Source: Candidatus Dadabacteria bacterium | Lineage (GTDB): Bacteria; Desulfobacterota_D; UBA1144; Nemesobacterales; Nemesobacteraceae | Assembly (NCBI GenBank): GCA_026706695.1 | Contig: JAPOYE010000016.1 | Coordinates: 6,191-70,190 of the forward strand | DNA length: 64,000 bases | Direction of reading: 5' to 3' | Shown: in pieces, positions 1 through 64,000 of the stretch | Position numbering within the stretch: position 1 is the stretch's first letter | Layout: every line of letters starts with the position of its first letter | Notes under the pieces: model-generated | What the model was told of the DNA's origin: nothing | Seen by the model: the letters and a program-made list of their open reading frames with translations, nothing else | Database searches by the model: none | Program-made: the position numbers and the translations under genes

Positions 1-1
1 C

Positions 2-712
2 ATGAAATGGTACAAGTACGTGGTAAAGAACGTTGCCCGGGAACACGGGAAAACGGTCACTTTCATGCCAAAACCCGTCTTCGACGACAATGGCTCCGGA
101 ATGCATGTTCACCAGTCCCTGTGGAAAAACGGAAAGCCTCTTTTCGCAGGAAAAGGGTATGCGGGGCTTAGCAATCTCGCAATGCACTACGTGGGCGGGA
201 TCCTCAAACACGCAAGGGCTATATGCGCGTTCAGCAACCCGATAACAAACTCATACAGAAGACTTGTTCCTGGGTTCGAAGCTCCTGTGAACCTTGCCTA
301 TTCGGCGAGAAACAGAAGCGCCGCGGTAAGGATCCCCATGTATTCGCCGAACCCCAAGTCAAAAAGAATTGAGGTCCGGTTCCCTGACCCCTCGTGTAAT
401 GGTTATCTTACGTTTTCCGCTATGTTGATGGCTGGACTTGACGGAATCGAAAACAAGATCAAGCCGGGGGATCCGCTGGATAAGGATATCTATGCTCTGG
501 GGCCCGAGGAGCTAGCGAGCGTTCCCTCCGTACCAGGTTCGCTTGAAGAGGCCGTCAAAGCCCTTGAAGATGACCACGAGTTTCTGCTCAAAGGAGGAGT
601 CTTCACAGAGGACGTAATCGAGACATGGATTGACTACAAAACGGAAAACGAAATCAACCCGATCAGGTTGAGACCCGTACCGTATGAGTTCATGCTTTAT
701 TACGACGTATAA
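2..712 (+). CDS. glnA: Glutamine synthetase type I, C-terminal fragment (5' end lies outside the window)
   Basis: Translation matches the conserved GS-I catalytic C-terminal region ([39 protein letters not shown]) and ends YYDV. The ORF is open to the window edge. Confidence 0.9.
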
Positions 713-716
713 GCTC

Positions 717-801
717 TGCCGAAGGGGGGAGTCGAACCCCCACGGGCGCAATGCCCACAGGATCCTGAATCCTGCGCGTCTGCCTATTCCGCCACTTCGG
801 C
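717..801 (-). tRNA. tRNA-Leu (anticodon CAG), 85 nt with long variable arm
   Basis: The reverse complement folds as a cloverleaf: acceptor GCCGAAG/CTTCGGC, anticodon stem CAGGA/TCCTG with loop TTCAGGA, long variable arm, T-loop GGGGGTTCGACTCCCCC. Confidence 0.85.
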
Positions 802-803
802 TT

Positions 804-1895
804 TTATCTTTCTCTCCAAGACGCCACGGTCGGATACGAATTTTTCTTTTTCAGGTCTTTACGGATAACGGCCTGAACCTGCCTTGTAACGGGAATTTGC
901 TCTCCCACTATACCCGTGGAAACAGCGGTGTAGACATCACTTTTCCCGCCCTTAAGAACCACTCCCGAAATGCCGGAGCTTATCTTTAGACTGGAATCCA
1001 CTCCCTTTAAGATTTTCGTGGTCTCGCTGGCAGATATGACTCTCTTGATGCTCCTGCGAAGGATTATCTCGTCGGCCATCCTCCCGACTACGCTGTCTTT
1101 TATCTCCCGGGGATCGTTCTGCCTCTCGTTGACCGAGACCCCCGCAGCCTTAATGGTAGCCATTATCACCGTTTTTGAAGCGGTGCTGAAATTCACCTTC
1201 TTGTCTTTAGGATATACGGTGAGATAGTCTTTGACCTGGAAAAAGAAATCCTTATCCATCCCCTCAATCATCCTAATTTCCTCAACGCTGTCAAGCAGTC
1301 CGTCCTTGATATAATAAGGATTATCAAGTTTTGCGTAATAGTTCCCACCGGCTCCATCGGGATCCTGATCGTTTCCGCTACCCGGCGCCGCCCCGTCAAG
1401 CCAGTTCACCAGACTTGCCACGAAGAGATCGGCCTTGTCCGTCTCCACCCCGAGAAAGCGGAAAAGTTCATTTAGCTGCGTTCGGACCTGAAAATCCACC
1501 CGGCCCGATCTCTGATCCACAAGAGCATTGAGATTGACCTTCGATCTCTCGTCTACAACTTGAAGAGATATGTTTCCTTCTCCGATGGGAAAAGAGATAA
1601 TGGAAAGCTTCCAGCCGTCGGAACCGTTTTCTGAGCTTATTGCCTGCCCAAGGATTCCCTGCAACAAGGGCAGGTCCTCCGGCGTTTTCTTCCTCAGCAC
1701 CCCCCGCACAACTCTCACCCCTGATTTCGCAATATGTCTTGCCTGGACATCGCTTGAGCTGTTCGCGGAAATTTCGTAACTCACGCGGGTCGAGTATATG
1801 AAATCAATCACGATTGTGGAAAGTATTGCAATCGTTATGACAACGATAACAAGTACTATTCCTTTTTGCGCTGTTTTCGGATCTGCTCTGCGCAT
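804..1895 (-). CDS. gspK: Type II secretion minor pseudopilin GspK
   Basis: ~360 aa with an N-terminal hydrophobic prepilin-like segment. It is the last gene of a G-H-I-J-K pseudopilin series, and this size and position are diagnostic of GspK. Confidence 0.7.
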   Translation of the reverse strand: MRRADPKTAQKGIVLVIVVITIAILSTIVIDFIYSTRVSYEISANSSSDVQARHIAKSGVRVVRGVLRKKTPEDLPLLQGILGQAISSENGSDGWKLSIISFPIGEGNISLQVVDERSKVNLNALVDQRSGRVDFQVRTQLNELFRFLGVETDKADLFVASLVNWLDGAAPGSGNDQDPDGAGGNYYAKLDNPYYIKDGLLDSVEEIRMIEGMDKDFFFQVKDYLTVYPKDKKVNFSTASKTVIMATIKAAGVSVNERQNDPREIKDSVVGRMADEIILRRSIKRVISASETTKILKGVDSSLKISSGISGVVLKGGKSDVYTAVSTGIVGEQIPVTRQVQAVIRKDLKKKNSYPTVASWRER

Positions 1896-2570
1896 TCAGT
1901 CAGCCACCGGTATAGCAACAATCATGGAATAAGCCTCCTCCTGATCTCCTGCTCCCAAAAGAATGATCTGGACTTGAACCGCCTTTGGAAATCCTCGCAT
2001 TTCTGACGAATTCCAATCCCACACCTCTTGCTCGTTAGCAGATGCCGGGGATCGTCCGGAAAGGAAATTCACCCTGAAACTCAGCACCCTTTCCGAAATT
2101 GGATATGCGGCTCCAGCCTCATCGTTTCCGATCCAGTAATTATCCTTCCTCATAAGGGCAAACATATCTTCGCGCTCGCCGCGGAGCGGAACCAGATAGT
2201 AGGAGATCTCGCTCTGGCCGGATTGGGTGGAATAATGGGTGGGGTCCTTCGCAAAAGAGGTGAATACTATTCTGCTGTTATCCCCTTCGAGCCTCCCGGT
2301 AAAGTAGCTATACGCGGAAGGAGAAGAAACCTCGGAATTGATGCTCCCTCTGGGAAAAGCGTTCACCAAGTCATGGCGCATCTTAAGCAGGATGGTATTC
2401 GCTTCCTGGATCAGTTCGTTTTCCGCCTCAACCCTGCGTTTGACTGTTATAAGCTGGGAAAAGGAACTGTAGAGCATCGTGAGCACGATGACCGTTATGG
2501 CGACGACGATAAGAATCTCTATAAGGGTGAAACCGCTTTTATCATCCCGAATCGACGAAGCTGATTTCAT
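1896..2570 (-). CDS. gspJ: Type II secretion minor pseudopilin GspJ
   Basis: Prepilin-type N-terminus GFTLIEILIVVAI, 224 aa, positioned between gspI and gspK. Confidence 0.7.
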   Translation of the reverse strand: MKSASSIRDDKSGFTLIEILIVVAITVIVLTMLYSSFSQLITVKRRVEAENELIQEANTILLKMRHDLVNAFPRGSINSEVSSPSAYSYFTGRLEGDNSRIVFTSFAKDPTHYSTQSGQSEISYYLVPLRGEREDMFALMRKDNYWIGNDEAGAAYPISERVLSFRVNFLSGRSPASANEQEVWDWNSSEMRGFPKAVQVQIILLGAGDQEEAYSMIVAIPVAD

Positions 2571-2916
2571 AGCTTTCCTCCCCGTCGTCCCAGGTTATAA
2601 GAACACTGATAATGGTCATTTTCGCTTCGAATTGGGTTAAGTTGTAAGGGGAGACTGTGAGATGCCACTCAAAGCCGGGATAATTTTCAAATTTCCCGCT
2701 CCTCTTCGAGTCCGCCGTGAGCCCCTCAGCGTCGATCCGTGAAGCTATGTCGTCGGCCAGACTTGTGGCTATCAGGTAGTTGGTAGACCTTGTGGCAAGA
2801 TTCACATTGTGACCTACAATGCCGAGGATTGAAACCATCGCGAAGGCAAGCAATCCCACGGCAACCATGACTTCGAGCAATGTAAATCCGCAAACGCTGT
2901 TTTTCGAGGCCTTCAT
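2542..2916 (-). CDS. gspI: Type II secretion minor pseudopilin GspI
   Basis: Prepilin N-terminus GFTLLEVMVAVGLL, 124 aa. Confidence 0.7.
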   Translation of the reverse strand: MKASKNSVCGFTLLEVMVAVGLLAFAMVSILGIVGHNVNLATRSTNYLIATSLADDIASRIDAEGLTADSKRSGKFENYPGFEWHLTVSPYNLTQFEAKMTIISVLITWDDGEESYEISFVDSG

Positions 2917-2928
2917 ACAGTCCTCTCC

Positions 2929-3462
2929 CTACCGTTCCGCCAGGTTCTGAAACCGGCTGTTAAATTCGACGTACTCGTCAAAAATCTTAGTGGCCCCGGT
3001 GTAGGGGTTTGTGGAGAGCGTGAAAAAATTGTCCTCGCCAGTTCGCAGGTGAATAACCGCCGAGTCAACAATCCCCGTCGGCAGAAAAAGTATGAATGCG
3101 TCTCTTCCGGAACCAATCTTTCCCTGGGTTCTCTCCGTCTGTATATCGCTGAAAAAAACCCCGCTGGGAAGCTTTCTGAATCCAGATGCGGAATCCTCCT
3201 CCAGGCGGAACTGGTTTTCCTCAAGAAATTCTGCCCAGTATTCTCCGGTATCGATATCGAAAGAAAGTTTGTATATCCGTTTTTCAAAAATGGCTTTGCT
3301 GTAAATATGCCTTATCGTAGTGACAAGCCCTCTTGAAGCACTGCGAAGGCTCATGTCACCCGTTTTGAGAACTCTGGGCATGGCCACGGAGAAAAAAGCT
3401 CCGAGCAGAAAAACGACCACAATGAGTTCAATTAAGGTGAAGCCGGCGGATTTATTTCTCAT
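2929..3462 (-). CDS. gspH: Type II secretion minor pseudopilin GspH
   Basis: Prepilin N-terminus GFTLIELIVVV, 177 aa. Confidence 0.7.
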   Translation of the reverse strand: MRNKSAGFTLIELIVVVFLLGAFFSVAMPRVLKTGDMSLRSASRGLVTTIRHIYSKAIFEKRIYKLSFDIDTGEYWAEFLEENQFRLEEDSASGFRKLPSGVFFSDIQTERTQGKIGSGRDAFILFLPTGIVDSAVIHLRTGEDNFFTLSTNPYTGATKIFDEYVEFNSRFQNLAER

Positions 3463-3878
3463 CTGTCTCTGCTGGACAGATCATCGTCTGAATTCCCTAT
3501 CCCATCCGGACCGTTAGACCTTATATAGTACAATCCGTCCTCGGTCTGGTCGGTCCCGAAATACACAAACTCGTTCCCCCAAGGATCAAGCGGAACGCTC
3601 GCGGATTCAAGATAACGTCTCCACCTCTTGGCCTCCCTGCCCACCGTTACCGGTTCGACCAGAACGCGTAGCCCCTGCTGGGTTTCAGGATAAAAACCGT
3701 TATCAAACTTAAACAGCTGGAGCGCCTGCTCAAACTGCTTGATCTGAATCATGGCCTGTTTTTCCTTTGCCCTCTCCCCCTGACCTATCACGTTCGTTCC
3801 CACTATGTAGGCAAGCCCCGCTATGATAAGCACGACCACCATAATTTCAATCAGAGTAAACCCCATCTGGGATCTCAT
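3459..3878 (-). CDS. gspG: Type II secretion major pseudopilin GspG
   Basis: GFTLIEIMVVVLIIAGLA N-terminus and the conserved C-terminal DPWGNEFVY...GPDG motif, 139 aa. Confidence 0.9.
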   Translation of the reverse strand: MRSQMGFTLIEIMVVVLIIAGLAYIVGTNVIGQGERAKEKQAMIQIKQFEQALQLFKFDNGFYPETQQGLRVLVEPVTVGREAKRWRRYLESASVPLDPWGNEFVYFGTDQTEDGLYYIRSNGPDGIGNSDDDLSSRDR

Positions 3879-3896
3879 TTTTCTCTACCTCCCTGT

Positions 3897-5105
3897 TCAG
3901 CTTATTACAGAAGTTAGATTCAACACAGGTAAAAGTATAGCAAAGACTATAAAACCCATCACGACGCCCATAATCAGTATCATTACCGGCTCAAGAAGGG
4001 AAGTCAGCGTGGCAAGCATGCCGTCGACCTCGGTATCATACATATCGGCCACTTTCGACAGCATGACTTCCATTTTACCCGCCTCCTCGCCCACAGACAC
4101 CATTCTCACCATCAGGGGAGGGAAAATCCCGGTCTGCCCAAGGCAACCTCCGAACGCCGCTCCCTCCGCAACCTTGACCCGAACATCCCTTATATTGTCA
4201 ACATAAAGACTGTTTCCCATAACCGATTCGCTCACCCTGATGGATTCAAGAAGAGGAATGCCGCTTGAAAGTAGCGTGGCAAGCGTTCTTGTGAAACGGG
4301 AAATCATCACTTTTGAAGACATTTTCCCGAACACTGGAATTCTCAGGGAAAACCTGTCGTAGACCTTCCTTCCGGAAGGAGTTTTTACGTACCTCTGTCC
4401 AAAAAACAATACGACGGCCAAGAAAATCAGCAGAAGGACAAAATTCTCCCTGAGAAAATCACTTGCACCTATAAGCATTACGGTAACAAACGGCAAAGCC
4501 TTGTTACTGGCCTCGAATATGTCGGCGACTTTGGGAATTACGAAAGTCATCATGAAAACCAGTACCCCGAGTCCGACGACAAACATTATCGCCGGATATA
4601 TCATGGCCCCCCTGATCTTCGAAGTCAGTTCGAGCTGCTTTTCAAGGAAATCCGCAAGACGGTCGAGCACGACATCAAGAGTGCCGCTAGCCTCGCCGGC
4701 ACGAACCATGCTCACGTAAAGATCAGAGAAAGCTCCTTTGTGCTCCTCAAGTGCGGCGTGAAGAGAACTGCCTTCACTCACCCGGCTTCGCACCTGAGAG
4801 AGAATTTCCTTGAGCTTCTGGTCATCAGTCTGCTCGTAGAGGGCCACAAGTGAGGTCTCAAGAGGAAGGCCTGATGAAATCAGGGTTGAGAACTGTCTTG
4901 TCATAACGGCAAGTTCCGAGATGCTCACCCTGTTCCACGGAAGGCTCACCGACGAGCGGCGAGATCCGCTCGCCTCCTTTATAGAGGAAAGATAGATGCC
5001 GCCTTTTCTGAGCCTGTCGCTTGCGATCTTGACCGATTCCGCGCTGATAACTCCCTTTACCGATTCGCCCTTGTCGTTGATGGCTTTATAGTTATAAACA
5101 GGCAT
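3897..5105 (-). CDS. gspF: Type II secretion inner-membrane platform protein GspF
   Basis: Polytopic membrane protein with the duplicated GspF/PilC architecture. The start is taken at MPVYNYKAINDKGE, which avoids overlap with gspE. Confidence 0.85.
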   Translation of the reverse strand: MPVYNYKAINDKGESVKGVISAESVKIASDRLRKGGIYLSSIKEASGSRRSSVSLPWNRVSISELAVMTRQFSTLISSGLPLETSLVALYEQTDDQKLKEILSQVRSRVSEGSSLHAALEEHKGAFSDLYVSMVRAGEASGTLDVVLDRLADFLEKQLELTSKIRGAMIYPAIMFVVGLGVLVFMMTFVIPKVADIFEASNKALPFVTVMLIGASDFLRENFVLLLIFLAVVLFFGQRYVKTPSGRKVYDRFSLRIPVFGKMSSKVMISRFTRTLATLLSSGIPLLESIRVSESVMGNSLYVDNIRDVRVKVAEGAAFGGCLGQTGIFPPLMVRMVSVGEEAGKMEVMLSKVADMYDTEVDGMLATLTSLLEPVMILIMGVVMGFIVFAILLPVLNLTSVIS

Positions 5106-5136
5106 TTGAAATACCGATGTTAAAGACAGCCGCGGT

Positions 5137-6819
5137 CTAGCTCTCCGCCAGATCCTCTTCCGTAACCCTGAGCACTTCGTCAATTGACGTTATGCCTTTT
5201 GCGACTTTGTCGGCACCGTCCATTCTAAGGGTAATGAGTCCGTTTCTCAGGGCTTTTTCCTTAAGCGTTGAAGAATCCGGGTGTGTAAGAACAGTGTTTT
5301 TGAGTTCATCATCGATAAGCAGTATCTCAAAAATCGCTATTCTTCCCGAAAATCCCGTCTCCATGCACTCTTGGCATCCCTTGGCTCTGTATATCTTTCC
5401 TTCCGGACAGGCCTCGCGAGCAAGTCCTATACGACCGAGCTCCTCATCAATCGGCACGTACAGCTCTCTGCACCGCGTGCAAAGAATCCTGACAAGCCTC
5501 TGAGCTATGACCGCCGAGAGGGTAGAAGCTATAAGAAAGGACTCCACTCCCATATCGGCAAGCCTAGTCACGGCGCTTACCGAGTCATTGGTATGCAGCG
5601 TGGAAAACACGAGATGCCCAGTGAGTGAAGCGTTCATGGAAATATCGGCAGTTTCCCTGTCCCTTATTTCCCCGACTAGTATAACGTCGGGGTCCTGCCT
5701 GAGTATTGAGCGAAGTCCGTTTGCGAACGTAAGATCGACCTTGGTGTTGACTTGGATCTGGTTAATTCCCTGTATCTGGTATTCAACCGGGTCTTCTATA
5801 GTGATTATTTTCTTGTCAGGGAGATTGATTCTCTGCAGGGCAGCATAGAGGCTTGTTGTCTTTCCGCTTCCCGTGGGTCCCGTAACGAGAATGATCCCGT
5901 GAGGACGTTTGATAAGGGATTCCACCGTCTCGAGCTTTTTTCCTTCAAGACCCAGCTGCTCGAAGCTCATCAGCACCGAAGACCTGTAAAGCAGCCTCAT
6001 TACCACGCTCTCTCCCCATGAGGTGGGAACTGTCGAAACCCTTACGTCGATATCCCTTCCTCCGATCTTGAGCCTTATGCTTCCGTCCTGAGGCTTTCTT
6101 CTCTCGGCTATATCAAGTTCAGACATGATCTTCACACGCGAGATCACCGAAGACTGAACCGTCTTCGGAACTTTCGTCACGTCGTGCAGAATGCCGTCCT
6201 TTCTGAACCGTACCAGCACTTCTTTTTCGAAACACTCTATGTGAATATCGCTTGCGTGCTCCCTTACCGCCTGAAAAAGAAGCGTGTTTATGAATTTTAT
6301 GATCGGAGCTTCATCTTCGGCCTCAATCAGATCCTGGGGCTCGGTAAACTCCATGTCGGAGAGTCCCGAACCTTCGTTTATATCCTCTGACACAACGTCT
6401 TTGCCCTGCTCGTAGACCCTGTTAATGCTGTCGGTCAGCACGCGCTCAAGGGTAATGTAAGTTTCAAGCGAGCAGTTAAAGCGGGAGCGGACCTCGTCAA
6501 GGGCATAGAGCTCCTGAGGCGGTGCGAATACGACTTTGAGCGTTCCGTTGTCTTTGCTTATAGGGAGTATTCTGAATCTCTTCGCGAAGCTGATCGGAAA
6601 CTGTTTTATCAGTTCATAATCTATATCGTCTTCGGGAATCGATTCGACTTTTTCAACTCCGTAAAACTCGGAAAGAATATCTAGAGCCGGGGAGTCTTTG
6701 AGCAAGTCAGTTTTGAGCAGTATGTCTTCTGTGTTCCGACCGTTTTTCCCTTTAAGCTCTTCAATCCTCCCCATAACCTCGGGGTAACGCCTGCCTATTA
6801 TTTCGTCAAGGGCCTTCAT
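5137..6819 (-). CDS. gspE: Type II secretion ATPase GspE
   Basis: Walker [10 protein letters not shown], a tetracysteine motif (CTRC...CQEC) and a GspE N-terminal domain, 560 aa. Confidence 0.9.
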   Translation of the reverse strand: MKALDEIIGRRYPEVMGRIEELKGKNGRNTEDILLKTDLLKDSPALDILSEFYGVEKVESIPEDDIDYELIKQFPISFAKRFRILPISKDNGTLKVVFAPPQELYALDEVRSRFNCSLETYITLERVLTDSINRVYEQGKDVVSEDINEGSGLSDMEFTEPQDLIEAEDEAPIIKFINTLLFQAVREHASDIHIECFEKEVLVRFRKDGILHDVTKVPKTVQSSVISRVKIMSELDIAERRKPQDGSIRLKIGGRDIDVRVSTVPTSWGESVVMRLLYRSSVLMSFEQLGLEGKKLETVESLIKRPHGIILVTGPTGSGKTTSLYAALQRINLPDKKIITIEDPVEYQIQGINQIQVNTKVDLTFANGLRSILRQDPDVILVGEIRDRETADISMNASLTGHLVFSTLHTNDSVSAVTRLADMGVESFLIASTLSAVIAQRLVRILCTRCRELYVPIDEELGRIGLAREACPEGKIYRAKGCQECMETGFSGRIAIFEILLIDDELKNTVLTHPDSSTLKEKALRNGLITLRMDGADKVAKGITSIDEVLRVTEEDLAES

Positions 6820-6834
6820 TTTCTAAGAACTTCC

Positions 6835-9330
6835 CTACTCAAGCGTATTCAGATCCCTTCTATGAAGCAAGGTCTTTCTTCTCTGGTAATCCATAAGCAA
6901 CTGCTTCATATCACTTTCCGTTTCAACTATCCGTGGGGTAAGAAGTATCATCAGGTTAAGCTTCCTGTTCTGATTGCGCTTGAACCTGAACAGGTTTCCA
7001 ATCAGCGGAATATCTCCGAGCAGAGGTGTTTTGTTGTGAAGCACCTCTTCTCTGTCCTGAACCAGCCCACCTATAACGAGGGTCTGCCCATTTTTGACTA
7101 TAACCGACGAATCGGCACTTCTTGTTGTAGTCGCAATGCCGAACTGGGCGGTGTTAAGTCCCGCGGGCGCCTCTCGGGTAGAGGAAACCTCGGTCACTAT
7201 GTCAAGGTTAAGGTATTCTCCTTCGCTTATCTGAGGGGTGATGCTGAGCCTTATTCCCACCGGCAATCTCTCGATCGTCTGAACTGTAACGCCGCTTGTT
7301 CCAACAGTGCTACCCATCGGAAACGGTATTACGTCAGCCACCACTATCTCGGCCGGTTCGTTGTCGGTTGTAATAATACTCGGGGTTGAAAGAACATTGA
7401 CGTCGGTCACGGAACTCAGCGCCTGAAACACCGCGGAGAACGAAGGAAGAGACGGAAGCGGACCCGAACCGTCGGGGTCAACTTCCTCTCCCACCACTCC
7501 GAGAAAGAGCCCCGAGAGACTGCCTATGGAAGCAGTTGCAATTGTAGGATCAGCCGCAACCCCGAGAAGACTTGGGATGCCCGGCAGCTGCTGTCCGATA
7601 AAACCTAGGTTGTCGCCCTCGATTGTAACGCCGAGACCGAAATTGGTTCCCAGCGCATTAAGGTTATCAAGGCCCACCTCGAGTATGGCAGCTTCCACGA
7701 ACACCTGCCTTCTCCTTACGTCAAGCTTATCCACTATCTGCTTGACCATTCTGTACTGCGTGAGAGAACCGATCACTATGATGGAATTTGTCGCCGGGTC
7801 CGAAGTTATCTTAAGCCCATCGCCCGAAGACACTATGACTGAAGAACCGGTCTGCTCGCTCCCTCCCCTCTGGATGTTCCCGCCCTGGGAACCTAAACCA
7901 CCGACATTTCCGCTGCCGCCCACTTTCCCCTCTCCGAGACGACTTGAAGGCTGGCCGGTTCTGCCGGATTGCCGCGCCTGATCCCGGTAGGAAACTGAAG
8001 ACACTGCGCCTCCTTTCCCCTCCGCGAACAGATTTCCCAGAACTTCGATTATCTGCTCAGCGTCGGCGTTTTTAACCGGTATAACGTAGACGTCCTGTTC
8101 GGCGTGCTCGCTCTCGATGTCCAAAACGGCGATCGTCTCCTTTATCAGGGAAAGATCCCTCGGGTCGGCAATCACTATTATGGAATTTGTCCTCTCGTCG
8201 TTTATCACCTTGAACCCCAGGAGTTCGGATCTTCCGGATATGAAGCCGTCATTCTTGCCCTTTGACGGCTTGGCCTTGGCACTTTTAGGATTGAAGATCT
8301 CAAGCAGCTTAAAAATAACGTTGGCCGAGCTTGTGTTATGCACTTTGATGAACTCTATTTTCTTCTCGTAATCAATATTCGCAATCACTTCGGCTATCTT
8401 GTTCACGTTCTGTTCATTATCAACCACCACTAGGGTATTTGACGGTTCGTGAGCCTTCATAAAACCATCCTTGCTAACCAGGGCCCGAAGGACGTTGGAA
8501 ATTCCTTTGGCTTTTACGCTCTTAAGCTTTATCAGCTTCATCACGTATTTCTGGGAAGACTCCGCAGGGTCGAAATCCAGTATTAACGGTATGCTCTCTG
8601 ACTTTATCCCCTTTTTGGGGACGACCTTGTTAACTCCCTCCGCGCTTATGACCGAATAGCCGTTCATATCAAGCAGTATCTCAAAAATTCTAAACGCATT
8701 CTCCCTCTCGAAACCGCCCTCGGGAGTTATGATCGTTATATTCTTGTCCCTGATTTTGTCACTTAAGAGATAGACCTCGGAGGTGATCTCGCTTATGGTC
8801 TTTACCATCTCATTAAGCGTCATGTTGGAGCGAAGGTTGACCATCCCCCCGTCCTCGGGAATTTCCTCACCCTCTTCACCGAGAGTCCCATCGCCCGAGA
8901 CCGCAACTGTTTCCTCAGGCTTCTTCGTCTCCGGCTCGGGAGACCTCTCAACTTCGACTGCAATTTCTTCCTCCGCTAAATCGAGCGGCAGACCGGGGTC
9001 CTCGACCAGGCCTTCAAGAGTCTCGTTGCCAGAAACTTTCACCGCATCTTTTCCAAGGGGCCTCAAGTCTTGCTTGCCCGGGTCCTTCGCGGCCTCCTCG
9101 GCCAGCAACTCCGTGGCTTCCACGGCAATATCAGCGGGTTCCGCGGGTGAGCCCTCCCCGTTCGCTTTTTCAAGCCTTGTGCCCGGGGCGACAACAACCC
9201 TGGCCCTCGTGAGATCCGGAAGCGGCTCGGACTTCTCCGCGGGAGCCAGATGGGGACAGAGAACGGAAGCGGAAAAAACGAGAACCGCTGAGAGAAGCGG
9301 GAGAAAATTTTTATTCAGAAAGTATTTCAT
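6835..9330 (-). CDS. gspD: Type II secretion secretin GspD, with a long acidic low-complexity N-proximal insert
   Basis: C-terminal secretin signature LLGDIPLIGNLF plus N-domains. The signal peptide is MKYFLNKNFLPLLSAVLVFSASVLC. An E/D/P-rich low-complexity stretch follows the signal peptide. Confidence 0.85.
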   Translation of the reverse strand: MKYFLNKNFLPLLSAVLVFSASVLCPHLAPAEKSEPLPDLTRARVVVAPGTRLEKANGEGSPAEPADIAVEATELLAEEAAKDPGKQDLRPLGKDAVKVSGNETLEGLVEDPGLPLDLAEEEIAVEVERSPEPETKKPEETVAVSGDGTLGEEGEEIPEDGGMVNLRSNMTLNEMVKTISEITSEVYLLSDKIRDKNITIITPEGGFERENAFRIFEILLDMNGYSVISAEGVNKVVPKKGIKSESIPLILDFDPAESSQKYVMKLIKLKSVKAKGISNVLRALVSKDGFMKAHEPSNTLVVVDNEQNVNKIAEVIANIDYEKKIEFIKVHNTSSANVIFKLLEIFNPKSAKAKPSKGKNDGFISGRSELLGFKVINDERTNSIIVIADPRDLSLIKETIAVLDIESEHAEQDVYVIPVKNADAEQIIEVLGNLFAEGKGGAVSSVSYRDQARQSGRTGQPSSRLGEGKVGGSGNVGGLGSQGGNIQRGGSEQTGSSVIVSSGDGLKITSDPATNSIIVIGSLTQYRMVKQIVDKLDVRRRQVFVEAAILEVGLDNLNALGTNFGLGVTIEGDNLGFIGQQLPGIPSLLGVAADPTIATASIGSLSGLFLGVVGEEVDPDGSGPLPSLPSFSAVFQALSSVTDVNVLSTPSIITTDNEPAEIVVADVIPFPMGSTVGTSGVTVQTIERLPVGIRLSITPQISEGEYLNLDIVTEVSSTREAPAGLNTAQFGIATTTRSADSSVIVKNGQTLVIGGLVQDREEVLHNKTPLLGDIPLIGNLFRFKRNQNRKLNLMILLTPRIVETESDMKQLLMDYQRRKTLLHRRDLNTLE

Positions 9331-9373
9331 AACCTGTTTAACCTTAAAGAAACTGAATTTTTTCGTATTGGGC

Positions 9374-10327
9374 CTAGTAAACCGTGTAGCGGTTGCTCTT
9401 TCTTTTACCCTGTCTCGTAAAATTAACGGTAAACTCACTCTGGCCCCTCAAGTCGGTAAAAAGCGAAAGAGCGCTCTGCACGTCGTTTAAAGCAACTTCA
9501 TTTATCTGGTGAACTATATCCCCGTTTCTAAGACCCATTTTATAAAACACGCTCCGGCTTTTCACTCCGAAGATCTTGATGCCGTCATCGCGCGGCACAA
9601 TCTTAGCCTCGGTTATTAAACTGCTGGGTTCAGCGAGCAGCTCTTCAAACATCACTCTCTCTATCTGGTACAAGCCCTCGCTGACCTTGCTGACCCCTGA
9701 AGCCGACGACTTTTTTGACCTAACAGACGGTCTGTTCCTTGCTTGAGAACTCGCGGGGCTTTTCGCGAAAACGGATTCAAGCTCGTTTCCGCAGGTAATC
9801 AATTCGGGACCTTCCGCTCTTCGTATAGTCACTTCGCAGTCGTCTATTTTCACTACCTCCACTTTTTCGGATGTCACAAGATCAACCAACTGCCCTTCAG
9901 AATAACCCTTTATTCCGCTATTTTCCATATTCTTTATCACGGCGATGCTCTTGTTGGCTGCAGAATCAGCGCGGCTTTTGAGTATGAAAGTTCCAAGAAG
10001 TTCAAGCTTGAGGGAAGTTTTCGGGGTAATTTCCCCCTCGAAAACTTCCGAGGAATTGCCCGTTCCCATCTGCCCGGCATACCCGCCCGTTCCGAACAGA
10101 TTTGTTCTCAGTATAGAGTCGTAGTGCTCCCTTGAACGATAGGGAATCTTAACCCGTCCGTACTTCTCCTTGTAGATGTGTTCTCCTGTCAGGCCTCCCT
10201 TGTCGGACTCTATCTTGTCGCGCAGGCCGTTGTTGATCGTGGCCGAAACCGAGTACGCAATGGCGACTATCAGCAAGACGTTTACGACCCAGACATACTT
10301 TCTCAAGACAAACAAAACCATAGTCAA
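9374..10327 (-). CDS. gspC: Type II secretion protein GspC-like (N-terminal TM anchor, C-terminal PDZ)
   Basis: N-terminal membrane anchor and a C-terminal PDZ-like segment (GLRNGDIVHQINEVALNDVQSAL). It is the first gene of the gsp operon. Confidence 0.6.
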   Translation of the reverse strand: MTMVLFVLRKYVWVVNVLLIVAIAYSVSATINNGLRDKIESDKGGLTGEHIYKEKYGRVKIPYRSREHYDSILRTNLFGTGGYAGQMGTGNSSEVFEGEITPKTSLKLELLGTFILKSRADSAANKSIAVIKNMENSGIKGYSEGQLVDLVTSEKVEVVKIDDCEVTIRRAEGPELITCGNELESVFAKSPASSQARNRPSVRSKKSSASGVSKVSEGLYQIERVMFEELLAEPSSLITEAKIVPRDDGIKIFGVKSRSVFYKMGLRNGDIVHQINEVALNDVQSALSLFTDLRGQSEFTVNFTRQGKRKSNRYTVY

Positions 10328-10467
10328 TTCCTTAAATTAATCCCATATAATTTAATAGGATGCCTTATTTTTTTCAACATTCCCATCGCCGCGGAGACAT
10401 AGCTCAAGAAAAGCCCGCAATTCTGAATCGATACCCCGCGGCGATTTTTTAAATATCCGTGCAATGT

Positions 10468-11511
10468 TCACTCGCTCCGTTCTGTTTCCCCCGCCGGAGC
10501 GACGACAGGGAAGTTTTCAAGCACGGAACAAAAATACCGCTTTTCAAGATCATATACGTCAAAAGCAAGTTCCGAGGCCCGCTCGAATCCCTCTCCGCAT
10601 GAAACGCTCTCGCTTATCTCCTTGAAAAGCATTCCCATGTCGTACCACTTCTGACCGATGCTGTTCATCTCGTCGGGAAGACCCGCCCCGTAAAAAGGGG
10701 AGAGCACCGGGGAGACCTCTTCCAGGAAATCCCTGTAAAACCACCTGAAAGCGGCGCCGCAGACCCCTCTTCTGCATATGACCTGGTAAGTAAACCTCGC
10801 GGTCCACTTCCAGTCGGCAAGGTCTCTCCAGCCGGGAAGATCCTCGGCCCACTTCCTTATAACCTCAACGCCTGAAGTTCCTCTCAGTGTGGTTCGGCCT
10901 TCAAGCATCATCTCGGCGTTTTTCCTTACGGCACCGAGAATCATCTCCTCAAGGTCGGCGCCACGTTCCATGGACTCCACTTCAACCCTGTTGTTTGAAA
11001 GAGGATACGGCCTGGCTTTTGAGCTTCTCGCTTTTGTCATATTCTCAAAAGAGACAGTCTGGAGCCCTTCAAACGAGTTGTCCGCTACGTAAAAGACGGA
11101 TTCGGAATCATCGTATCCGCATACCGCAATTACGTGTCCGGGGAAATGGGTCCTGGAGTCAAAATACTCAAGGTAGCGTATATCGGCCTGTATCAGTACC
11201 GGAATGTCTCTCTGAATAAATTCCTTGAGTTCAGCAGAGGCCCGTTCGTTGTCATCCTCATACTTCCAGTCGGCTATGTCAAGGCCGAAGTTCCTGAGGA
11301 AGTTAATCTCCATAAGAGGACCGCGAGGCTGTATAATCCTGCCCGGGTTCATCCCGTCCTCACAGGAGTAATAAAAACCGAGCCCCGCTCCAAGCCCGAA
11401 ACACATCTGCTCGGAAAAATCCTGTCCGTAGTAGATACAGATATCCCTGAGTGCCGCGGAACCGCAGTGCACTCCCTTTAAGTGTCTCCAGCCCTCTATT
11501 GTCTTTCTCAT
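10468..11511 (-). CDS. BtrH-N / C39-like papain-fold domain protein (DUF4872-type)
   Basis: N-terminal GVHCGSAALRD cysteine motif typical of the BtrH_N/peptidase C39-like fold, ~350 aa, no signal peptide. Confidence 0.45.
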   Translation of the reverse strand: MRKTIEGWRHLKGVHCGSAALRDICIYYGQDFSEQMCFGLGAGLGFYYSCEDGMNPGRIIQPRGPLMEINFLRNFGLDIADWKYEDDNERASAELKEFIQRDIPVLIQADIRYLEYFDSRTHFPGHVIAVCGYDDSESVFYVADNSFEGLQTVSFENMTKARSSKARPYPLSNNRVEVESMERGADLEEMILGAVRKNAEMMLEGRTTLRGTSGVEVIRKWAEDLPGWRDLADWKWTARFTYQVICRRGVCGAAFRWFYRDFLEEVSPVLSPFYGAGLPDEMNSIGQKWYDMGMLFKEISESVSCGEGFERASELAFDVYDLEKRYFCSVLENFPVVAPAGETERSE

Positions 11512-11644
11512 AAAATCGTAAGCGCAGGAAGTCTTATGCCTCTTTTACCAGCTACAGCATGTCCATCGGTAGCAGCAAAATGTGAAGACGGATATCGGCA
11601 ATGCTTACAATTTTAGCTGTTTCCGTTCCTTAACTGAAATTTTA

Positions 11645-11670
11645 TGTTCCATAAATGAAGTTATGGAACG
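11645..11670. repeat. Hairpin element, copy 1 (stem GTTCCATAA, loop ATGAAG)
   Basis: ATGTTCCATAAATGAAGTTATGGAAC is read directly from the sequence. Its reverse complement occurs at 13114-13143. Confidence 0.8.
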
Positions 11671-11883
11671 GAATCAAGAAAAGTTTTTCTGGCATATATG
11701 AGGGATTTTGAAAATCAGAAGTTAATCGAATTAAGGAGGGCGGTTCGATTCCAAATGTTTTCATTGGAGTAAGACTTAGCATCTTTGAGCAGGTTTCCGT
11801 ATCCCTCTTTAATTCATTAACGAAATTAGCGTGAAAGTGTTTTTAAGAGTTCAAAAGGAAATTTATTTAAGGAGGATTTACAC

Positions 11884-12876
11884 ATGAGATTACGTAATCT
11901 TTTTATGATTCTATTGTTATGCATGACAGTAGGAGTTTTTGGTGTGTCCTGCACCGGTGATGATGGAGCTCAGGGGCCACAGGGTGAGCAAGGGGAAAAG
12001 GGTGATCCCGGTGAAGTAACGGAAGGTGACCTACCGGAAGCGGTAGAAACCTATAGTTTTCTTGAAAGCTGGGGAGTTGCTGAGGGAGTTTCTTGCAGTA
12101 GCGATATACTGAGCACCGAAGCAGACCTCCCCGGACCTGATTTGGCAGATATTAGTGCTACCGGTCAGGGTAATCTTAGTAGGACCAATGACATAAATAA
12201 TGGTGTTAGTGCTACGTGTGCTGACAGTATTTTCGGCAATATTGTAGCTATGCAGAAAGGTGGAATCAACTTAGATGATCCTGCTCCAGCAGGTAATCAA
12301 ATTTATCTTTATAAAACCAGCCGGACAGAAAAATCTATAGTAGAGAAGGTGCCAACGGAGAAAACCGCTTTCTCTCTTGATATTCTAACCACCACCACAA
12401 AAGATATTGTCGGGGGTAAGGTTTATGCGAAGTTGGAAACTACTGGAGGGGATGAGGCCATTGAGCGTCAGCTTCTTCACTCCCAATGCACCAAAGGAAC
12501 GGATCCTCCGGATATTGTAGGAGATTTCCGGGCCGTCAAGATAGTAACGGCAGCACAAGAGTTTGTTAACAGTATGCCATGTACTGCCGGTACTAACTGT
12601 ACACCCGCGACAAAGACAACTACTAAATACAAGGTCTGTGTGAGGCTTGATGCTCATCCCGGTCAAGTTAAATGTCTTGTAGTGGATAAGGGTGTAACTC
12701 CTGATCCTACACCATCTGACGATAAAACCTTTATAGGTCTTTATGACGGTATGGATGTAAGTGATCAAGAAGTCGACATCACTGCCACTGTAAGTTCTGG
12801 TAATTTCTTTGGTGACACTGCTGCTGAAGTCGCAGGAGCCTATGCAGGTCTTTGTCATCTGTTCGGACTTGAATAA
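11884..12876 (+). CDS. Secreted or lipo-protein with a short collagen-like Gly-X-Y tract, Thr-rich
   Basis: Strong RBS AAGGAGGA 8 nt upstream. Signal peptide MRLRNLFMILLLCMTVGVFGVSC, followed by GDDGAQGPQGEQGEKGDPGEV (7 G-X-Y triplets). GC is lower than the flanking DNA. Confidence 0.7.
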   Translation: MRLRNLFMILLLCMTVGVFGVSCTGDDGAQGPQGEQGEKGDPGEVTEGDLPEAVETYSFLESWGVAEGVSCSSDILSTEADLPGPDLADISATGQGNLSRTNDINNGVSATCADSIFGNIVAMQKGGINLDDPAPAGNQIYLYKTSRTEKSIVEKVPTEKTAFSLDILTTTTKDIVGGKVYAKLETTGGDEAIERQLLHSQCTKGTDPPDIVGDFRAVKIVTAAQEFVNSMPCTAGTNCTPATKTTTKYKVCVRLDAHPGQVKCLVVDKGVTPDPTPSDDKTFIGLYDGMDVSDQEVDITATVSSGNFFGDTAAEVAGAYAGLCHLFGLE

Positions 12877-13113
12877 TCGACTAAATCCCATAAACGAAAA
12901 AGCTCCTAGTGGATTGTTTCCATAGAGACATCATCCATCATCGAACTAGCTGCTTTATCTTTGGGTAAAATCCCTCGGTAGGTTCTTCCGTAACTTCAGA
13001 CCTGCCGGGGGATTTTTTTATTTTGAAAACAAAATGTTTGGGAATAAACAGGATTGAGACCGTCTCTAAGGGGCAGTGAAATATCAAAAATCGAAAGACC
13101 AAAAAGCAGATTT

Positions 13114-13143
13114 AATGTTCCATAACTTCATTTATGGAACATT
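13114..13143. repeat. Hairpin element, copy 2 (inverted orientation of copy 1; 12-bp stem)
   Basis: AATGTTCCATAACTTCATTTATGGAACATT is the exact reverse complement of the core of copy 1. Confidence 0.8.
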
Positions 13144-13432
13144 AAACTCTTCCGCTCCAAAACCCTTCCTTATAAAACTACCACAAAAGACTTCAATATG
13201 TCAAGAACTTTAAAAAACCCTGTAGGAAGAATTGTATGAACATTCTACTTCTCAGAGCTATTGTAATCCGGCTTGCAGAAAAAGCAAGTTGTGTGAGAAG
13301 AAAATAGGAACAGGAATGACTGCAACAGAGACAAAACGGTTTCATGCTGGAAGCATATTCTGGTAACCTTTCTCAAGTGCTATAGTTGCTTTTTAGTCCA
13401 AGACGCCGTGTCGCCTGGATCAGCTGGTCACC

Positions 13433-14374
13433 ATGATTGAGAAAATCCTTAAAAATTCGAAAAAAGCTATTCTGCTCGGAATAGGAGGGGGAGGAGATAT
13501 AGTCGGAACCCTTCCGACGGCCAACCTGCTCGAGATAAACGGAACGCAATGCGTTCTGGGGGGACTCAGCTGGGAGCGTTTCACAATAGACCCCGATCCG
13601 GGGCCAAGAAAACTTGAAGAATCGCGCAACGTGCGCGAGATAAATGACGTGGTCTGGAAATGCAACAAAGATTCCACGACCCGAGGCGGAGCAAGGTTTG
13701 CCGAAGCAGGCATGGCCGAAGTTCTGGGAGAGGAAACTCTTCTTGTCGATATAAGTTACGGTCCGGAGAAGGTTTTTGAGGGAATAACGGACGCCGCCGA
13801 AAAACTCGGCGCGGATCTGGTGGTGGGAATAGACGTCGGCGGAGACGTGCTCGGGTTCGGAGACGAAAAGGGACTCATGAGTCCGCTTGCCGACGCCGTA
13901 ATGACCGCGGCGCTTTACAGACAGAGCTTCCGGATGCCCACCGTAATGGGAGTATTCGGCTTCGGAAGCGACGGAGAGCTCTCCAAGGAAGAGCTTGAGA
14001 GGTCATTCGGCATCATAGCGCGGAACAACGGAATTCTCGGCAGCTGGGGCATATCCGCAAACACACTGGAATTAATGGAAAAGGCGATAAGCGTAATACC
14101 CACCGAGGCGAGCAGAGGGCCAGTTGAATACGCAAGAGGAGCTTTCAGCCCCACTTCAATAAGAGGCGGCAGAAGAAAAGTCGAACTCGATATAAGTTCC
14201 ACAGTGACTTTCTACGTAGATCCCCGGGTGGTTTACGAAAAGGTTTCAGGACCCGCGCAAGCGGTCTGCGGATGCAGAACGATAGGGGAGGCAAACGCAA
14301 AACTTAACGAAGCGGGAATCAGAACGGAACTTGATATTGAGATGGAACTTTACGAAAATCCCGGGAAAAACTGA
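13433..14374 (+). CDS. Hypothetical protein with N-terminal GIGGGGD motif (possibly DUF1152-like)
   Basis: 313 aa, Gly-rich N-terminal motif LLGIGGGGDIVG, no TM or signal peptide. The family assignment is from memory only. Confidence 0.35.
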   Translation: MIEKILKNSKKAILLGIGGGGDIVGTLPTANLLEINGTQCVLGGLSWERFTIDPDPGPRKLEESRNVREINDVVWKCNKDSTTRGGARFAEAGMAEVLGEETLLVDISYGPEKVFEGITDAAEKLGADLVVGIDVGGDVLGFGDEKGLMSPLADAVMTAALYRQSFRMPTVMGVFGFGSDGELSKEELERSFGIIARNNGILGSWGISANTLELMEKAISVIPTEASRGPVEYARGAFSPTSIRGGRRKVELDISSTVTFYVDPRVVYEKVSGPAQAVCGCRTIGEANAKLNEAGIRTELDIEMELYENPGKN

Positions 14375-14447
14375 CGGCGCTTACGGCCAGCAGTTAAAAC
14401 TGTACCGCCGACCCGATGGCTGCATTTTCACGGGTCATCGGCGCTTC

Positions 14448-14801
14448 CTACCGGTCGCTCCAGACCGCAAGTTCATTGCCGCTGGGATCCAGAAAATGAA
14501 ACCGCCGTCCTCCGGGGAAGGAAAATATCGGCCTGCGGAGTTCGCCCCCGGCGGCGGTGACGCGCTTGAGTGTGGCTTCCAGATCTTCTGCGTAAAGCAC
14601 CACCAAGGCAGCGCCCCGGCTGCTGTCTGACCGCAGCGGGGAGCGGTAGAAACCGCCGTCCATGCTGCCGTCATTAAAGGCGCAGTAGCGGTCGCCGTAG
14701 TCCTGGAAGGTCCAGCTGAACACGTCACCGTAAAACGCCTTGGCCTTGGTGAAGTCTTCGGCGGGCAACTCGATATAATTGATCCGGGAATCTTCTTTCA
14801 T
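14448..14801 (-). CDS. VOC (glyoxalase/bleomycin-resistance-fold) family protein
   Basis: 117 aa with a PhnB/glyoxalase-like pattern. Confidence 0.6.
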   Translation of the reverse strand: MKEDSRINYIELPAEDFTKAKAFYGDVFSWTFQDYGDRYCAFNDGSMDGGFYRSPLRSDSSRGAALVVLYAEDLEATLKRVTAAGGELRRPIFSFPGGRRFHFLDPSGNELAVWSDR

Positions 14802-14867
14802 GATCGCACACCATCAGGCCTCAGACCCTTCCCTTAGGCGGGATGTCAGGGCAGTTGCTTCCGCTGT

Positions 14868-15272
14868 TCAATAGAGTTTTTCGTGAATAAGCTTGAGTAT
14901 GCGCCTTGATTCTTCCTCATTTCCCCAGACGCCGACGCGGATAATCAGATCGGTTATCTCGGGCCTGTCGTACTTGACAGTCACATAGGCAATCTTGTCC
15001 TGGTCGCGAAGCTTGGCTTCGACAAGCGCCTTGCCCATATCGCTCTCTTTTCTGATTACCTCAAGTTCCTGCTGTTCCACGACCTCCACAACCGCGAACC
15101 AGACCCTGTCAAACGAGGCGGTCTCCTTGCTTTTAAGAACCCCTTTGAGGTAAGCGGCGGCACTTCCGCCCATCACGCTACCAGCCACAACCGCACAACC
15201 TGAAGAAAAAACAATCAAGAACAACAGAAGAAACAGGGTGCGATACTTTCTTTGCAGGAAATTCATCTTCAC
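14868..15272 (-). CDS. Small lipoprotein (DUF3568-like)
   Basis: Lipobox LFLLLFLIVFSSGC, 134 aa. Confidence 0.5.
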   Translation of the reverse strand: MKMNFLQRKYRTLFLLLFLIVFSSGCAVVAGSVMGGSAAAYLKGVLKSKETASFDRVWFAVVEVVEQQELEVIRKESDMGKALVEAKLRDQDKIAYVTVKYDRPEITDLIIRVGVWGNEEESRRILKLIHEKLY

Positions 15273-15344
15273 TCCGGGCAGTCTTTACAAGAAAAACCTG
15301 TATGATTAGTTAACCTAACTTAGGAAGAAAAAGAGTCAACATCC

Positions 15345-16568
15345 ATGGGATCCTTCATATCAAAAAACAGACTGGTTCTGGGAATAATCGCGGGCGTTCT
15401 GCTGGGCGGCGCCGTGGGTTCGTTTTTCCCTGAATTCGGCGCGGGAACCCAGATTATCGGAGAGCTCTTCCTAAACGCCCTCAAGATGGTTGTGCTCCCC
15501 CTCATAATAGTGTCGATTACGCTGAGCATAATGAAAGTCGGCAACCTGGGTTCTCTCGGGCTTAAAACCATCGCCTACTATACGGTAACCACGGCGATAG
15601 CCGTTTCAATCGGAATAGCGGTGGTCACGATGGTGCAGCCCGGAGACGGAAGCGAGATACTCAAGGGAACGATGCCCGAGGTAGTAAAAAGCAAGGAGGG
15701 ATTCAGGGTAACCGACATCCTGCGGCAGATATCGACTCCGAATCTTTTCAAGTCCGCATACGAATTCCAGATCCTTCCAATCATAATCGCGTCTCTTCTT
15801 TTCGGAATAGCGTTCGGCAGACTGAACAGGGAAAAGCAGTTGGTTCTGGACCTGTTTGAATCCATGGACAAAGCCATCATGAAGGTAGTCCACTGGATAA
15901 TCGCGTTGACTCCGATAGGCATCTTCGGCCTCATAGCCGGAAAAATCGGAGAAGCGGGCGGCGGGGATGAAGTGCTGAGACTCGCAACGCAGCTGGGTAA
16001 GTACGTGTTCTGCGTTCTTCTGGGACTGCTTATCCACGGGTTCGTGGTTCTCCCGCTGCTTCTGCGGGCACTATCCGGGAGGAACCCGGTTACTTACTTC
16101 AAGAACCTGAGCGAAACGCTTCTCACGGCCTTTTCAACCGCCTCGTCCTCAGCCACCCTGCCCCTTACCATCACCAACGTAACGGAGAACGCCAGGGTTT
16201 CGCCGAAAATCTCGAAATTCGTTCTGCCCCTCGGAGCCACAGTCAACATGGACGGAACGGCTCTTTACGAGTCCGTCGCCGTAATATTCATCGCCCAGAG
16301 CTACGGAATACACCTCGGGGGAGGCGAACTCGTCGTGGTGTTTCTCACCGCCACCCTGGCGGCCATAGGAGCCGCGGGCATACCGGAAGCCGGTCTCGTA
16401 ACCATGGTGCTTGTGCTGCAGGCCGTCGGGCTCCCCATAGAGGGCGTAGGCATAATACTCGCGATTGACTGGTTTCTGGACAGGTTCCGCACTACCATAA
16501 ACGTATGGGGAGACAGCATAGGAGCGGCAGTCATAGAGAAACTGGAGCCCGATGAAAACACAGGCTGA
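15345..16568 (+). CDS. Dicarboxylate/amino acid:cation symporter (DAACS, GltP/DctA-like)
   Basis: 407 aa polytopic protein with SLT family motifs (FIAQSYGI, GIPEAGLVTMVLVL). Confidence 0.85.
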   Translation: MGSFISKNRLVLGIIAGVLLGGAVGSFFPEFGAGTQIIGELFLNALKMVVLPLIIVSITLSIMKVGNLGSLGLKTIAYYTVTTAIAVSIGIAVVTMVQPGDGSEILKGTMPEVVKSKEGFRVTDILRQISTPNLFKSAYEFQILPIIIASLLFGIAFGRLNREKQLVLDLFESMDKAIMKVVHWIIALTPIGIFGLIAGKIGEAGGGDEVLRLATQLGKYVFCVLLGLLIHGFVVLPLLLRALSGRNPVTYFKNLSETLLTAFSTASSSATLPLTITNVTENARVSPKISKFVLPLGATVNMDGTALYESVAVIFIAQSYGIHLGGGELVVVFLTATLAAIGAAGIPEAGLVTMVLVLQAVGLPIEGVGIILAIDWFLDRFRTTINVWGDSIGAAVIEKLEPDENTG

Positions 16569-17016
16569 AAAGCAAGACAGAACTCCGGGGAGAACAGTCT
16601 CGCTCGACATAGGAACCAAGACGATAGGGGTTGCCGTAAGCGACGAGCTTGGGATCACGGCAAACGGCGTCTGTACCATAAGTCGGGAAAACGAGAAAAA
16701 AGACCTCGCGCAGTTGCGGGATATAATAGAGCAATATTCTCCTAGCGAAATCCTCGTGGGGATACCCTGCAACCAGGACGGTTCTCTCGGGAACAGGGCG
16801 AAGGGCATCAGGAAATTCTCCGAACGCATTCGGGATTCTCTGGGCCTTTCGGTGAAATACTGGGACGAGAGCTTCTCCACCAGGACCGCGGAGCAGACAC
16901 TGATAGAAGCAGGCATGGGAAGAAAGAAGCGAAAAACGGTAATAGACAAGATGGCCGCCACAGTAATACTGCAAGAGTATCTTCTGAGCAGGGATCAGGG
17001 CTCGGGAGAGACATGA
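16552..17016 (+). CDS. ruvX: Holliday junction resolvase-like protein YqgF/RuvX
   Basis: VSLDIGTKTIGVAVSD N-terminal motif and ILVGIPCNQDGS. Confidence 0.85.
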   Translation: MKTQAEKQDRTPGRTVSLDIGTKTIGVAVSDELGITANGVCTISRENEKKDLAQLRDIIEQYSPSEILVGIPCNQDGSLGNRAKGIRKFSERIRDSLGLSVKYWDESFSTRTAEQTLIEAGMGRKKRKTVIDKMAATVILQEYLLSRDQGSGET

Positions 17017-17017
17017 C

Positions 17018-17809
17018 ATGCCATACGCAGAGACAAACGGAATAAATCTTTATTACAAAGAGTACGGAAAGGGGAATCCGCTCGTGCTCATCCACGGTCT
17101 CGGGAGCAGTCTTGAGAGCTGGGATGTGCAGGTTCCCATCTACTCGGAACATTTCCGCGTGATAGCGTTTGATAACAGGGGCTCGGGCCGCTCCGAGAAA
17201 CCCGATTATCCCTACACAATGGAGCAGATGGCGGATGACGCCGCGGGGCTCCTCGACTTTCTCGGGATAGAGAAAGCCCACTTCGTCGGAAAATCAATGG
17301 GCGGAATGATATGCCAGTGGCTGGGCATAAAATACCCCGAGAGGGTAAACAGGCTCGTTATGGGATGCTCCTCCGCGCACAGGGACGAGGTCGGAAATCT
17401 GCTCATCAGAACCGCGAGGGACATAGTGGACAAGGCGGGACCCGGGGCGGGGTGGGTCTTTGCGCTTTTTCTCGGATACAGAAGGAAATACATAGAAGAG
17501 AACTACGACTCCCTGATAAGCAGAATCCGGGAAGTTCCCGCTGACCCCGAGGCCGCCGCCGGATACAGAAACCAGAGCTACGCGTGCGAGAACCACGACG
17601 TACTGGCCCGACTCGGTAAGATCTCCGCGGAAACCCTGGTTATGTACGGGGAGCGGGACATAGTCACGCCTCCCGAGAGATCGAAAAAGCTCGTTGAACT
17701 TATACCGAACGCGGTTGAGAGGGCGTTTGCGGACGTCGGCCACGGATTCTGGAGAGAGTGCCAGGCAGAGGCGGACAAGGCCGTGCTTGATTTTCTCGCA
17801 GAAGACTGA
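17018..17809 (+). CDS. Alpha/beta-fold hydrolase
   Basis: HGLGSS oxyanion region and GKSMGG nucleophile elbow. Confidence 0.8.
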   Translation: MPYAETNGINLYYKEYGKGNPLVLIHGLGSSLESWDVQVPIYSEHFRVIAFDNRGSGRSEKPDYPYTMEQMADDAAGLLDFLGIEKAHFVGKSMGGMICQWLGIKYPERVNRLVMGCSSAHRDEVGNLLIRTARDIVDKAGPGAGWVFALFLGYRRKYIEENYDSLISRIREVPADPEAAAGYRNQSYACENHDVLARLGKISAETLVMYGERDIVTPPERSKKLVELIPNAVERAFADVGHGFWRECQAEADKAVLDFLAED

Positions 17810-17887
17810 ACTGCCCCGTGCCTGCTCTCCTTTCCGCTCGGATGGAGATGCGCTGCCGCAGGCTGTTTCCGGCCTGTTTCGGAGAAA

Positions 17888-18931
17888 ATGAAAAGGCTCA
17901 AGAACCTGAGAGAAAAACCAAGGAGATTCTTTCTGAGTGCGGGAAAGTACGCCGGCTTCGGGGCCGTGCTGCTGCTGATCGCGTGGTTCCTGCCGCTTTC
18001 TCCATCCTCAGACCAGCAAGCTTCCCGGGATGACCCTGTCTGCGCCGACAACCGTGCGCCCAGACTATCAGGAGCTGGCGCGCTGGCCAAACGCCTTCGG
18101 AATACAAACCTTCTAAACGGTAACGAGATATACGACCGGCTAAGTCTCGAGAGCGGCGACACAGAAACCGGACAAGCCGATGCTTCACCCTCAAGAGGCG
18201 CTGGCGGCTTTGTGACGTCCAGTCCGTTCGATCCCCGGTACCGTGAATCCTACTCCGACATTGCGGAACTGCGCTACTCCCTGCCCGCAAACGCGAGGAG
18301 CTACGAGCTCGACGAGACCAAGGCGACGTTTCTGTTCTACGGTCAGGAGCCAGTGCTGCGGTGGCACTCGTCACTGGGCTCGAATACCGAGGTGTGTGCC
18401 GTCCGGTTCGTGGACACAGACCGCACAGACTACCGGCTGCGCACGTTTCCCGACCAGAAAAGCGCGCTTGCGGAAGGCCATGTCGTCACACACCGCTACC
18501 ACTGCGGAACATGCTCCTCCCTGCGGGATCTCGCGGTCTACCTGGCGAAACCGGATCTGACGAAACCGGCGAGAACATGCGGGAGGAAGCTTACGGCAGA
18601 CGGCATCAAGAAGTGTTTCATGGAAAAAGTCGGCTTTGCGGAAATGTGCGCAGAGACCTGGACATACAACGTACTGCACACCAAGCGCCGGTGCATGAAG
18701 ACCTGCGTTGAGCACTACGGGTTCTGGAACGTGCTGACAAACAAGATGAACGACGCGCATGCAGACGAGCGGGGGAACCTGAACCCGTGCCTGGCCTGTG
18801 ACGAGCACGCTTCCGGCCCGGGGTTCCAGTACGCAGCGGGACGAACGCGGAGAAATTCCGGCCTGGTGTCAGCTATCTGCCGGCAGGCAGGGGAAATCTA
18901 CCCGGTCGAGCATCGGCTTTACTTTGAGTAG
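17888..18931 (+). CDS. Hypothetical membrane-anchored Cys-rich protein (GC-rich gene)
   Basis: 347 aa ORF with one N-terminal TM segment and many Cys in the C-terminal half (HCGTCSS, CLACDEH). Many antisense ORFs overlap it because the local GC is high. Confidence 0.4.
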   Translation: MKRLKNLREKPRRFFLSAGKYAGFGAVLLLIAWFLPLSPSSDQQASRDDPVCADNRAPRLSGAGALAKRLRNTNLLNGNEIYDRLSLESGDTETGQADASPSRGAGGFVTSSPFDPRYRESYSDIAELRYSLPANARSYELDETKATFLFYGQEPVLRWHSSLGSNTEVCAVRFVDTDRTDYRLRTFPDQKSALAEGHVVTHRYHCGTCSSLRDLAVYLAKPDLTKPARTCGRKLTADGIKKCFMEKVGFAEMCAETWTYNVLHTKRRCMKTCVEHYGFWNVLTNKMNDAHADERGNLNPCLACDEHASGPGFQYAAGRTRRNSGLVSAICRQAGEIYPVEHRLYFE

Positions 18932-19023
18932 CAGATGCCGGACCGCAACGCGCCCGTGCACACGCAGGTCCACCATAATCAGGAATATGGCACACACCGG
19001 TACATGTACCTGCCTTTTTTCCG

Positions 19024-21285
19024 TCACATATACCGATAGGTCAGCTGCACGCCGAAGGTCCTGCCCCTGAAAAGCGACGTGAATGAACCTCCCAATTGTT
19101 GAAAGAGAGGATTGTCAAGCGCTTGATAGCTTCCGTGCTTGACCTCGTTAAGAAGGTTCTTTCCATAGAATCCGACTGAAAATCTGTCGCTCATCGGGGT
19201 GATGTCAATTCCGGCGTCAACAATGTTCTGCTCGGGAGTATATCCCATATTGTTATCCGTGAGATATGTTTTGCCACGATATGAATAGCTTATCCTTGAA
19301 GTCATCTTCCCCCAGTCCGCAAGTCCGGCGTCATGGGTAGCGCCGACGCTCCAAGTCAGCTTCGCGGCCCGGGGAAGCTCTAAAGCCAGGTCTTTTTCGT
19401 CAAGAACGCGATCCACATTAAGGTCATATTTTATTTTGGTGTACTCGGGATCCACGTATCCGACTGAACCCAGAAGAAAAAGCCTGTCGGTAACCGCAAC
19501 CAGCCCGTCAAGTTCAAAGCCGAAGGCTTCCACGTCAGCAGTGTTGCGAATCTCCTGTGCGAAAACGCTGGCCGATCTGGGAAGAGTTATTATCCGCTGC
19601 ACATCATCGATCATGTTATAGAAAACCGCGCCGTTGAGAATACCTATGTTTGTCGATATCTTGAATCCCGCCTCGAAGGTATCGATTTTCTCCTCATCGT
19701 ACGGCCCCGGGAGCTCCTGATCTGGGGGGTAACTGTTTCGCAGATTATAGCCTCCTGAACGGAATGCTCTGGTCCAGTGTCCGTAGACACTCGCTTCAAC
19801 TTCCGGTCCGCCACCTATATAGTAGACAGCGCCGAGCTTGGGCGACCAGCTGTTCCAAGTTTCCTCGTCGGTGAAATCAAACTCGCATGCCGGTCCGACC
19901 GCAACGTTGCATGGCACCGGGGTAGCGGAAACGGTCTCCGCCTTTCTCTTTTCATGGCTGTAACGGGTGCCCGAGATAAGCGTTACCCGGTCCGTAAGAT
20001 CGTAATCAAGCGAGAGAAACACGCCCAAAGTATCGACAAAATAATTTCCTCCCAGATTCTGGGTTACAGCTCCTCCCAGTATATAACGGCTGTCATGGTA
20101 GTTTATCTCGTTTGTAAAGTAGTAAAGACCGGTCGTCGCGTGGAGACTTTCAAAGAATCTGCCCGCATAGCGCAGTTCGTTGCTCCACTGGCGGTATGGG
20201 GTCCATCCGCGTATGTGGAGAATGTTTTTCGGGGTAGAGTCGATATCAACCTGAGCGCTACCTTCCGAATCGAAAAAACCGAATATATTGGTCACGGTGC
20301 CGTCTCCGAAATCCACATCCCAGTCAAGCTGAGCGGTGAAGAAGTGATGTTCATGCCTCCTGAAGCCTTCTTCGTCAATGCTGAAATCATGACTGTTAAG
20401 ATCGAAGTCACGCTGGTTCTGCGACGCGGTGCCGTCGTTCCTCGTTTTTTCGTACTGGTAGCGCAGAACAAGGCTCACGTCATCCGTCGGGCTCCACGCA
20501 ATCATCGGTCGTACCATCCGTATGTCGTTCTCTCCGAAAGCCTCGCCCGTGTGGAGGTTCTTGAACCAGCCGTTATCCTGATTCGTGTACGCGCTTACCT
20601 TCACTCTTAATGTCTCGCTGATCGGGCCTCCGACTGTGGTCATGTAATAGCTGTTAAGGCTCTCGCCCCCTCCTTCAAACGAAGCGCGGGCCGATACCTC
20701 AAAAACGTCTCCCGGTTTCTTAGTGTTAATCAGTACGGCTCCCCCCGTGACATTCCGCCCGAAAAGCGTTCCCTGCGGTCCCCTCAGCACCTCTATGCTT
20801 TCAACATCGAAGGTGTCAAACAAAACAATGCTTATCTGCCCCATATACACGCCGTCGACAAACACTCCCACGGTCGGATCAATAGACGCTATGGTGTCGT
20901 TTATTCCCACGCCGCGGATGGAAAAGTTGGCTAGCGACATTCCCGAGATGCCATCGTCAAGGGCCACGTTGGGCATGAGCACCGCGAGACTTTCAAGGTC
21001 GTTTACCTTAAGGGTTTCAATCTGTTCCGAACTGAAATGGGTAATCGACAGGGGGACGTTCTGAATCAGTTCCTCCCGTTTTCGGGCGGTGACCGTGATT
21101 TTTTTGAGAAGTACGCCGCTTACCCCGAACACACTCTGCGCGGCAGTGTCATCGCCCTGTGCGGATGCGTCGCCGCCACCGAGCGACGCCAGGAACAAGC
21201 ATGCGAGAGACATGCATAAAAGCCTCTTCACTGCAGACTGGAATTTTCTTTTAATCATTTCGATGCCCTCCTTTCTGTCAAGCAA
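19024..21285 (-). CDS. TonB-dependent outer-membrane receptor
   Basis: Signal peptide, N-terminal plug region (VTARKREELIQNVPLSITHFS), ~750 aa beta-barrel length. Confidence 0.85.
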   Translation of the reverse strand: MLDRKEGIEMIKRKFQSAVKRLLCMSLACLFLASLGGGDASAQGDDTAAQSVFGVSGVLLKKITVTARKREELIQNVPLSITHFSSEQIETLKVNDLESLAVLMPNVALDDGISGMSLANFSIRGVGINDTIASIDPTVGVFVDGVYMGQISIVLFDTFDVESIEVLRGPQGTLFGRNVTGGAVLINTKKPGDVFEVSARASFEGGGESLNSYYMTTVGGPISETLRVKVSAYTNQDNGWFKNLHTGEAFGENDIRMVRPMIAWSPTDDVSLVLRYQYEKTRNDGTASQNQRDFDLNSHDFSIDEEGFRRHEHHFFTAQLDWDVDFGDGTVTNIFGFFDSEGSAQVDIDSTPKNILHIRGWTPYRQWSNELRYAGRFFESLHATTGLYYFTNEINYHDSRYILGGAVTQNLGGNYFVDTLGVFLSLDYDLTDRVTLISGTRYSHEKRKAETVSATPVPCNVAVGPACEFDFTDEETWNSWSPKLGAVYYIGGGPEVEASVYGHWTRAFRSGGYNLRNSYPPDQELPGPYDEEKIDTFEAGFKISTNIGILNGAVFYNMIDDVQRIITLPRSASVFAQEIRNTADVEAFGFELDGLVAVTDRLFLLGSVGYVDPEYTKIKYDLNVDRVLDEKDLALELPRAAKLTWSVGATHDAGLADWGKMTSRISYSYRGKTYLTDNNMGYTPEQNIVDAGIDITPMSDRFSVGFYGKNLLNEVKHGSYQALDNPLFQQLGGSFTSLFRGRTFGVQLTYRYM

Positions 21286-21404
21286 AAATTATAACATGAT
21301 CCCGCACGAAAAATCCAAGTCATCAGAGGACTACACGGATTCGCCCAGGCCGGAGATCCGGTTCCTCCAACAGACCCGAGGCGCGACGTGTCACGGGATC
21401 TTGG

Positions 21405-24008
21405 TTAACTTCGGCCTTTTAAGAGACCTTTCCAGAATACTGCCGAAAACAGTACGGAGGCTATGAAAAACAGGCTAAACAAAGTACCTTTGGCAGTACC
21501 ACGAGCCCCGGCAATCGCACACCCGTCGTCACCGCTAACTCCCGGATGAAGACCGGAACCTATTATAAGTTCCTCGCCTCCCAGAAAGTCGGGATGACTA
21601 TAGGTTACAACATAGCTTAACTTGGGTACATCACCAGGGGCTCTGCCTTCTTCGGTCCTTGGGGGTATATCATCCGTCGGATCATCCCACAGGTATTCGA
21701 CAAACCCCCCGGAGTCCTCCGGCAGCAGGCCCAGTTCCTTACATTGCCTGTCCTGGCCATTTGCCACCCTGATTGCCTCATTGCCAACATCGCACTCATT
21801 ATCGTCCCTGACATCAAAACTTCGGTTCTCAAGATGAGGCCCATTCCCGTTAAAGAACACCAGATTCCCCTCGGTCATGATAAACACGTAGATACCCTTG
21901 TGCCTCCAGGGCGATATCCTCCAGCAATTGCGGATCCTGGCTAACTGGGCGGGACTTTGACTGTTTTCTTCCACCTGCTCGGCAAAGTGGTCCCTGAAAT
22001 TCTCCACAAACTCTTTAAGCGTGTCGCTGTCTGCAACCTCATTAGCAGTTCTTCCCTGAGTGATAAAGGGTTTTTCATCAATTGGCTTTGTGAAGAATGG
22101 ACAATTTATCTCATCAAAGCTCACTTCACTATCATCATCCCCTTCATGATCATGATGATAGCCGGCGATAAGGATAAGCTTGGTCTTCCAGATTGGGTGT
22201 TCGAACTTGACGGCACATGCTATCCTTTCCGTACCGCGCTCACCCTCTTCATGCTCATCGCCTTCTTCCGGGCCGTACGGAACACAGCCGCCTGCTTCCA
22301 TTCCTGAAGCTTCAATGAGGCTGGTTACTTCCGGGTGAAGGCCGCCCGTTCGTGCCTCGCCTTCGCCTGAATAATGAACCAGTGTCCCGTTCTGTGCTTC
22401 AGGGTCATCTGCATGAATAAAGATTGTGCCTTCTTCATCTATCACCATCAGATATATGGTGCCGTTCTTCCAGTCCCCTTCCTCTGTTATGCTCTTCTCG
22501 AATTCTATGTTGTCGTTCGGTTCACTGATGGCCTCCCAGTGAGCTTTTGCATGCAGGATGAAATTCTTCATTCCAGGTTCGTCTGCTTCGGTAATGTCAC
22601 CAGCGGTTAAACCGGTTATGTTGCCATGGTCACCATTTCCATGAGCAACTGCGGGCTGTGGAGCGGATAAGAAAACCACCAGCGTTAAAGCAAAGACAAA
22701 CAAGATTGTCACCCTTTTTCTCATGATTGATCCTTTTTTTGTCCGTTTTCCCGGCGGCCGGTTTTTCCACAAAACCGCTGAAAACAGCAAGGAAACTATC
22801 ATCAAGAAGTTGAATACGGTGCCGCGAGACGTATTCCCAGCGCCCGCAATCGCACATCCCCCGTCATCATCTTCAAGGTAAATACCGGAACCGAAGATTA
22901 AATGAATTGTATTTGTCGCAGTAAGCTGCAAAGGCACTTTCTGAACATAGCTCCTCTTGAGTGAAGTGCCGGGAGCACAGGTCTGAGGGCCATCCGGGCA
23001 GTTCTCCAGATCGACATCGTCATCAGGTGTCGTCGGATCATCCCACAGATACTCAACAAAGCCATCGCTATCGGGGTCGTTCACCTCTTCAACAATCAGG
23101 TCTCCCACGTTTACCCCGTTCTCATCCGTGACATTAAGAGTTTTATTTTCAAGTTCCGGGGTATTTCCGTTAAAGCCTACAATTCGATTTTCGGGCATAA
23201 AGAACATATAGATGGAGCCATGTTTCCACGGCAATGCCCTCCAGCAATGTCGGAGTCCGATCACGCGGGCACCGCCAAGTCGCTTTCTCTGCTCTATATA
23301 ATAATCAATAAACTCTTGTACAAACTGCTTCAGAGTCTCTTCGTCCACCACTTCAGCAGCGGTTATCCGGGGAACATAGTAGGGGCATGTCGCCTTGGCA
23401 AAAGATACATCTTCAAAATCGTGATGAAGTCCACCGATCAGGATCTCTGTAAGCTTAAGAGTTTCTTCACGGAAAACCGGATGGAGAAATTCGACAGCAC
23501 AGCTAACCCTTTGACTTCCGTTCAAGACATAGTTCAGACAGCCCCCATCCTCGTTTTCGCCTGCAAGCCTGATGAGTCGTTCCACAACCCGTGTTCCCTC
23601 GTCGTCCTCGAAATCATACAAAGACCCGTTTTCCGCGAGAGGATGGTATGGCTGATGAATCAGCGTACCATCTTTCCGTAACCGGATTACATATGTGGCG
23701 TCGCTTCTCCAATCTCCCCCATCTATCGATGCCCGGTTTTTGAATTCAACAAACGCAGCTATACTTCCCGTGGGAACTTCGTCCAAGTGTGCTTTTATAT
23801 GCAGCACAAAGTCCTTCACGCTGCCTTCATTCGCAGGGTCAACGTCACCGGCGGTTACGCCCATTGTATCGCCGTGGTCACCGTCCCCATGGGCGGTTGC
23901 GGGTTGGGTTGCGGAGAAGAAAAACAGCAAAGCCAGCACACACGCAAGAAGCGCCGCTCCGCTTTCCAGTTTCCTCGCAAAATCTTTCTTCGTCAAGATC
24001 TTCATCAC
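21405..24008 (-). CDS. Exported His/Asp-rich protein: two tandem paralogous units fused in frame
   Basis: Residues ~1-433 and ~438-867 are paralogous. Each has a signal peptide ending A-x-A before HG[D/N]GDHG. Both share FxLHxKAH, CAV[E/K]FxHP, HHD, FVEYLWDDPT and a C-terminal GCAIAGA + hydrophobic helix + basic tail. No stop codon lies between the units. Confidence 0.6.
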   Translation of the reverse strand: MMKILTKKDFARKLESGAALLACVLALLFFFSATQPATAHGDGDHGDTMGVTAGDVDPANEGSVKDFVLHIKAHLDEVPTGSIAAFVEFKNRASIDGGDWRSDATYVIRLRKDGTLIHQPYHPLAENGSLYDFEDDEGTRVVERLIRLAGENEDGGCLNYVLNGSQRVSCAVEFLHPVFREETLKLTEILIGGLHHDFEDVSFAKATCPYYVPRITAAEVVDEETLKQFVQEFIDYYIEQRKRLGGARVIGLRHCWRALPWKHGSIYMFFMPENRIVGFNGNTPELENKTLNVTDENGVNVGDLIVEEVNDPDSDGFVEYLWDDPTTPDDDVDLENCPDGPQTCAPGTSLKRSYVQKVPLQLTATNTIHLIFGSGIYLEDDDGGCAIAGAGNTSRGTVFNFLMIVSLLFSAVLWKNRPPGKRTKKGSIMRKRVTILFVFALTLVVFLSAPQPAVAHGNGDHGNITGLTAGDITEADEPGMKNFILHAKAHWEAISEPNDNIEFEKSITEEGDWKNGTIYLMVIDEEGTIFIHADDPEAQNGTLVHYSGEGEARTGGLHPEVTSLIEASGMEAGGCVPYGPEEGDEHEEGERGTERIACAVKFEHPIWKTKLILIAGYHHDHEGDDDSEVSFDEINCPFFTKPIDEKPFITQGRTANEVADSDTLKEFVENFRDHFAEQVEENSQSPAQLARIRNCWRISPWRHKGIYVFIMTEGNLVFFNGNGPHLENRSFDVRDDNECDVGNEAIRVANGQDRQCKELGLLPEDSGGFVEYLWDDPTDDIPPRTEEGRAPGDVPKLSYVVTYSHPDFLGGEELIIGSGLHPGVSGDDGCAIAGARGTAKGTLFSLFFIASVLFSAVFWKGLLKGRS

Positions 24009-24096
24009 AGTCTCCTTTCAATTCGGCAGGAAGTTTAAATACAAGACACAGCTTCTCCATATTCGACAAGGAATTCTGATTACTGTCAAGGGATTG

Positions 24097-24345
24097 TTAA
24101 GCTACACGGATAGAGCTTTCGATCAGCAGGATCGGTATATTTTCCCTTACTGGGTAAAGATGTTCTCCGCCGCGGCAGAGAAGACCACCTTCGATCTTCT
24201 CGGAGACCGGCTCTCCCGACCTGTCAACAAGAGTTCCGAGTTCAACAAGTTCGTTAAGCCGCGCAATTATCTCCCGACCGGCCTCTTCAAGAGGTTCTCC
24301 GGTCTCAGGACACACGAGAATTTCAAGCAGTTCCCTGTCAATCAT
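24097..24345 (-). CDS. Trm112-family small protein (UPF0434)
   Basis: LEILVCPETGEPL...LLCRGGEHLYPVRENIPILL motif. The start is placed at MIDRELLEIL. Confidence 0.7.
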   Translation of the reverse strand: MIDRELLEILVCPETGEPLEEAGREIIARLNELVELGTLVDRSGEPVSEKIEGGLLCRGGEHLYPVRENIPILLIESSIRVA

Positions 24346-24422
24346 CGGTTTCGGGATTAACGGTTTCAGAAGGGATCCCCCGGGGCACGGGTGCAGCGGA
24401 ATCCCCGCCCGCAAAAAACCCT

Positions 24423-25715
24423 CTATGTTCCCAGCAGCTTCTCCGCTTCCTCATCCGATTTCTCAAAATAAAACTTGGGATCGCTGCGCCCGGCTATAAC
24501 GCTTTCGTCAATGACGCAGCGCGTCACTCCCTCAAGCGAAGGCACTTCATAGAAAACCTCAAGCATAATCGCTTCTATGATGGCCCGAAGCCCCCTGGCC
24601 CCGGTCTTTCTCAGGACGGCCTCCCCGGCGATGGCCTTTCTCGCGTCTTCGGTTACCTCCAACTGCACCTTCTCGATTTCCATCATCCTCTCAAACTGCT
24701 TCACAATGGCGTTTTTGGGCTTGGTCAGAATTTCGACCAGCTGTTCTTCGGTAAGTTCGCTCAGGCTGGCGATAATCGGGACCCTGCCGACGAATTCGGG
24801 AATCAGTCCGAACTGAACAAGATCCTCAGGCTGGACCTTGTTGAGAAGATTGCTCTCGTCCTCCGCGGACCTGTCTGACAATTTAGCCCCGAAGCCGATG
24901 GACTTCTCCCCGATTCTCGCGCGGATAATATCCTCAAGACCGCAGAAAGCGCCACCGCATATGAAAAGGATGTTCGTGGTGTCCACTTGAGTAAATTCCT
25001 GCTGGGGATGCTTCCTCCCCCCCTTGGGAGGAACGTTGGCAAGAGTCCCTTCCATTATCTTGAGCAACGCCTGCTGCACGCCCTCTCCCGAGACATCCCT
25101 CGTGATCGAGGGACTGTCGCTCGATTTGCGCGTGAGCTTGTCTATCTCGTCTATATAGATAATGCCTCCACGGGAAGCTTTTTCGACATCGTAGTTTGCC
25201 GCCTGAAGGAGACTCACTATCATGTTTTCCACGTCCTCGCCCACATAGCCAGCTTCCGTATAGCAGGTAGCATCCACTATGGTGAATGGAACGTCGAGAA
25301 TCTTGGCCAGCGTCTGCGCAAGCAGGGTTTTTCCTGAACCCGTGGGGCCTATGAGAAGTATGTTGCTTTTCTCCACTTCCACTTTGTCGCTTCTTCTCCT
25401 GCCGGATTCGTTAAACTGCATCCGCTTGTAGTGATTGTAGACGGCGACGGAAAGTACCTTCTTGGCGTTTTCCTGACCTATTATGTATCCGTCAAGAAAG
25501 GACTTCATCTCCTGTGGGGTCGGAAAGGATTTCTTCGGTTTTGGAAAAGCGCTGTCCTTGGTCCTCTCTTCCGCTATGATCTGGTTGCAGAGGTCTATGC
25601 ACTCATCACAGATATAGACGCCGTGGCCCGCTATGAGCTTGTTGATCTCTTCCTGATTCTTCCCGCAGAAAGAACAGTAGTGCTTCGTTTCTTCTTTGCT
25701 TTTTCTGGGACTCAT
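24423..25715 (-). CDS. clpX: ATP-dependent Clp protease ATP-binding subunit ClpX
   Basis: N-terminal C4 zinc finger (CSFCGK...CDEC), Walker A GPTGSGKT, 430 aa. Confidence 0.95.
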
Positions 25716-26314
25716 CCGGTTGCCTCCTCCCTTTCGGTAATTATGGCATCCACTATACCGTACTCAATAGAATCCTGAGCGGTCATGAAAAAGTCTCTGT
25801 CCGTATCGTTCGCTATCCTCTCAAGAGTCTGCCCGGTGTGCTTTTCAAGTATGGAGTTGAGCTGCTCTTTCACCCTGACGATCTCCTTTGCGTGTATCTC
25901 TATGTCGCTTGCCTGCCCGGAAACACCTCCGAGCACCTGGTGAATCATCACCCTCGAGTGAGGCAGCGCGTACCTTTTGCCCGACGCGCCGCTTGCCAGA
26001 AGAACCGCAGCCATGCTGACCGCCTGCCCGATGCATATGGTAGAGACTTCGGGCTTCACGTACTGTATCGTGTCGTAGATGGCAAGACCGGAAGTAACAT
26101 GCCCTCCGGGAGAATTTATGTAGAGGTAAATAGGCGTCTCGGGGTTCTCGGATTCAAGAAAAAGGAGCTGGGCGATTACGACGTTGGCTACCGCGTCATT
26201 TATGTCGGAACCTATAAAGACGATCCTGTCCTTAAGGAGCCTTGAGAAAATATCGTAGCCCTGATCGCCCCTGCTCGTACGCTCAATAACGTAGGGTATG
26301 AAATCGGTTATCAT
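25712..26314 (-). CDS. clpP: ATP-dependent Clp protease proteolytic subunit ClpP
   Basis: 200 aa with ClpP signatures ([29 protein letters not shown]). Confidence 0.95.
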
Positions 26315-26337
26315 TGAACCGATTATAACTAAGCGTG

Positions 26338-27645
26338 TTATTCCTTGTCAATCTGCGCCGCTTCGCCCTCTACTTCCTCAATCCGGGCCTGCTCCAGTAG
26401 AAGATCCAAGACTCCTCGGGTTTTGATCTGGGATTCCAGATGCTCCATAGTCCCCGGCTGCTCATAAGCCTTGTGTACCTGATCCGGGGGAAGATTGTAT
26501 GAAGCGGCGAGGCGGTCTATGTGGTCGTTTAGCTGTTTGCGGGTAACTCTCACGTTCTCCTTCTGAGCGATGCGACCGAGAATTATGGATGTCCTGACGC
26601 TCTCTGCGGCCTTCTCGGTGAATTTCGGCGCCACGTCCTCCCCGATCTCCGGCTCCGCGACTCCGCCTCTCTGCATGTCGGAGAGAAATCTCGCTTTAAG
26701 GCTCTCCTCCTCCTTTTCAAGCAGCGACGGAGGAATGTCGAACTGGTTTTTCGAGAGAAGGTCGTCGACTATCTGTTCCCTCATGGATGAGAGCTGTTCG
26801 TCTTCATGAAGGTGCTCAAGCTGCTCCTTTATGAGCTCTCGCAGTTCAGAGATGCCCTCAACGTCAAAATCCTTAGCGAAACCATCATCCGCCTCGGGCA
26901 GAATCCTGTCGTGAATCTCATTTATCTTGACGGTGAAACTGACGGTTTTCCCGGCGGCCTCGGGTATCAGGAAGTCTTCCGGGTAGGAAACCGAAAATTC
27001 CGTCTCCTCGCCCGCTTTTTTCCCAAGCAGGTTCTCTTCGAACTCGGGGGCAGCCTGCTCTTCACCCAGAAGGAACCTTACGTTCTGCCTGTTAAGATCG
27101 TCTATGGTCTCCCCGTCCTCAAACGCACCGCTGTAGTCTACAAAAACATAATCGCCTTCCTTTGCGGGACGGTCCTCCTCGACAAGCCTTGACTGTACGG
27201 ACCTTTCCCTGAGTTTCTGCACCTCGGCGTCTATATCCTCCTTGGTCACCCGGCGGACGGTTTTCTTAACTGGAATTGAGGTGTAGTCGGAAAGTTCAAA
27301 ATCGGGAATCACCTCGAATTCAGCTGAATAAGCAAACTCCTCTCCGGTCTTTACCTCACCCATCTCCGTAATGTCGGGGCGCGTCACCGGCAGAAGCGAG
27401 CGTTGCGCAAGGGCTTCGGACAAGGTTTCCGAAACAAGGTTAGATGCGGTTTCCTGATCAACTTCCTTTCCATACATTGACTCGACCACGTGACGGGGGA
27501 CCTTCCCCTTCCTAAACCCCTTGACGCTCACTCCTCCCATAACGTCGCGGAACACGGAATTTCTTTTTTCTGCGACCTGTTCTGGAGAGAGGGAAACCCT
27601 TATCTTTTTTCTGGTGCTGTCAATGTCCTCAATATTTATTTTCAT
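26338..27645 (-). CDS. tig: Trigger factor
   Basis: 435 aa located upstream of clpP-clpX, with the GFRKGKVP ribosome-binding motif. Confidence 0.9.
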
Positions 27646-27715
27646 TTAGTTTAAAACCTCTCAGTAAATAATTCCCCGAGGAAGCAATGTTCTCTCTGGG
27701 ATGCTGATACATTTG

Positions 27716-27982
27716 TTACTTGCTTTTTGCTTTTAGGGGAAATTTTTCAGGATTCTCTATTATTTCTTCCGTAACGTCAACATCAATATCGGGCCAATAG
27801 AAGTGCCCTGGGGACGGTTCTTCGACATTGATGATCGATTTTATGGACTGATCCCTGAACCAAGGAAAATCATCATAAGACATAAACAACTCTTTTCCGT
27901 GAGCCAGAAGCCATACTCCATGAGTAGAGATATTTGTCACCTCAACTGCCGAAATGCTGCTTCCATGCTGCGATAAGCTCAT
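27716..27982 (-). CDS. DUF2442-family small protein
   Basis: ~88 aa small protein, lower GC, overlapping its DUF4160 partner. Confidence 0.55.
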   Translation of the reverse strand: MSLSQHGSSISAVEVTNISTHGVWLLAHGKELFMSYDDFPWFRDQSIKSIINVEEPSPGHFYWPDIDVDVTEEIIENPEKFPLKAKSK

Positions 27983-28190
27983 CGTAATGAACCTCCACGA
28001 GTAATTCAATCTCCCTGAGTTGGTGTATAGAATAACGATAATTTTTTGCTAACTCAATTTTGGGTTCAAGCCAAAACTTCGCCTCGCCTTCACTTGATAC
28101 TACATGGACGTGCATTCGTTGTTCTTCCCTTGAGAAAAAGAAGAACCGATACCCCTTTTCTCTGAACACCGTAGGACTCATGATCAGCAC
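27942..28190 (-). CDS. DUF4160-family small protein
   Basis: 82 aa. The DUF4160/DUF2442 gene pairing is a recurring arrangement. Confidence 0.55.
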   Translation of the reverse strand: MLIMSPTVFREKGYRFFFFSREEQRMHVHVVSSEGEAKFWLEPKIELAKNYRYSIHQLREIELLVEVHYDELIAAWKQHFGS

Positions 28191-28219
28191 ATATTTATAC
28201 TTGCTGGAGATAGAAACCG

Positions 28220-30181
28220 CTACATGTTTTGAGTGCCGTTCGCAACTTGCGAATGTTTTTCCCGGTATACGTAATTTCGTGCGAACAAAGAAAAGGCAAG
28301 GAGAAGGAGGACAGCTTGGGGGATCGCGGTCTCATAAGAGGGATATATCCCGAGAGTATCCATGTAAGGAATGAAATCCGCCGTAGTTGAAGAAATAATT
28401 CCCGCCTCCTGGAGTTCAAGTATTCCCTTGCCGAGAAGTATGAAACAGAGCAAGTAGAGGAAAACGCTCGTGAAGGAAAAGAAGTATTTAAGAGGAATCC
28501 TGAGGGTAAACCTGTACATAAGAAAGGCTATTACGAACACGACCGCCACTCCTGCAATAAGTCCATAGATCACGTGCGGCGTGGATGAACCGGTCTGGAA
28601 GAAAAGCGCCTGGTAAAAAAGAATCGTCTCGAAAGCCTCCCTGTAGACGGCAAGAAACGAAACGAAAGCAAGAGTAAGACCGCTTCTGCGGGTAAGCGCG
28701 CCCTGGGTCTTCGAGCGGACGTATTCCTTCCATTTTTTTACGTCCGCCTTTGAGACAAGCCAGTAACTTACGTAAAAAAGAATCGCTGCCGCCAGAAGAG
28801 AAGTCACTCCTTCCACGATCTCCCTCCTGGCCCCCGAGATGTCTATTATAGTTCTTGCCGCAACCCACGTCGCCAGTCCCGCAAAGATGGCGAGCACCCA
28901 CCCGTAGTGAACGTACCTGATCATCCCGCGGTTACCTGAATGCGCCAAAGCGGCGATAATGGCCGCAATGATCAGCAGAGCTTCAAGCGCTTCTCTGAGT
29001 ATTATGGCAAAAGAATTAACAAAACTCAGGTATTTGCCGAGCGATGAGCCGCCTTGCAGAATGCGTTCCGACTCACGAAGATCCTCCTCTATGCTAGCTT
29101 TCAGATCATGAAGCTCGGAGGAGTCCCGGTCGGACATCACTAATGACCTGAAAAATCCCATTTTTTTCTCAACCTCAAGAACAAGCGGTCTTTTTTTCGA
29201 TACCAGGGCAGGTTCGATTCTCTGAAACCCTCCCAGGTACCCGTCGAGAGCCTCCTTGAAAGCCTCGTCCTTTCTACCGGCCTCGTAAAGATCGATGGCC
29301 TCTTCAAGCTTCCCCACGGTATGGGCTATAGCTTCGGATGCATCTCCAGCAATTCCATCCCGAAGATAAGCGGTTCTCAGGTAAAAAAGAACTTCCTCGT
29401 CACTGCCCCCGGCTCCGGCATTAAGAAGAATCTCCGCATTGCTGGCCAGGGCAAGATTTTCAAGCTTTCTTACATCATGGGGAATATTCTCCGTGGAGAA
29501 CCCAGAAGTACCTCCGCCTGAGGGAATATCCGGATACCCGAGCGAGAGAACATAAAACGCCACATCCCATTTCTGTTTTTCGTCAAGCACCTTTTCGAAC
29601 GAGGTCATGGCGGTACCTTCGATCCCGAAAGTGGTGGTGTTGTAAACTTTAAAGGGTGAGAGCCCGAGATTTATATCAGGGGCTGTGAAATCCGTGGGAG
29701 GAGGATTGAGGGTCTTAGAGAAAGCATCGTCCGGCCTTCCTGAGAGCCCATGACAGGAGGAACAGTTCCTTACGTAAAGCTCTTTTCCGCTTTCGTAATC
29801 GGGTATATTCGCCGGATAGGGTTTTATGTCATAGGCTGAAATGATCCGCTCTTTCAGTTCACCTGCAAGGCTTTCCACCTCAGAGACGGGCCCTTTGGAT
29901 ACCACAATTGAGTGCAGACGTGCGAATTTTTCGGAAAAATCAGCTGTTCCTTCTCTCTTCTCACCCGTTTTTTCCCACAGGTCAACCGCTACGGAAGAAA
30001 AGTCCAGCATTTCCTGATACTCAAATTCGTTTATGATCTTCCCTTCTTTTACGGCATTTGCGTAATCTCCTCCTATGTAATCGACAAGAGAGAGGACCCT
30101 GTCTATCTCCGCGGCATAAGAGAGCGCGGGAAAAAGAAAAAATATGAGAACTGGCAAATAGAAGAAACTTTTTTTAAGCAT
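28220..30181 (-). CDS. High-affinity iron permease FTR1/EfeU family fused to an N-terminal periplasmic cytochrome c domain
   Basis: Signal peptide, CSSCHG (CXXCH) heme c site, then a polytopic domain carrying two REXXE motifs (REALEAL and REAFETI) typical of FTR1. Confidence 0.8.
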   Translation of the reverse strand: MLKKSFFYLPVLIFFLFPALSYAAEIDRVLSLVDYIGGDYANAVKEGKIINEFEYQEMLDFSSVAVDLWEKTGEKREGTADFSEKFARLHSIVVSKGPVSEVESLAGELKERIISAYDIKPYPANIPDYESGKELYVRNCSSCHGLSGRPDDAFSKTLNPPPTDFTAPDINLGLSPFKVYNTTTFGIEGTAMTSFEKVLDEKQKWDVAFYVLSLGYPDIPSGGGTSGFSTENIPHDVRKLENLALASNAEILLNAGAGGSDEEVLFYLRTAYLRDGIAGDASEAIAHTVGKLEEAIDLYEAGRKDEAFKEALDGYLGGFQRIEPALVSKKRPLVLEVEKKMGFFRSLVMSDRDSSELHDLKASIEEDLRESERILQGGSSLGKYLSFVNSFAIILREALEALLIIAAIIAALAHSGNRGMIRYVHYGWVLAIFAGLATWVAARTIIDISGARREIVEGVTSLLAAAILFYVSYWLVSKADVKKWKEYVRSKTQGALTRRSGLTLAFVSFLAVYREAFETILFYQALFFQTGSSTPHVIYGLIAGVAVVFVIAFLMYRFTLRIPLKYFFSFTSVFLYLLCFILLGKGILELQEAGIISSTTADFIPYMDTLGIYPSYETAIPQAVLLLLAFSLFARNYVYREKHSQVANGTQNM

Positions 30182-30356
30182 AGTCCGCGGACATCTCCCC
30201 ATCTTGGGGGTCAGGGAAGGTACTTTTTACCATTCTAGACCTTTATTGTCAATAATTCTCATCGTTGTCATTTTCGCCTCTCTAAATGGTTCCGGGAAGA
30301 AAATCAGACGGGTAATTTCGCTGATTTTCTTGTCCGCAAATATTTTTAAAAAATTC

Positions 30357-30385
30357 TTGACATCATAACTCCAGAATGTTATTAA
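30357..30385 (+). promoter_or_regulatory. Sigma70-like promoter, TTGACA-17 nt-TATTAA, upstream of the porin gene
   Basis: Consensus -35 hexamer at 30357-30362, 17-nt spacer, TATTAA at 30380-30385. The RBS AAGGTGGA precedes the ATG at 30460. Confidence 0.5.
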
Positions 30386-30459
30386 TTTACATCATGGATA
30401 TCAAATATCCAGAATATCTATTAATTACGCACCCTAACAAGGTCACAAAAAGGTGGAAA

Positions 30460-31749
30460 ATGCTTTTTGTCTTTTTCCTGATTTTTTCACTCGGAGGCAC
30501 GCAGATTTCTCTAGCGGGTACGGCTTCGGACGAAAAGATAAAAAAGCTTGAGGAGCAGATAAAGGTTCTAGCGGATGAGATAGAAGCCATAAAGTCCGCT
30601 TCGGTAACGGAGCCTACGGTTTATGAGACGGAATTCGGCTTGGCCCCCGCGGCTTCTAAGGTCTACAGGGTTGATCAGGGAATATCGTTCGGAGGATACG
30701 GTGAGGTGCTTATAGGCAACGTAAAAGAGGGGGATGCGAACGATGTAGTGGATACCCTGAGACTGGTTCTCTATAACGGCTACAAGTACAACGACCACAT
30801 AATTTTCAACTCGGAAATAGAATTCGAACACGGTACGACGGGAAGCAACAAGGATGGAAAAGCGGGATCGGCCTCGGTTGAGTTCGCGTACGTCGATTTC
30901 CTTATAAGGGATGAGCTCAACCTTCGGGGTGGGCTTCTGCTGACTCCTTTCGGAGTTGTAAACGAGATTCATGAACCGACAACGTTTTACGGAGTGGGGC
31001 GACCCGAGGTGGAGAGACGGATAATTCCGAGCACCTGGAGAGAGTCTGGTGCCGGGGCGCACGGAACGTTTGATCTGGGCAGCGGCGGAGAGCTTTCTTA
31101 CAGGGCCTACGTGATGTCGAGCGCCGATGCTCGGGGGTTCAAGGCGTCGGATAACAGAAGTCTTCGAATCAAGGGAAACAGGGCAAGATTCGAGGACATG
31201 GCTTTTGTCGGAAGGCTTGAGTACGATCCTATTCCGGGAATCAGAATCGGAGGATCCATGTACTACGGTAACACCGGTCAGGGCGAGGAAGTTAACGGCC
31301 AGACTATAGACGGCCTCTTCCAGATGTACTCGGTTGACGGACAGTTTCAGTATGCAGGGTTAGACCTGAGGGCTCTAGCAGTCTGGACCAGTCTTGATGA
31401 CGCCGCGCTTATAAACCAACTTAAAGAGTATGAAGGCAACAAATCCGTCGGGGAGGAACAGTCCGGCTGGTATGTTCTAGGAGCATATAACATTTTCTCC
31501 GCGCTTAACTCCGGAAGCAAATACATGGAGTACCTAGCGCCTTTTTTCCGATATGAACAATTTGATACCCAGGAGAAAGTTCCCGCCGGATATGGGAGAG
31601 ACCCAGCGAACGACAGAACCCAGTACACTATCGGGATAAATTACAAGCCGATTCCAAACGTGGTCGTAAAGGCAGAGTATCAGAATCTTGATACCGCCGC
31701 GGGTCAGGCAAAGGACCAGTACAACTTCGGGATTGGATATGTGTTTTAG
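30460..31749 (+). CDS. Outer-membrane beta-barrel porin (OprO/P-like) with N-terminal coiled coil
   Basis: Signal peptide MLFVFFLIFSLGGTQISLAG, a coiled-coil heptad segment, alternating amphipathic beta-strand patterns, and a terminal ...GYVF. Confidence 0.6.
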   Translation: MLFVFFLIFSLGGTQISLAGTASDEKIKKLEEQIKVLADEIEAIKSASVTEPTVYETEFGLAPAASKVYRVDQGISFGGYGEVLIGNVKEGDANDVVDTLRLVLYNGYKYNDHIIFNSEIEFEHGTTGSNKDGKAGSASVEFAYVDFLIRDELNLRGGLLLTPFGVVNEIHEPTTFYGVGRPEVERRIIPSTWRESGAGAHGTFDLGSGGELSYRAYVMSSADARGFKASDNRSLRIKGNRARFEDMAFVGRLEYDPIPGIRIGGSMYYGNTGQGEEVNGQTIDGLFQMYSVDGQFQYAGLDLRALAVWTSLDDAALINQLKEYEGNKSVGEEQSGWYVLGAYNIFSALNSGSKYMEYLAPFFRYEQFDTQEKVPAGYGRDPANDRTQYTIGINYKPIPNVVVKAEYQNLDTAAGQAKDQYNFGIGYVF

Positions 31750-31861
31750 TATGCAGAACTTAAATCCGCGATAAACGGGCGCGGGTTTATGCTTCTTTTT
31801 TTCTCTCTTTCTCTCTCTTAAAAAGGGCAATATTCAGATAGAATGTTGCCCTTCCTTCATC

Positions 31862-32413
31862 ATGAGTATGAGAATCCTTATCTTAATAACGCTTTTGTTT
31901 TTTCTGCATGGTGCCGGAGATGTCTCCGCCAAGGTCTTTCTTACCAAGGGCAAGGCGCTTGAGCTCCTTTTCCCTGAAGCAGAAGAAATAGAAAAAAGAC
32001 ACGTTTTTCTCACCAGACCCCAAGCCGAAAGCGTACGCGAAATGGCCAAGGCAGAGGTAGATTCAAGACTTTATACTTTCTACATAGCGAGATCCGGCGG
32101 AAAAGAGACTGGCTACGCCGTCATCGATACCCACACTCTTCGGACACTTACCGAAACCGTACTGTTCGTGATAAATCCCGATGGGACTCTTCGCCACGCC
32201 GAAACTCTCGCATTTTTCGAACCCACAGATTACATGCCGAGCGGAAAATGGATAAACTTGTTCCTAGAAAAAACCAAGATGGACAGAATGAAGGTAGGAA
32301 AGGGAGTTCCCAACATTACCGGAGCCACTATAAGTGCCGTATCTTTTTCGCAAGCCACGAGAAGGGTTCTCGCAGTCTACAGGGTTATGCTCGGCACCCC
32401 GGCTGATCAATAA
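31862..32413 (+). CDS. FMN-binding domain exported protein (flavinylation target)
   Basis: Signal peptide and a conserved FMN_bind threonine motif (TGATISA), 183 aa. Confidence 0.65.
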   Translation: MSMRILILITLLFFLHGAGDVSAKVFLTKGKALELLFPEAEEIEKRHVFLTRPQAESVREMAKAEVDSRLYTFYIARSGGKETGYAVIDTHTLRTLTETVLFVINPDGTLRHAETLAFFEPTDYMPSGKWINLFLEKTKMDRMKVGKGVPNITGATISAVSFSQATRRVLAVYRVMLGTPADQ

Positions 32414-32433
32414 CTTCTATTCAGGAGAGGAAA

Positions 32434-32931
32434 ATGAAATTCTTCATTTCATCGGACATAAGAAAAAACGACCTGTTAAAACTTGTCGTTCTGCTTACGA
32501 CTATTTTCTTCCTCTTTCTGTGGTTAACCAACCTTCTGCTTTTCCTTAAGGTGGGGTTCAGTTACGGGAGCGTTGTTGAGTACTACAGGGGATCCGAGGA
32601 GAGTTTCAGGCCTCCGAGAAGCTACCTTGGACTGCTTGAAGAAGCCCATTTCCACTTTTTTTCAATGGCTGTTTTACTTGTAACACTCAATCATCTTTTT
32701 CTTTTCACTAACAGAAGCTCCGCCGAAAAGCTTCTCGTCATAATAGCATCTTACGGCTCGGCCTTCCTCGATATAGCCGGCGGCTGGCTGGTAAGGTACG
32801 TAAGCGCCGAGTTTGCCTATGTTAAAATCGGCTCTTTTGTCGTCCTTCAGATATCTCTTCTTTACCTGATCATTTTCGTAACGTTTTATCTTTACAGAAA
32901 AAAACCGGAGTATCCGAAGCCGAAGCAGTGA
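32434..32931 (+). CDS. Small integral membrane protein (4 predicted TM segments)
   Basis: 165 aa with four hydrophobic segments. Translationally coupled after the FMN-binding gene. Confidence 0.5.
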   Translation: MKFFISSDIRKNDLLKLVVLLTTIFFLFLWLTNLLLFLKVGFSYGSVVEYYRGSEESFRPPRSYLGLLEEAHFHFFSMAVLLVTLNHLFLFTNRSSAEKLLVIIASYGSAFLDIAGGWLVRYVSAEFAYVKIGSFVVLQISLLYLIIFVTFYLYRKKPEYPKPKQ

Positions 32932-32943
32932 CTCCCCCGCACC

Positions 32944-33921
32944 TCAGGGACACGCATAAGACCCGAAGCAGGACCTTTTCTCCCCGTTCTTCTCAACGAT
33001 CAAGAAACCCAGTGATTTATCCTTTCTGGCAAACATCTCCGCGCCACGCGGACCCAGAACCGAAACGGCAGTCGAGAAGACATCGGCTTCCGTAGCGGTT
33101 CTGGAGATGGCTACAACCGAAGTCACATCCTCAGCCGGCCAGCCCGTCCTGGGATTTATTATATGGGAGTATCTTTTCCCCTCGTGCTCAAAGTAGCGCT
33201 CGTAATCTCCTGAAGTCGCGACACCCTTGTTCACAAGGTCAAGCTTCGAGATGATTTCGCTTGCCCTCCCGGGTTTTCTCACTCCCACATCCCAGAACTT
33301 TTTGCCTGCAGGGGGGTCCATCGCGTATATGTTTCCCCCGAAATTCACAAGTCCCCTCTTGATCCCGTTTTGCTTGGCGATATTTACCATCTCGTCAACC
33401 GCGTAACCTTTTCCTATAGCTCCGAAGTCGAGTCTGACGCAGTCGCCGTCAAGGAAAACCCGGGATTTAACTTCGTCTATCTTTATTTTCCGAAAACCCG
33501 TACACCCAAGCGCGTCGCGGATCCGTGACCGACCGGGTAACCGCCCCGCCTTGGTCTCAGCCCCCCAGAGTTCGAAAAGACTGCCGATAGTTATGTCAAA
33601 AGCCCCTTCGGTAAGCTCCGAGTACTTAATCGAGGTTCGCACGAGACGCAGAAACTCCGCGGGAACGGAAACGGGAGCGACCCCCGCGGTTCTGTTCACC
33701 TCGGCAAGAACGCTGTCATCCCTGTAGTTACTGAAGAGCCGGTCTATTTCCTTGGTTCTCTCCACGCAGGCATCAACAACCCGGTGGAAAAGTTCCTCGC
33801 TCGGGGAATAAAACTTAAGTTCCACCGTTGAACCCATCGAGTAAAAGGATCTCTCGTAGAGATTCTCCGTACCGTGGGAGCAGGAATAAAAAAGCAGAAC
33901 TAAAAGCGCAAGGTGGCGCAT
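32944..33921 (-). CDS. apbE: FAD:protein FMN transferase ApbE family
   Basis: Signal/lipoprotein N-terminus and ApbE motifs (DFGAIGKGYAVD, SGDYERYFEHEGKRYSHIINPRTG). Confidence 0.8.
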   Translation of the reverse strand: MRHLALLVLLFYSCSHGTENLYERSFYSMGSTVELKFYSPSEELFHRVVDACVERTKEIDRLFSNYRDDSVLAEVNRTAGVAPVSVPAEFLRLVRTSIKYSELTEGAFDITIGSLFELWGAETKAGRLPGRSRIRDALGCTGFRKIKIDEVKSRVFLDGDCVRLDFGAIGKGYAVDEMVNIAKQNGIKRGLVNFGGNIYAMDPPAGKKFWDVGVRKPGRASEIISKLDLVNKGVATSGDYERYFEHEGKRYSHIINPRTGWPAEDVTSVVAISRTATEADVFSTAVSVLGPRGAEMFARKDKSLGFLIVEKNGEKRSCFGSYACP

Positions 33922-33949
33922 GTCTTGAGAATCACGTAAAGCGTTTTTC

Positions 33950-34031
33950 TGCGAGAGGAGGGAGTCGAACCCTCACACCCTAAGGTACTAGATCCTAAAT
34001 CTAGCGCGTCTGCCTGTTCCGCCACTCTCGC
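33950..34031 (-). tRNA. tRNA-Leu (anticodon TAG)
   Basis: Cloverleaf on the reverse complement with anticodon stem CTAGA/TCTAG, loop TTTAGGA, long variable arm, and T-loop GAGGGTTCGACTCCCTC. Confidence 0.8.
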
Positions 34032-34101
34032 CCTTTACAGTCAAAATCGGCAAGCACCCTGAATCGTGCTTCCGGACAGCGCCGTAAGGCGCAAAATGAA
34101 G

Positions 34102-34176
34102 TGGGCTGCGAGGGATTCGAACCCACGACCGACTGATTAAGAGTCAGCTGCTCTACCAGACTGAGCTAGCAGCCCG
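34102..34176 (-). tRNA. tRNA-Lys (anticodon CTT)
   Basis: Reverse complement GGGCTGCTAGCTCAGTCTGGTAGAGCAGCTGACTCTTAATCAGTCGG...GGTTCGAATCCCTCGCAGCCCA, with anticodon loop CTCTTAA. Confidence 0.85.
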
Positions 34177-34252
34177 CAAACAGAATAACAGAAAAGAAAA
34201 TAAATAAAAACCGAAAGCCCGTTCCCCCAAGCAGCCAGAACTTCCCGCCTTT

Positions 34253-35209
34253 TTGAACTCTTCGCTAGGATCGTTTATTTTTGAAGTCGTGGAAAACGTG
34301 ATCAATTACTTCAGGGGATACCACGACGCATATCAAACGCAGATAGAAAACCTCCTGCTGTCGATTCTGATAATTGTTGTCCTGCTATTCCTGAGAAAGG
34401 TTCTCATCTCTCTCATAACCAAGAACACAAAAGATCCCAAGACAGTCTATTACTCAAAACGCATTGTCGGGTACTCCTACGTTTTTCTCGCCATAGTGCT
34501 GGTCGGCAGCGTGTGGATAAGCGGACTGGGTCAGGTAGGAGCCTATCTGGGTATAGCAAGCGCCGGCCTGGCCATAGCGCTTCATGAAACCTTAGCCAAC
34601 ATCGCGGGCTGGTTCTTCATACTCTGGAGAAAGCCCTTCACGATAGGGGACCGCATACAGATAGGAGAAACCAAGGGTGACGTAATAGACCTGAGGCTGT
34701 TTCAGTTCAGCCTGATCGAGATCGGGAACTGGGTTGAAGCGGAGCAGAGTACAGGCAGGGTCATACACGTTCCCAACAGCCACGTGCTCAGAGAAAAAAC
34801 CGCGAATTATCACGGCGGGTTCAACTACATATGGAACGAGATACAGGTTCTCATAACGTTTGAGAGCGACTGGAGAAAAACCCGCGAGATCCTGGAGAGA
34901 ATAGCGAGAGAAGAAAATAAAACTTCTCCGGAACAGGCTGAGGAACAACTCCGCGCGGTCGCCGAAAAGTACATGATACATTTGCCGAACCTCACCCCGA
35001 TGGTTTACATGTCGACAAGGGACAGCGGAGTGCTTTTCTCGATCAGATACACGACAAACCCGAGAAAAAGAAGAGGCTCGGAGCAGGCCATCTGGGCAGC
35101 CATACTCGCCGAGTTCGAAAAGCATCCGGACATAGATCTCGCTTACCCGACAACGCGCTTCTATTCCCTCTCGTCCGGAAGCCCCGACGGAGAAGACCCC
35201 GATTCATAA
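34253..35209 (+). CDS. Small-conductance mechanosensitive channel (MscS family)
   Basis: TM helices followed by the MscS beta-domain motif GDRIQIGETKGDVIDLRLFQFSLIE. Confidence 0.8.
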   Translation: MNSSLGSFIFEVVENVINYFRGYHDAYQTQIENLLLSILIIVVLLFLRKVLISLITKNTKDPKTVYYSKRIVGYSYVFLAIVLVGSVWISGLGQVGAYLGIASAGLAIALHETLANIAGWFFILWRKPFTIGDRIQIGETKGDVIDLRLFQFSLIEIGNWVEAEQSTGRVIHVPNSHVLREKTANYHGGFNYIWNEIQVLITFESDWRKTREILERIAREENKTSPEQAEEQLRAVAEKYMIHLPNLTPMVYMSTRDSGVLFSIRYTTNPRKRRGSEQAIWAAILAEFEKHPDIDLAYPTTRFYSLSSGSPDGEDPDS

Positions 35210-35253
35210 ACCTGGGCGAAGCAGGTTCCCCGCTACCTGCCTTCGGAAAAATC

Positions 35254-37899
35254 TTATTCGGGCTTCAGGATTGAAACCGCCGCCGCAGCGGGATTTATGT
35301 ACTTCCTTGCCACCCTCGCCACGTCGTCCGCTGTGACGGAAAGAATTTTCTCCGGGAACCTCCTGTACTCGTACGCGCCTATTCCGTAAAGCTCGTCAAA
35401 CCCGACTATTGACGCCTGAGCGGAGTTTCTCTGAAGCCCTATCTCGAAACTTCCCACAATATAGTTCTTCGCCCTCTCAAGCTCCTCCTCCCCGACACCC
35501 TTCAAGACAAGCTGGAGCTGTTCCTTTATCGCTCCGAGCGCCTCCTCCTGCTTCTGCGGAGCAGTTCCTATATAAACACCGAAATAGCCCCCTTCCATCC
35601 CGGGAACATAGAACGAGGTAACGGCGTAAGCAAGGCTTTTCTTGTCCCGAAGCTCGATGAAGAGTCTTCCTCCCTGACCTGAGAGCACCGAATTCAGCAC
35701 CTCAAACGCGTAGCGGTCCCGGCTTTTAAAACCAGGGGCGTGATAGCCCGCGATAATATGGGTCTGGGCCTTGTCTCTTTCAAGCTCGACGGTTTCCCTC
35801 GCAGAAGAAAGCGCGGACTCACGGGGCGGCCGGGTCTTTTCGAAACCTCCCCGCTTCATGCCGCCGAACAGCTTTTCAAGAACGCCAAGAGTTTTCTCCG
35901 CGTCAATGTCGCCCGCAACGGAGATGACCATGTTCTCGGGTCTTATGACTTTCTCGTAGAACCCGCGTACATCGGCCGAGGTAAACCTGTCTACGTTTTC
36001 CTCGGTTCCAAGAACGTTGAACCTGTAGGGATGCTTAAGGAAAAGGGTCCTCAGAAAGTTCCTGACCGCCTTTCCCGTGAGATTGTCCTCCTGCTTTTCC
36101 AAAGCGGCCAGAATTTCTCTTCTCTCCCTCTCCATTTCCTCATCGGAAAAAGAAGGATCAAGTATCACGTCCGAGAAAATATCCATCGCCCCTTCAAAGC
36201 TCTCACTCAATGCCGAGAGAGTCACCCCGACGCTGTTTTTCCCCGAGAAGCCGTCAACCGTTCCCCCGAGCCCTTCTATCTGGGCGGCTATATCTTCTGC
36301 GGAGCGGTTCGAGGTGCCGCGGGTGAACATCCCGGACATGAAGTTCGAAATCCCGTTCGTGTTCTCGTCCTCATACCTGAGGCCGCCCAGAAACGCCGCG
36401 TGAACGGAGAAAAGCGGAACGGCCGGATTGCGTTTCAGAAGAACCCGGATTTCGTTTGAAAGCTCGTATCTTTTAAATTCCGCCTGCGCCTGAGAAGCCT
36501 TTTTCCTTTCTTTTTTCTGGGCCCCTCCGGGAAAAACAAGGGCCTCTCTGAAGCCCTTCTCAACCCCCTTGGCTTTGTCTTCCGGAAGCAGCGCTCCCGC
36601 GGTGAGATTTTTCTGCACGAGGTATTCTCCGGCTACCCGCAATATGTCCTCCGGGGCAACATTCCTCACCCTCTCAAGGTAGAGGCGTTCGTAGCCGTAA
36701 TCTCCGGTTTCAAGCTCGAAGTAACCAAGCTTTCTCGCCTGTCCCTGCATGGTCTCCTTGGCGCGGATGAAGTCCCTTTCTATGTTAGTCTTGGCGCGGG
36801 CAAGCTCCTCGGCCCCGACGGGTTCGGTCTTTATAAGCTCTATCTCCGCCACTATCTCCTCTGAGGCTTTTTCAACCTTGCCGGGGTCAAGAACTCCGCC
36901 CACGAGGAAAAGGCCGTTCTCCTTGAGGCTGTAAGCGTAGGCGTATATGTCGTTTACGGTGGCGTTCTGCTCCTTCAGTCTTCTGTAAAGCCTGGAGCTC
37001 TCCCCGCTGCCGAGTATGCCGCTTATAACGTCAAGAACCGGAGTGTCGGCGTGGCTCGCCGAGGGAGTATGGAAGGCAAAACTGAAGTAGCCCGTGTTTA
37101 CGTCGCGGCCGATAACGAAGGTTCTCGTGCGTTTCTGCTCGGGCTCCGGGGGAAGTTCGCACCGAGGAGTTTTTCTTTTCTTTATTTTTCCGAAAGTCCG
37201 GGCCACCTCGTCCTTTATTCCCTCGGGATCAAAATCCCCGACCACAACGAGAATCATGTTGTCCGGGGAATACCACTTTCTGTAGAAATCAAGTATCCCG
37301 TCTCTGGTGAAGCTCCCCACGCTCTGCTTGGTTCCTATTATGGGCCTTCCGTAGGGATGAACGCTGTAGGCCGTGGAGAAAAGCTTCTGGCTGAGCACCC
37401 TTGAGGGAGAGTCCTCTCCCCTTCTTATCTCTTCCTGGACAACCTCAAGTTCCCGCTCAAGCTCCCCGGGGTCAAAAGTCGAGTTCTCCATGACGTCCGA
37501 GAGCAGGTCAAGAGCCACGGGCAGGAAGCGCCGCGCGCTTACGATGTAGTAAACCGTCTCGTCAAAGGAAGTAAACGCGTTTATGTCTCCGCCTCCCGCC
37601 TCGACCATCCCGGCTATCTCGCCGACCCGTCTTTTCTCCGTCCCCTTGAAAAGCATGTGTTCGTGCACGTGCGCGAGGCCGTACTCGCCCTCCACCTCGC
37701 ACGCGCTTCCGGTCTTCACCCACACGTTAACGGCGACGACCGGGGAAGAGTCGTTTCTCTCAAGAAGCACGGTCATGCCGTTAGAAAGACTGTACTTGGT
37801 TACTCCACTGACACCCGCAAGGGTCTGCGCACCTGAATTCATAAGACTTGCTCCCGTAATCAGAATGAACAAAAAAAGTAATTTGAAAACCCCTCTCAT
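35254..37899 (-). CDS. Secreted M16-family zinc peptidase (tandem M16 units, PqqL-like)
   Basis: Signal peptide, inverted zincin motif HVHEHMLFKGT (HxxEH), and 881 aa comprising two M16 repeats. Confidence 0.85.
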   Translation of the reverse strand: MRGVFKLLFLFILITGASLMNSGAQTLAGVSGVTKYSLSNGMTVLLERNDSSPVVAVNVWVKTGSACEVEGEYGLAHVHEHMLFKGTEKRRVGEIAGMVEAGGGDINAFTSFDETVYYIVSARRFLPVALDLLSDVMENSTFDPGELERELEVVQEEIRRGEDSPSRVLSQKLFSTAYSVHPYGRPIIGTKQSVGSFTRDGILDFYRKWYSPDNMILVVVGDFDPEGIKDEVARTFGKIKKRKTPRCELPPEPEQKRTRTFVIGRDVNTGYFSFAFHTPSASHADTPVLDVISGILGSGESSRLYRRLKEQNATVNDIYAYAYSLKENGLFLVGGVLDPGKVEKASEEIVAEIELIKTEPVGAEELARAKTNIERDFIRAKETMQGQARKLGYFELETGDYGYERLYLERVRNVAPEDILRVAGEYLVQKNLTAGALLPEDKAKGVEKGFREALVFPGGAQKKERKKASQAQAEFKRYELSNEIRVLLKRNPAVPLFSVHAAFLGGLRYEDENTNGISNFMSGMFTRGTSNRSAEDIAAQIEGLGGTVDGFSGKNSVGVTLSALSESFEGAMDIFSDVILDPSFSDEEMERERREILAALEKQEDNLTGKAVRNFLRTLFLKHPYRFNVLGTEENVDRFTSADVRGFYEKVIRPENMVISVAGDIDAEKTLGVLEKLFGGMKRGGFEKTRPPRESALSSARETVELERDKAQTHIIAGYHAPGFKSRDRYAFEVLNSVLSGQGGRLFIELRDKKSLAYAVTSFYVPGMEGGYFGVYIGTAPQKQEEALGAIKEQLQLVLKGVGEEELERAKNYIVGSFEIGLQRNSAQASIVGFDELYGIGAYEYRRFPEKILSVTADDVARVARKYINPAAAAVSILKPE

Positions 37900-37926
37900 C
37901 GACTCAGGCCTCCTGAGGAAAAACCC

Positions 37927-38760
37927 CTAGGACTCGTCGCCGGCCAGGGCTTCTGACTCTTTGTCCCGCGATGCAACCTTCGCGGCCAGTTTCCAGGCGC
38001 AACGTCCGAGATCAAGGACAAAATAACAGTAAGTTATAACGACCGCGACCACCCCGGGATTGGTAATAAGCGCCGCAATTATGATGGAGCCCGCGACAAG
38101 AGTGCTGAAAGGTCCGAATCTGGCGATTCGCGGAAACTTCCTGTACGGAACCTCGCTGACCATGACAAGTCCCACAACAGGAATGAAGAAAAGATAAAAA
38201 GATTTCATAAGTGGCGAAGCAATGATCTGAAACTCGGAGAGAAGGAGTATCGGAGAGAGAATAAGTCCCGCGGCCATAGGACTCGGAAGACCCGTGAACA
38301 TGCGCTTTTCCTTGGTCGCAAACTGTACGTTAAAACGCGCAAGCCTGAGCGCTGCGCAGACCACGTAGAAAAGCATCGCCATCAGTCCCGGATTTCCATA
38401 TTCCGAAAGCCCCCAAACGTAAAGAAGCACTGCCGGGGCGACCCCGAACGATACAAGATCGCAGAGCGAATCATAGGACGCACCGAAGCGGCTCTCCGAG
38501 TTAAGAGCTCTTGCTATCCTGCCGTCAAGCATGTCGACAAGTACCGCCATGCCGATAAATCCCGCTGCCCACCAGAAACGGTTAAAAAGCCATTCCTCAG
38601 AAACTGCGGCTGAGGCACGGTCCCCGTGGATGGAAATCGAAGTCACTATGGACGCAAGTCCGAACGCAAGGCCCACGGTTGTGAGCATGCTTGGCAGCAG
38701 GGGGATGACTCTCCCCGGACGGGGAGACCTCCTTCTTCTTTTTTTTCTCAAGTTAGCCAC
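37927..38760 (-). CDS. pssA: CDP-diacylglycerol--serine O-phosphatidyltransferase (CDP-alcohol phosphatidyltransferase family)
   Basis: D-x2-DG-x2-AR...G-x3-D-x3-D motif (DMLDGRIARALN...GASYDSLCD). Lies immediately upstream of psd. Confidence 0.75.
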   Translation of the reverse strand: MANLRKKRRRRSPRPGRVIPLLPSMLTTVGLAFGLASIVTSISIHGDRASAAVSEEWLFNRFWWAAGFIGMAVLVDMLDGRIARALNSESRFGASYDSLCDLVSFGVAPAVLLYVWGLSEYGNPGLMAMLFYVVCAALRLARFNVQFATKEKRMFTGLPSPMAAGLILSPILLLSEFQIIASPLMKSFYLFFIPVVGLVMVSEVPYRKFPRIARFGPFSTLVAGSIIIAALITNPGVVAVVITYCYFVLDLGRCAWKLAAKVASRDKESEALAGDES

Positions 38761-39398
38761 GCTATAACCGTCCTGCCGGCCACGACTTTCTGCCCTACCT
38801 CAACACCCACCTTCACATCCTCGGGCAGGTAAATATCCAACCTTGAACCAAACTTTATAATCCCGAATTTTTCCCCGATTTCCAATACGTCGCCGAATTT
38901 CGCACGTGATACGATTCTTCTCGCGAGAAAACCAGCCACCTGGACTATAACCACCTGGACTCCGCCCTCGCACTCAATCAGGGTCGCGAGCCGCTCGTTG
39001 GCCTCGGATGAATCACCCCTAAAAGCCATTTTGAATTCCCCGGGGCAGTAAGTGGTTCCGACTACCTTGCCCGAAACGGGAAATCTGTTTATATGGCAGT
39101 CGAAAATAGAGAGAAAAATGCTTATTCTTCGGGTGTTCCGCTTGAGATAATCGTCTTCAAACGTCTCCGAGATGTCTATTATTTTCCCGTCTGCGGGACA
39201 GATCACGGAACCGGGTTCAAGCGGAGGAAGTTCCCTTTCAGGATCCCTGAAGAAAAAGACGAAAAAAGCGGTGAGCAGAAGAAATACTAAAGATAAAGAG
39301 AGAGAACCCAGAAGCGCGGAGAGAATACAAAGCGCGGCTGAAACGTAAATTATACCGAGCCCCTCGCTTGCGACCCTCACAAATCGGAAATTCATCAA
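38748..39398 (-). CDS. psd: Phosphatidylserine decarboxylase family protein (short form)
   Basis: 216 aa with an N-terminal TM and a proenzyme-type C-terminus. Operon context with pssA. Confidence 0.65.
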
Positions 39399-40411
39399 TT
39401 CTTGTCTTTATCGACCAGTTTCTTCTGGAAAAGCGAGCTCATCATCCCCCTGAGCTCTGCGCCGACTTTTTCGATCGGATGCTCTTCACCCTGCCTGAGA
39501 AGCGCGTTATAGGAAGGCCTTCCAGCCTGATTCTCAAGTATCCATTCCGAGGCGAACTGTCCGGACTGAATCTCCCCGATTATCTTTTTCATCTCCTGTT
39601 TCACGGAGTCGTTTATAAGCCTCGGGCCCCTGGTTATGTCTCCGTACTTGGCCGTATCGCTCACCGAGTAGCGCATGTTGGCTATCCCGCCCTCGTATAT
39701 GAGGTCAACTATAAGCTTGACTTCGTGGCAGCACTCGAAATAAGCCATCTCGGGCGGATAACCGGCTTCAACAAGCGTCTCGTATCCCGCCAGGATAAGG
39801 GCCGTGAGCCCTCCGCACAGAACTGACTGTTCCCCGAAAAGATCGGTTTCCGTCTCGTCCTTGAAAGTCGTCTCTATAACTCCCGCCCTTGAACACCCGA
39901 TGGCTCTGGCGTAAGCAAGAGCGAGATCCTTGGCGTCGCCCGTCGGGTTCTGGTGAACGGCTACGAGTCCCGGCACACCGGCACCCCCGACATACTGGTC
40001 CCTTACCGTGTGGCCCGGGGCCTTGGGAGCGACCATGAACACGTCCACGCCCGCAGACGGTCTGATCTGTCCGTAGTGAATATTAAAACCGTGACTGAAC
40101 ATAAGCGCGTTTCCGGCAACTAGGTTCTTTTCGACATGCTCATGGTATATCGCCGGCTGGTAAGTGTCTGGAGCCAGCATAACCGCTATGTCCGCGGACT
40201 TGGAAGCGGCGGAAACCGACTTCACGTTAAAACCGGCCTCCTTGGCCTTTTTCCAGTTGGGACTGTCCTTAATGTCCGCGACCGTGACCGAGACTCCGCT
40301 TTCCCTCAGGTTCTGGGCATGGGCGTGACCCTGGCTTCCGTAGCCTATGATCGCAATCTTCTTTTTCTTAAGCTTGGACGGATCAATGTCATCATCGTAG
40401 TAAACTTTCAC
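39395..40411 (-). CDS. ilvC: Ketol-acid reductoisomerase
   Basis: [21 protein letters not shown] Rossmann motif, 338 aa. Confidence 0.95.
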
Positions 40412-40426
40412 CGGTTATATCCTCCT

Positions 40427-40921
40427 TTACTTGCTCTTCTTGTTCGCCCGGGACATGGCGACGGTTCCCGTTCTCGCGATTTCCTTTATCCCGAAAGGTC
40501 GTTGAAGTTCAACAAACGCCTGAATCTTCTGTTCATCCCCGGTAACCTCGAACGTGTAGGACCTTGGAGACACGTCGACGACCTTGGCCCGGAATATGTC
40601 GGCGATTCGCAGAATTTCCGGCTTGGAATCGGCCTTCGCGTCGACCTTGACGAGAATCATCTCTCTTTCCACGCGGTCAAGTTCTGTCATGTCGACAACC
40701 TTGATCACGTTGACCATGTTGTTGAACCTTTTGATTATCTGCTGAATTATGGCTTCATCGCCGGTTGTGACCAGAGTTATTCTGGACGTCCCCGGTTCCT
40801 GGGTTTCCGCGACGTTAAGACTCTCTATGTTAAAATCCCTGGCGCTGAAAAGCCCCGCGATTCTTGAGAGTACTCCGGCTTCATTGTCTACCGTTATGGA
40901 TATCGTGTGTCTCGATTTCAT
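40427..40921 (-). CDS. ilvN: Acetolactate synthase small (regulatory) subunit
   Basis: ACT-domain N-terminus HTISITVDNEAGVLSRIAGLFSARDFNIESL, 164 aa. Confidence 0.9.
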   Translation of the reverse strand: MKSRHTISITVDNEAGVLSRIAGLFSARDFNIESLNVAETQEPGTSRITLVTTGDEAIIQQIIKRFNNMVNVIKVVDMTELDRVEREMILVKVDAKADSKPEILRIADIFRAKVVDVSPRSYTFEVTGDEQKIQAFVELQRPFGIKEIARTGTVAMSRANKKSK

Positions 40922-41121
40922 GGAACCTCCAGAATGGTGAAAAAATTATAAAGATCGTGATTATACCGAATCTCCTGTAAATGTTAATATCCCGGTGATA
41001 AACCACCAAGATGATCTCACTCTAGATGAAACAATGGCTTTATAATATCGACAGAGGGTTTTAGCTGTGAAACAAAGTACCCGTTTAACAAGGAACACAA
41101 ACAGTGACTACCAACACCAAC

Positions 41122-41328
41122 TCATCCCACTGAATCGTTTAGATTTTGTTTCTGAATGATCGTTAATGAAGCCGTATCAGTATTCCATTCACTATACTGT
41201 TTGTGAACAACTTTAGTTTTTTCAGGCAGAAAAGGAGCAATTCTTTTTAAGATATCCTTATATTTCTTCTCAGCGTTGGACAGCTTTCTCAATTTTTCTC
41301 TTGGTATAATATTTTGCTTTTCTTTCAT
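41122..41328 (-). CDS. Small Lys-rich hypothetical protein in an AT-rich island
   Basis: 68 aa ORF (MKEKQNIIPREKLRKL...) whose ATG lies 2 nt after the stop of the preceding protease gene. GC is ~35%. Confidence 0.35.
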   Translation of the reverse strand: MKEKQNIIPREKLRKLSNAEKKYKDILKRIAPFLPEKTKVVHKQYSEWNTDTASLTIIQKQNLNDSVG

Positions 41329-41329
41329 T

Positions 41330-42220
41330 TTACACACCACCTGCCGCAACAAAAAAACTGGAGTTCTTGCTCTCAATCAGTTTTGATGTTGACGTAGTAG
41401 ATAACAGGTTGTTTATTCTATAGTACAACTCATAAATTTGGGACCACGTATCATCCTTAAGAGGTTTGATTTCAACATTTAAACCACATTTTTTTACTTC
41501 CTCCGCATAAATAGCACGCCCATGGGACTTAACTTTTTTCGGCGTAAGAAAATTCTTGATTTTCCTTCTTATTAACGCTTCACCCATACTGGACATCATA
41601 CCTGATTTTAGAGCTTGTATACTGATATCTTCTGACAAACCTAAAGCACTTCTGTGTTCTTCAATGTCGCGAGCGTCATAATTTTGCAATTGTTGCAAAT
41701 AGGGTTCTAAATTCCCTTCTTCTTGAATTGCACCACGGAATAAATCTTCATAGCTTTTAATCAAATTGTAGACCGAATAAACCTTTGTTGAATTGCCTTG
41801 AGTGAGTTGAATTTGCGGGTCTACCGGCCCCAGTTCTGATGTTGAATCCATTAAAATTTTGGATGACCCCAAACATATCATGGTTGCGGCAGATTTTGCT
41901 TTGCCTGCAACAATCGAAAGGTACTCGCCAGTACCACTATATTCTCTTAGTATCTGGATGATTCTTTCCGCGGCCAAAGCATAACCACCGGGGGAATTGA
42001 TGAATAATGCAACGCCTTTTTCCAGAGACATAGGGCGTAACAAGTCTTCAAGCATTATTGCGTCTCCGTCATCTATGAGCACATCATGAACGAAGCTTGT
42101 ACAATATGAAACAATCGGTCTGCCTAATTTTTCTTCGATGGAATTATAAAGTTCTCTGCGAGTAGCAATCCCTTGATTTTGTTCTTCCTTAACCTTAATA
42201 AAAGTTGTTTTGCCAGACAT
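41330..42220 (-). CDS. ClpP/crotonase-fold serine protease of the SDH (serine dehydrogenase proteinase)/SppA-like type
   Basis: INSPGGYALAAERI and GKAKSAATMICLGS motifs (Ser nucleophile in a GxxxSAAT context), 296 aa, no signal peptide, ~35% GC. Confidence 0.55.
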   Translation of the reverse strand: MSGKTTFIKVKEEQNQGIATRRELYNSIEEKLGRPIVSYCTSFVHDVLIDDGDAIMLEDLLRPMSLEKGVALFINSPGGYALAAERIIQILREYSGTGEYLSIVAGKAKSAATMICLGSSKILMDSTSELGPVDPQIQLTQGNSTKVYSVYNLIKSYEDLFRGAIQEEGNLEPYLQQLQNYDARDIEEHRSALGLSEDISIQALKSGMMSSMGEALIRRKIKNFLTPKKVKSHGRAIYAEEVKKCGLNVEIKPLKDDTWSQIYELYYRINNLLSTTSTSKLIESKNSSFFVAAGGV

Positions 42221-42257
42221 AGTTTGGAGAATAATAATGCTAAATGGTTAAAACACA

Positions 42258-42292
42258 ATAGAGAAAACGGGTCCACTTCTTATTGTCACCCG
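42258..42292 (-). terminator. Putative intrinsic terminator after grxD
   Basis: On the minus strand, AACGGGT-(15 nt)-ACCCGTT hairpin followed by a T-rich run. Confidence 0.35.
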
Positions 42293-42338
42293 TTAAGTGT
42301 AGTCCACCGTTATCTGAACAAAGCTAACCGCTCCCTTC

Positions 42339-42659
42339 TCAGTCTCCGGCGTCTCCCTTAAAAATTCCCTCCAGCTCCCCGTTTGCGTGCATTTCGGTAC
42401 ATATGTCGCATCCGCCTATGAAGCTTCCGTTAACGTAGAGTTGTGGAAGCGTCGGCCACTGGGAGTAGTCCTTTATCCCCTGGCGGATCTCCTGGTCCAG
42501 AAGGACATCGACGGTAGCATAATCCACACCGTAATAGTTAAGAATATTGACCACCTGCGCTGAGAAACCACACTTGGGGGCATCCTTTGACCCCTTCATG
42601 TAGAGAATAACGGGGTTCTGCGCTATCTGGCCCTCTATTTTTTTCTGTATATCCGACAT
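42339..42659 (-). CDS. grxD: Monothiol glutaredoxin (Grx4 family)
   Basis: CGFS active site (PKCGFSAQV), 106 aa. Confidence 0.9.
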   Translation of the reverse strand: MSDIQKKIEGQIAQNPVILYMKGSKDAPKCGFSAQVVNILNYYGVDYATVDVLLDQEIRQGIKDYSQWPTLPQLYVNGSFIGGCDICTEMHANGELEGIFKGDAGD

Positions 42660-42670
42660 TGCACCACTCC

Positions 42671-42910
42671 TTAGTTATTAAGCTTCTCCCACTGCTCAGG
42701 CGTGTAGGTCTTCATCGAGATTGCGTGTATCTCAGATTCCATGGCGTCTCCAAGAGCTGCATAGACAAGTTTGTGACGCTCAATCGGAGGCTTGCCCGTA
42801 AACCGCTCGGATACGATGACCGCCTGGAAATGCGTTCCGTCCCCCGTGACCTCAACAAATGAAGTCGGGATGCCCTGCTCTATCATTTCACGAATCCGCT
42901 GCGTTTCCAT
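42671..42910 (-). CDS. bolA: BolA family protein
   Basis: 79 aa BolA fold signature, upstream partner of grxD. Confidence 0.8.
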   Translation of the reverse strand: METQRIREMIEQGIPTSFVEVTGDGTHFQAVIVSERFTGKPPIERHKLVYAALGDAMESEIHAISMKTYTPEQWEKLNN

Positions 42911-43123
42911 TACAGCGGGGAATTATATACGCATACAACCACGTTTCCAAGGGAAAAAAGGAGCATGCTGATCTCAGTAGCAAGGGAATCCCACTCAAAT
43001 CGGCCGCTTGGAACTTACGCGATCACGCTTGCGGACTCAGTTCATAGCAAGAAAAGGATTCTTGAAAAAAATTCCCGGCCGTTTATTTTAAAATGTGCTT
43101 GGAAAAGGAGGTTCCGACGCGCC

Positions 43124-43498
43124 ATCATGAAGAGTTTCGGGGTGTCAAAGGAAAAGCAGACGGCACTTGAGCTTGAAATGAAGTGCCTCGGCATAAGGGA
43201 AGAGGATATTGAGGAAACCTTCACGAGATCTTCAGGGCCCGGCGGACAGAACGTAAACAAGCTCGCCACCTGCGTTCACCTGAGGCACCGGCCAAGCGGC
43301 ATCGCCGTAAAAATCTCAAGGGAACGCTCACAAGCACTTAACAGGTTCCTTGCGAGGAGGATTCTCGCCGGGAAAATCGCGACGCAGATTCACGGAGAGG
43401 ATTCTGTGGAAGCAAAAAAGGCTCAGAAAGCCAGAAAACAGAAGAAAAGAAGAAAGAGAAAGACGGCGAGAAAGCTTGCTGGAGAACCTCAGGAATAA
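43124..43498 (+). CDS. arfB: Peptidyl-tRNA hydrolase ArfB-like ribosome rescue factor (RF-1 GGQ domain)
   Basis: GGQ motif SSGPGGQNVNK and a basic C-terminal tail (KKAQKARKQKKRRKRKTARK). The start is placed at MKSFGVSKEK. Confidence 0.75.
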   Translation: MMKSFGVSKEKQTALELEMKCLGIREEDIEETFTRSSGPGGQNVNKLATCVHLRHRPSGIAVKISRERSQALNRFLARRILAGKIATQIHGEDSVEAKKAQKARKQKKRRKRKTARKLAGEPQE

Positions 43499-43511
43499 CC
43501 GGGAAGGATTT

Positions 43512-44066
43512 ATGAAAAAGGATCTTTTGCCGAAAAACAGAACTGAACCTCAAAAAACGAAAAACGCTTTCGCCGGAGTGAGGAGTGAACTGTCAGCACT
43601 GCTTATGGCTGCGGCACTGCTTCTGCTCCCGGGCGTCGGAGCGGCTCAAGCCGAAACGCTAGAGGGCAGACCTTACGTAACGGACGCCGACACGGTCAGG
43701 ATATCAGGAGAGAGAATCAGGCTTGAGGGTATTGACGCCCCCGAGACAAACCAGAGATGCAAGGACGCCTCCGGGAAAAGCTACCGCTGCGGTCTTGTCT
43801 CGACCTCGGCACTGAAAACCAGGATAGGAGGCGAGACAATCAGATGCGAAGGCACGCAGCGCGACCGTTACGGGCGTCTGCTCGGCATCTGTTATCTGGG
43901 CGACATTGACCTAAACGGCTGGCTTGTAAGAAACGGCTACGCGCTTGCCTACAGACGCTACTCGAAGCGTTATGTACCGCAGGAAATCCAGGCGCAGAAA
44001 GACAGTCTCGGGCTCTGGGCCGGTGAATTCATGCCTCCTTGGCAGTGGCGCAAGAATACGCGCTAA
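43512..44066 (+). CDS. Secreted thermonuclease (SNase-like)
   Basis: Signal peptide and SNase motifs (DGDTVRI-like ADTVRISGERIRLEGIDAPE, YGRLLG). Confidence 0.8.
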   Translation: MKKDLLPKNRTEPQKTKNAFAGVRSELSALLMAAALLLLPGVGAAQAETLEGRPYVTDADTVRISGERIRLEGIDAPETNQRCKDASGKSYRCGLVSTSALKTRIGGETIRCEGTQRDRYGRLLGICYLGDIDLNGWLVRNGYALAYRRYSKRYVPQEIQAQKDSLGLWAGEFMPPWQWRKNTR

Positions 44067-44130
44067 GCAACTGCCCATGGCAAATAGACAGGTTACGTAA
44101 AGCTTATCCCAAAGGCCGTCAGCTTAATCC

Positions 44131-44474
44131 TTACCGGAACTGTCGTAACTTCTCTTCTGTAAGCAAAACCTTGGCAGACTTGTCGATATGAGCTTTCAAG
44201 GGCGGATATTCCACCAGGTTGTAGCCCACAAGATCAACCTTGTAAGGAAGACTGCTTTCATGAAAACATGCCCACAGACGGTCAACCGTACGCTCCTCGA
44301 TATCGCCGTAAAGAACCATGTCTATATCAGAACAGCTTCGGTGAGACCCCGTTGCCCTTGAACCAAAGATTGATACACAAAGATTGATACAGACTCAACG
44401 GCGGGGGCAAACTCCGTTATGATGCTCCCGATCAGATTCACCTGTTTTTCACTCAGTCCATGGTCAGCCATCAT
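44131..44474 (-). pseudogene. MNT-type nucleotidyltransferase (HEPN-MNT antitoxin-like), disrupted by a 14-bp tandem duplication
   Basis: Two adjacent ORFs (72 and 62 aa). Removing one copy of CAAAGATTGATACA (44364-44391) restores a single frame reading ...SIFGSRATGSHRSCSDIDMVLYGD..., the GS-x10-DxD nucleotidyltransferase motif. Confidence 0.7.
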
Positions 44475-44895
44475 TAATCTCCATATAAGCCTCGGACAAT
44501 TTCTCGTACAGCCCGCCGATACAGTCAAGGTATCTTGCATGTATTTGCTCTATCACAGCTTCGAACTTTTTAAAATCATAGGTGCGACTCAGCTTGTTGT
44601 GCGCGTCAAGTGCGCTCATCCAGCCTTCTCCGCCTGATACTAAATTTCCCGCTATAGATTCCTTTAAGACTGCCCTGGGGGTGACTTGACCGAATACCAT
44701 GTTCTGACTCTCAAGATAGTCCTTCATCGTCTTCCAGGCAAGTTCAATACAGAGTTCAAACCGCTTGATCATGCCTTCTTTTGCGAGCTGGTCCAGTTCC
44801 CCGGCCTTGTCTCTCTCCACGGCCTCTCTCAGCAGAAAATAAGGCCGGCTGAAATTGTCGAACCTGTATTGCCATCTCTTTTTTTCAGAACTCAT
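44464..44895 (-). CDS. HEPN-domain protein (HI0074-type nucleotidyltransferase substrate-binding protein)
   Basis: ~143 aa KNTase-C/HEPN-like protein immediately upstream of, and overlapping, the MNT gene. Confidence 0.65.
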   Translation of the reverse strand: MSSEKKRWQYRFDNFSRPYFLLREAVERDKAGELDQLAKEGMIKRFELCIELAWKTMKDYLESQNMVFGQVTPRAVLKESIAGNLVSGGEGWMSALDAHNKLSRTYDFKKFEAVIEQIHARYLDCIGGLYEKLSEAYMEINDG

Positions 44896-45181
44896 GACAA
44901 ACCAACCCTCAAAGCGCAACTACGAGAAAACCTGAGCCGCCTGATGGGGCTTCCTGAAGCCAAGTAACCCATTTCTTCTACCATAAATTTTACCGATAGC
45001 GACAACGGATTAAAATCCTGAATCCCCGGGCAGAGCCCGCGAAAACAGCCGCAGCCCGTGGACCGGGAAATTCGTCGCGCCCTGAAGCTTGCGAAAAGGA
45101 AAATGGTCGACGAATACTTCCCCACACTGAGGTCAGCAGAGAAATGTTGAAAAACCGGGAGTTCGTGTCAATCTTACTTTC

Positions 45182-46462
45182 ATGGAAAACGAAACCGCAG
45201 ATTCCTCCGAGAAAAGCCGCGGACTCTCCGAAGACTGGGTGGTTTTCGGACCGGCCTTCGTCCTTATAGCCCTCGGGCTTGCTTTCCCCCATCTTTCTCT
45301 TCCCGAGTTTTCGTGGACTCCCGATTCCGCGGGCAAAGTTTTAAGCGCAGAGAACATCTCTCTTTCCCTTTCGCTGGGCGTGGCCTTCCTGCTTCTCTCA
45401 AGCGTCGGCGTCCGCCTGATTGGCGGATCGGTCACCCGCTACGCGGCGGGTTTCCCCATGGTATTTGCTCTCGCATGGGCATCCAAGCTCCTCGCCGGAA
45501 ACGCAGTGGCCAGGGAGTGGGGCGTAAGCTATGTCATCTTCGCCCTTTTCATCGGAATGCTAGTCGGCAATATTTTCCCCGACCGCTTCCGGGAGGCGGT
45601 CCGCACCGAGTACTACATCAAGATCGGGCTTATAATTCTGGGCTCCGGCATTCTGTTCGGCAAGATACTCTCTGCGGGGTTGGCGGGAATTCTGCAGGCC
45701 CTGCTAGTCGTCCTTGTCATCTGGTATGCCTGCTACTGGATCTGCAGGAAGTTCGCAGTGGATTCGGAGTTCGCCGCCATGCTCTCAACGGCCGTTTCCA
45801 TCTGCGGAGTCTCTGCCGCCATTGCGGCCTGCGGAGCCATAGGCGGAGACAGAAAGAAGCTCTCCTACGTAACATCTCTCGTCCTCATAGTAGCCGTCCC
45901 CATGATGCTGATCATGCCCTGGGCAATAGAACAGTTCCAGATTCCCGCGGTTATCGGAGGGGCATGGGTCGGAGGAACAATTGATACCACCGGAGCCGTG
46001 GTGGCTGCCGGGGAACTGGTGGGAGAGTCAGCGATGAACGCCGCCGTGGTAGTGAAGTTTTCGCAGAACGCCATGCTGGGTCTGGCGGCGTTTGCTCTTT
46101 CTCTCTGGTGGACGTTCCGCCAGGGCAAAGATGAAGGAATAAAGCCGTCGGTGGGGGTGATCTGGGAGCGCTTCCCGAAGTTCATTCTGGGTTTCATGGC
46201 GGCATCGCTTCTTTTTTCCTTCGCCATCGGAGACGATCTTGTTTCGCAGACCAAGGATCTTATGAAGGGACTTCGAGGCTGGTGGTTCGCCCTCGCATTT
46301 GTCTGTATAGGTCTTGAGACCCGTTTTTCCGCCCTGATAAGCATGGAAGAAGGCCGACCCGCCTGTGCGTTCCTCATAGCGCAGGGAATGAACGTCATCT
46401 GGACTCTGATCGTAGCATGGCTTCTTTTCGGCGGCTTTTTATTTCCCGCCCCCGTTCTGTAA
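45182..46462 (+). CDS. YeiH/UPF0324 family membrane protein (putative sulfate exporter family)
   Basis: 426 aa polytopic protein with the characteristic AVSICGVSAAIAA segment. Confidence 0.7.
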   Translation: MENETADSSEKSRGLSEDWVVFGPAFVLIALGLAFPHLSLPEFSWTPDSAGKVLSAENISLSLSLGVAFLLLSSVGVRLIGGSVTRYAAGFPMVFALAWASKLLAGNAVAREWGVSYVIFALFIGMLVGNIFPDRFREAVRTEYYIKIGLIILGSGILFGKILSAGLAGILQALLVVLVIWYACYWICRKFAVDSEFAAMLSTAVSICGVSAAIAACGAIGGDRKKLSYVTSLVLIVAVPMMLIMPWAIEQFQIPAVIGGAWVGGTIDTTGAVVAAGELVGESAMNAAVVVKFSQNAMLGLAAFALSLWWTFRQGKDEGIKPSVGVIWERFPKFILGFMAASLLFSFAIGDDLVSQTKDLMKGLRGWWFALAFVCIGLETRFSALISMEEGRPACAFLIAQGMNVIWTLIVAWLLFGGFLFPAPVL

Positions 46463-46604
46463 AGGCCCTTGATCGTGCCGAGCCCCCAAGACGTCCGCCA
46501 CTTGCCGGGTTCTCGGCGCCATTAAAAGCACAGCTCCCGTTATTGCCAAACCCGCAAAGCCAAGTACCTTAATTGCAGCAAGTATTCCAGAGGAGTTCTC
46601 AACA

Positions 46605-47600
46605 ATGAAAGCGATTATATATCACGAATTCGGAGAAACGGATGTTCTTAAGTACGAAGAGGTAAGCAAGCCGGAACTTGGACCGGGAGAAGTCCTTGTA
46701 GAGGTGAAATCCTCCTCTATAAACTTCGTTGACCTCAGGCTCAGAAGCGGAAAATCGCCCCGTCCGGTGCCCCTGCCGCATGTGGGGGGAGTGGACGCGG
46801 CGGGCATTGTCTGCGAGAAAAGCGATGACGTATCTGACGTGGAAACGGGCGATCGGGTAATGATCATGCCGGCCGTGCGATCGGAAAGAGGACTTGAGAT
46901 AGTCGGGGTCAATCTCCACGGAGGATTCGCTGAATACGTAAAGATACCTTCATCTAACGTGGTATCGATTCCCGAAGAACTCTCCTTTGACGATGCGGCG
47001 ACCCTTCCAACATGCTATGTCACCGCTTGGTACGGCTTCTGCGAAAGGGGGAATATCGCCAGGGGAGAAACGGTGCTTGTGCACGCGGCGGGAAGCGGAA
47101 CGGGAAGCGCCGCGATCCAGGTAGCCAAGCTTTTCGATTCCTTCGTGATAGCTACCGCGGGAAGCGACGAAAAACTTGAGAAGGCAGAAGAGATCGGAGC
47201 CGACGTCACCATAAACTATAACTCCTCGGATCTCGGAGAGGAGCTGAAGAAAATTACAAAAACGCATAAGATAAACATGATCTTCGATCCCGTGGGAGCT
47301 TCGGTGTGGAAAGAGAACACGCAGTATCTGGCCCCCGGGGGAAAACTTCTGCTGATCGGAGTTGCTGGAGGCGGCGCCACGGAAGCGGCCCTCGGACCGC
47401 TTATTATGAAAGATCTCTCCGTACTGGGAGTAACGGTGTTTAACGCCCGGGCGGAACACTTCGAGAAAGTCGCGCAGCTTGCCGAGGAAGGTGCCCTGAA
47501 ACCTTCGATACACAGCAGGTTTCACCTGAGCGAGGCGACGGCGGCGCAGAAAATTCTCGAAGACCGCCAGCAGTTCGGAAAAGTCATCCTGAACCCGTAA
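46605..47600 (+). CDS. Zn-dependent alcohol dehydrogenase/quinone oxidoreductase family (MDR superfamily)
   Basis: GroES-like N-domain and an NAD(P) Rossmann motif (AAGSGTGSAAIQ), 331 aa. Confidence 0.8.
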   Translation: MKAIIYHEFGETDVLKYEEVSKPELGPGEVLVEVKSSSINFVDLRLRSGKSPRPVPLPHVGGVDAAGIVCEKSDDVSDVETGDRVMIMPAVRSERGLEIVGVNLHGGFAEYVKIPSSNVVSIPEELSFDDAATLPTCYVTAWYGFCERGNIARGETVLVHAAGSGTGSAAIQVAKLFDSFVIATAGSDEKLEKAEEIGADVTINYNSSDLGEELKKITKTHKINMIFDPVGASVWKENTQYLAPGGKLLLIGVAGGGATEAALGPLIMKDLSVLGVTVFNARAEHFEKVAQLAEEGALKPSIHSRFHLSEATAAQKILEDRQQFGKVILNP

Positions 47601-47620
47601 GGAAAAGCCTGATTCCCAAG

Positions 47621-48475
47621 GTGAGCATCAAAAATCTGTTCGCGGCGTTCCTGTTCGCCCTCTTCGCCGCGCCAGTTGCGTGCCTGGCAAAACCGCCCTG
47701 CCCAGAAAACATAATATCGCTCACTTTGGCTTCAGATGAAATCCTGGTCGATATAATCGGCGACAGAAAGAAAATAGCTGCGCTTACCTGTTTCTCGACC
47801 GACCCGCTGATCTCAAATATCGTTGAAAAAGCGCGGGGAATTCCCCAGGTCCAGGCGAATCTCGAGCAGGTAATCTCAAAATCTCCGGATCTCGTGATAG
47901 TCGCGGGTCACACCAACCCGAACATACGCGCGCATCTTGAGGCGGCGGGAATAAAAGTACTGGTGCTCCACGAAATCGTCTCTCTTGAGAGCATAAAAAA
48001 GAATATAGAACTGGTTGGAGAGGCTGTCTGCGAGGAAGCCGCGGCGAAAAACCTCGTGAAAGAAATGGAAACCCGGATCGCGGATGCCAGAGCAAAGATT
48101 CCGCCTCACGTAAAAGCCCCGACGGTTCTTTTCTACGGAGCTCCGGGGTTCACGGTCGGCAACCACTCAACCATAAACGATATAATAGAAAGTTCCGGAG
48201 CCATAAACCTCCCGGCACGCCTCGGGCTAAGCGGATACAGCAACATATCTGCCGAATACGTAATCCAGAACAACCCTGACCTGGTGCTTACAAGTAGTTA
48301 TAATCCATCTCACCCGGATTTTGCGGGCCAGATGTTCAAAAATTCCGCCTTCAGAGACAAAAAGATCATAGTCGTCGCGGGAAAACATCTAGACGCCGCG
48401 TCTCATTACGCGGCGCAGGGGGTAGTTGATCTGGTGAACCTGATATTCAGAGCAGAGAACAATGCCGACCGGTAA
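47621..48475 (+). CDS. ABC transporter periplasmic binding protein, class III (BtuF/FhuD-like)
   Basis: Signal peptide and a cluster A-2 SBP pattern. Lies upstream of a FecCD permease and ATPase. Confidence 0.75.
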   Translation: MSIKNLFAAFLFALFAAPVACLAKPPCPENIISLTLASDEILVDIIGDRKKIAALTCFSTDPLISNIVEKARGIPQVQANLEQVISKSPDLVIVAGHTNPNIRAHLEAAGIKVLVLHEIVSLESIKKNIELVGEAVCEEAAAKNLVKEMETRIADARAKIPPHVKAPTVLFYGAPGFTVGNHSTINDIIESSGAINLPARLGLSGYSNISAEYVIQNNPDLVLTSSYNPSHPDFAGQMFKNSAFRDKKIIVVAGKHLDAASHYAAQGVVDLVNLIFRAENNADR

Positions 48476-49499
48476 GAAAACGCTTTCCGTATACGCAGTA
48501 CTTGCCTCCCTGCTTCTGTTGACCGTCGTCGTGTGCGTATCGCTCGGGGCGGTGAGCGTTCCGTTTGACAAGGTAATCAGCGTGATAGCCGGCAAGCTGC
48601 TGTGGCTTGATACCGGAGCGGGAATCGAAAAATCACAGGAACTTATCGTCTGGAACATCAGGCTACCCAGGGTTCTTCTCGCCGCCACCATAGGAGGAGG
48701 ACTCTCAATTGTGGGAGCGGTAATGCAGGCGATGTTCAGAAACCCCCTGGCTGAACCTGGAATACTGGGCTGGTCAAGCGGAGGGGCTTTTTTCGCCGTT
48801 CTCGTTATCTACACCGGCATTCATCAGCAGTGGTTTCTTCTGCTCCCTCTCGCGGCGTTTGCAGGCACGCTTCTCACGGCATACGCAGTCTACGGAATAT
48901 CACGTTACAGGGGGTTTGTCGAGAATACGACGCTTCTTCTCTGCGGGGTAGCGCTGGGAACGCTTTTTGTCTCTCTCACGACTTTCGTGCTTTCGGTGTC
49001 AAACGCGTGGTCAATGAAGGAAATGCTTTTCTGGATAATGGGCGGAGTCGACTCGCGCACCTGGACGCATTTCGCAATGGCAGCGGTTCCCGTGCTTGCC
49101 GCCTCGGTCATGCTGCTTTTTTACGCTAAGAACCTGAACGCAAGACTTCTAGGCTACGAGACAGCGAAGACCGTCGGTATCGACATAGAGAAAACGACCA
49201 AGCATCTCATAGTCCTGAGTTCCCTAATAGTTGGAGCAAGCGTGGCGGTAAGCGGCATCGTGGGGTTCGTCGGACTTATAATTCCGCACTCAATAAGATT
49301 GCTGATCGGAGTAGATCATCGCCGGCTCCTGCCCGCAAGTTTTATTGCCGGAGCCATATTTCTGCCCGTAGCGGACCTTATAGCAAGAACCGTCATGAGC
49401 CCTCAGGAACTTCGTCTCGGGATAATCACTTCCTTCATCGGAGTTCCTTTCTTCGTGTTTCTGCTGAGGCGAAATTTCAGCGGGAGAGAAATTGCGTAG
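48462..49499 (+). CDS. ABC transporter permease, FecCD/BtuC family
   Basis: 345 aa polytopic protein with the FecCD family conserved loop. Confidence 0.85.
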   Translation: MPTGKKTLSVYAVLASLLLLTVVVCVSLGAVSVPFDKVISVIAGKLLWLDTGAGIEKSQELIVWNIRLPRVLLAATIGGGLSIVGAVMQAMFRNPLAEPGILGWSSGGAFFAVLVIYTGIHQQWFLLLPLAAFAGTLLTAYAVYGISRYRGFVENTTLLLCGVALGTLFVSLTTFVLSVSNAWSMKEMLFWIMGGVDSRTWTHFAMAAVPVLAASVMLLFYAKNLNARLLGYETAKTVGIDIEKTTKHLIVLSSLIVGASVAVSGIVGFVGLIIPHSIRLLIGVDHRRLLPASFIAGAIFLPVADLIARTVMSPQELRLGIITSFIGVPFFVFLLRRNFSGREIA

Positions 49500-50268
49500 A
49501 ATGCAAAGAGAACCCTTAAAAACATCGGGACTCAGTTACGGAGTAAACGGAAAAACCATAGTTGAGAACGTAAGCTTCGAGATCAAAAGAAACGAGCTTC
49601 TGGGCATAGTCGGCCCCAACGGCGCGGGGAAATCCACGCTTCTCAGGCTTCTTGCCCGTATAATCAATCCCACCGGAGGCCGCATCCTGCTTGACGGAGA
49701 AAATATCTCGGAATACGAAGCAAAAGAGCTTTACAAAAAAATATCGTTTCTCCCTCAAACCTCGTATTTCGATTTTCCGCTGAGCGTGCTTGAGGTAGTA
49801 CTTACGGGAAGGTATCCGTACCTGGGAATCCTCGAAAGCGAAAGCAAAGAAGATATAAAGCGCGCCGAGGATTGCCTTTCGCTTGTGGACCTAGAGGGTT
49901 TTTCTCGAAGAAAAGTAACGACACTCTCGGGAGGAGAGCAGCAAAGAGTGTCGATCGCAAGGGTTCTTGCGCAGGGGACCGATTTTATTTTCCTTGACGA
50001 GCCATCCTCCCACCTTGACATACACCACAAGTTCGCCCTCATGGAACTGCTCGAGTCGCTAGCGCAAGAAGAAAAAGGGGTCGTGGCCGTTCTCCACGAC
50101 CTTGATCTTGCGAGCAAGTTCTGCGAAAGGATCCTTGTACTTGAGAATGGACGAGTCGCAGCCTTGGGAGAACCGTCGCGCGTGTTTTCCGAAAAGCTTC
50201 TCTCGTCGGTATTTAAAGTAAGGGGTTCATGGGATCCCAGAAGCGAAAATCTTCTTGTTTTCCGGTGA
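49492..50268 (+). CDS. ABC transporter ATP-binding protein (FecE/BtuD-like)
   Basis: Walker A GPNGAGKST, signature LSGGEQQRV, Walker B IFLDEPSSHLD. Confidence 0.9.
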   Translation: MRRMQREPLKTSGLSYGVNGKTIVENVSFEIKRNELLGIVGPNGAGKSTLLRLLARIINPTGGRILLDGENISEYEAKELYKKISFLPQTSYFDFPLSVLEVVLTGRYPYLGILESESKEDIKRAEDCLSLVDLEGFSRRKVTTLSGGEQQRVSIARVLAQGTDFIFLDEPSSHLDIHHKFALMELLESLAQEEKGVVAVLHDLDLASKFCERILVLENGRVAALGEPSRVFSEKLLSSVFKVRGSWDPRSENLLVFR

Positions 50269-50374
50269 ACTCAGGGAACCTGAAAAACGCCTTTTACATT
50301 TTCTGAATCATGAGGCATTTGCCCTTGCTCTATATGTGTACATTCAAAAGCGCAAATGTCTCACTGGGAATAAA

Positions 50375-52099
50375 CTAAGGTTCTGCCGTTTTGCGGACCG
50401 CAAAGCGGATTCCGCTGTTTGCCGGGGCGTCCGGGGCGTCCGGGTCCATGCGTTTTATTATTGATTTTACCAACTTGTTGACGATGATCGGATTATAGTT
50501 TTCCCATTCGCGGACCTGTGGCTTGTCCGCGTTGCGTCGCAGAATCCGTACGCTACCGAATTCTCGCTCAAGCGAGTAGCCGGGAAGGGAGATCCTGGGG
50601 TCCTCGGACACTATGTGCGTTACCGAGGAGAAAACCGCTTCCAAGTTCTTTAAATTTGCCGATCCCCTGGCGTCGTCATAGAACGGTATTTCACGGTGCA
50701 GGTAGTAGTAGGCGGGCAGAGCGGCATAGTAGCGGTCAATGTGCCAGACCGCGGCGACTCCGGGAGTGCGGGCAAGATAGCGGTAGGCTGAGAAAACCGG
50801 ATCCTGATCGCGAATGAACCTAACGACTCCCGAGATTCCCGAGCTGCCTGTCGCGTAGCTCCTGTAGATGCGGTCCTGATGGGGAAGCGCGTTTAGAATT
50901 CCGGCTGCGGAAACGATCGAGAACGCTACGGCCGCCACTCCCGCGGTCACCTGCGCCTGCCTCGCCCTGTTCGTAATCCGCACCACGATGTCCGAACCGA
51001 TCATAAGCCAGAGAGGAGTGACCGCGAAGACGAAACGGTATTCCTTGTGCGTCTGCAGGGAATGGGGCAAAAGGACCAAGGAGATTGACGCAAGCAAAAA
51101 CCAGTAGCGTCGAAGATCAAGCAGCGCCGCCGCGCAGAGCACGCTTAACCCACCGCTTGCTATCATAATCCAGGAGAAAAACTGGTAAGGGGGAGGGGTT
51201 GAGCCCGCGACAGCTTCGCCCCAAATGAGGTTATAACGCAGATTGGTAAAATAGGAGTGAAACAGGGCGCCGTTCCAAGTGACCGCGTCGAACATGCCGA
51301 CCACGAGGAGTACCGCGACCGCGAGGAGTGCAAGCCGAACCTTGTTTCTGGTTCTGAGAAAGATAACTCCCAGTGGCACGAGCGCAAGCGGCGCGTAGTG
51401 AACCCGCACGGCCGCCGCCAGAACCGCGAGACCTGTCACAAGGACCTCGTTTCTCCCCGAAGATCTCTCCCCGTTCCCTCGAATGCAAAGCGCAAACGCG
51501 ACCATCAGCAGGGCGACAGCCACAAACTCCGTCATCGGCTTGTGTGCAAAGGCCACCAGTTCATACCAGAATGCGCCGGACACAAGCGCCACCCTAGCCG
51601 CGTTTTCGCTGAAATATCGCCGCGTGAAAAAGTACATTCCCGCCGGAACCAGAAGCGACACCGCGCAGAAGAAAAGCTTTACCCCTCCCACATACCAGAC
51701 CGGTTCCCCGAGCCCGATAAGGTCAAACAGCTTGAGTACCCCGGCAACCACACCGGGCACGAGCCACGAGCGGGCGCCGTAGAAATACTCCCAGTAGCTT
51801 ACGCCGTTTCCGAAGGCTAGCAGGTGCGCCGGTTCCAAGTACTGCATGATTTCGTCCGGATGCAGTACGAAATCGGTCGAAAGCGCCACGGTTGCGCGTG
51901 CGATGAAACCGAGCGCGAGCACAAGAGGAAGGTATTTCCAAGTGGGTTCGTTCGGACCCCGGGGATGGAACAGGGAAACAATAAAACTTGTCTGTCCCTG
52001 TGAGTCCTTTCCGTTTTCTTTCTTCATTGAATCAATCGGCTGCCGCACCGTTTTTTCCTGCATCACTTGGACTCCGAAGTACACCACTGACTCAGACAA
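50375..52099 (-). CDS. Polytopic membrane glycosyltransferase-like protein (mannosyltransferase GT22/GT39-like)
   Basis: 574 aa with ≥10 predicted TM segments and an N-terminal architecture resembling Alg9/PMT-like mannosyltransferases. Assignment is tentative. Confidence 0.4.
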   Translation of the reverse strand: MSESVVYFGVQVMQEKTVRQPIDSMKKENGKDSQGQTSFIVSLFHPRGPNEPTWKYLPLVLALGFIARATVALSTDFVLHPDEIMQYLEPAHLLAFGNGVSYWEYFYGARSWLVPGVVAGVLKLFDLIGLGEPVWYVGGVKLFFCAVSLLVPAGMYFFTRRYFSENAARVALVSGAFWYELVAFAHKPMTEFVAVALLMVAFALCIRGNGERSSGRNEVLVTGLAVLAAAVRVHYAPLALVPLGVIFLRTRNKVRLALLAVAVLLVVGMFDAVTWNGALFHSYFTNLRYNLIWGEAVAGSTPPPYQFFSWIMIASGGLSVLCAAALLDLRRYWFLLASISLVLLPHSLQTHKEYRFVFAVTPLWLMIGSDIVVRITNRARQAQVTAGVAAVAFSIVSAAGILNALPHQDRIYRSYATGSSGISGVVRFIRDQDPVFSAYRYLARTPGVAAVWHIDRYYAALPAYYYLHREIPFYDDARGSANLKNLEAVFSSVTHIVSEDPRISLPGYSLEREFGSVRILRRNADKPQVREWENYNPIIVNKLVKSIIKRMDPDAPDAPANSGIRFAVRKTAEP

Positions 52100-52535
52100 T
52101 CTTCTTTCAGTAGTAGTTTAGTATGGCAATGGACAAGGGGCAATGACTTCGCGGCGAGGGCAAGCCCGAGCGAAGAAGTCATTGCCCACAAACCCCGGTT
52201 TGTCTTATCTCAGACCCGCAACACGACGAAGCTTTTCCTCAAAGAAATCCAATACAACTCTCAGATTCCACAACAACACCGAGATTCCGGGAATCACTCT
52301 CTCCACGAACACAAATCCCGGGCTAAGTAGCTTATATGGCATTGGATAACCTGTTGTTCGCTGCCTCAAGAAATTATCTTTGTCGCTTGGCCCTTTTAAA
52401 CACGCGCCCCTTAAAACGGCTCAACCCGTGTTTTTAGGAGTGGTGCATTTCAAAGTTCAACGGGAGCTTTTTGAACCATACCGATAATTTGACAAAAAAA
52501 TTCGATTAACTATATTCTGTTGCCTAGTTTTATTA

Positions 52536-52609
<74 letters not shown>

Positions 52610-52735
52610 GAATTGAGAAACACAGACCATGAAGGTCAATACAAAGAAAGCCGAAGCAACTCCTTCCAAAAGCCCCCGAATACCATTTTTCTCCATAAAA
52701 ATCGCTCGGGACTGCTTCACCTGAAGTAAGGAACT

Positions 52736-53437
52736 ATGGAACAGCATATTGAAAGCCTGCAGAAACTTCAGACAGTTGACTTAAGAATCAGAGAGTTAGC
52801 GGAAGGGCTCGAAAGATACCCAAACGAAATCGACGACCTTAAAAAAGACCTCCTTGAAAAAGAAGAATCGATAAATCTCAAGGAAACCTCTCTCTCGGAA
52901 CTCAAGGCGCAAAGAGACGGTCTTGAATCCTCTCTTCGCTCCAATCAGGAATCCATAAAAAAATCCGAGGAAAGGCTGTTTGCCATAAAGACCCACAAGG
53001 AATACGAGGCACTTCAGAAGGAAATAACCGATACCAGAAAAGAAAACCTCGAGATAGAAGACCGCACGATCTCGGTAATGGGGGAAATCGAAGAGACCGA
53101 GGCGACACTTGCCGAAGAAAAGGAAAACTACGCGACTCTAAAAGAGCAATACGCGGGGCAGATCGCGGAAAAAGAAAAAAGGATCGAAGAACTCGAGATT
53201 TCCCGCGAACCGGCGGAGCGTGAAAAAAGTGAAATCCTGTCCACCATAGACCCCAAAGTACTTCCGCTTTACGAAAGAATCTTCAAAAGAAACGGCAGGG
53301 CGCTCGCGCTTGCCGAAAACGAGCAATGCACAAGCTGCAACATAAACATTCCGCCTCAGCTCTACAACGAAATACTGAAACAGACAGAACTGGTCCAATG
53401 CCCGAACTGCAAGAAAATTCTTTACACAAACCCGTAG
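52736..53437 (+). CDS. Coiled-coil protein with C-terminal C4 zinc ribbon (COG1579-like)
   Basis: Long coiled-coil region followed by CTSCNINIP...CPNCKKIL. Confidence 0.7.
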   Translation: MEQHIESLQKLQTVDLRIRELAEGLERYPNEIDDLKKDLLEKEESINLKETSLSELKAQRDGLESSLRSNQESIKKSEERLFAIKTHKEYEALQKEITDTRKENLEIEDRTISVMGEIEETEATLAEEKENYATLKEQYAGQIAEKEKRIEELEISREPAEREKSEILSTIDPKVLPLYERIFKRNGRALALAENEQCTSCNINIPPQLYNEILKQTELVQCPNCKKILYTNP

Positions 53438-53866
53438 CCGCCCAGACGGCTACCGCGAGATTGCGAGAGAGAAATAAATTATGGCAAGAGAGGAGAACCC
53501 ATACCCCGGAAGGAAACGCATGAAGGGATCTTCAATTAGTACATACGGAGAATACTCCAAGAAATGGGTGCAGAACAAACCCGGAGAAATAACAAAGCCG
53601 AAACCATCTCCGCCACCCCCACCGAAAAAATAGCGACGGGGAAAAAAGTGCTAACCATAAGCAAAATCAGACTCTACTTGATGAAGCAGCTCCCGGGCAA
53701 GCATTAATGTCTATCTTTTTATGATTGACAAATCTCGTTTATGTTGTTCATTTCTTCATCAAGTCTGATGCTTATGGCTTCTACAGGCAGCTTAACATCT
53801 GAGGATTGAGTAATATCCTTTTGAATGCGAACTATTCTTTCTAACTGACGTGCAGAAGCTGAAAAC

Positions 53867-54277
53867 ATGTCCCAAACAACCAAAGTCTATGTAGACGGAG
53901 CGTCAAGGGGAAACCCGGGAGAATCCGGCATCGGGGTTCTTGTGGTCCGCACGGACGGAACAAGAGAGGAAATAAGGGAGTATATCGGCAGGGGGACGAA
54001 CAACGAGGCGGAATACAAGGCGCTGATAAAGGCCCTAGGTTATCTCGTGGCTGAAGCCAGCCCCAAGGTGAAAATCCACACCGACTCCCAGCTTGTGGCA
54101 AGCCAGATGAACGGGCTCTGGAAAGTAAAGGATCCGAAACTCAGAATTCTTCACTCGGAAGCGAAAAAACTTGCTTCCTCGCTTCCGGCACTCGATATAG
54201 AATATATCCCCAGAGAGAAGAACGCAGAAGCCGACAGTCTTGCGAACGAGGCGATCGACAGATATTTTAACGGTTAG
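53867..54277 (+). CDS. rnhA: Ribonuclease HI
   Basis: VYVDGASRGNPGESGIG...NNEAEYKALI...HTDSQL, the DEDD catalytic pattern of RNase H. Confidence 0.85.
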   Translation: MSQTTKVYVDGASRGNPGESGIGVLVVRTDGTREEIREYIGRGTNNEAEYKALIKALGYLVAEASPKVKIHTDSQLVASQMNGLWKVKDPKLRILHSEAKKLASSLPALDIEYIPREKNAEADSLANEAIDRYFNG

Positions 54278-54641
54278 CGAGTCGGCCGTGCGGTCGCCCG
54301 CGGCTTGTACGCGGGAGGAAAGTCCGAGCTTCACAGGGCAGGGCGCTGGTTAACGACCAGGTGTCGCGAGACAACGGAAAGTGCAGCAGAAAGTATACCG
54401 CCTGGGCGCCGCAGGCGTCCCGGTAAGGGTGAAAAGGTGGTGTAAGAGACCACCGCTCCGAAAGTGATGGAGGAGGCAAGGTAAACCCCGCCCGAAGAAA
54501 GACAAATAGGAAAACACCCGGACAACTGTCCGGTCAGGGCGGCCCGTCCTGGTTTTCGGGTAGTCGCTTAAGGTATTCTGGCAACAGGTATCTCAGATGG
54601 ATGACCGTACTTGACAGAACTCGGCTTACAGGCTGACTCGC
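54277..54641 (+). ncRNA. rnpB: RNase P RNA (bacterial type A)
   Basis: Conserved blocks GGAGGAAAGTCCGAGCTTCACAGGGCA, AGAAAGTATACCGCC, GGTGTAAGAGACCACC, GGTAAACCCCGCCCG, ACAGAACTCGGCTTACAG. The P1 helix pairs GCGAGTCGGCC with GGCTGACTCGC. Confidence 0.85.
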
Positions 54642-54715
54642 TTCCTTTCCCTGTTCTCGCGTAGACAGGTTCGATACGGGCAGAATCATCCGGAAAAAAG
54701 AAAAACCGGGCCTGA

Positions 54716-55915
54716 TTACTTGATAACGACTTTCAGGAACTCTTTTTTTCCGATTTTAACCTCGAAAGCAGCTTTATCGGGAAATTCCGAATTCGGATCG
54801 GTGTACTTCTCTCCGTCTATGACAAGTCCTCCCTGAGATATGAGCCTTTTAGCCTCCCCTTTAGTGCTGACGGAATCGGACACCCCTATAACAAGATCAA
54901 CTATCTTTCGGGAGCCGGCAACATAGTCCTTTTCCTTTGCGTCTTCTGGAAAAGATCTCTTTGAGAACTTGGTTTCAAAATCCCGTTCGGCTTCAAGGGC
55001 ACTCTGGGTGTCATGGAGCCAAGAAACGATTTCCCTGGCAAGCCCTTTTTTCGCGTCCATGGGATGCTCGGTTCTTAATTTTCGTATCTTTTTTTCATTG
55101 CAGGTGCTTAAAAGAAGATAGTATCTCCACATAAGGTCGTCAGAAATCGACATCATTTTCCCGTATATATCCTGTGGAGATTCGTCAAGACCTATATAGT
55201 TTCCAAGTGACTTTGACATCTTCTTTACCCCATCTGTTCCCTCAAGTATTGGAAGAAAGACTCCTACCTGCGGAGATTGTCCGTAATGTCTCTGGAAATC
55301 GCGGCCGAGCAGTATGTTGAAGGTCTGATCCGTACCGCCAAGTTCAACGTCGCAGTGCATCTGCACCGAGTCGTACGCCTGCACCAAGGGATATATGAAC
55401 TCCCTGAGGGAAATGGACACTCCCTCCCTGTATCTCTTTGAGAAATCATCCCGGTCAAGCATCCGCGATACGTTAACCAGAGAGGTAAGCCCGAGGAACT
55501 CTTCTGGATCGAGGTTGCTGAGCCAGCGGGAGTTTGAAAGAATCTGGGTCTTTTTTCTGTCAAGGACCTTGAAAACCTGACGTTCGTAGGTCCTTGAATT
55601 CTTGATTATCTCCTCTTTTGAAATCGAAGGGCGGGTTTCGCTCCTGCCGGAGGGGTCTCCTATGTAGGCGGTGAAATCCCCTATCAGGAAAAGAACCTCG
55701 TGGCCCAGAGTCTGAAAATCGCGGAGTTTCTTGAGGATTATCCCGTGACCCAGATGCAGGTCGGGGGAGGTGGGGTCAAACCCTGCCTTTACCTTCAGGG
55801 GACGGTCGTTCTCTCTTGAAGCTTCGAGCTTCAAAAGAAGCTCCTCTTCGGGAATTATCGCCTCGGTTCCCCGTCTTATTACCTTTAATTGTTCTTTAGG
55901 ATCAGCGAAGGCCAT
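54716..55915 (-). CDS. tyrS: Tyrosine--tRNA ligase
   Basis: HIGH-type motif (HLGHG), KMSKS, and a C-terminal S4-like domain. 399 aa. Confidence 0.9.
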   Translation of the reverse strand: MAFADPKEQLKVIRRGTEAIIPEEELLLKLEASRENDRPLKVKAGFDPTSPDLHLGHGIILKKLRDFQTLGHEVLFLIGDFTAYIGDPSGRSETRPSISKEEIIKNSRTYERQVFKVLDRKKTQILSNSRWLSNLDPEEFLGLTSLVNVSRMLDRDDFSKRYREGVSISLREFIYPLVQAYDSVQMHCDVELGGTDQTFNILLGRDFQRHYGQSPQVGVFLPILEGTDGVKKMSKSLGNYIGLDESPQDIYGKMMSISDDLMWRYYLLLSTCNEKKIRKLRTEHPMDAKKGLAREIVSWLHDTQSALEAERDFETKFSKRSFPEDAKEKDYVAGSRKIVDLVIGVSDSVSTKGEAKRLISQGGLVIDGEKYTDPNSEFPDKAAFEVKIGKKEFLKVVIK

Positions 55916-55949
55916 CTGGAAATTCCTCCTCGCAGCGGGTTTAGCCTAT

Positions 55950-57434
55950 TTATGGAAGATCGGTTGACCCCATAAGATACCTGTCGCACTCTCTTGCGGC
56001 TTCTCTTCCCTCGTTTATAGCCCACACCACAAGGCTTTGCCCCCTGCGCGAGTCCCCCGCGGCGAAAACTCCCTCGACATTCGTCATGTACTTTCCGTAT
56101 TCCGCCATGGCGTTTGAGCGTTCGTCGGTATGGATATTCATCTGCTGGAGGAGTTCCTGTTCGGGTCCCAAGAATCCGAGGGCCAAAAGCACTAGCCCGC
56201 ATGGCCATTTCTGCTCGGAACCCTCAACTTCCCGAAAAGCCATCCTTCCGTCATCCCCCATGTACCACTCAATGCGTACGGTCTCAAGTTCCGCCACCCT
56301 GCCCTCTGCGTCTCCTGCGAATCTTTTGGTAAGAACCTGGTACCTTCTCGGATCTTCTCCGAAAACCGCCATGGCCTCCTGTTGGCCGTAATCAAGCCTG
56401 TACACCCTAGGCCATTGCGGCCACGGGTTATCCGCAGCCCTTTCGAGCGGAGGCTTGGGAAGTATTTCGAACTGAAGAAGGCTCCTGCATCTGTGTCTCA
56501 TGGATGTCGCGACGCAGTCGGTTCCGGTGTCGCCGCCCCCGAGAATGATAACGTCCTTGTCCGCGGCGGAGATGTAGCGGCCGTCGGCGAGCCCACTGTC
56601 AAGAAGGCTCTTCGTGTTGGCCCTCAGGAACTCCATAGCAAAGTGGATTCCGTCAAGGTCCCTTCCCTCTATCGGAAGATCCCTGGGCTTTGTAGCTCCC
56701 GTGCATATCACGACCGCGTCAAAGTTCTCTACGAGTTCGTTTCCGTCGATATCCTTTCCCACTTCCGTGTTGGTGACGAACTCGATTCCCTCCTCTGCGA
56801 GTATATCGACGCGGCGGTCGACTATCTTCTTGTCGAGGTGGGGGTTGGGAATTCCATACATGAGCAGTCCGCCGATGCGGTCGTCCCTCTCAAACACGGT
56901 GACCATGTGTCCCGCCTTGTTAAGTTGCGCGGCGCAGGAAAGTCCCGCGGGCCCGGAGCCTATGACGGCGACTTTCTTCCCGGTTCTGATCTCGGGGGGC
57001 TCGGGGGTTATCCATCCTTCCTCAAAACCCCTGTCGACTATGGCGCACTCTATGCTTTTTATGGTGACCGCGGGCTCGTTAATGCCCAGAACGCACGACC
57101 CCTCGCAGGGAGCGGGGCATATCCGGCCCGTGAACTCGGGGAAATTGTTCGTCTTATGAAGTCTCTCGAGAGCCTCTCTCCAGAGTCCCGAATAAATCAG
57201 GTCGTTCCACTCGGGTATAAGGTTGTTTATGGGGCATCCCGCGGTCATGCCGCCGATTATCTGGCCCGTCTGGCAGAAGGGGACCCCGCAGTCCATGCAC
57301 CTTGCACCCTGAGTGGCAAGTTCTTTTTCGGGGAGATGGCCGTGAAACTCGTCCCAGTCGGCGATTCTGCGGGCAGGATCCCTGTCAGGCCCGAGCTTCC
57401 TTTTATAATTCATAAAACCTGTGGGATCACCCAT
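55950..57434 (-). CDS. gltD: Glutamate synthase (NADPH) small subunit
   Basis: 494 aa with Fe-S Cys clusters and FAD/NAD Rossmann motifs ([14 protein letters not shown]). Lies immediately downstream of gltB. Confidence 0.9.
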
Positions 57435-57466
57435 TGAAAAACTTCTCCTCCGTCAGAGCTTCCGTG

Positions 57467-60400
57467 TCAGTTTCCGCTTACGCGCGCGAGATCTCGTTTG
57501 TTTTCCTCAAAAGCCGCCATAAGGGCTTCGTCACCCGAAAGACCGCTCTGTTGCGCGCGGTTTATGTGCTCGAGCATTCTCTTGTAGTCTTTCGGTATTA
57601 CCTTAACGAATCTGGGAAGACTCCCGGACCAGTTCTCCAATATCCGCCGCGCTATCTCGCTTCCAGTGTACTCAAGATGGTTCCTTATCATCCCAAGAAG
57701 TTCCGCTTCGTCATTCTCCTCCACGAATTCAAGGAACACGGATTCGGTATTGCACCTTCCGTGGAAACCCCCCTCGGGATCGTAAACATACGCCATGCCG
57801 CCCGACATCCCGGCCGCAAAATTCCTCCCGGTCGAACCCAGCACCGCAACGCGGCCCCCGGTCATGTATTCGCAGCAATGATCCCCGACAGCCTCCACCA
57901 CGGCGCGGACTCCGCTGTTTCTCACGCAGAACCTCTCCCCGGCAACACCTCTCACATAGGCTTCCCCTCCGGTGGCACCGTAGAACGCTACGTTCCCGAT
58001 TATTATATTCTCCTCCGCAACGAAGGTGGACTCCTTCGGCGGATAAATGATCATTTTCCCTCCAGAAAGCCCCTTTCCCGTATAGTCGTTCGAGTCACCC
58101 TCGAGAATAAGCGTCATGCTCTTGGGAACGAAGGCTCCAAAGCTTTGACCCGCCGAACCAGAGAAATGAAGCCTTATCGTATCCTCCTCAAGCCCGTCAA
58201 GGCCGTATCTTCTCGTAAGCTCGCTTCCAACTATGGTCCCTACAGTTCTGTTAACATTCTTTATGGGGACATCGGCGCGGACCTTCTCTCCCTTTTCAAT
58301 CGTCGGGCGGCATATATCCATCAGGACAGTTTCGTCAAGAGAGTTCTGTATGCCGTGGTCCTGTTCGATCTGGCAGTAGGTTCCCCAGTCCTCGGGAACT
58401 TCGGGACGGAAAAGGATGCTGCTTACATCTATGCCTTTGGCCTTCCAGTGATCAAGCGATTCTCTCATCTCGAGGCAGTCCGTTCTGCCTATCATCTCGT
58501 TTACAGTCCGGAAGCCCATCTTCGCCATTATTTCGCGGAACTCAGTGGCGACAAAACGCATGAAATCTACCACGTGCGCCGGATCTCCAGTGTATTTCTT
58601 TCGAAGCTCGGGGTTTTGCGTGGCAACTCCCACGGGACAGGTGTCAAGATGGCAGACCCTCATCATTATGCATCCGAGAACTATGAGCGGAGCCGTGGAA
58701 AACCCGTACTCCTCGGCACCCAGAAGTGCCGCGATGGCCACATCCCTTCCGGTTTTCATCTGACCGTCCGTCTCAAGAACCACCCTGCTTCTAAGGTTAT
58801 TAAGAACAAGCGTCTGATGCGTCTCGGCTATGCCCAGTTCCCAGGGAAGTCCCGCGTGGTGTATGCTGCTTTGCGGGGATGCTCCCGTTCCCCCAGAGGT
58901 TCCGCTTATGAGTATCACGTCCGCATGACCCTTCGCCACGCCGGCGGCTATGGTACCGACGCCGACCTCGGAAACCAGCTTGACGTTTATCCTCGCGTGC
59001 TTGTTCGCGTTTTTAAGATCGTAGATGAGTTGCGCCAGATCCTCGATCGAGTAGATGTCGTGGTGCGGGGGAGGCGATATGAGGCCCACTCCCGGAGTCG
59101 AGAGTCTCACCTTGGCTATCCACGGGTAAACTTTTCTCCCGGGAAGCTGTCCGCCTTCACCCGGCTTCGCTCCCTGGGCTATCTTTATCTGTATCTCGTC
59201 CGAGTTCACCAGGTATTCGCTCGTGACGCCGAAACGGCCGGAAGCAACCTGCTTTATGGCGCTTCTTCTGAGATCCCCGTTCGGATCGGGGGTATATCTG
59301 TCTGAATCTTCTCCCCCCTCGCCCGTGTTGCTCTTGGCTCCTATTCGGTTCATCGCGATGGCAAGGCTTTCGTGGGCCTCCTTGCTTATCGCCCCGTAGG
59401 ACATAGCCCCCGTCTTGAACCTCCTGCATATGCTCTCGACCGACTCCACCTCGTCAAGCGGCACGGGATTGTCCGAGTACTTAAGCTCCATCAGGCCGCG
59501 GAGGGTAAAATGTTCCTTTTCCTCGTCGTTTGCAAGCTTCGTGTATTCCTTGAATTTCTCGTAGCTTCTCGTCTGGCAGGCTTCCTGAAGCTTGTGCACT
59601 GTGCGCGGGTGGTACATGTGACGCTCTCCGTCGGGTCTCCACCTGTAAACCCCTCCGGTCTCAAGCGTCGCGGTCTCAACATCCCTTTCCGCGTAAGCCT
59701 TGGAGTGACGTTTTATCGATTCCTCCGCTATAACGTCAATTCCCACTCCCTGTATACGGGAAGCCGTCCAAGTGAAGTATTTCCCGACAAACTCGGTATT
59801 TAGCCCGAGGGCCTCGAATATCTGGGCCCCGTGGTAGCTTTGCACCGTGGAAATACCTATTTTGGACATTATTTTCACTATGCCCTTCACGAGACTCTTC
59901 ACGTACCCGGAGACCGCTTCCTCGTAAGATATGCCCACAAGCATATTCTGGTGGATCATGCCGTTTAGGGTCTCGTAAGCCATGTAGGGGGCGACGGCGC
60001 TTGCGCCGTAGCCTATAAGAAGCGCCATGTGATGAGTCTCCCTCGGCTCGCCCGATTCAACAACGAGCGCCGCGCGCATCCTGTTTCCGTTTTTTATCAG
60101 GTGGTGGTGAAGCCCCGAGACCGCCAGCAAGGCGGGAATGGGGGCGTTCTCAGCATCAAAGTCCCTGTCCGAGAGAACCAGGATGTTGGCACCCTTTTCT
60201 ATGAGTTCATCGGCGCGGGCGAATATCCCGGAGAGCGCCTCCTCTAGCCCCTCATCTCCCTTTTTAGGATCAAAAAGGGTGGGGATTACTTCGCAGCGGA
60301 ACTTCTCCCCGCGAACGGTTTTCAGTTTTTCGATTTCCGGGTTCGTAAGAAACGGGGTCTCAAGTTCTAATTTCTCGGAGCTTTTCGCCTCGGGACGGAG

Positions 60401-62065
60401 TATGTTGGCCGTCTTGCCCAGCGTGACCATGGTCCCGGTTATAAGTTCCTCGCGTATGGCGTCAATAGCGGGATTTGTGACCTGAGCGAACATCTGCTTG
60501 AAATAGTTGTAAAGAAGCTTCGATTCGTCAGAAAGCGCCGCAAGCGGGGTATCGACTCCCATGGCACCCACAGGTTCGACCGCGTTTTTCGACATCGGAC
60601 CCAGAAGAATGCGCAGATCCTCGAAGGTGTAGCCGAAAACCCTCTGCCTCGTAAGAAGCGTTTCGGAGTCATACTCGGGCGGAGTCTCCGCCGGCTCTCC
60701 TTCCATAATCCCGGAGAAGCTCTCCATGTTTTCCCTGAGCCACTTTCCGTAGGGTTTTTCCGTTGAAAGTCTCTCCTTGAGTTCCGTGTCGCCAACGATG
60801 CGGCCTTCACGCGTGTCTATAAGAAGCATCCTTCCCGGGAGCAGGCGACCCTTGTAGCTCACCCTCTCGGGCGGTATGTCGAGGACTCCCACTTCTGAAC
60901 CCAGCACCACGGTGTCGTCCTTGGTAACGTAATATCTCGTGGGACGAAGCCCGTTTCTGTCAAGCACCGCTCCCACTTTCTCGCCGTCTGTAAAAGCTAT
61001 GGAAGCAGGACCATCCCAGGGTTCCATAAGGCAACTGTGAAACCTGTAGAAATCCTTTTTCTCCTCGGACATGCTCTCGTGCTTTGACCACGGTTCGGGA
61101 ATCATCATCATCACGGCATGCTCTATGGAGTAGCCCGACAGGCAAAGAAATTCCATCGCATTATCGAAAGAGGCGGAATCGCTTCCCTCGGGAGCTATCA
61201 CCGGGAAGATTTTTTCTATGTCGTCGCCGTAGAACTCGGATTCCAAAACGGCCTGCCTTGAGTGCATCCAGTTTATGTTCCCACGAAGCGTGTTTATCTC
61301 GCCGTTATGTATCACGTATCTGTAAGGGTGAGCTCTGTCCCAGCTCGGAAACGTGTTCGTGCTGAAACGCGAGTGCACAAGCGCTATTGCACTTTCCATG
61401 AGATCAGACATGAGGTCCGGGAAATAGGGCACAAGCTGCCAGGTAACAAGCATTCCCTTGTAAACTATTGTCCTCGATGAAAGGCTCGTCACGTAAAAAT
61501 GCTCGTCGCTCCCCGCGGTCTTTATTTCGTTCTCCGCGCGCTTTCTTATTATGTAGAGCCTTCTCTCAAAATCGTCCCCGACGGGGGTCCCGTCTCCCCG
61601 GCCGATGAATATCTGCCTTATCCCGGGCTCACACCCTAGAGCGGTCGCGCCCAGAGAGGAATTGTCGGTCGGAACGGTCCGCCAGCCCAAAATGCTCTGG
61701 CCTTCCTCGGTGACTATATCCTCAAGTCTCTTTTTCGTTTTCTTCTCAACAGATGGATCCGGAGAGAGAAATATCATTCCGACTCCGTAATCCTCTTCTG
61801 ACGGGAGAGTGATTCCCTCAGATTCCAAGGCATCGACGAAAAACGCGTGGGGTTTCTGGAACAGTATTCCGGCACCGTCTCCCGTGTTCGGCTCGCATCC
61901 GCAGGCCCCGCGGTGCTCCAAGTTTTTTAGGACGATTATAGCATCGCGGATTATGGAATTCGACCTGACGCCCTTAACGTTAACAACGAATCCTATTCCG
62001 CAGGAATCGTGTTCAAACGCAGGGTCGTAAAGTCCCCTTTTTTCGGGAAGTTTCTTAAAATTCAT
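57467..62065 (-). CDS. gltB: Glutamate synthase large subunit
   Basis: 1532 aa. N-terminal amidotransferase Cys ([11 protein letters not shown]), FMN and 3Fe-4S regions, and a C-terminal GXGXG domain. Confidence 0.95.
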
Positions 62066-62213
62066 ATAACTGTCCGCCTGTTGTGTTGTTATGAAAAAAC
62101 AACGCGAGAGCTGATGCCGGCGTAAGCAACCTCTTCAGACGCCATCGTACAATTATAACATAAATCCGAAACTCCGCACACGCACCTCCCACGGTTATAA
62201 TAAACAAGGAAAG

Positions 62214-62555
62214 ATGGCAATTAATCCCCAGAAAATCAAAGAGAAAAAAGACCCTGAAAGCATAATCCTCTCTTTCCACATGGAGTCAAGCGCGACTTTG
62301 TGGAACAGGATATTCGAGGGTTTTTCCTCCGAGATGGTCCTCGTGAGCAGGTTCGAGGGAAAGAACAGAAAGGCTCTCGACATACTCTACAGATTCGGCT
62401 CCATCGTCGCAGAAAAATATGGGAAATGCGCCGTAGAACCCAGGGTCTACGGAATAGTCATAAAAAAAGACGTAAGCGACGAACCCGAGGAGACGATAAA
62501 CGAATGGATGGACCTGATGCGCAGGCTTCGCCACGAGATAATCGAGGTGCTCTAA
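62214..62555 (+). CDS. Hypothetical small protein
   Basis: 113 aa ORF in the gltB-birA divergent/convergent gap. No recognisable motif. Confidence 0.3.
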   Translation: MAINPQKIKEKKDPESIILSFHMESSATLWNRIFEGFSSEMVLVSRFEGKNRKALDILYRFGSIVAEKYGKCAVEPRVYGIVIKKDVSDEPEETINEWMDLMRRLRHEIIEVL

Positions 62556-63370
62556 AAAACCGTATCTCCCGTAATCACCTTGCGAAGGTCGCCTTCATCC
62601 GTTCTCAGATAAAGAAATCCATTTGCATCGACGCGTTCCACGACTCCGCTTACAACCTCTCCCGAGACGTCTACGGATATCTCCTTTCCCAGAAATCCCC
62701 ACATCTCGATCCACGTATCCACAATCGCCCCTGTCCCGCGGCGACGAAACTCCCCGTAGAACCGGTCAAGGGTGTTAATAAGCTCCGCGCAGAACTTCTC
62801 CCTGTTAACTTCCTCTCCGAGGAGTATAGAAAGAGAGGTGGTTTTCTCTGAAATATCCTCCATTTCGCGGCGGATGAATTCCTCGGGCAAATTGAGATTA
62901 ACCCCGATGCCGATCACAAGATAGTCGATAGCGCCGCCGGAGGTTCCAAGTTCCGTGAGCACCCCCGAAATCTTCTTTCCGCCAACAAGAATATCGTTCG
63001 GCCACTTTATCTCGGCGTCTACTCCGTAAGTTGAGAAAACCTCGACAAGGGCGCAGGACGCAAGGAAGGTAAAGACGGAGGATCTCTGCGGGGATACCTC
63101 CGGGCGAAACAAGGCGGAGAGATAAAGATTCATGCCCCCGGGAGATACCCACTTTCGCCCAAGCCGTCCCCTACCCCCGGTCTGCGAATCGGAGACCACT
63201 ACCGTTCCGTCCGCGTCTGAGCCTTCCGCTACGAGTTCACGCAGGACGTCATTTGTGGAACCTAACTCATTGAAAACAAAAAGCTGCTCGCCAACTTTTT
63301 CCGCCTGAAGATGTTTTCTTATTCTCGAAATTTCCATGCAGATAAAGCACCCCTTTTGCGCGATATTCAA
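62552..63370 (-). CDS. birA: Biotin--[acetyl-CoA-carboxylase] ligase
   Basis: GRGRLGRKWVSPGG and KWPNDILVGGKKISGVL biotin-protein ligase motifs. Confidence 0.85.
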   Translation of the reverse strand: MNIAQKGCFICMEISRIRKHLQAEKVGEQLFVFNELGSTNDVLRELVAEGSDADGTVVVSDSQTGGRGRLGRKWVSPGGMNLYLSALFRPEVSPQRSSVFTFLASCALVEVFSTYGVDAEIKWPNDILVGGKKISGVLTELGTSGGAIDYLVIGIGVNLNLPEEFIRREMEDISEKTTSLSILLGEEVNREKFCAELINTLDRFYGEFRRRGTGAIVDTWIEMWGFLGKEISVDVSGEVVSGVVERVDANGFLYLRTDEGDLRKVITGDTVF

Positions 63371-63413
63371 GTATTATAGTCGGAACTCCCGCTCAAGAAA
63401 AAAACTCGGTTCC

Positions 63414-64000
63414 GTGAAACGACTTCTTTCGAAAAACCTTGCGATACCGTTTGCCGCCTACGGGGTGGTGATAGCGGCGATCATAATCTCAAGAGCCGCG
63501 ATTGGCCGTGAGTACGCCCTTTTGCTCTCGGCGGGGTTCATGCTCTGGGTTCCGTTCCTGCTTGACCGCGGCGCGGTGGATGTTTTGAGGTTTGATCCGC
63601 GGGGACTGGTTCGGGGAGCGGTAATTTCTATTGCGGTGCTTTTCTCCTACCTGGTCTGCCTATATCTTTTTTCAGCCTACTTGGGAAAAACGGTCAAGTT
63701 CGTTGAACCGACGGCACTTTTCGTGCTCACGCACCTTGTAGTTATAGCGTTTCCCGAGGAGTTTTTCTTCAGGGGATACCTTCAGAGAACTCTCGGCGGC
63801 GGATGGGGTGCGATTATTGCGGCAAGCGTGCTTTTTGCCTTGGCGCATCTTCTCGTGATCTGCGTATTCTCCGGTGGGAGCTACTGCGCGCAGAACGTCC
63901 TCACCTTTTTCCCTTCGCTTGTCATGGGGTATCTGTACATGAGAACCGGAAACATCTGGTCAAGCGTCTTCTTTCACTTCGCCGCAAATATCGTTTACCT
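63414..64000 (+). CDS. CPBP-family (CAAX) intramembrane metalloprotease, 3' end beyond the window
   Basis: Frame opening with a GTG start. Motifs EEFFFRG, FALAHL and FHFAANIV (EExxxR / FxxxH / HxxxN). No stop before the window end. Confidence 0.6.
   Translation, partial: MKRLLSKNLAIPFAAYGVVIAAIIISRAAIGREYALLLSAGFMLWVPFLLDRGAVDVLRFDPRGLVRGAVISIAVLFSYLVCLYLFSAYLGKTVKFVEPTALFVLTHLVVIAFPEEFFFRGYLQRTLGGGWGAIIAASVLFALAHLLVICVFSGGSYCAQNVLTFFPSLVMGYLYMRTGNIWSSVFFHFAANIVY

Follow-up and report, generated by a model that had tools for sequence, protein, structure and literature searches.

A mobile two-gene cassette encoding a ClpP-fold serine protease and a small basic protein in the grxD-ilvN spacer of a Candidatus Dadabacteria genome

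In the stretch of 64,000 nucleotides of Candidatus Dadabacteria DNA analysed herein (the window), an AT-rich patch holding a protease gene and a very small open reading frame lies between housekeeping genes, which raises the questions of whether the two genes came from elsewhere and what they do together. The original prediction, made from the letters of the sequence, had placed a ~1.1-kb insertion with a GC content of ~35%, against ~56% in its surroundings, between ilvN and grxD. The flanking genes were identified as ilvN (ALS_ss_C, 9.5e-33), grxD (Glutaredoxin, 2.8e-21) and bolA. When more than 25 related genomes were aligned, sharp breakpoints emerged at 40993/40994 and 42334/42335-38, and the true insertion was thus assigned to positions 40994-42334, a segment of 1,341 bp with 38.0% GC that most relatives lack in their orthologous grxD-ilvN spacer. 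This spacer was only 101-135 bp long in 28 of the 32 syntenic related Dadabacteria species, representing the empty site, and the insertion is therefore not a product of chance. While its location was borne out by this check of the relatives' spacers, its size had to be revised: the insertion reaches ~100 bp further towards ilvN, and the ~1.1 kb corresponds to the conserved core of the cassette (42253-41119). The low GC content was likewise right in direction and overstated in extent, since the patch at 41100-42340 showed 38.0% GC against 52.1% and 50.4% in its flanks and 51.1% in the whole window. It was nonetheless the lowest-GC 1.34-kb stretch within the 64 kb. Occurrence of the same two genes at the same position and with native GC in all relatives, which would have spoken against acquisition, was looked for and was not what the genomes contained.

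The insert is placed between the stop codon of grxD and an undamaged ilvN promoter (40960-40987, minus strand; TTAACA, a 16-nt spacer and TATAAT). This host promoter, which shares 11 of its 12 positions with the consensus and is kept in empty and filled sites alike, lies just outside the insertion and does not belong to the cassette. The 5' non-coding part of the insertion (42259-42334, minus strand) falls outside the homology with the cassettes at loci L095, L097 and L098 and is not common to cassettes at other sites. The 3' non-coding tail (40994-41121, minus strand), which has no recognisable terminator, is common only to locus L087, with an identity (90.4%) equal to the background divergence, and partly to the remnant at L033. 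No terminator, terminal inverted repeats or target-site duplication above chance were detected at the insertion ends, no flanking direct repeats were found at the insertion, and the list of open reading frames contained no recombinase gene within it. A GTTAAAC sequence in the 3' tail, judged by eye only, was considered as an integron attC site and rejected because the copies at other sites have no common sequence past the stop codon. The homology between copies stops at the gene borders, and the cassette thus did not show the features of a transposon, an IS element or an integron cassette as its vehicle. An Rfam scan of positions 40400-43000 returned only a chance match to mir-338 (E = 0.24).

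The empty sites, the copies at other sites, the relatives in distant taxa and the low GC content together strongly supported the view, already put forward in the original prediction, that the segment was acquired horizontally; it is a self-contained mobile two-gene cassette taken up by one Candidatus Dadabacteria lineage. Other Dadabacteria carried cassettes with 85-87% DNA identity at different sites, beside VapBC, UvrD and Eco57I genes or beside IS3 and IS110 elements, and only ~1,135 bp, comprising the two genes and a short leader, was common to copies at different sites. Relatives at 52-60% identity were spread over several bacterial phyla and also occurred in Methanocella, whose copy of the protease was 56% identical. 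In addition, the GC content of the cassette fell below that of its flanks, by a median of 9.7 points, at 24 of the 24 loci compared, and its distribution was very patchy even among species sharing 85-91% nucleotide identity in the flanks. When the window was compared with L087, the protease gene was 99.2% identical against ~88-92% for the flanking genes (95% for grxD), suggesting a recent exchange of the cassette.

The larger gene (41330-42220, minus strand) is intact and encodes a 296-aa protein containing GKAKSAATMICLG, which was assigned as an SDH-type serine protease of the ClpP fold. Pfam SDH_protease (PF01972) matched it with 49.5 bits against a gathering score of 31.3 (E = 3.9e-13), although the alignment covered only residues 49-140, corresponding to profile positions 75-162 of 286. 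The AlphaFold2 model (pLDDT 90.1, pTM 0.89) retrieved ClpP, 1510-N and SppA as the top PDB matches in Foldseek with a probability of 1.00, in good agreement with a ClpP/crotonase-type fold; the target-normalised TM-scores were ~0.6 for ClpP and SppA and only ~0.37 for 1510-N. No signal-peptide or transmembrane character was seen on direct reading of the N-terminus, MSGKTTFIKVKEEQ. The description of this protein, taken to be cytoplasmic, as a ClpP/crotonase-fold serine protease of the SDH type was upheld by the Pfam match above the gathering score. Among 26 family members, the SPGG, KAKSAA (including Ser110) and KxHGR motifs, D134 and His233 were invariant. Ser110, Asp134 and His233, which follow one another in this order along the sequence, are predicted to form the catalytic triad, with His233 lying outside the Pfam-aligned region. 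The C-terminal half (residues 150-296) is specific to the subfamily, whose best model was phrog_11747, a PHROG family of unknown function that matched the protease over its full length (2.6e-36). The SDH_protease/phrog_11747 family as a whole comprised ~600 clusters at 50% identity (E up to 1e-10).

Despite the common fold, assignment to the better-known families of this type was rejected. ClpP employs a Ser-His-Asp triad in which the His residue follows the Ser residue by ~25 residues. The window protease has the invariant Asp134 at the position of the ClpP His in a motif comparison by eye, and no Clp ATPase gene is adjacent; Pfam CLP_protease gave a borderline score of 20.3 bits against 20.2 over residues 65-121 only, and the NCBIfam ClpP subfamilies scored 15 bits against cut-offs of 228-249. 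Nor did it qualify as SppA or another S49 peptidase (TIGR00706, SppA_dom, 25 bits against 155), and a housekeeping SppA paralogue devoid of mobile context was not what the searches pointed to. NfeD (1510-N), which acts with stomatin, and SppA were among the top structural matches. The window protease nevertheless differs from both in lacking membrane segments and in its likely catalytic residues, Ser-Asp-His in place of Ser-Lys, and from NfeD in that NfeD1b_N, with its cut-off at 40 bits, reached 20.8 and the partner is not an SPFH protein. With the SDH_protease family it shares the ClpP/crotonase fold, and its conserved Ser, Asp and His residues, in this order, may correspond to the catalytic residues of the family; the NCBIfam equivalog NF047768 (Clp_like_SDH), whose cut-off lies at 250 bits, gave 52.1. 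It is set apart from that family by its partner, as the Pfam and NCBIfam entries and a literature search gave none for the family.

The weak partial matches of the protease to phrog_53 and phrog_1684, both head-maturation protease families, and to NF045542 could be read as the trace of a decayed phage, in which a prohead maturation protease and a scaffold fragment remain. We consider this origin scarcely credible, since the matches span only ~65-95 residues around the active-site Ser (35 bits against 120 for NF045542), portal or capsid genes were not recurrent neighbours among ~89 loci and adjoined no copy, and the PHROG family matched over the full length, itself of unknown function, occupies accessory positions in phages and not the head module. 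Purifying selection on both genes as a pair, as described below, is also at odds with a remnant.

The small gene (41122-41328, minus strand) encodes a basic protein of 68 residues, 12 of which are Lys and 3 Arg, in accordance with the Lys-rich open reading frame originally noted. Across the family, the length of the protein varied from 53 to 76 residues, and P32 and W48 were invariant. AlphaFold2 predicted one confident helix (residues 10-33), amphipathic in character, followed by a disordered, low-confidence tail holding the invariant Pro and Trp residues within a conserved PF...(S/T)xxxW motif, also written PF...STxGxW. The protein is highly charged and has no hydrophobic segment. No family match was obtained in Pfam, PHROG, NCBIfam or PADLOC, and a match to AdoHcyase (E = 0.046) was dismissed as noise. 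Judged by the predicted model, the small protein resembles a binding peptide and not an enzyme or a DNA-binding domain.

Among ~95 loci, drawn from several bacterial phyla and from Methanocella, the small gene followed the protease gene wherever the downstream sequence was long enough, its start mostly lying at -4 (an ATGA overlap) or -1 when counted from the last base of the stop codon of the protease gene. In the window, the junction reads TAA-A-ATG, with one base between stop and start, so that the distance of 2 nt first given was essentially right. All-against-all clustering of neighbours in ~89 loci revealed the small open reading frame as the only recurrent one, present in 81 loci against 6 for the next neighbour gene family. 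A third conserved gene, suspected from an open reading frame of 66-69 aa upstream of the protease in L006 and L009, was rejected as it did not recur in the clustering. The two-gene layout is thus real, the pairing is obligate, and the small gene is translationally coupled to the protease gene. Upstream of the pair, a conserved leader (42221-42258, minus strand) contains a putative promoter composed of TTGTGT (42258-42253), a 16-nt spacer and TATTAT (42236-42231), 10 nt ahead of the ATG. Though below the threshold of the consensus scan, this block was kept between cassettes at unrelated sites (the window, L087, L095, L098, L004 and L005), and DNA homology between the cassette copies begins at 42253-42268. 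No Shine-Dalgarno sequence was found in the leader, and the cassette, with its predicted start at 42220, may be leaderless.

The dN/dS values of 0.05-0.08 for the protease gene and 0.07-0.19 for the small gene indicate that both are under purifying selection. Broken proteases accompanied by an intact small gene were found in 6 loci, the reverse in none, and both genes were intact in 90 loci; a pseudogenised protease occurs in ~6% of loci. The protease was lost by deletion in L033, carries the nonsense codon Q179* in L087, and is interrupted by nonsense codons in L117, L127 and L177; premature stops taken from metagenome assemblies could be sequencing errors. The sixth case, from the cultured isolate Methanocella arvoryzae MRE50, is a very recent ISL3 insertion directly after KAKSAAT; over the 181 codons that are left, identity with an intact copy is 100%. 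Because the protease gene is 4.3 times longer than the small gene, all six breaks would fall in it by chance with P = 0.81^6, ~0.28, and the asymmetry is not significant.

These six loci are the only evidence on the polarity of the pair, and their direction fits a protease that the small protein would restrain. It is conceivable that the small Lys-rich protein is the toxin and that the protease serves as an antitoxin by degrading it, given that small basic proteins can be toxic, that a protease could in principle neutralise them by degradation, and that a neutraliser-first, toxin-second arrangement is the common order of toxin-antitoxin genes. Loss of the protease should, however, kill the cell if the small protein were a toxin still expressed, and the six loci with an inactivated protease and an intact small gene, including the MRE50 event, render this polarity very improbable.

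As for known systems, neither protein matched any family of PADLOC-DB v2.0.0 at E values up to 1, and a literature search covering both the family and the pair brought up no relevant paper, consistent with the original failure to recognise a named system. In its organisation, the cassette resembles type II toxin-antitoxin modules and shares with them adjacent, co-transcribed genes, mobility and patchy occurrence. Both consist of a compact operon of two translationally coupled genes, one of them for a small protein that is disordered in part, both are patchily distributed and horizontally transferred as lone insertions or within mobile-element-rich islands, and both decay leaving the small gene. 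The cassette differs in having a ClpP-fold protease as the putative toxin and in its gene order, large first and small second, an order rarer among type II pairs than its reverse. To our knowledge, ClpP-fold proteases do not form a described toxin class, and PADLOC and the literature search likewise gave none. Furthermore, searches of Pfam and NCBIfam and the AlphaFold2 model revealed no DNA-binding domain in the small protein and thus lend no support to autoregulation of the classical type II kind.

We infer from the sequences that the pair is probably a toxin-antitoxin-like or defence module, as the earlier label of an addiction or defence module had proposed. More specifically, our preferred reading, to which we give a probability of roughly 45%, sees the pair as a conflict module that would act in the manner of a toxin-antitoxin or abortive-infection system, with a protease restrained by the small protein. 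Translational coupling would tie the synthesis of the small protein to that of the protease, and the small protein would bind to the protease, probably folding on it through the helix and Trp motif, so that the bound protease would be kept inactive or narrowly targeted. Loss or titration of the small protein, for example upon translation shut-off, element loss or phage infection, would then free the protease to cut cellular or invader proteins.

Another relation between the two proteins would be that of a protease and its latent effector or dedicated substrate, site-specific cleavage of which would release an active fragment. Protease-effector pairs are a known logic of prokaryotic immunity, in which Pepco, EACC1, MBL and alpha/beta-hydrolase proteins are associated with trypsin- or caspase-like proteases, and the paper describing these modules reports none with ClpP, SDH or S49 proteases (PMC12642450). 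As in these modules, the gene of the protease stands in tight linkage with that of a small uncharacterised protein, and conflict-gene contexts surround some of the copies. The two genes are strictly co-inherited, the conserved motif in the predicted disordered tail would make a plausible cleavage or recognition site, and the structural matches include SppA with bound C-termini and 1510-N. The latter is encoded in an operon with its substrate, stomatin, which it cleaves. The window protease, on the other hand, has a ClpP/SDH fold with no fused sensor, unlike the sensor-fused trypsin or caspase proteases of the known modules, and its partner is predicted to be helical and charged, not a beta-barrel or a pore former. 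A pore former is indeed unlikely because the small protein is charged and has only a single predicted helix and no hydrophobic segment, and loci with a null protease and a retained small gene would keep a useless pro-effector. Taken together, we regard the release of an effector fragment as unlikely.

The neighbourhoods of the cassette were mixed. Analysis of 115 flanking open reading frames from 21 loci by Pfam and PADLOC gave mainly housekeeping genes, with a minority of IS elements, PIN-domain, restriction-enzyme, TnpB-like and GajB-like genes, and no clear enrichment of defence islands was found in this set. Toxin-antitoxin, restriction-modification and defence genes belonged, with IS elements, to the minority of neighbours. 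Among viral sequences, 2 of the 16 matches in IMG/VR were close (47-52% identity), both cut by contig ends, and INPHARED phages held only relatives at 24-29% identity; distant members of the protease family are accessory genes of prophages and plasmids. Since most of the sampled neighbours were housekeeping genes and close relatives were rare in viral contigs, the association with defence islands is weak; of the expected defence-island or prophage setting, the recurrence of conflict-type neighbours held for a minority of loci, and clear enrichment or abundance in viruses did not.

This setting bears on a possible role outside conflict, in which a niche housekeeping or stress protease would act with an adaptor or chaperone and its mobility would be incidental. 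Many copies indeed stand alone as insertions amid housekeeping genes, purifying selection acts on both genes of the pair, and no known defence model matches them. The very patchy distribution, the consistently foreign GC content, the pseudogenised protease in ~6% of loci, the recurring IS, toxin-antitoxin and restriction-modification neighbours and the spread of the family over bacteria and archaea characterise, by contrast, selfish or conflict genes rather than accessory metabolic ones, and we consider such an accessory pair quite unlikely.

Distant SDH_protease homologues (27-29% identity) were also found on Phenylobacterium and Rhizobium plasmids directly after multiubiquitin, E2, ThiF-E1 and DUF6527 genes, and no small partner was seen beside these Bub-linked homologues. 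Their presence is the likeness to the Bub (6E/DUF6527) ubiquitination-like operons; the window cassette itself has no Ubl, E1, E2 or DUF6527 genes, and the paper defining BubA-E makes no mention of a ClpP-like protease in its text (PMC11601596). This distant-paralogue link suggests a possible role for the family as a proteolytic effector that recurs in the conflict systems of prokaryotes. It is possible, and we propose it only tentatively, that the cassette represents an undescribed toxin-antitoxin or abortive-infection class, with a ClpP-fold (SDH-type) effector and an inhibitor of ~60 aa that folds upon binding, in a minimal ~1.1-kb cassette that is exchanged among bacterial phyla and methanogenic archaea, while distantly related paralogues of its protease appear to have been recruited as terminal genes of Bub-like ubiquitination-type immune operons.

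Should the small protein gate the ClpP-fold protease, as in the restrained-protease module that we prefer, the pair would add a new effector chemistry, a serine protease of the self-compartmentalising type, to the toxin-antitoxin and defence repertoire, and would provide the SDH_protease/phrog_11747 family, currently without a function, with one. Being small, independent of further genes and present in Bacteria as well as in Archaea, the pair is easily tested by expression in a heterologous host; the cultured archaeon M. arvoryzae MRE50 offers a natural protease-null allele. With regard to genome annotation, the locus illustrates that a foreign 1.3-kb cassette can fit into a housekeeping spacer, from a stop codon to the next promoter, with neither disrupted.

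The AT-rich patch carrying a protease gene and a small ORF between ilvN and grxD was borne out in all essentials by the ORF map and the base composition of the window. On the minus strand, bolA (42910..42671) and grxD (42659..42339) are followed by a protease ORF of 296 aa (42220..41330), a small ORF of 68 aa (41328..41122, starting with ATG), a gap of 200 bp, ilvN (40921..40427), and then ilvC, psd, and pssA. The GC content of the low-GC patch was 38.0% against 52.1% and 50.4% in its flanks and 51.1% in the entire window, a contrast in the direction originally predicted but somewhat smaller than the ~35% against ~56% claimed, and no 1.34-kb stretch of the 64 kb was lower in GC than the insertion patch.

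For comparison with relatives, 80 loci were retrieved via ilvN, with one genome per GTDB species, and bolA, grxD, the protease gene, and the small ORF were mapped in each. The bolA-grxD-ilvN order was retained in 32 species (ilvN identity 89-100%), of which 28 had a grxD-ilvN spacer of just 101-135 bp, that is, without the insert, as the original prediction had anticipated. In a megablast comparison of the surrounding 12.5 kb, homology to more than 25 genomes (82-91% identity) broke off at 40993 and restarted at 42335-42338, and a multiple alignment of the relatives gave the same limits; the insertion therefore spans 40994-42334 and, at 1,341 bp, is real but somewhat longer than the ~1.1 kb proposed. 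One edge lies a few bases past the grxD stop codon, and the other immediately precedes the ilvN promoter (TTAACA, 16-nt spacer, TATAAT; 40987..40960), which is alike in empty and filled sites. The four occupied spacers found in relatives (handles L001-L201 denote the genomic or metagenomic loci compared with the window) held inserts unlike one another: the same cassette as the window in L087, the closest cassette-carrying relative; a cassette remnant comprising the final ~51 protease codons and an intact small ORF in L033 (5380-6000); an ISAs1-type transposase (DDE_Tnp_1_assoc) with a DruA-like protein in L032 (800-3010); and an unrelated 108-aa ORF with a DUF7689 fragment in L029 (5380-6000). 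Insertions thus recur in the grxD-ilvN spacer, making it a small hotspot. As for ilvN itself, no ilvB (large subunit) gene was present upstream of ilvN and ilvC, ilvN in this clade is preceded by a conserved promoter of its own immediately downstream of grxD, and in more distant Dadabacteria grxD is absent from the position beside ilvN.

The cassette was widely distributed, its named carriers including Dadabacteria, Thermodesulfobacteriota, Chloroflexi, Armatimonadetes, Planctomycetota, and WOR-3 among bacteria, and Methanocella arvoryzae, M. conradii, and Candidatus Argoarchaeum among archaea; the Methanocella protease was 56% identical to that of the window. In all 24 loci with long flanks, the cassette was lower in GC than the flanks (median difference, 9.7 points). 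These carriers and this composition, together with the empty site in 28 of 32 species, established the horizontal acquisition that had been proposed. Between the window and L087, the protease gene was 99.2% and the small ORF 96.6% identical, compared with 91.7% for ilvN, ilvC, and psd, 90.4% for the 3' tail of the insertion, ~88-92% for the flanking housekeeping genes (35003-40921 in the window), and 95% for grxD, suggesting that the coding core was exchanged or homogenised by recombinational replacement more recently than the divergence of the two hosts.

Cassette loci were further gathered by exact-protein look-ups, a metagenome scan (80 loci), and a viral-contig scan. A homologous small ORF (48-76 aa, with one longer version of 136 aa) was located 3' of the protease gene on the same strand in all loci with sufficient downstream sequence, including L148 and L159, which had appeared to be exceptions. 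Measured from the end of the protease stop, most small-ORF starts fell at -4, where the two codons overlap as ATGA, or at -1, and the window junction reads TAA-A-ATG. In the metagenome locus L159 (1317-1530), the small ORF continues in frame directly after the protease stop with no canonical start nearby; the stop codon may be read through, the two ORFs may be fused, or a non-canonical start may be used. In a census of 97 loci, for which de-replication was incomplete, both genes were intact in 90, the protease gene was disrupted beside an intact small ORF in six, one locus was too short, and none had an intact protease gene without the small ORF. All-against-all clustering of ORFs within 4 kb recovered the small ORF in 81 loci and the next neighbour family in only six, which appear to be related genomes with one common insertion site. 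The two genes thus form a unit in which the small ORF is the sole widespread neighbour.

The limits of the homologous DNA coincided with this unit. The window shared 85-87% DNA identity with other Dadabacterial loci at other sites (L095, L097, and L098) only from 42253 to 41119, which covers both genes and ~33 nt upstream, and homology to L001-L005 extended from 42268 to 41182. The common leader (TTGTGT, 16-nt spacer, TATTAT, 10 nt, ATG) carries no Shine-Dalgarno sequence, and the cassette transcript may plausibly be short-leader or leaderless. The cassette is thus foreign, minimal, and highly mobile, and its genes are obligately paired and translationally coupled.

The protease exceeded the gathering score of Pfam SDH_protease (49.5 vs 31.3 bits, over residues 49-140 only) and matched phrog_11747, of unknown function, along its full length (2.6e-36). 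The expected SDH-type assignment was thus upheld, but the SppA likeness was not at the profile level, as the protein fell far under the curated cut-offs of SppA as well as of the NCBIfam SDH equivalog, ClpP, and head-maturation proteases; that the cassette is a phage head-module remnant seems extremely improbable. A search of solved structures by sequence gave no match. AlphaFold2, given 26 relatives, produced a confident model (pLDDT 90, pTM 0.89), which in Foldseek resembled ClpP, the NfeD protease 1510-N specific for stomatin, and SppA. The family alignment had invariant SPGG (76-79), KAKSAA (107-112, including Ser110), Asp134 in ELGxxDPQ, Asp182, and Lys231-x-His233-Gly-Arg235. On a motif reading, Asp134 would occupy the position of the ClpP catalytic His, consistent with the Ser-Asp-His order from which the SDH family takes its name, and the protease is apparently an active ClpP-fold enzyme. 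When 1.84 billion cluster representatives were searched exhaustively with HMMER, 92, 599, and 2,588 clusters were recovered at E values of ≤1e-30, ≤1e-10, and ≤1e-3, respectively.

The small ORF matched none of the library families searched. In the alignment of 74 unique sequences, the N-terminus was variable and rich in Lys/Arg; after it came a helix of the pattern (K/R)RLxxAKxxFxKMxEEI, an invariant Pro with Phe or Tyr next to it and then a basic patch, and the motif (Y/H)STxG(E/Q)W, the last two elements being PFLPEK and QYSEW in the window. In the AlphaFold2 model, built with 66 sequences, only residues 10-33 were predicted confidently, as a single helix (pLDDT 93-97), and confidence was low elsewhere, the Trp motif included; the model looks like a peptide that folds on a partner rather than an enzyme or a DNA-binding domain. 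Both genes were under purifying selection (dN/dS 0.05-0.08 for the protease and 0.07-0.19 for the small gene), and the small protein evolves faster (family identity 13-43% vs 52-60%). That the protease works with a cleavage-activated partner or on a dedicated substrate is unlikely.

Loss of protease function was frequent across cassette loci, having occurred at six independent loci with the small ORF uninterrupted: by deletion in L033; by a CAA to TAA change at Gln179 in L087 (5253-5255; OZ242379.1), which leaves 178 aa and could be a sequencing error; by nonsense codons at conserved positions in L117, L127, and L177; and, in the cultured archaeon M. arvoryzae MRE50 (L195:3751-6162; AM114193.2), by an ISL3 transposase gene right after KAKSAAT. 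In MRE50, the 181 codons left after ISL3 were 100% identical to those of an uninterrupted protease gene that a metagenome contig (L196) carries at this site, and the 53-aa small ORF was intact. An intact protease gene with a broken small gene was found in none of the surveyed loci. This pattern is as expected if the protease is costly or toxic and the small protein harmless or protective, and argues against the reversed polarity, with the small protein as toxin and the protease as antitoxin, which we consider very improbable. The argument is only suggestive because the protease gene is 4.3 times as long as the small gene, so that six of six hits would fall in it by chance with a probability of ~0.28, and because stop codons in metagenome assemblies may be errors.

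Given a foreign mobile cassette, an obligate coupled pair, an apparently active protease, a partner resembling a binding peptide, and frequent protease loss, the best fit, with a probability of roughly 45%, is a module resembling toxin-antitoxin or abortive-infection systems, whose protease would be held in check by the small protein. As originally supposed, the pair is not a named system: no PADLOC model describes it, and no description was found in the literature searched. Known protease-effector immune modules employ trypsin- or caspase-type proteases with fused sensors (PMC12642450), unlike the ClpP-fold protease of the window. On this reading, the cassette would be a two-gene module akin to toxin-antitoxin or defence systems, its effector fold being unusual. 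It is a candidate that lends itself cleanly to testing and occurs in both bacteria and archaea.

The neighbourhoods bore on this role to a limited extent. IS1595 fragments flanked L001-L005, with SIR2_2/DUF4020 in L005; N6_N4 methyltransferase and HATPase_c_4 genes lay in L006, a cluster of restriction, Schlafen-like, toxin-antitoxin, IS21, and integrase genes in L009, VapBC, UvrD, and Eco57I in L095, NYN, IS3, and IS110 in L098, and an NTP_transf_2 gene in L201, but the window, L007, L011, and L197 had plain housekeeping surroundings. Among 115 flanking ORFs from 21 loci, housekeeping genes were the majority, and IS1595, IstB, PIN, HATPase_c_4, type III restriction enzyme, TnpB-like, and GajB-like genes were a minority. 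The expected defence neighbours were therefore present at some loci but amounted to no claimable defence-island enrichment, and the association is weak. An accessory protease-adaptor pair with no role in conflict is unlikely. L095 also contained, beside a PIN/MazE pair ~1.8 kb upstream of its intact cassette, a 225-bp protease-gene fragment (1108-1331; 85% identity to window 41648-41424), the remnant of another copy.

Full-length relatives at 24-29% identity, which passed the SDH_protease threshold where tested, were accessory genes of mobile elements. In a Mu-like Shewanella phage, the relative separates the late regulator from the lysis genes; in Gordonia phage BeeGee it follows the tail genes, in Porphyromonas prophages it adjoins HicAB, and a P. 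aeruginosa plasmid carries it next to genes for an integrase and an excisionase. No small partner was seen beside distant relatives at the loci inspected. Two relatives (27-29% identity) were the last genes after sets like those of bacterial ubiquitination-like (Bub) operons, following multiubiquitin, E2, ThiF-type E1, and DUF6527 on a Phenylobacterium plasmid (L200:435-3792; NZ_CP101284.1) and, with only multiubiquitin and ThiF annotated in an incomplete annotation, on a Rhizobium plasmid (L199:421-3711; NZ_CP032687.1). The searched text of the paper that defined BubA-E and proposed an antiphage role contains no mention of a ClpP-like protease (PMC11601596).

Elsewhere in the window, the region 42950-45023 adjoining bolA was also variable among relatives, most genomes giving no megablast alignment. 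It encodes an RF-1-domain (ArfB-like) protein (42965-43498), a staphylococcal-nuclease homologue (43350-44066), and a HEPN-type NTase_sub_bind protein (44464-44919) followed by two short ORFs (44322-44540 and 44131-44319), which may be a split nucleotidyltransferase partner, an identity that no Pfam match to the two ORFs confirmed. A 330-aa ORF (11884-12876) without a Pfam family overlaps the second-lowest GC patch of the window (12151-13500, 41.8%), and adjacent genes encode a DUF1152 protein (13433-14374) and a BtrH_N/DUF4872 protein (10468-11511).
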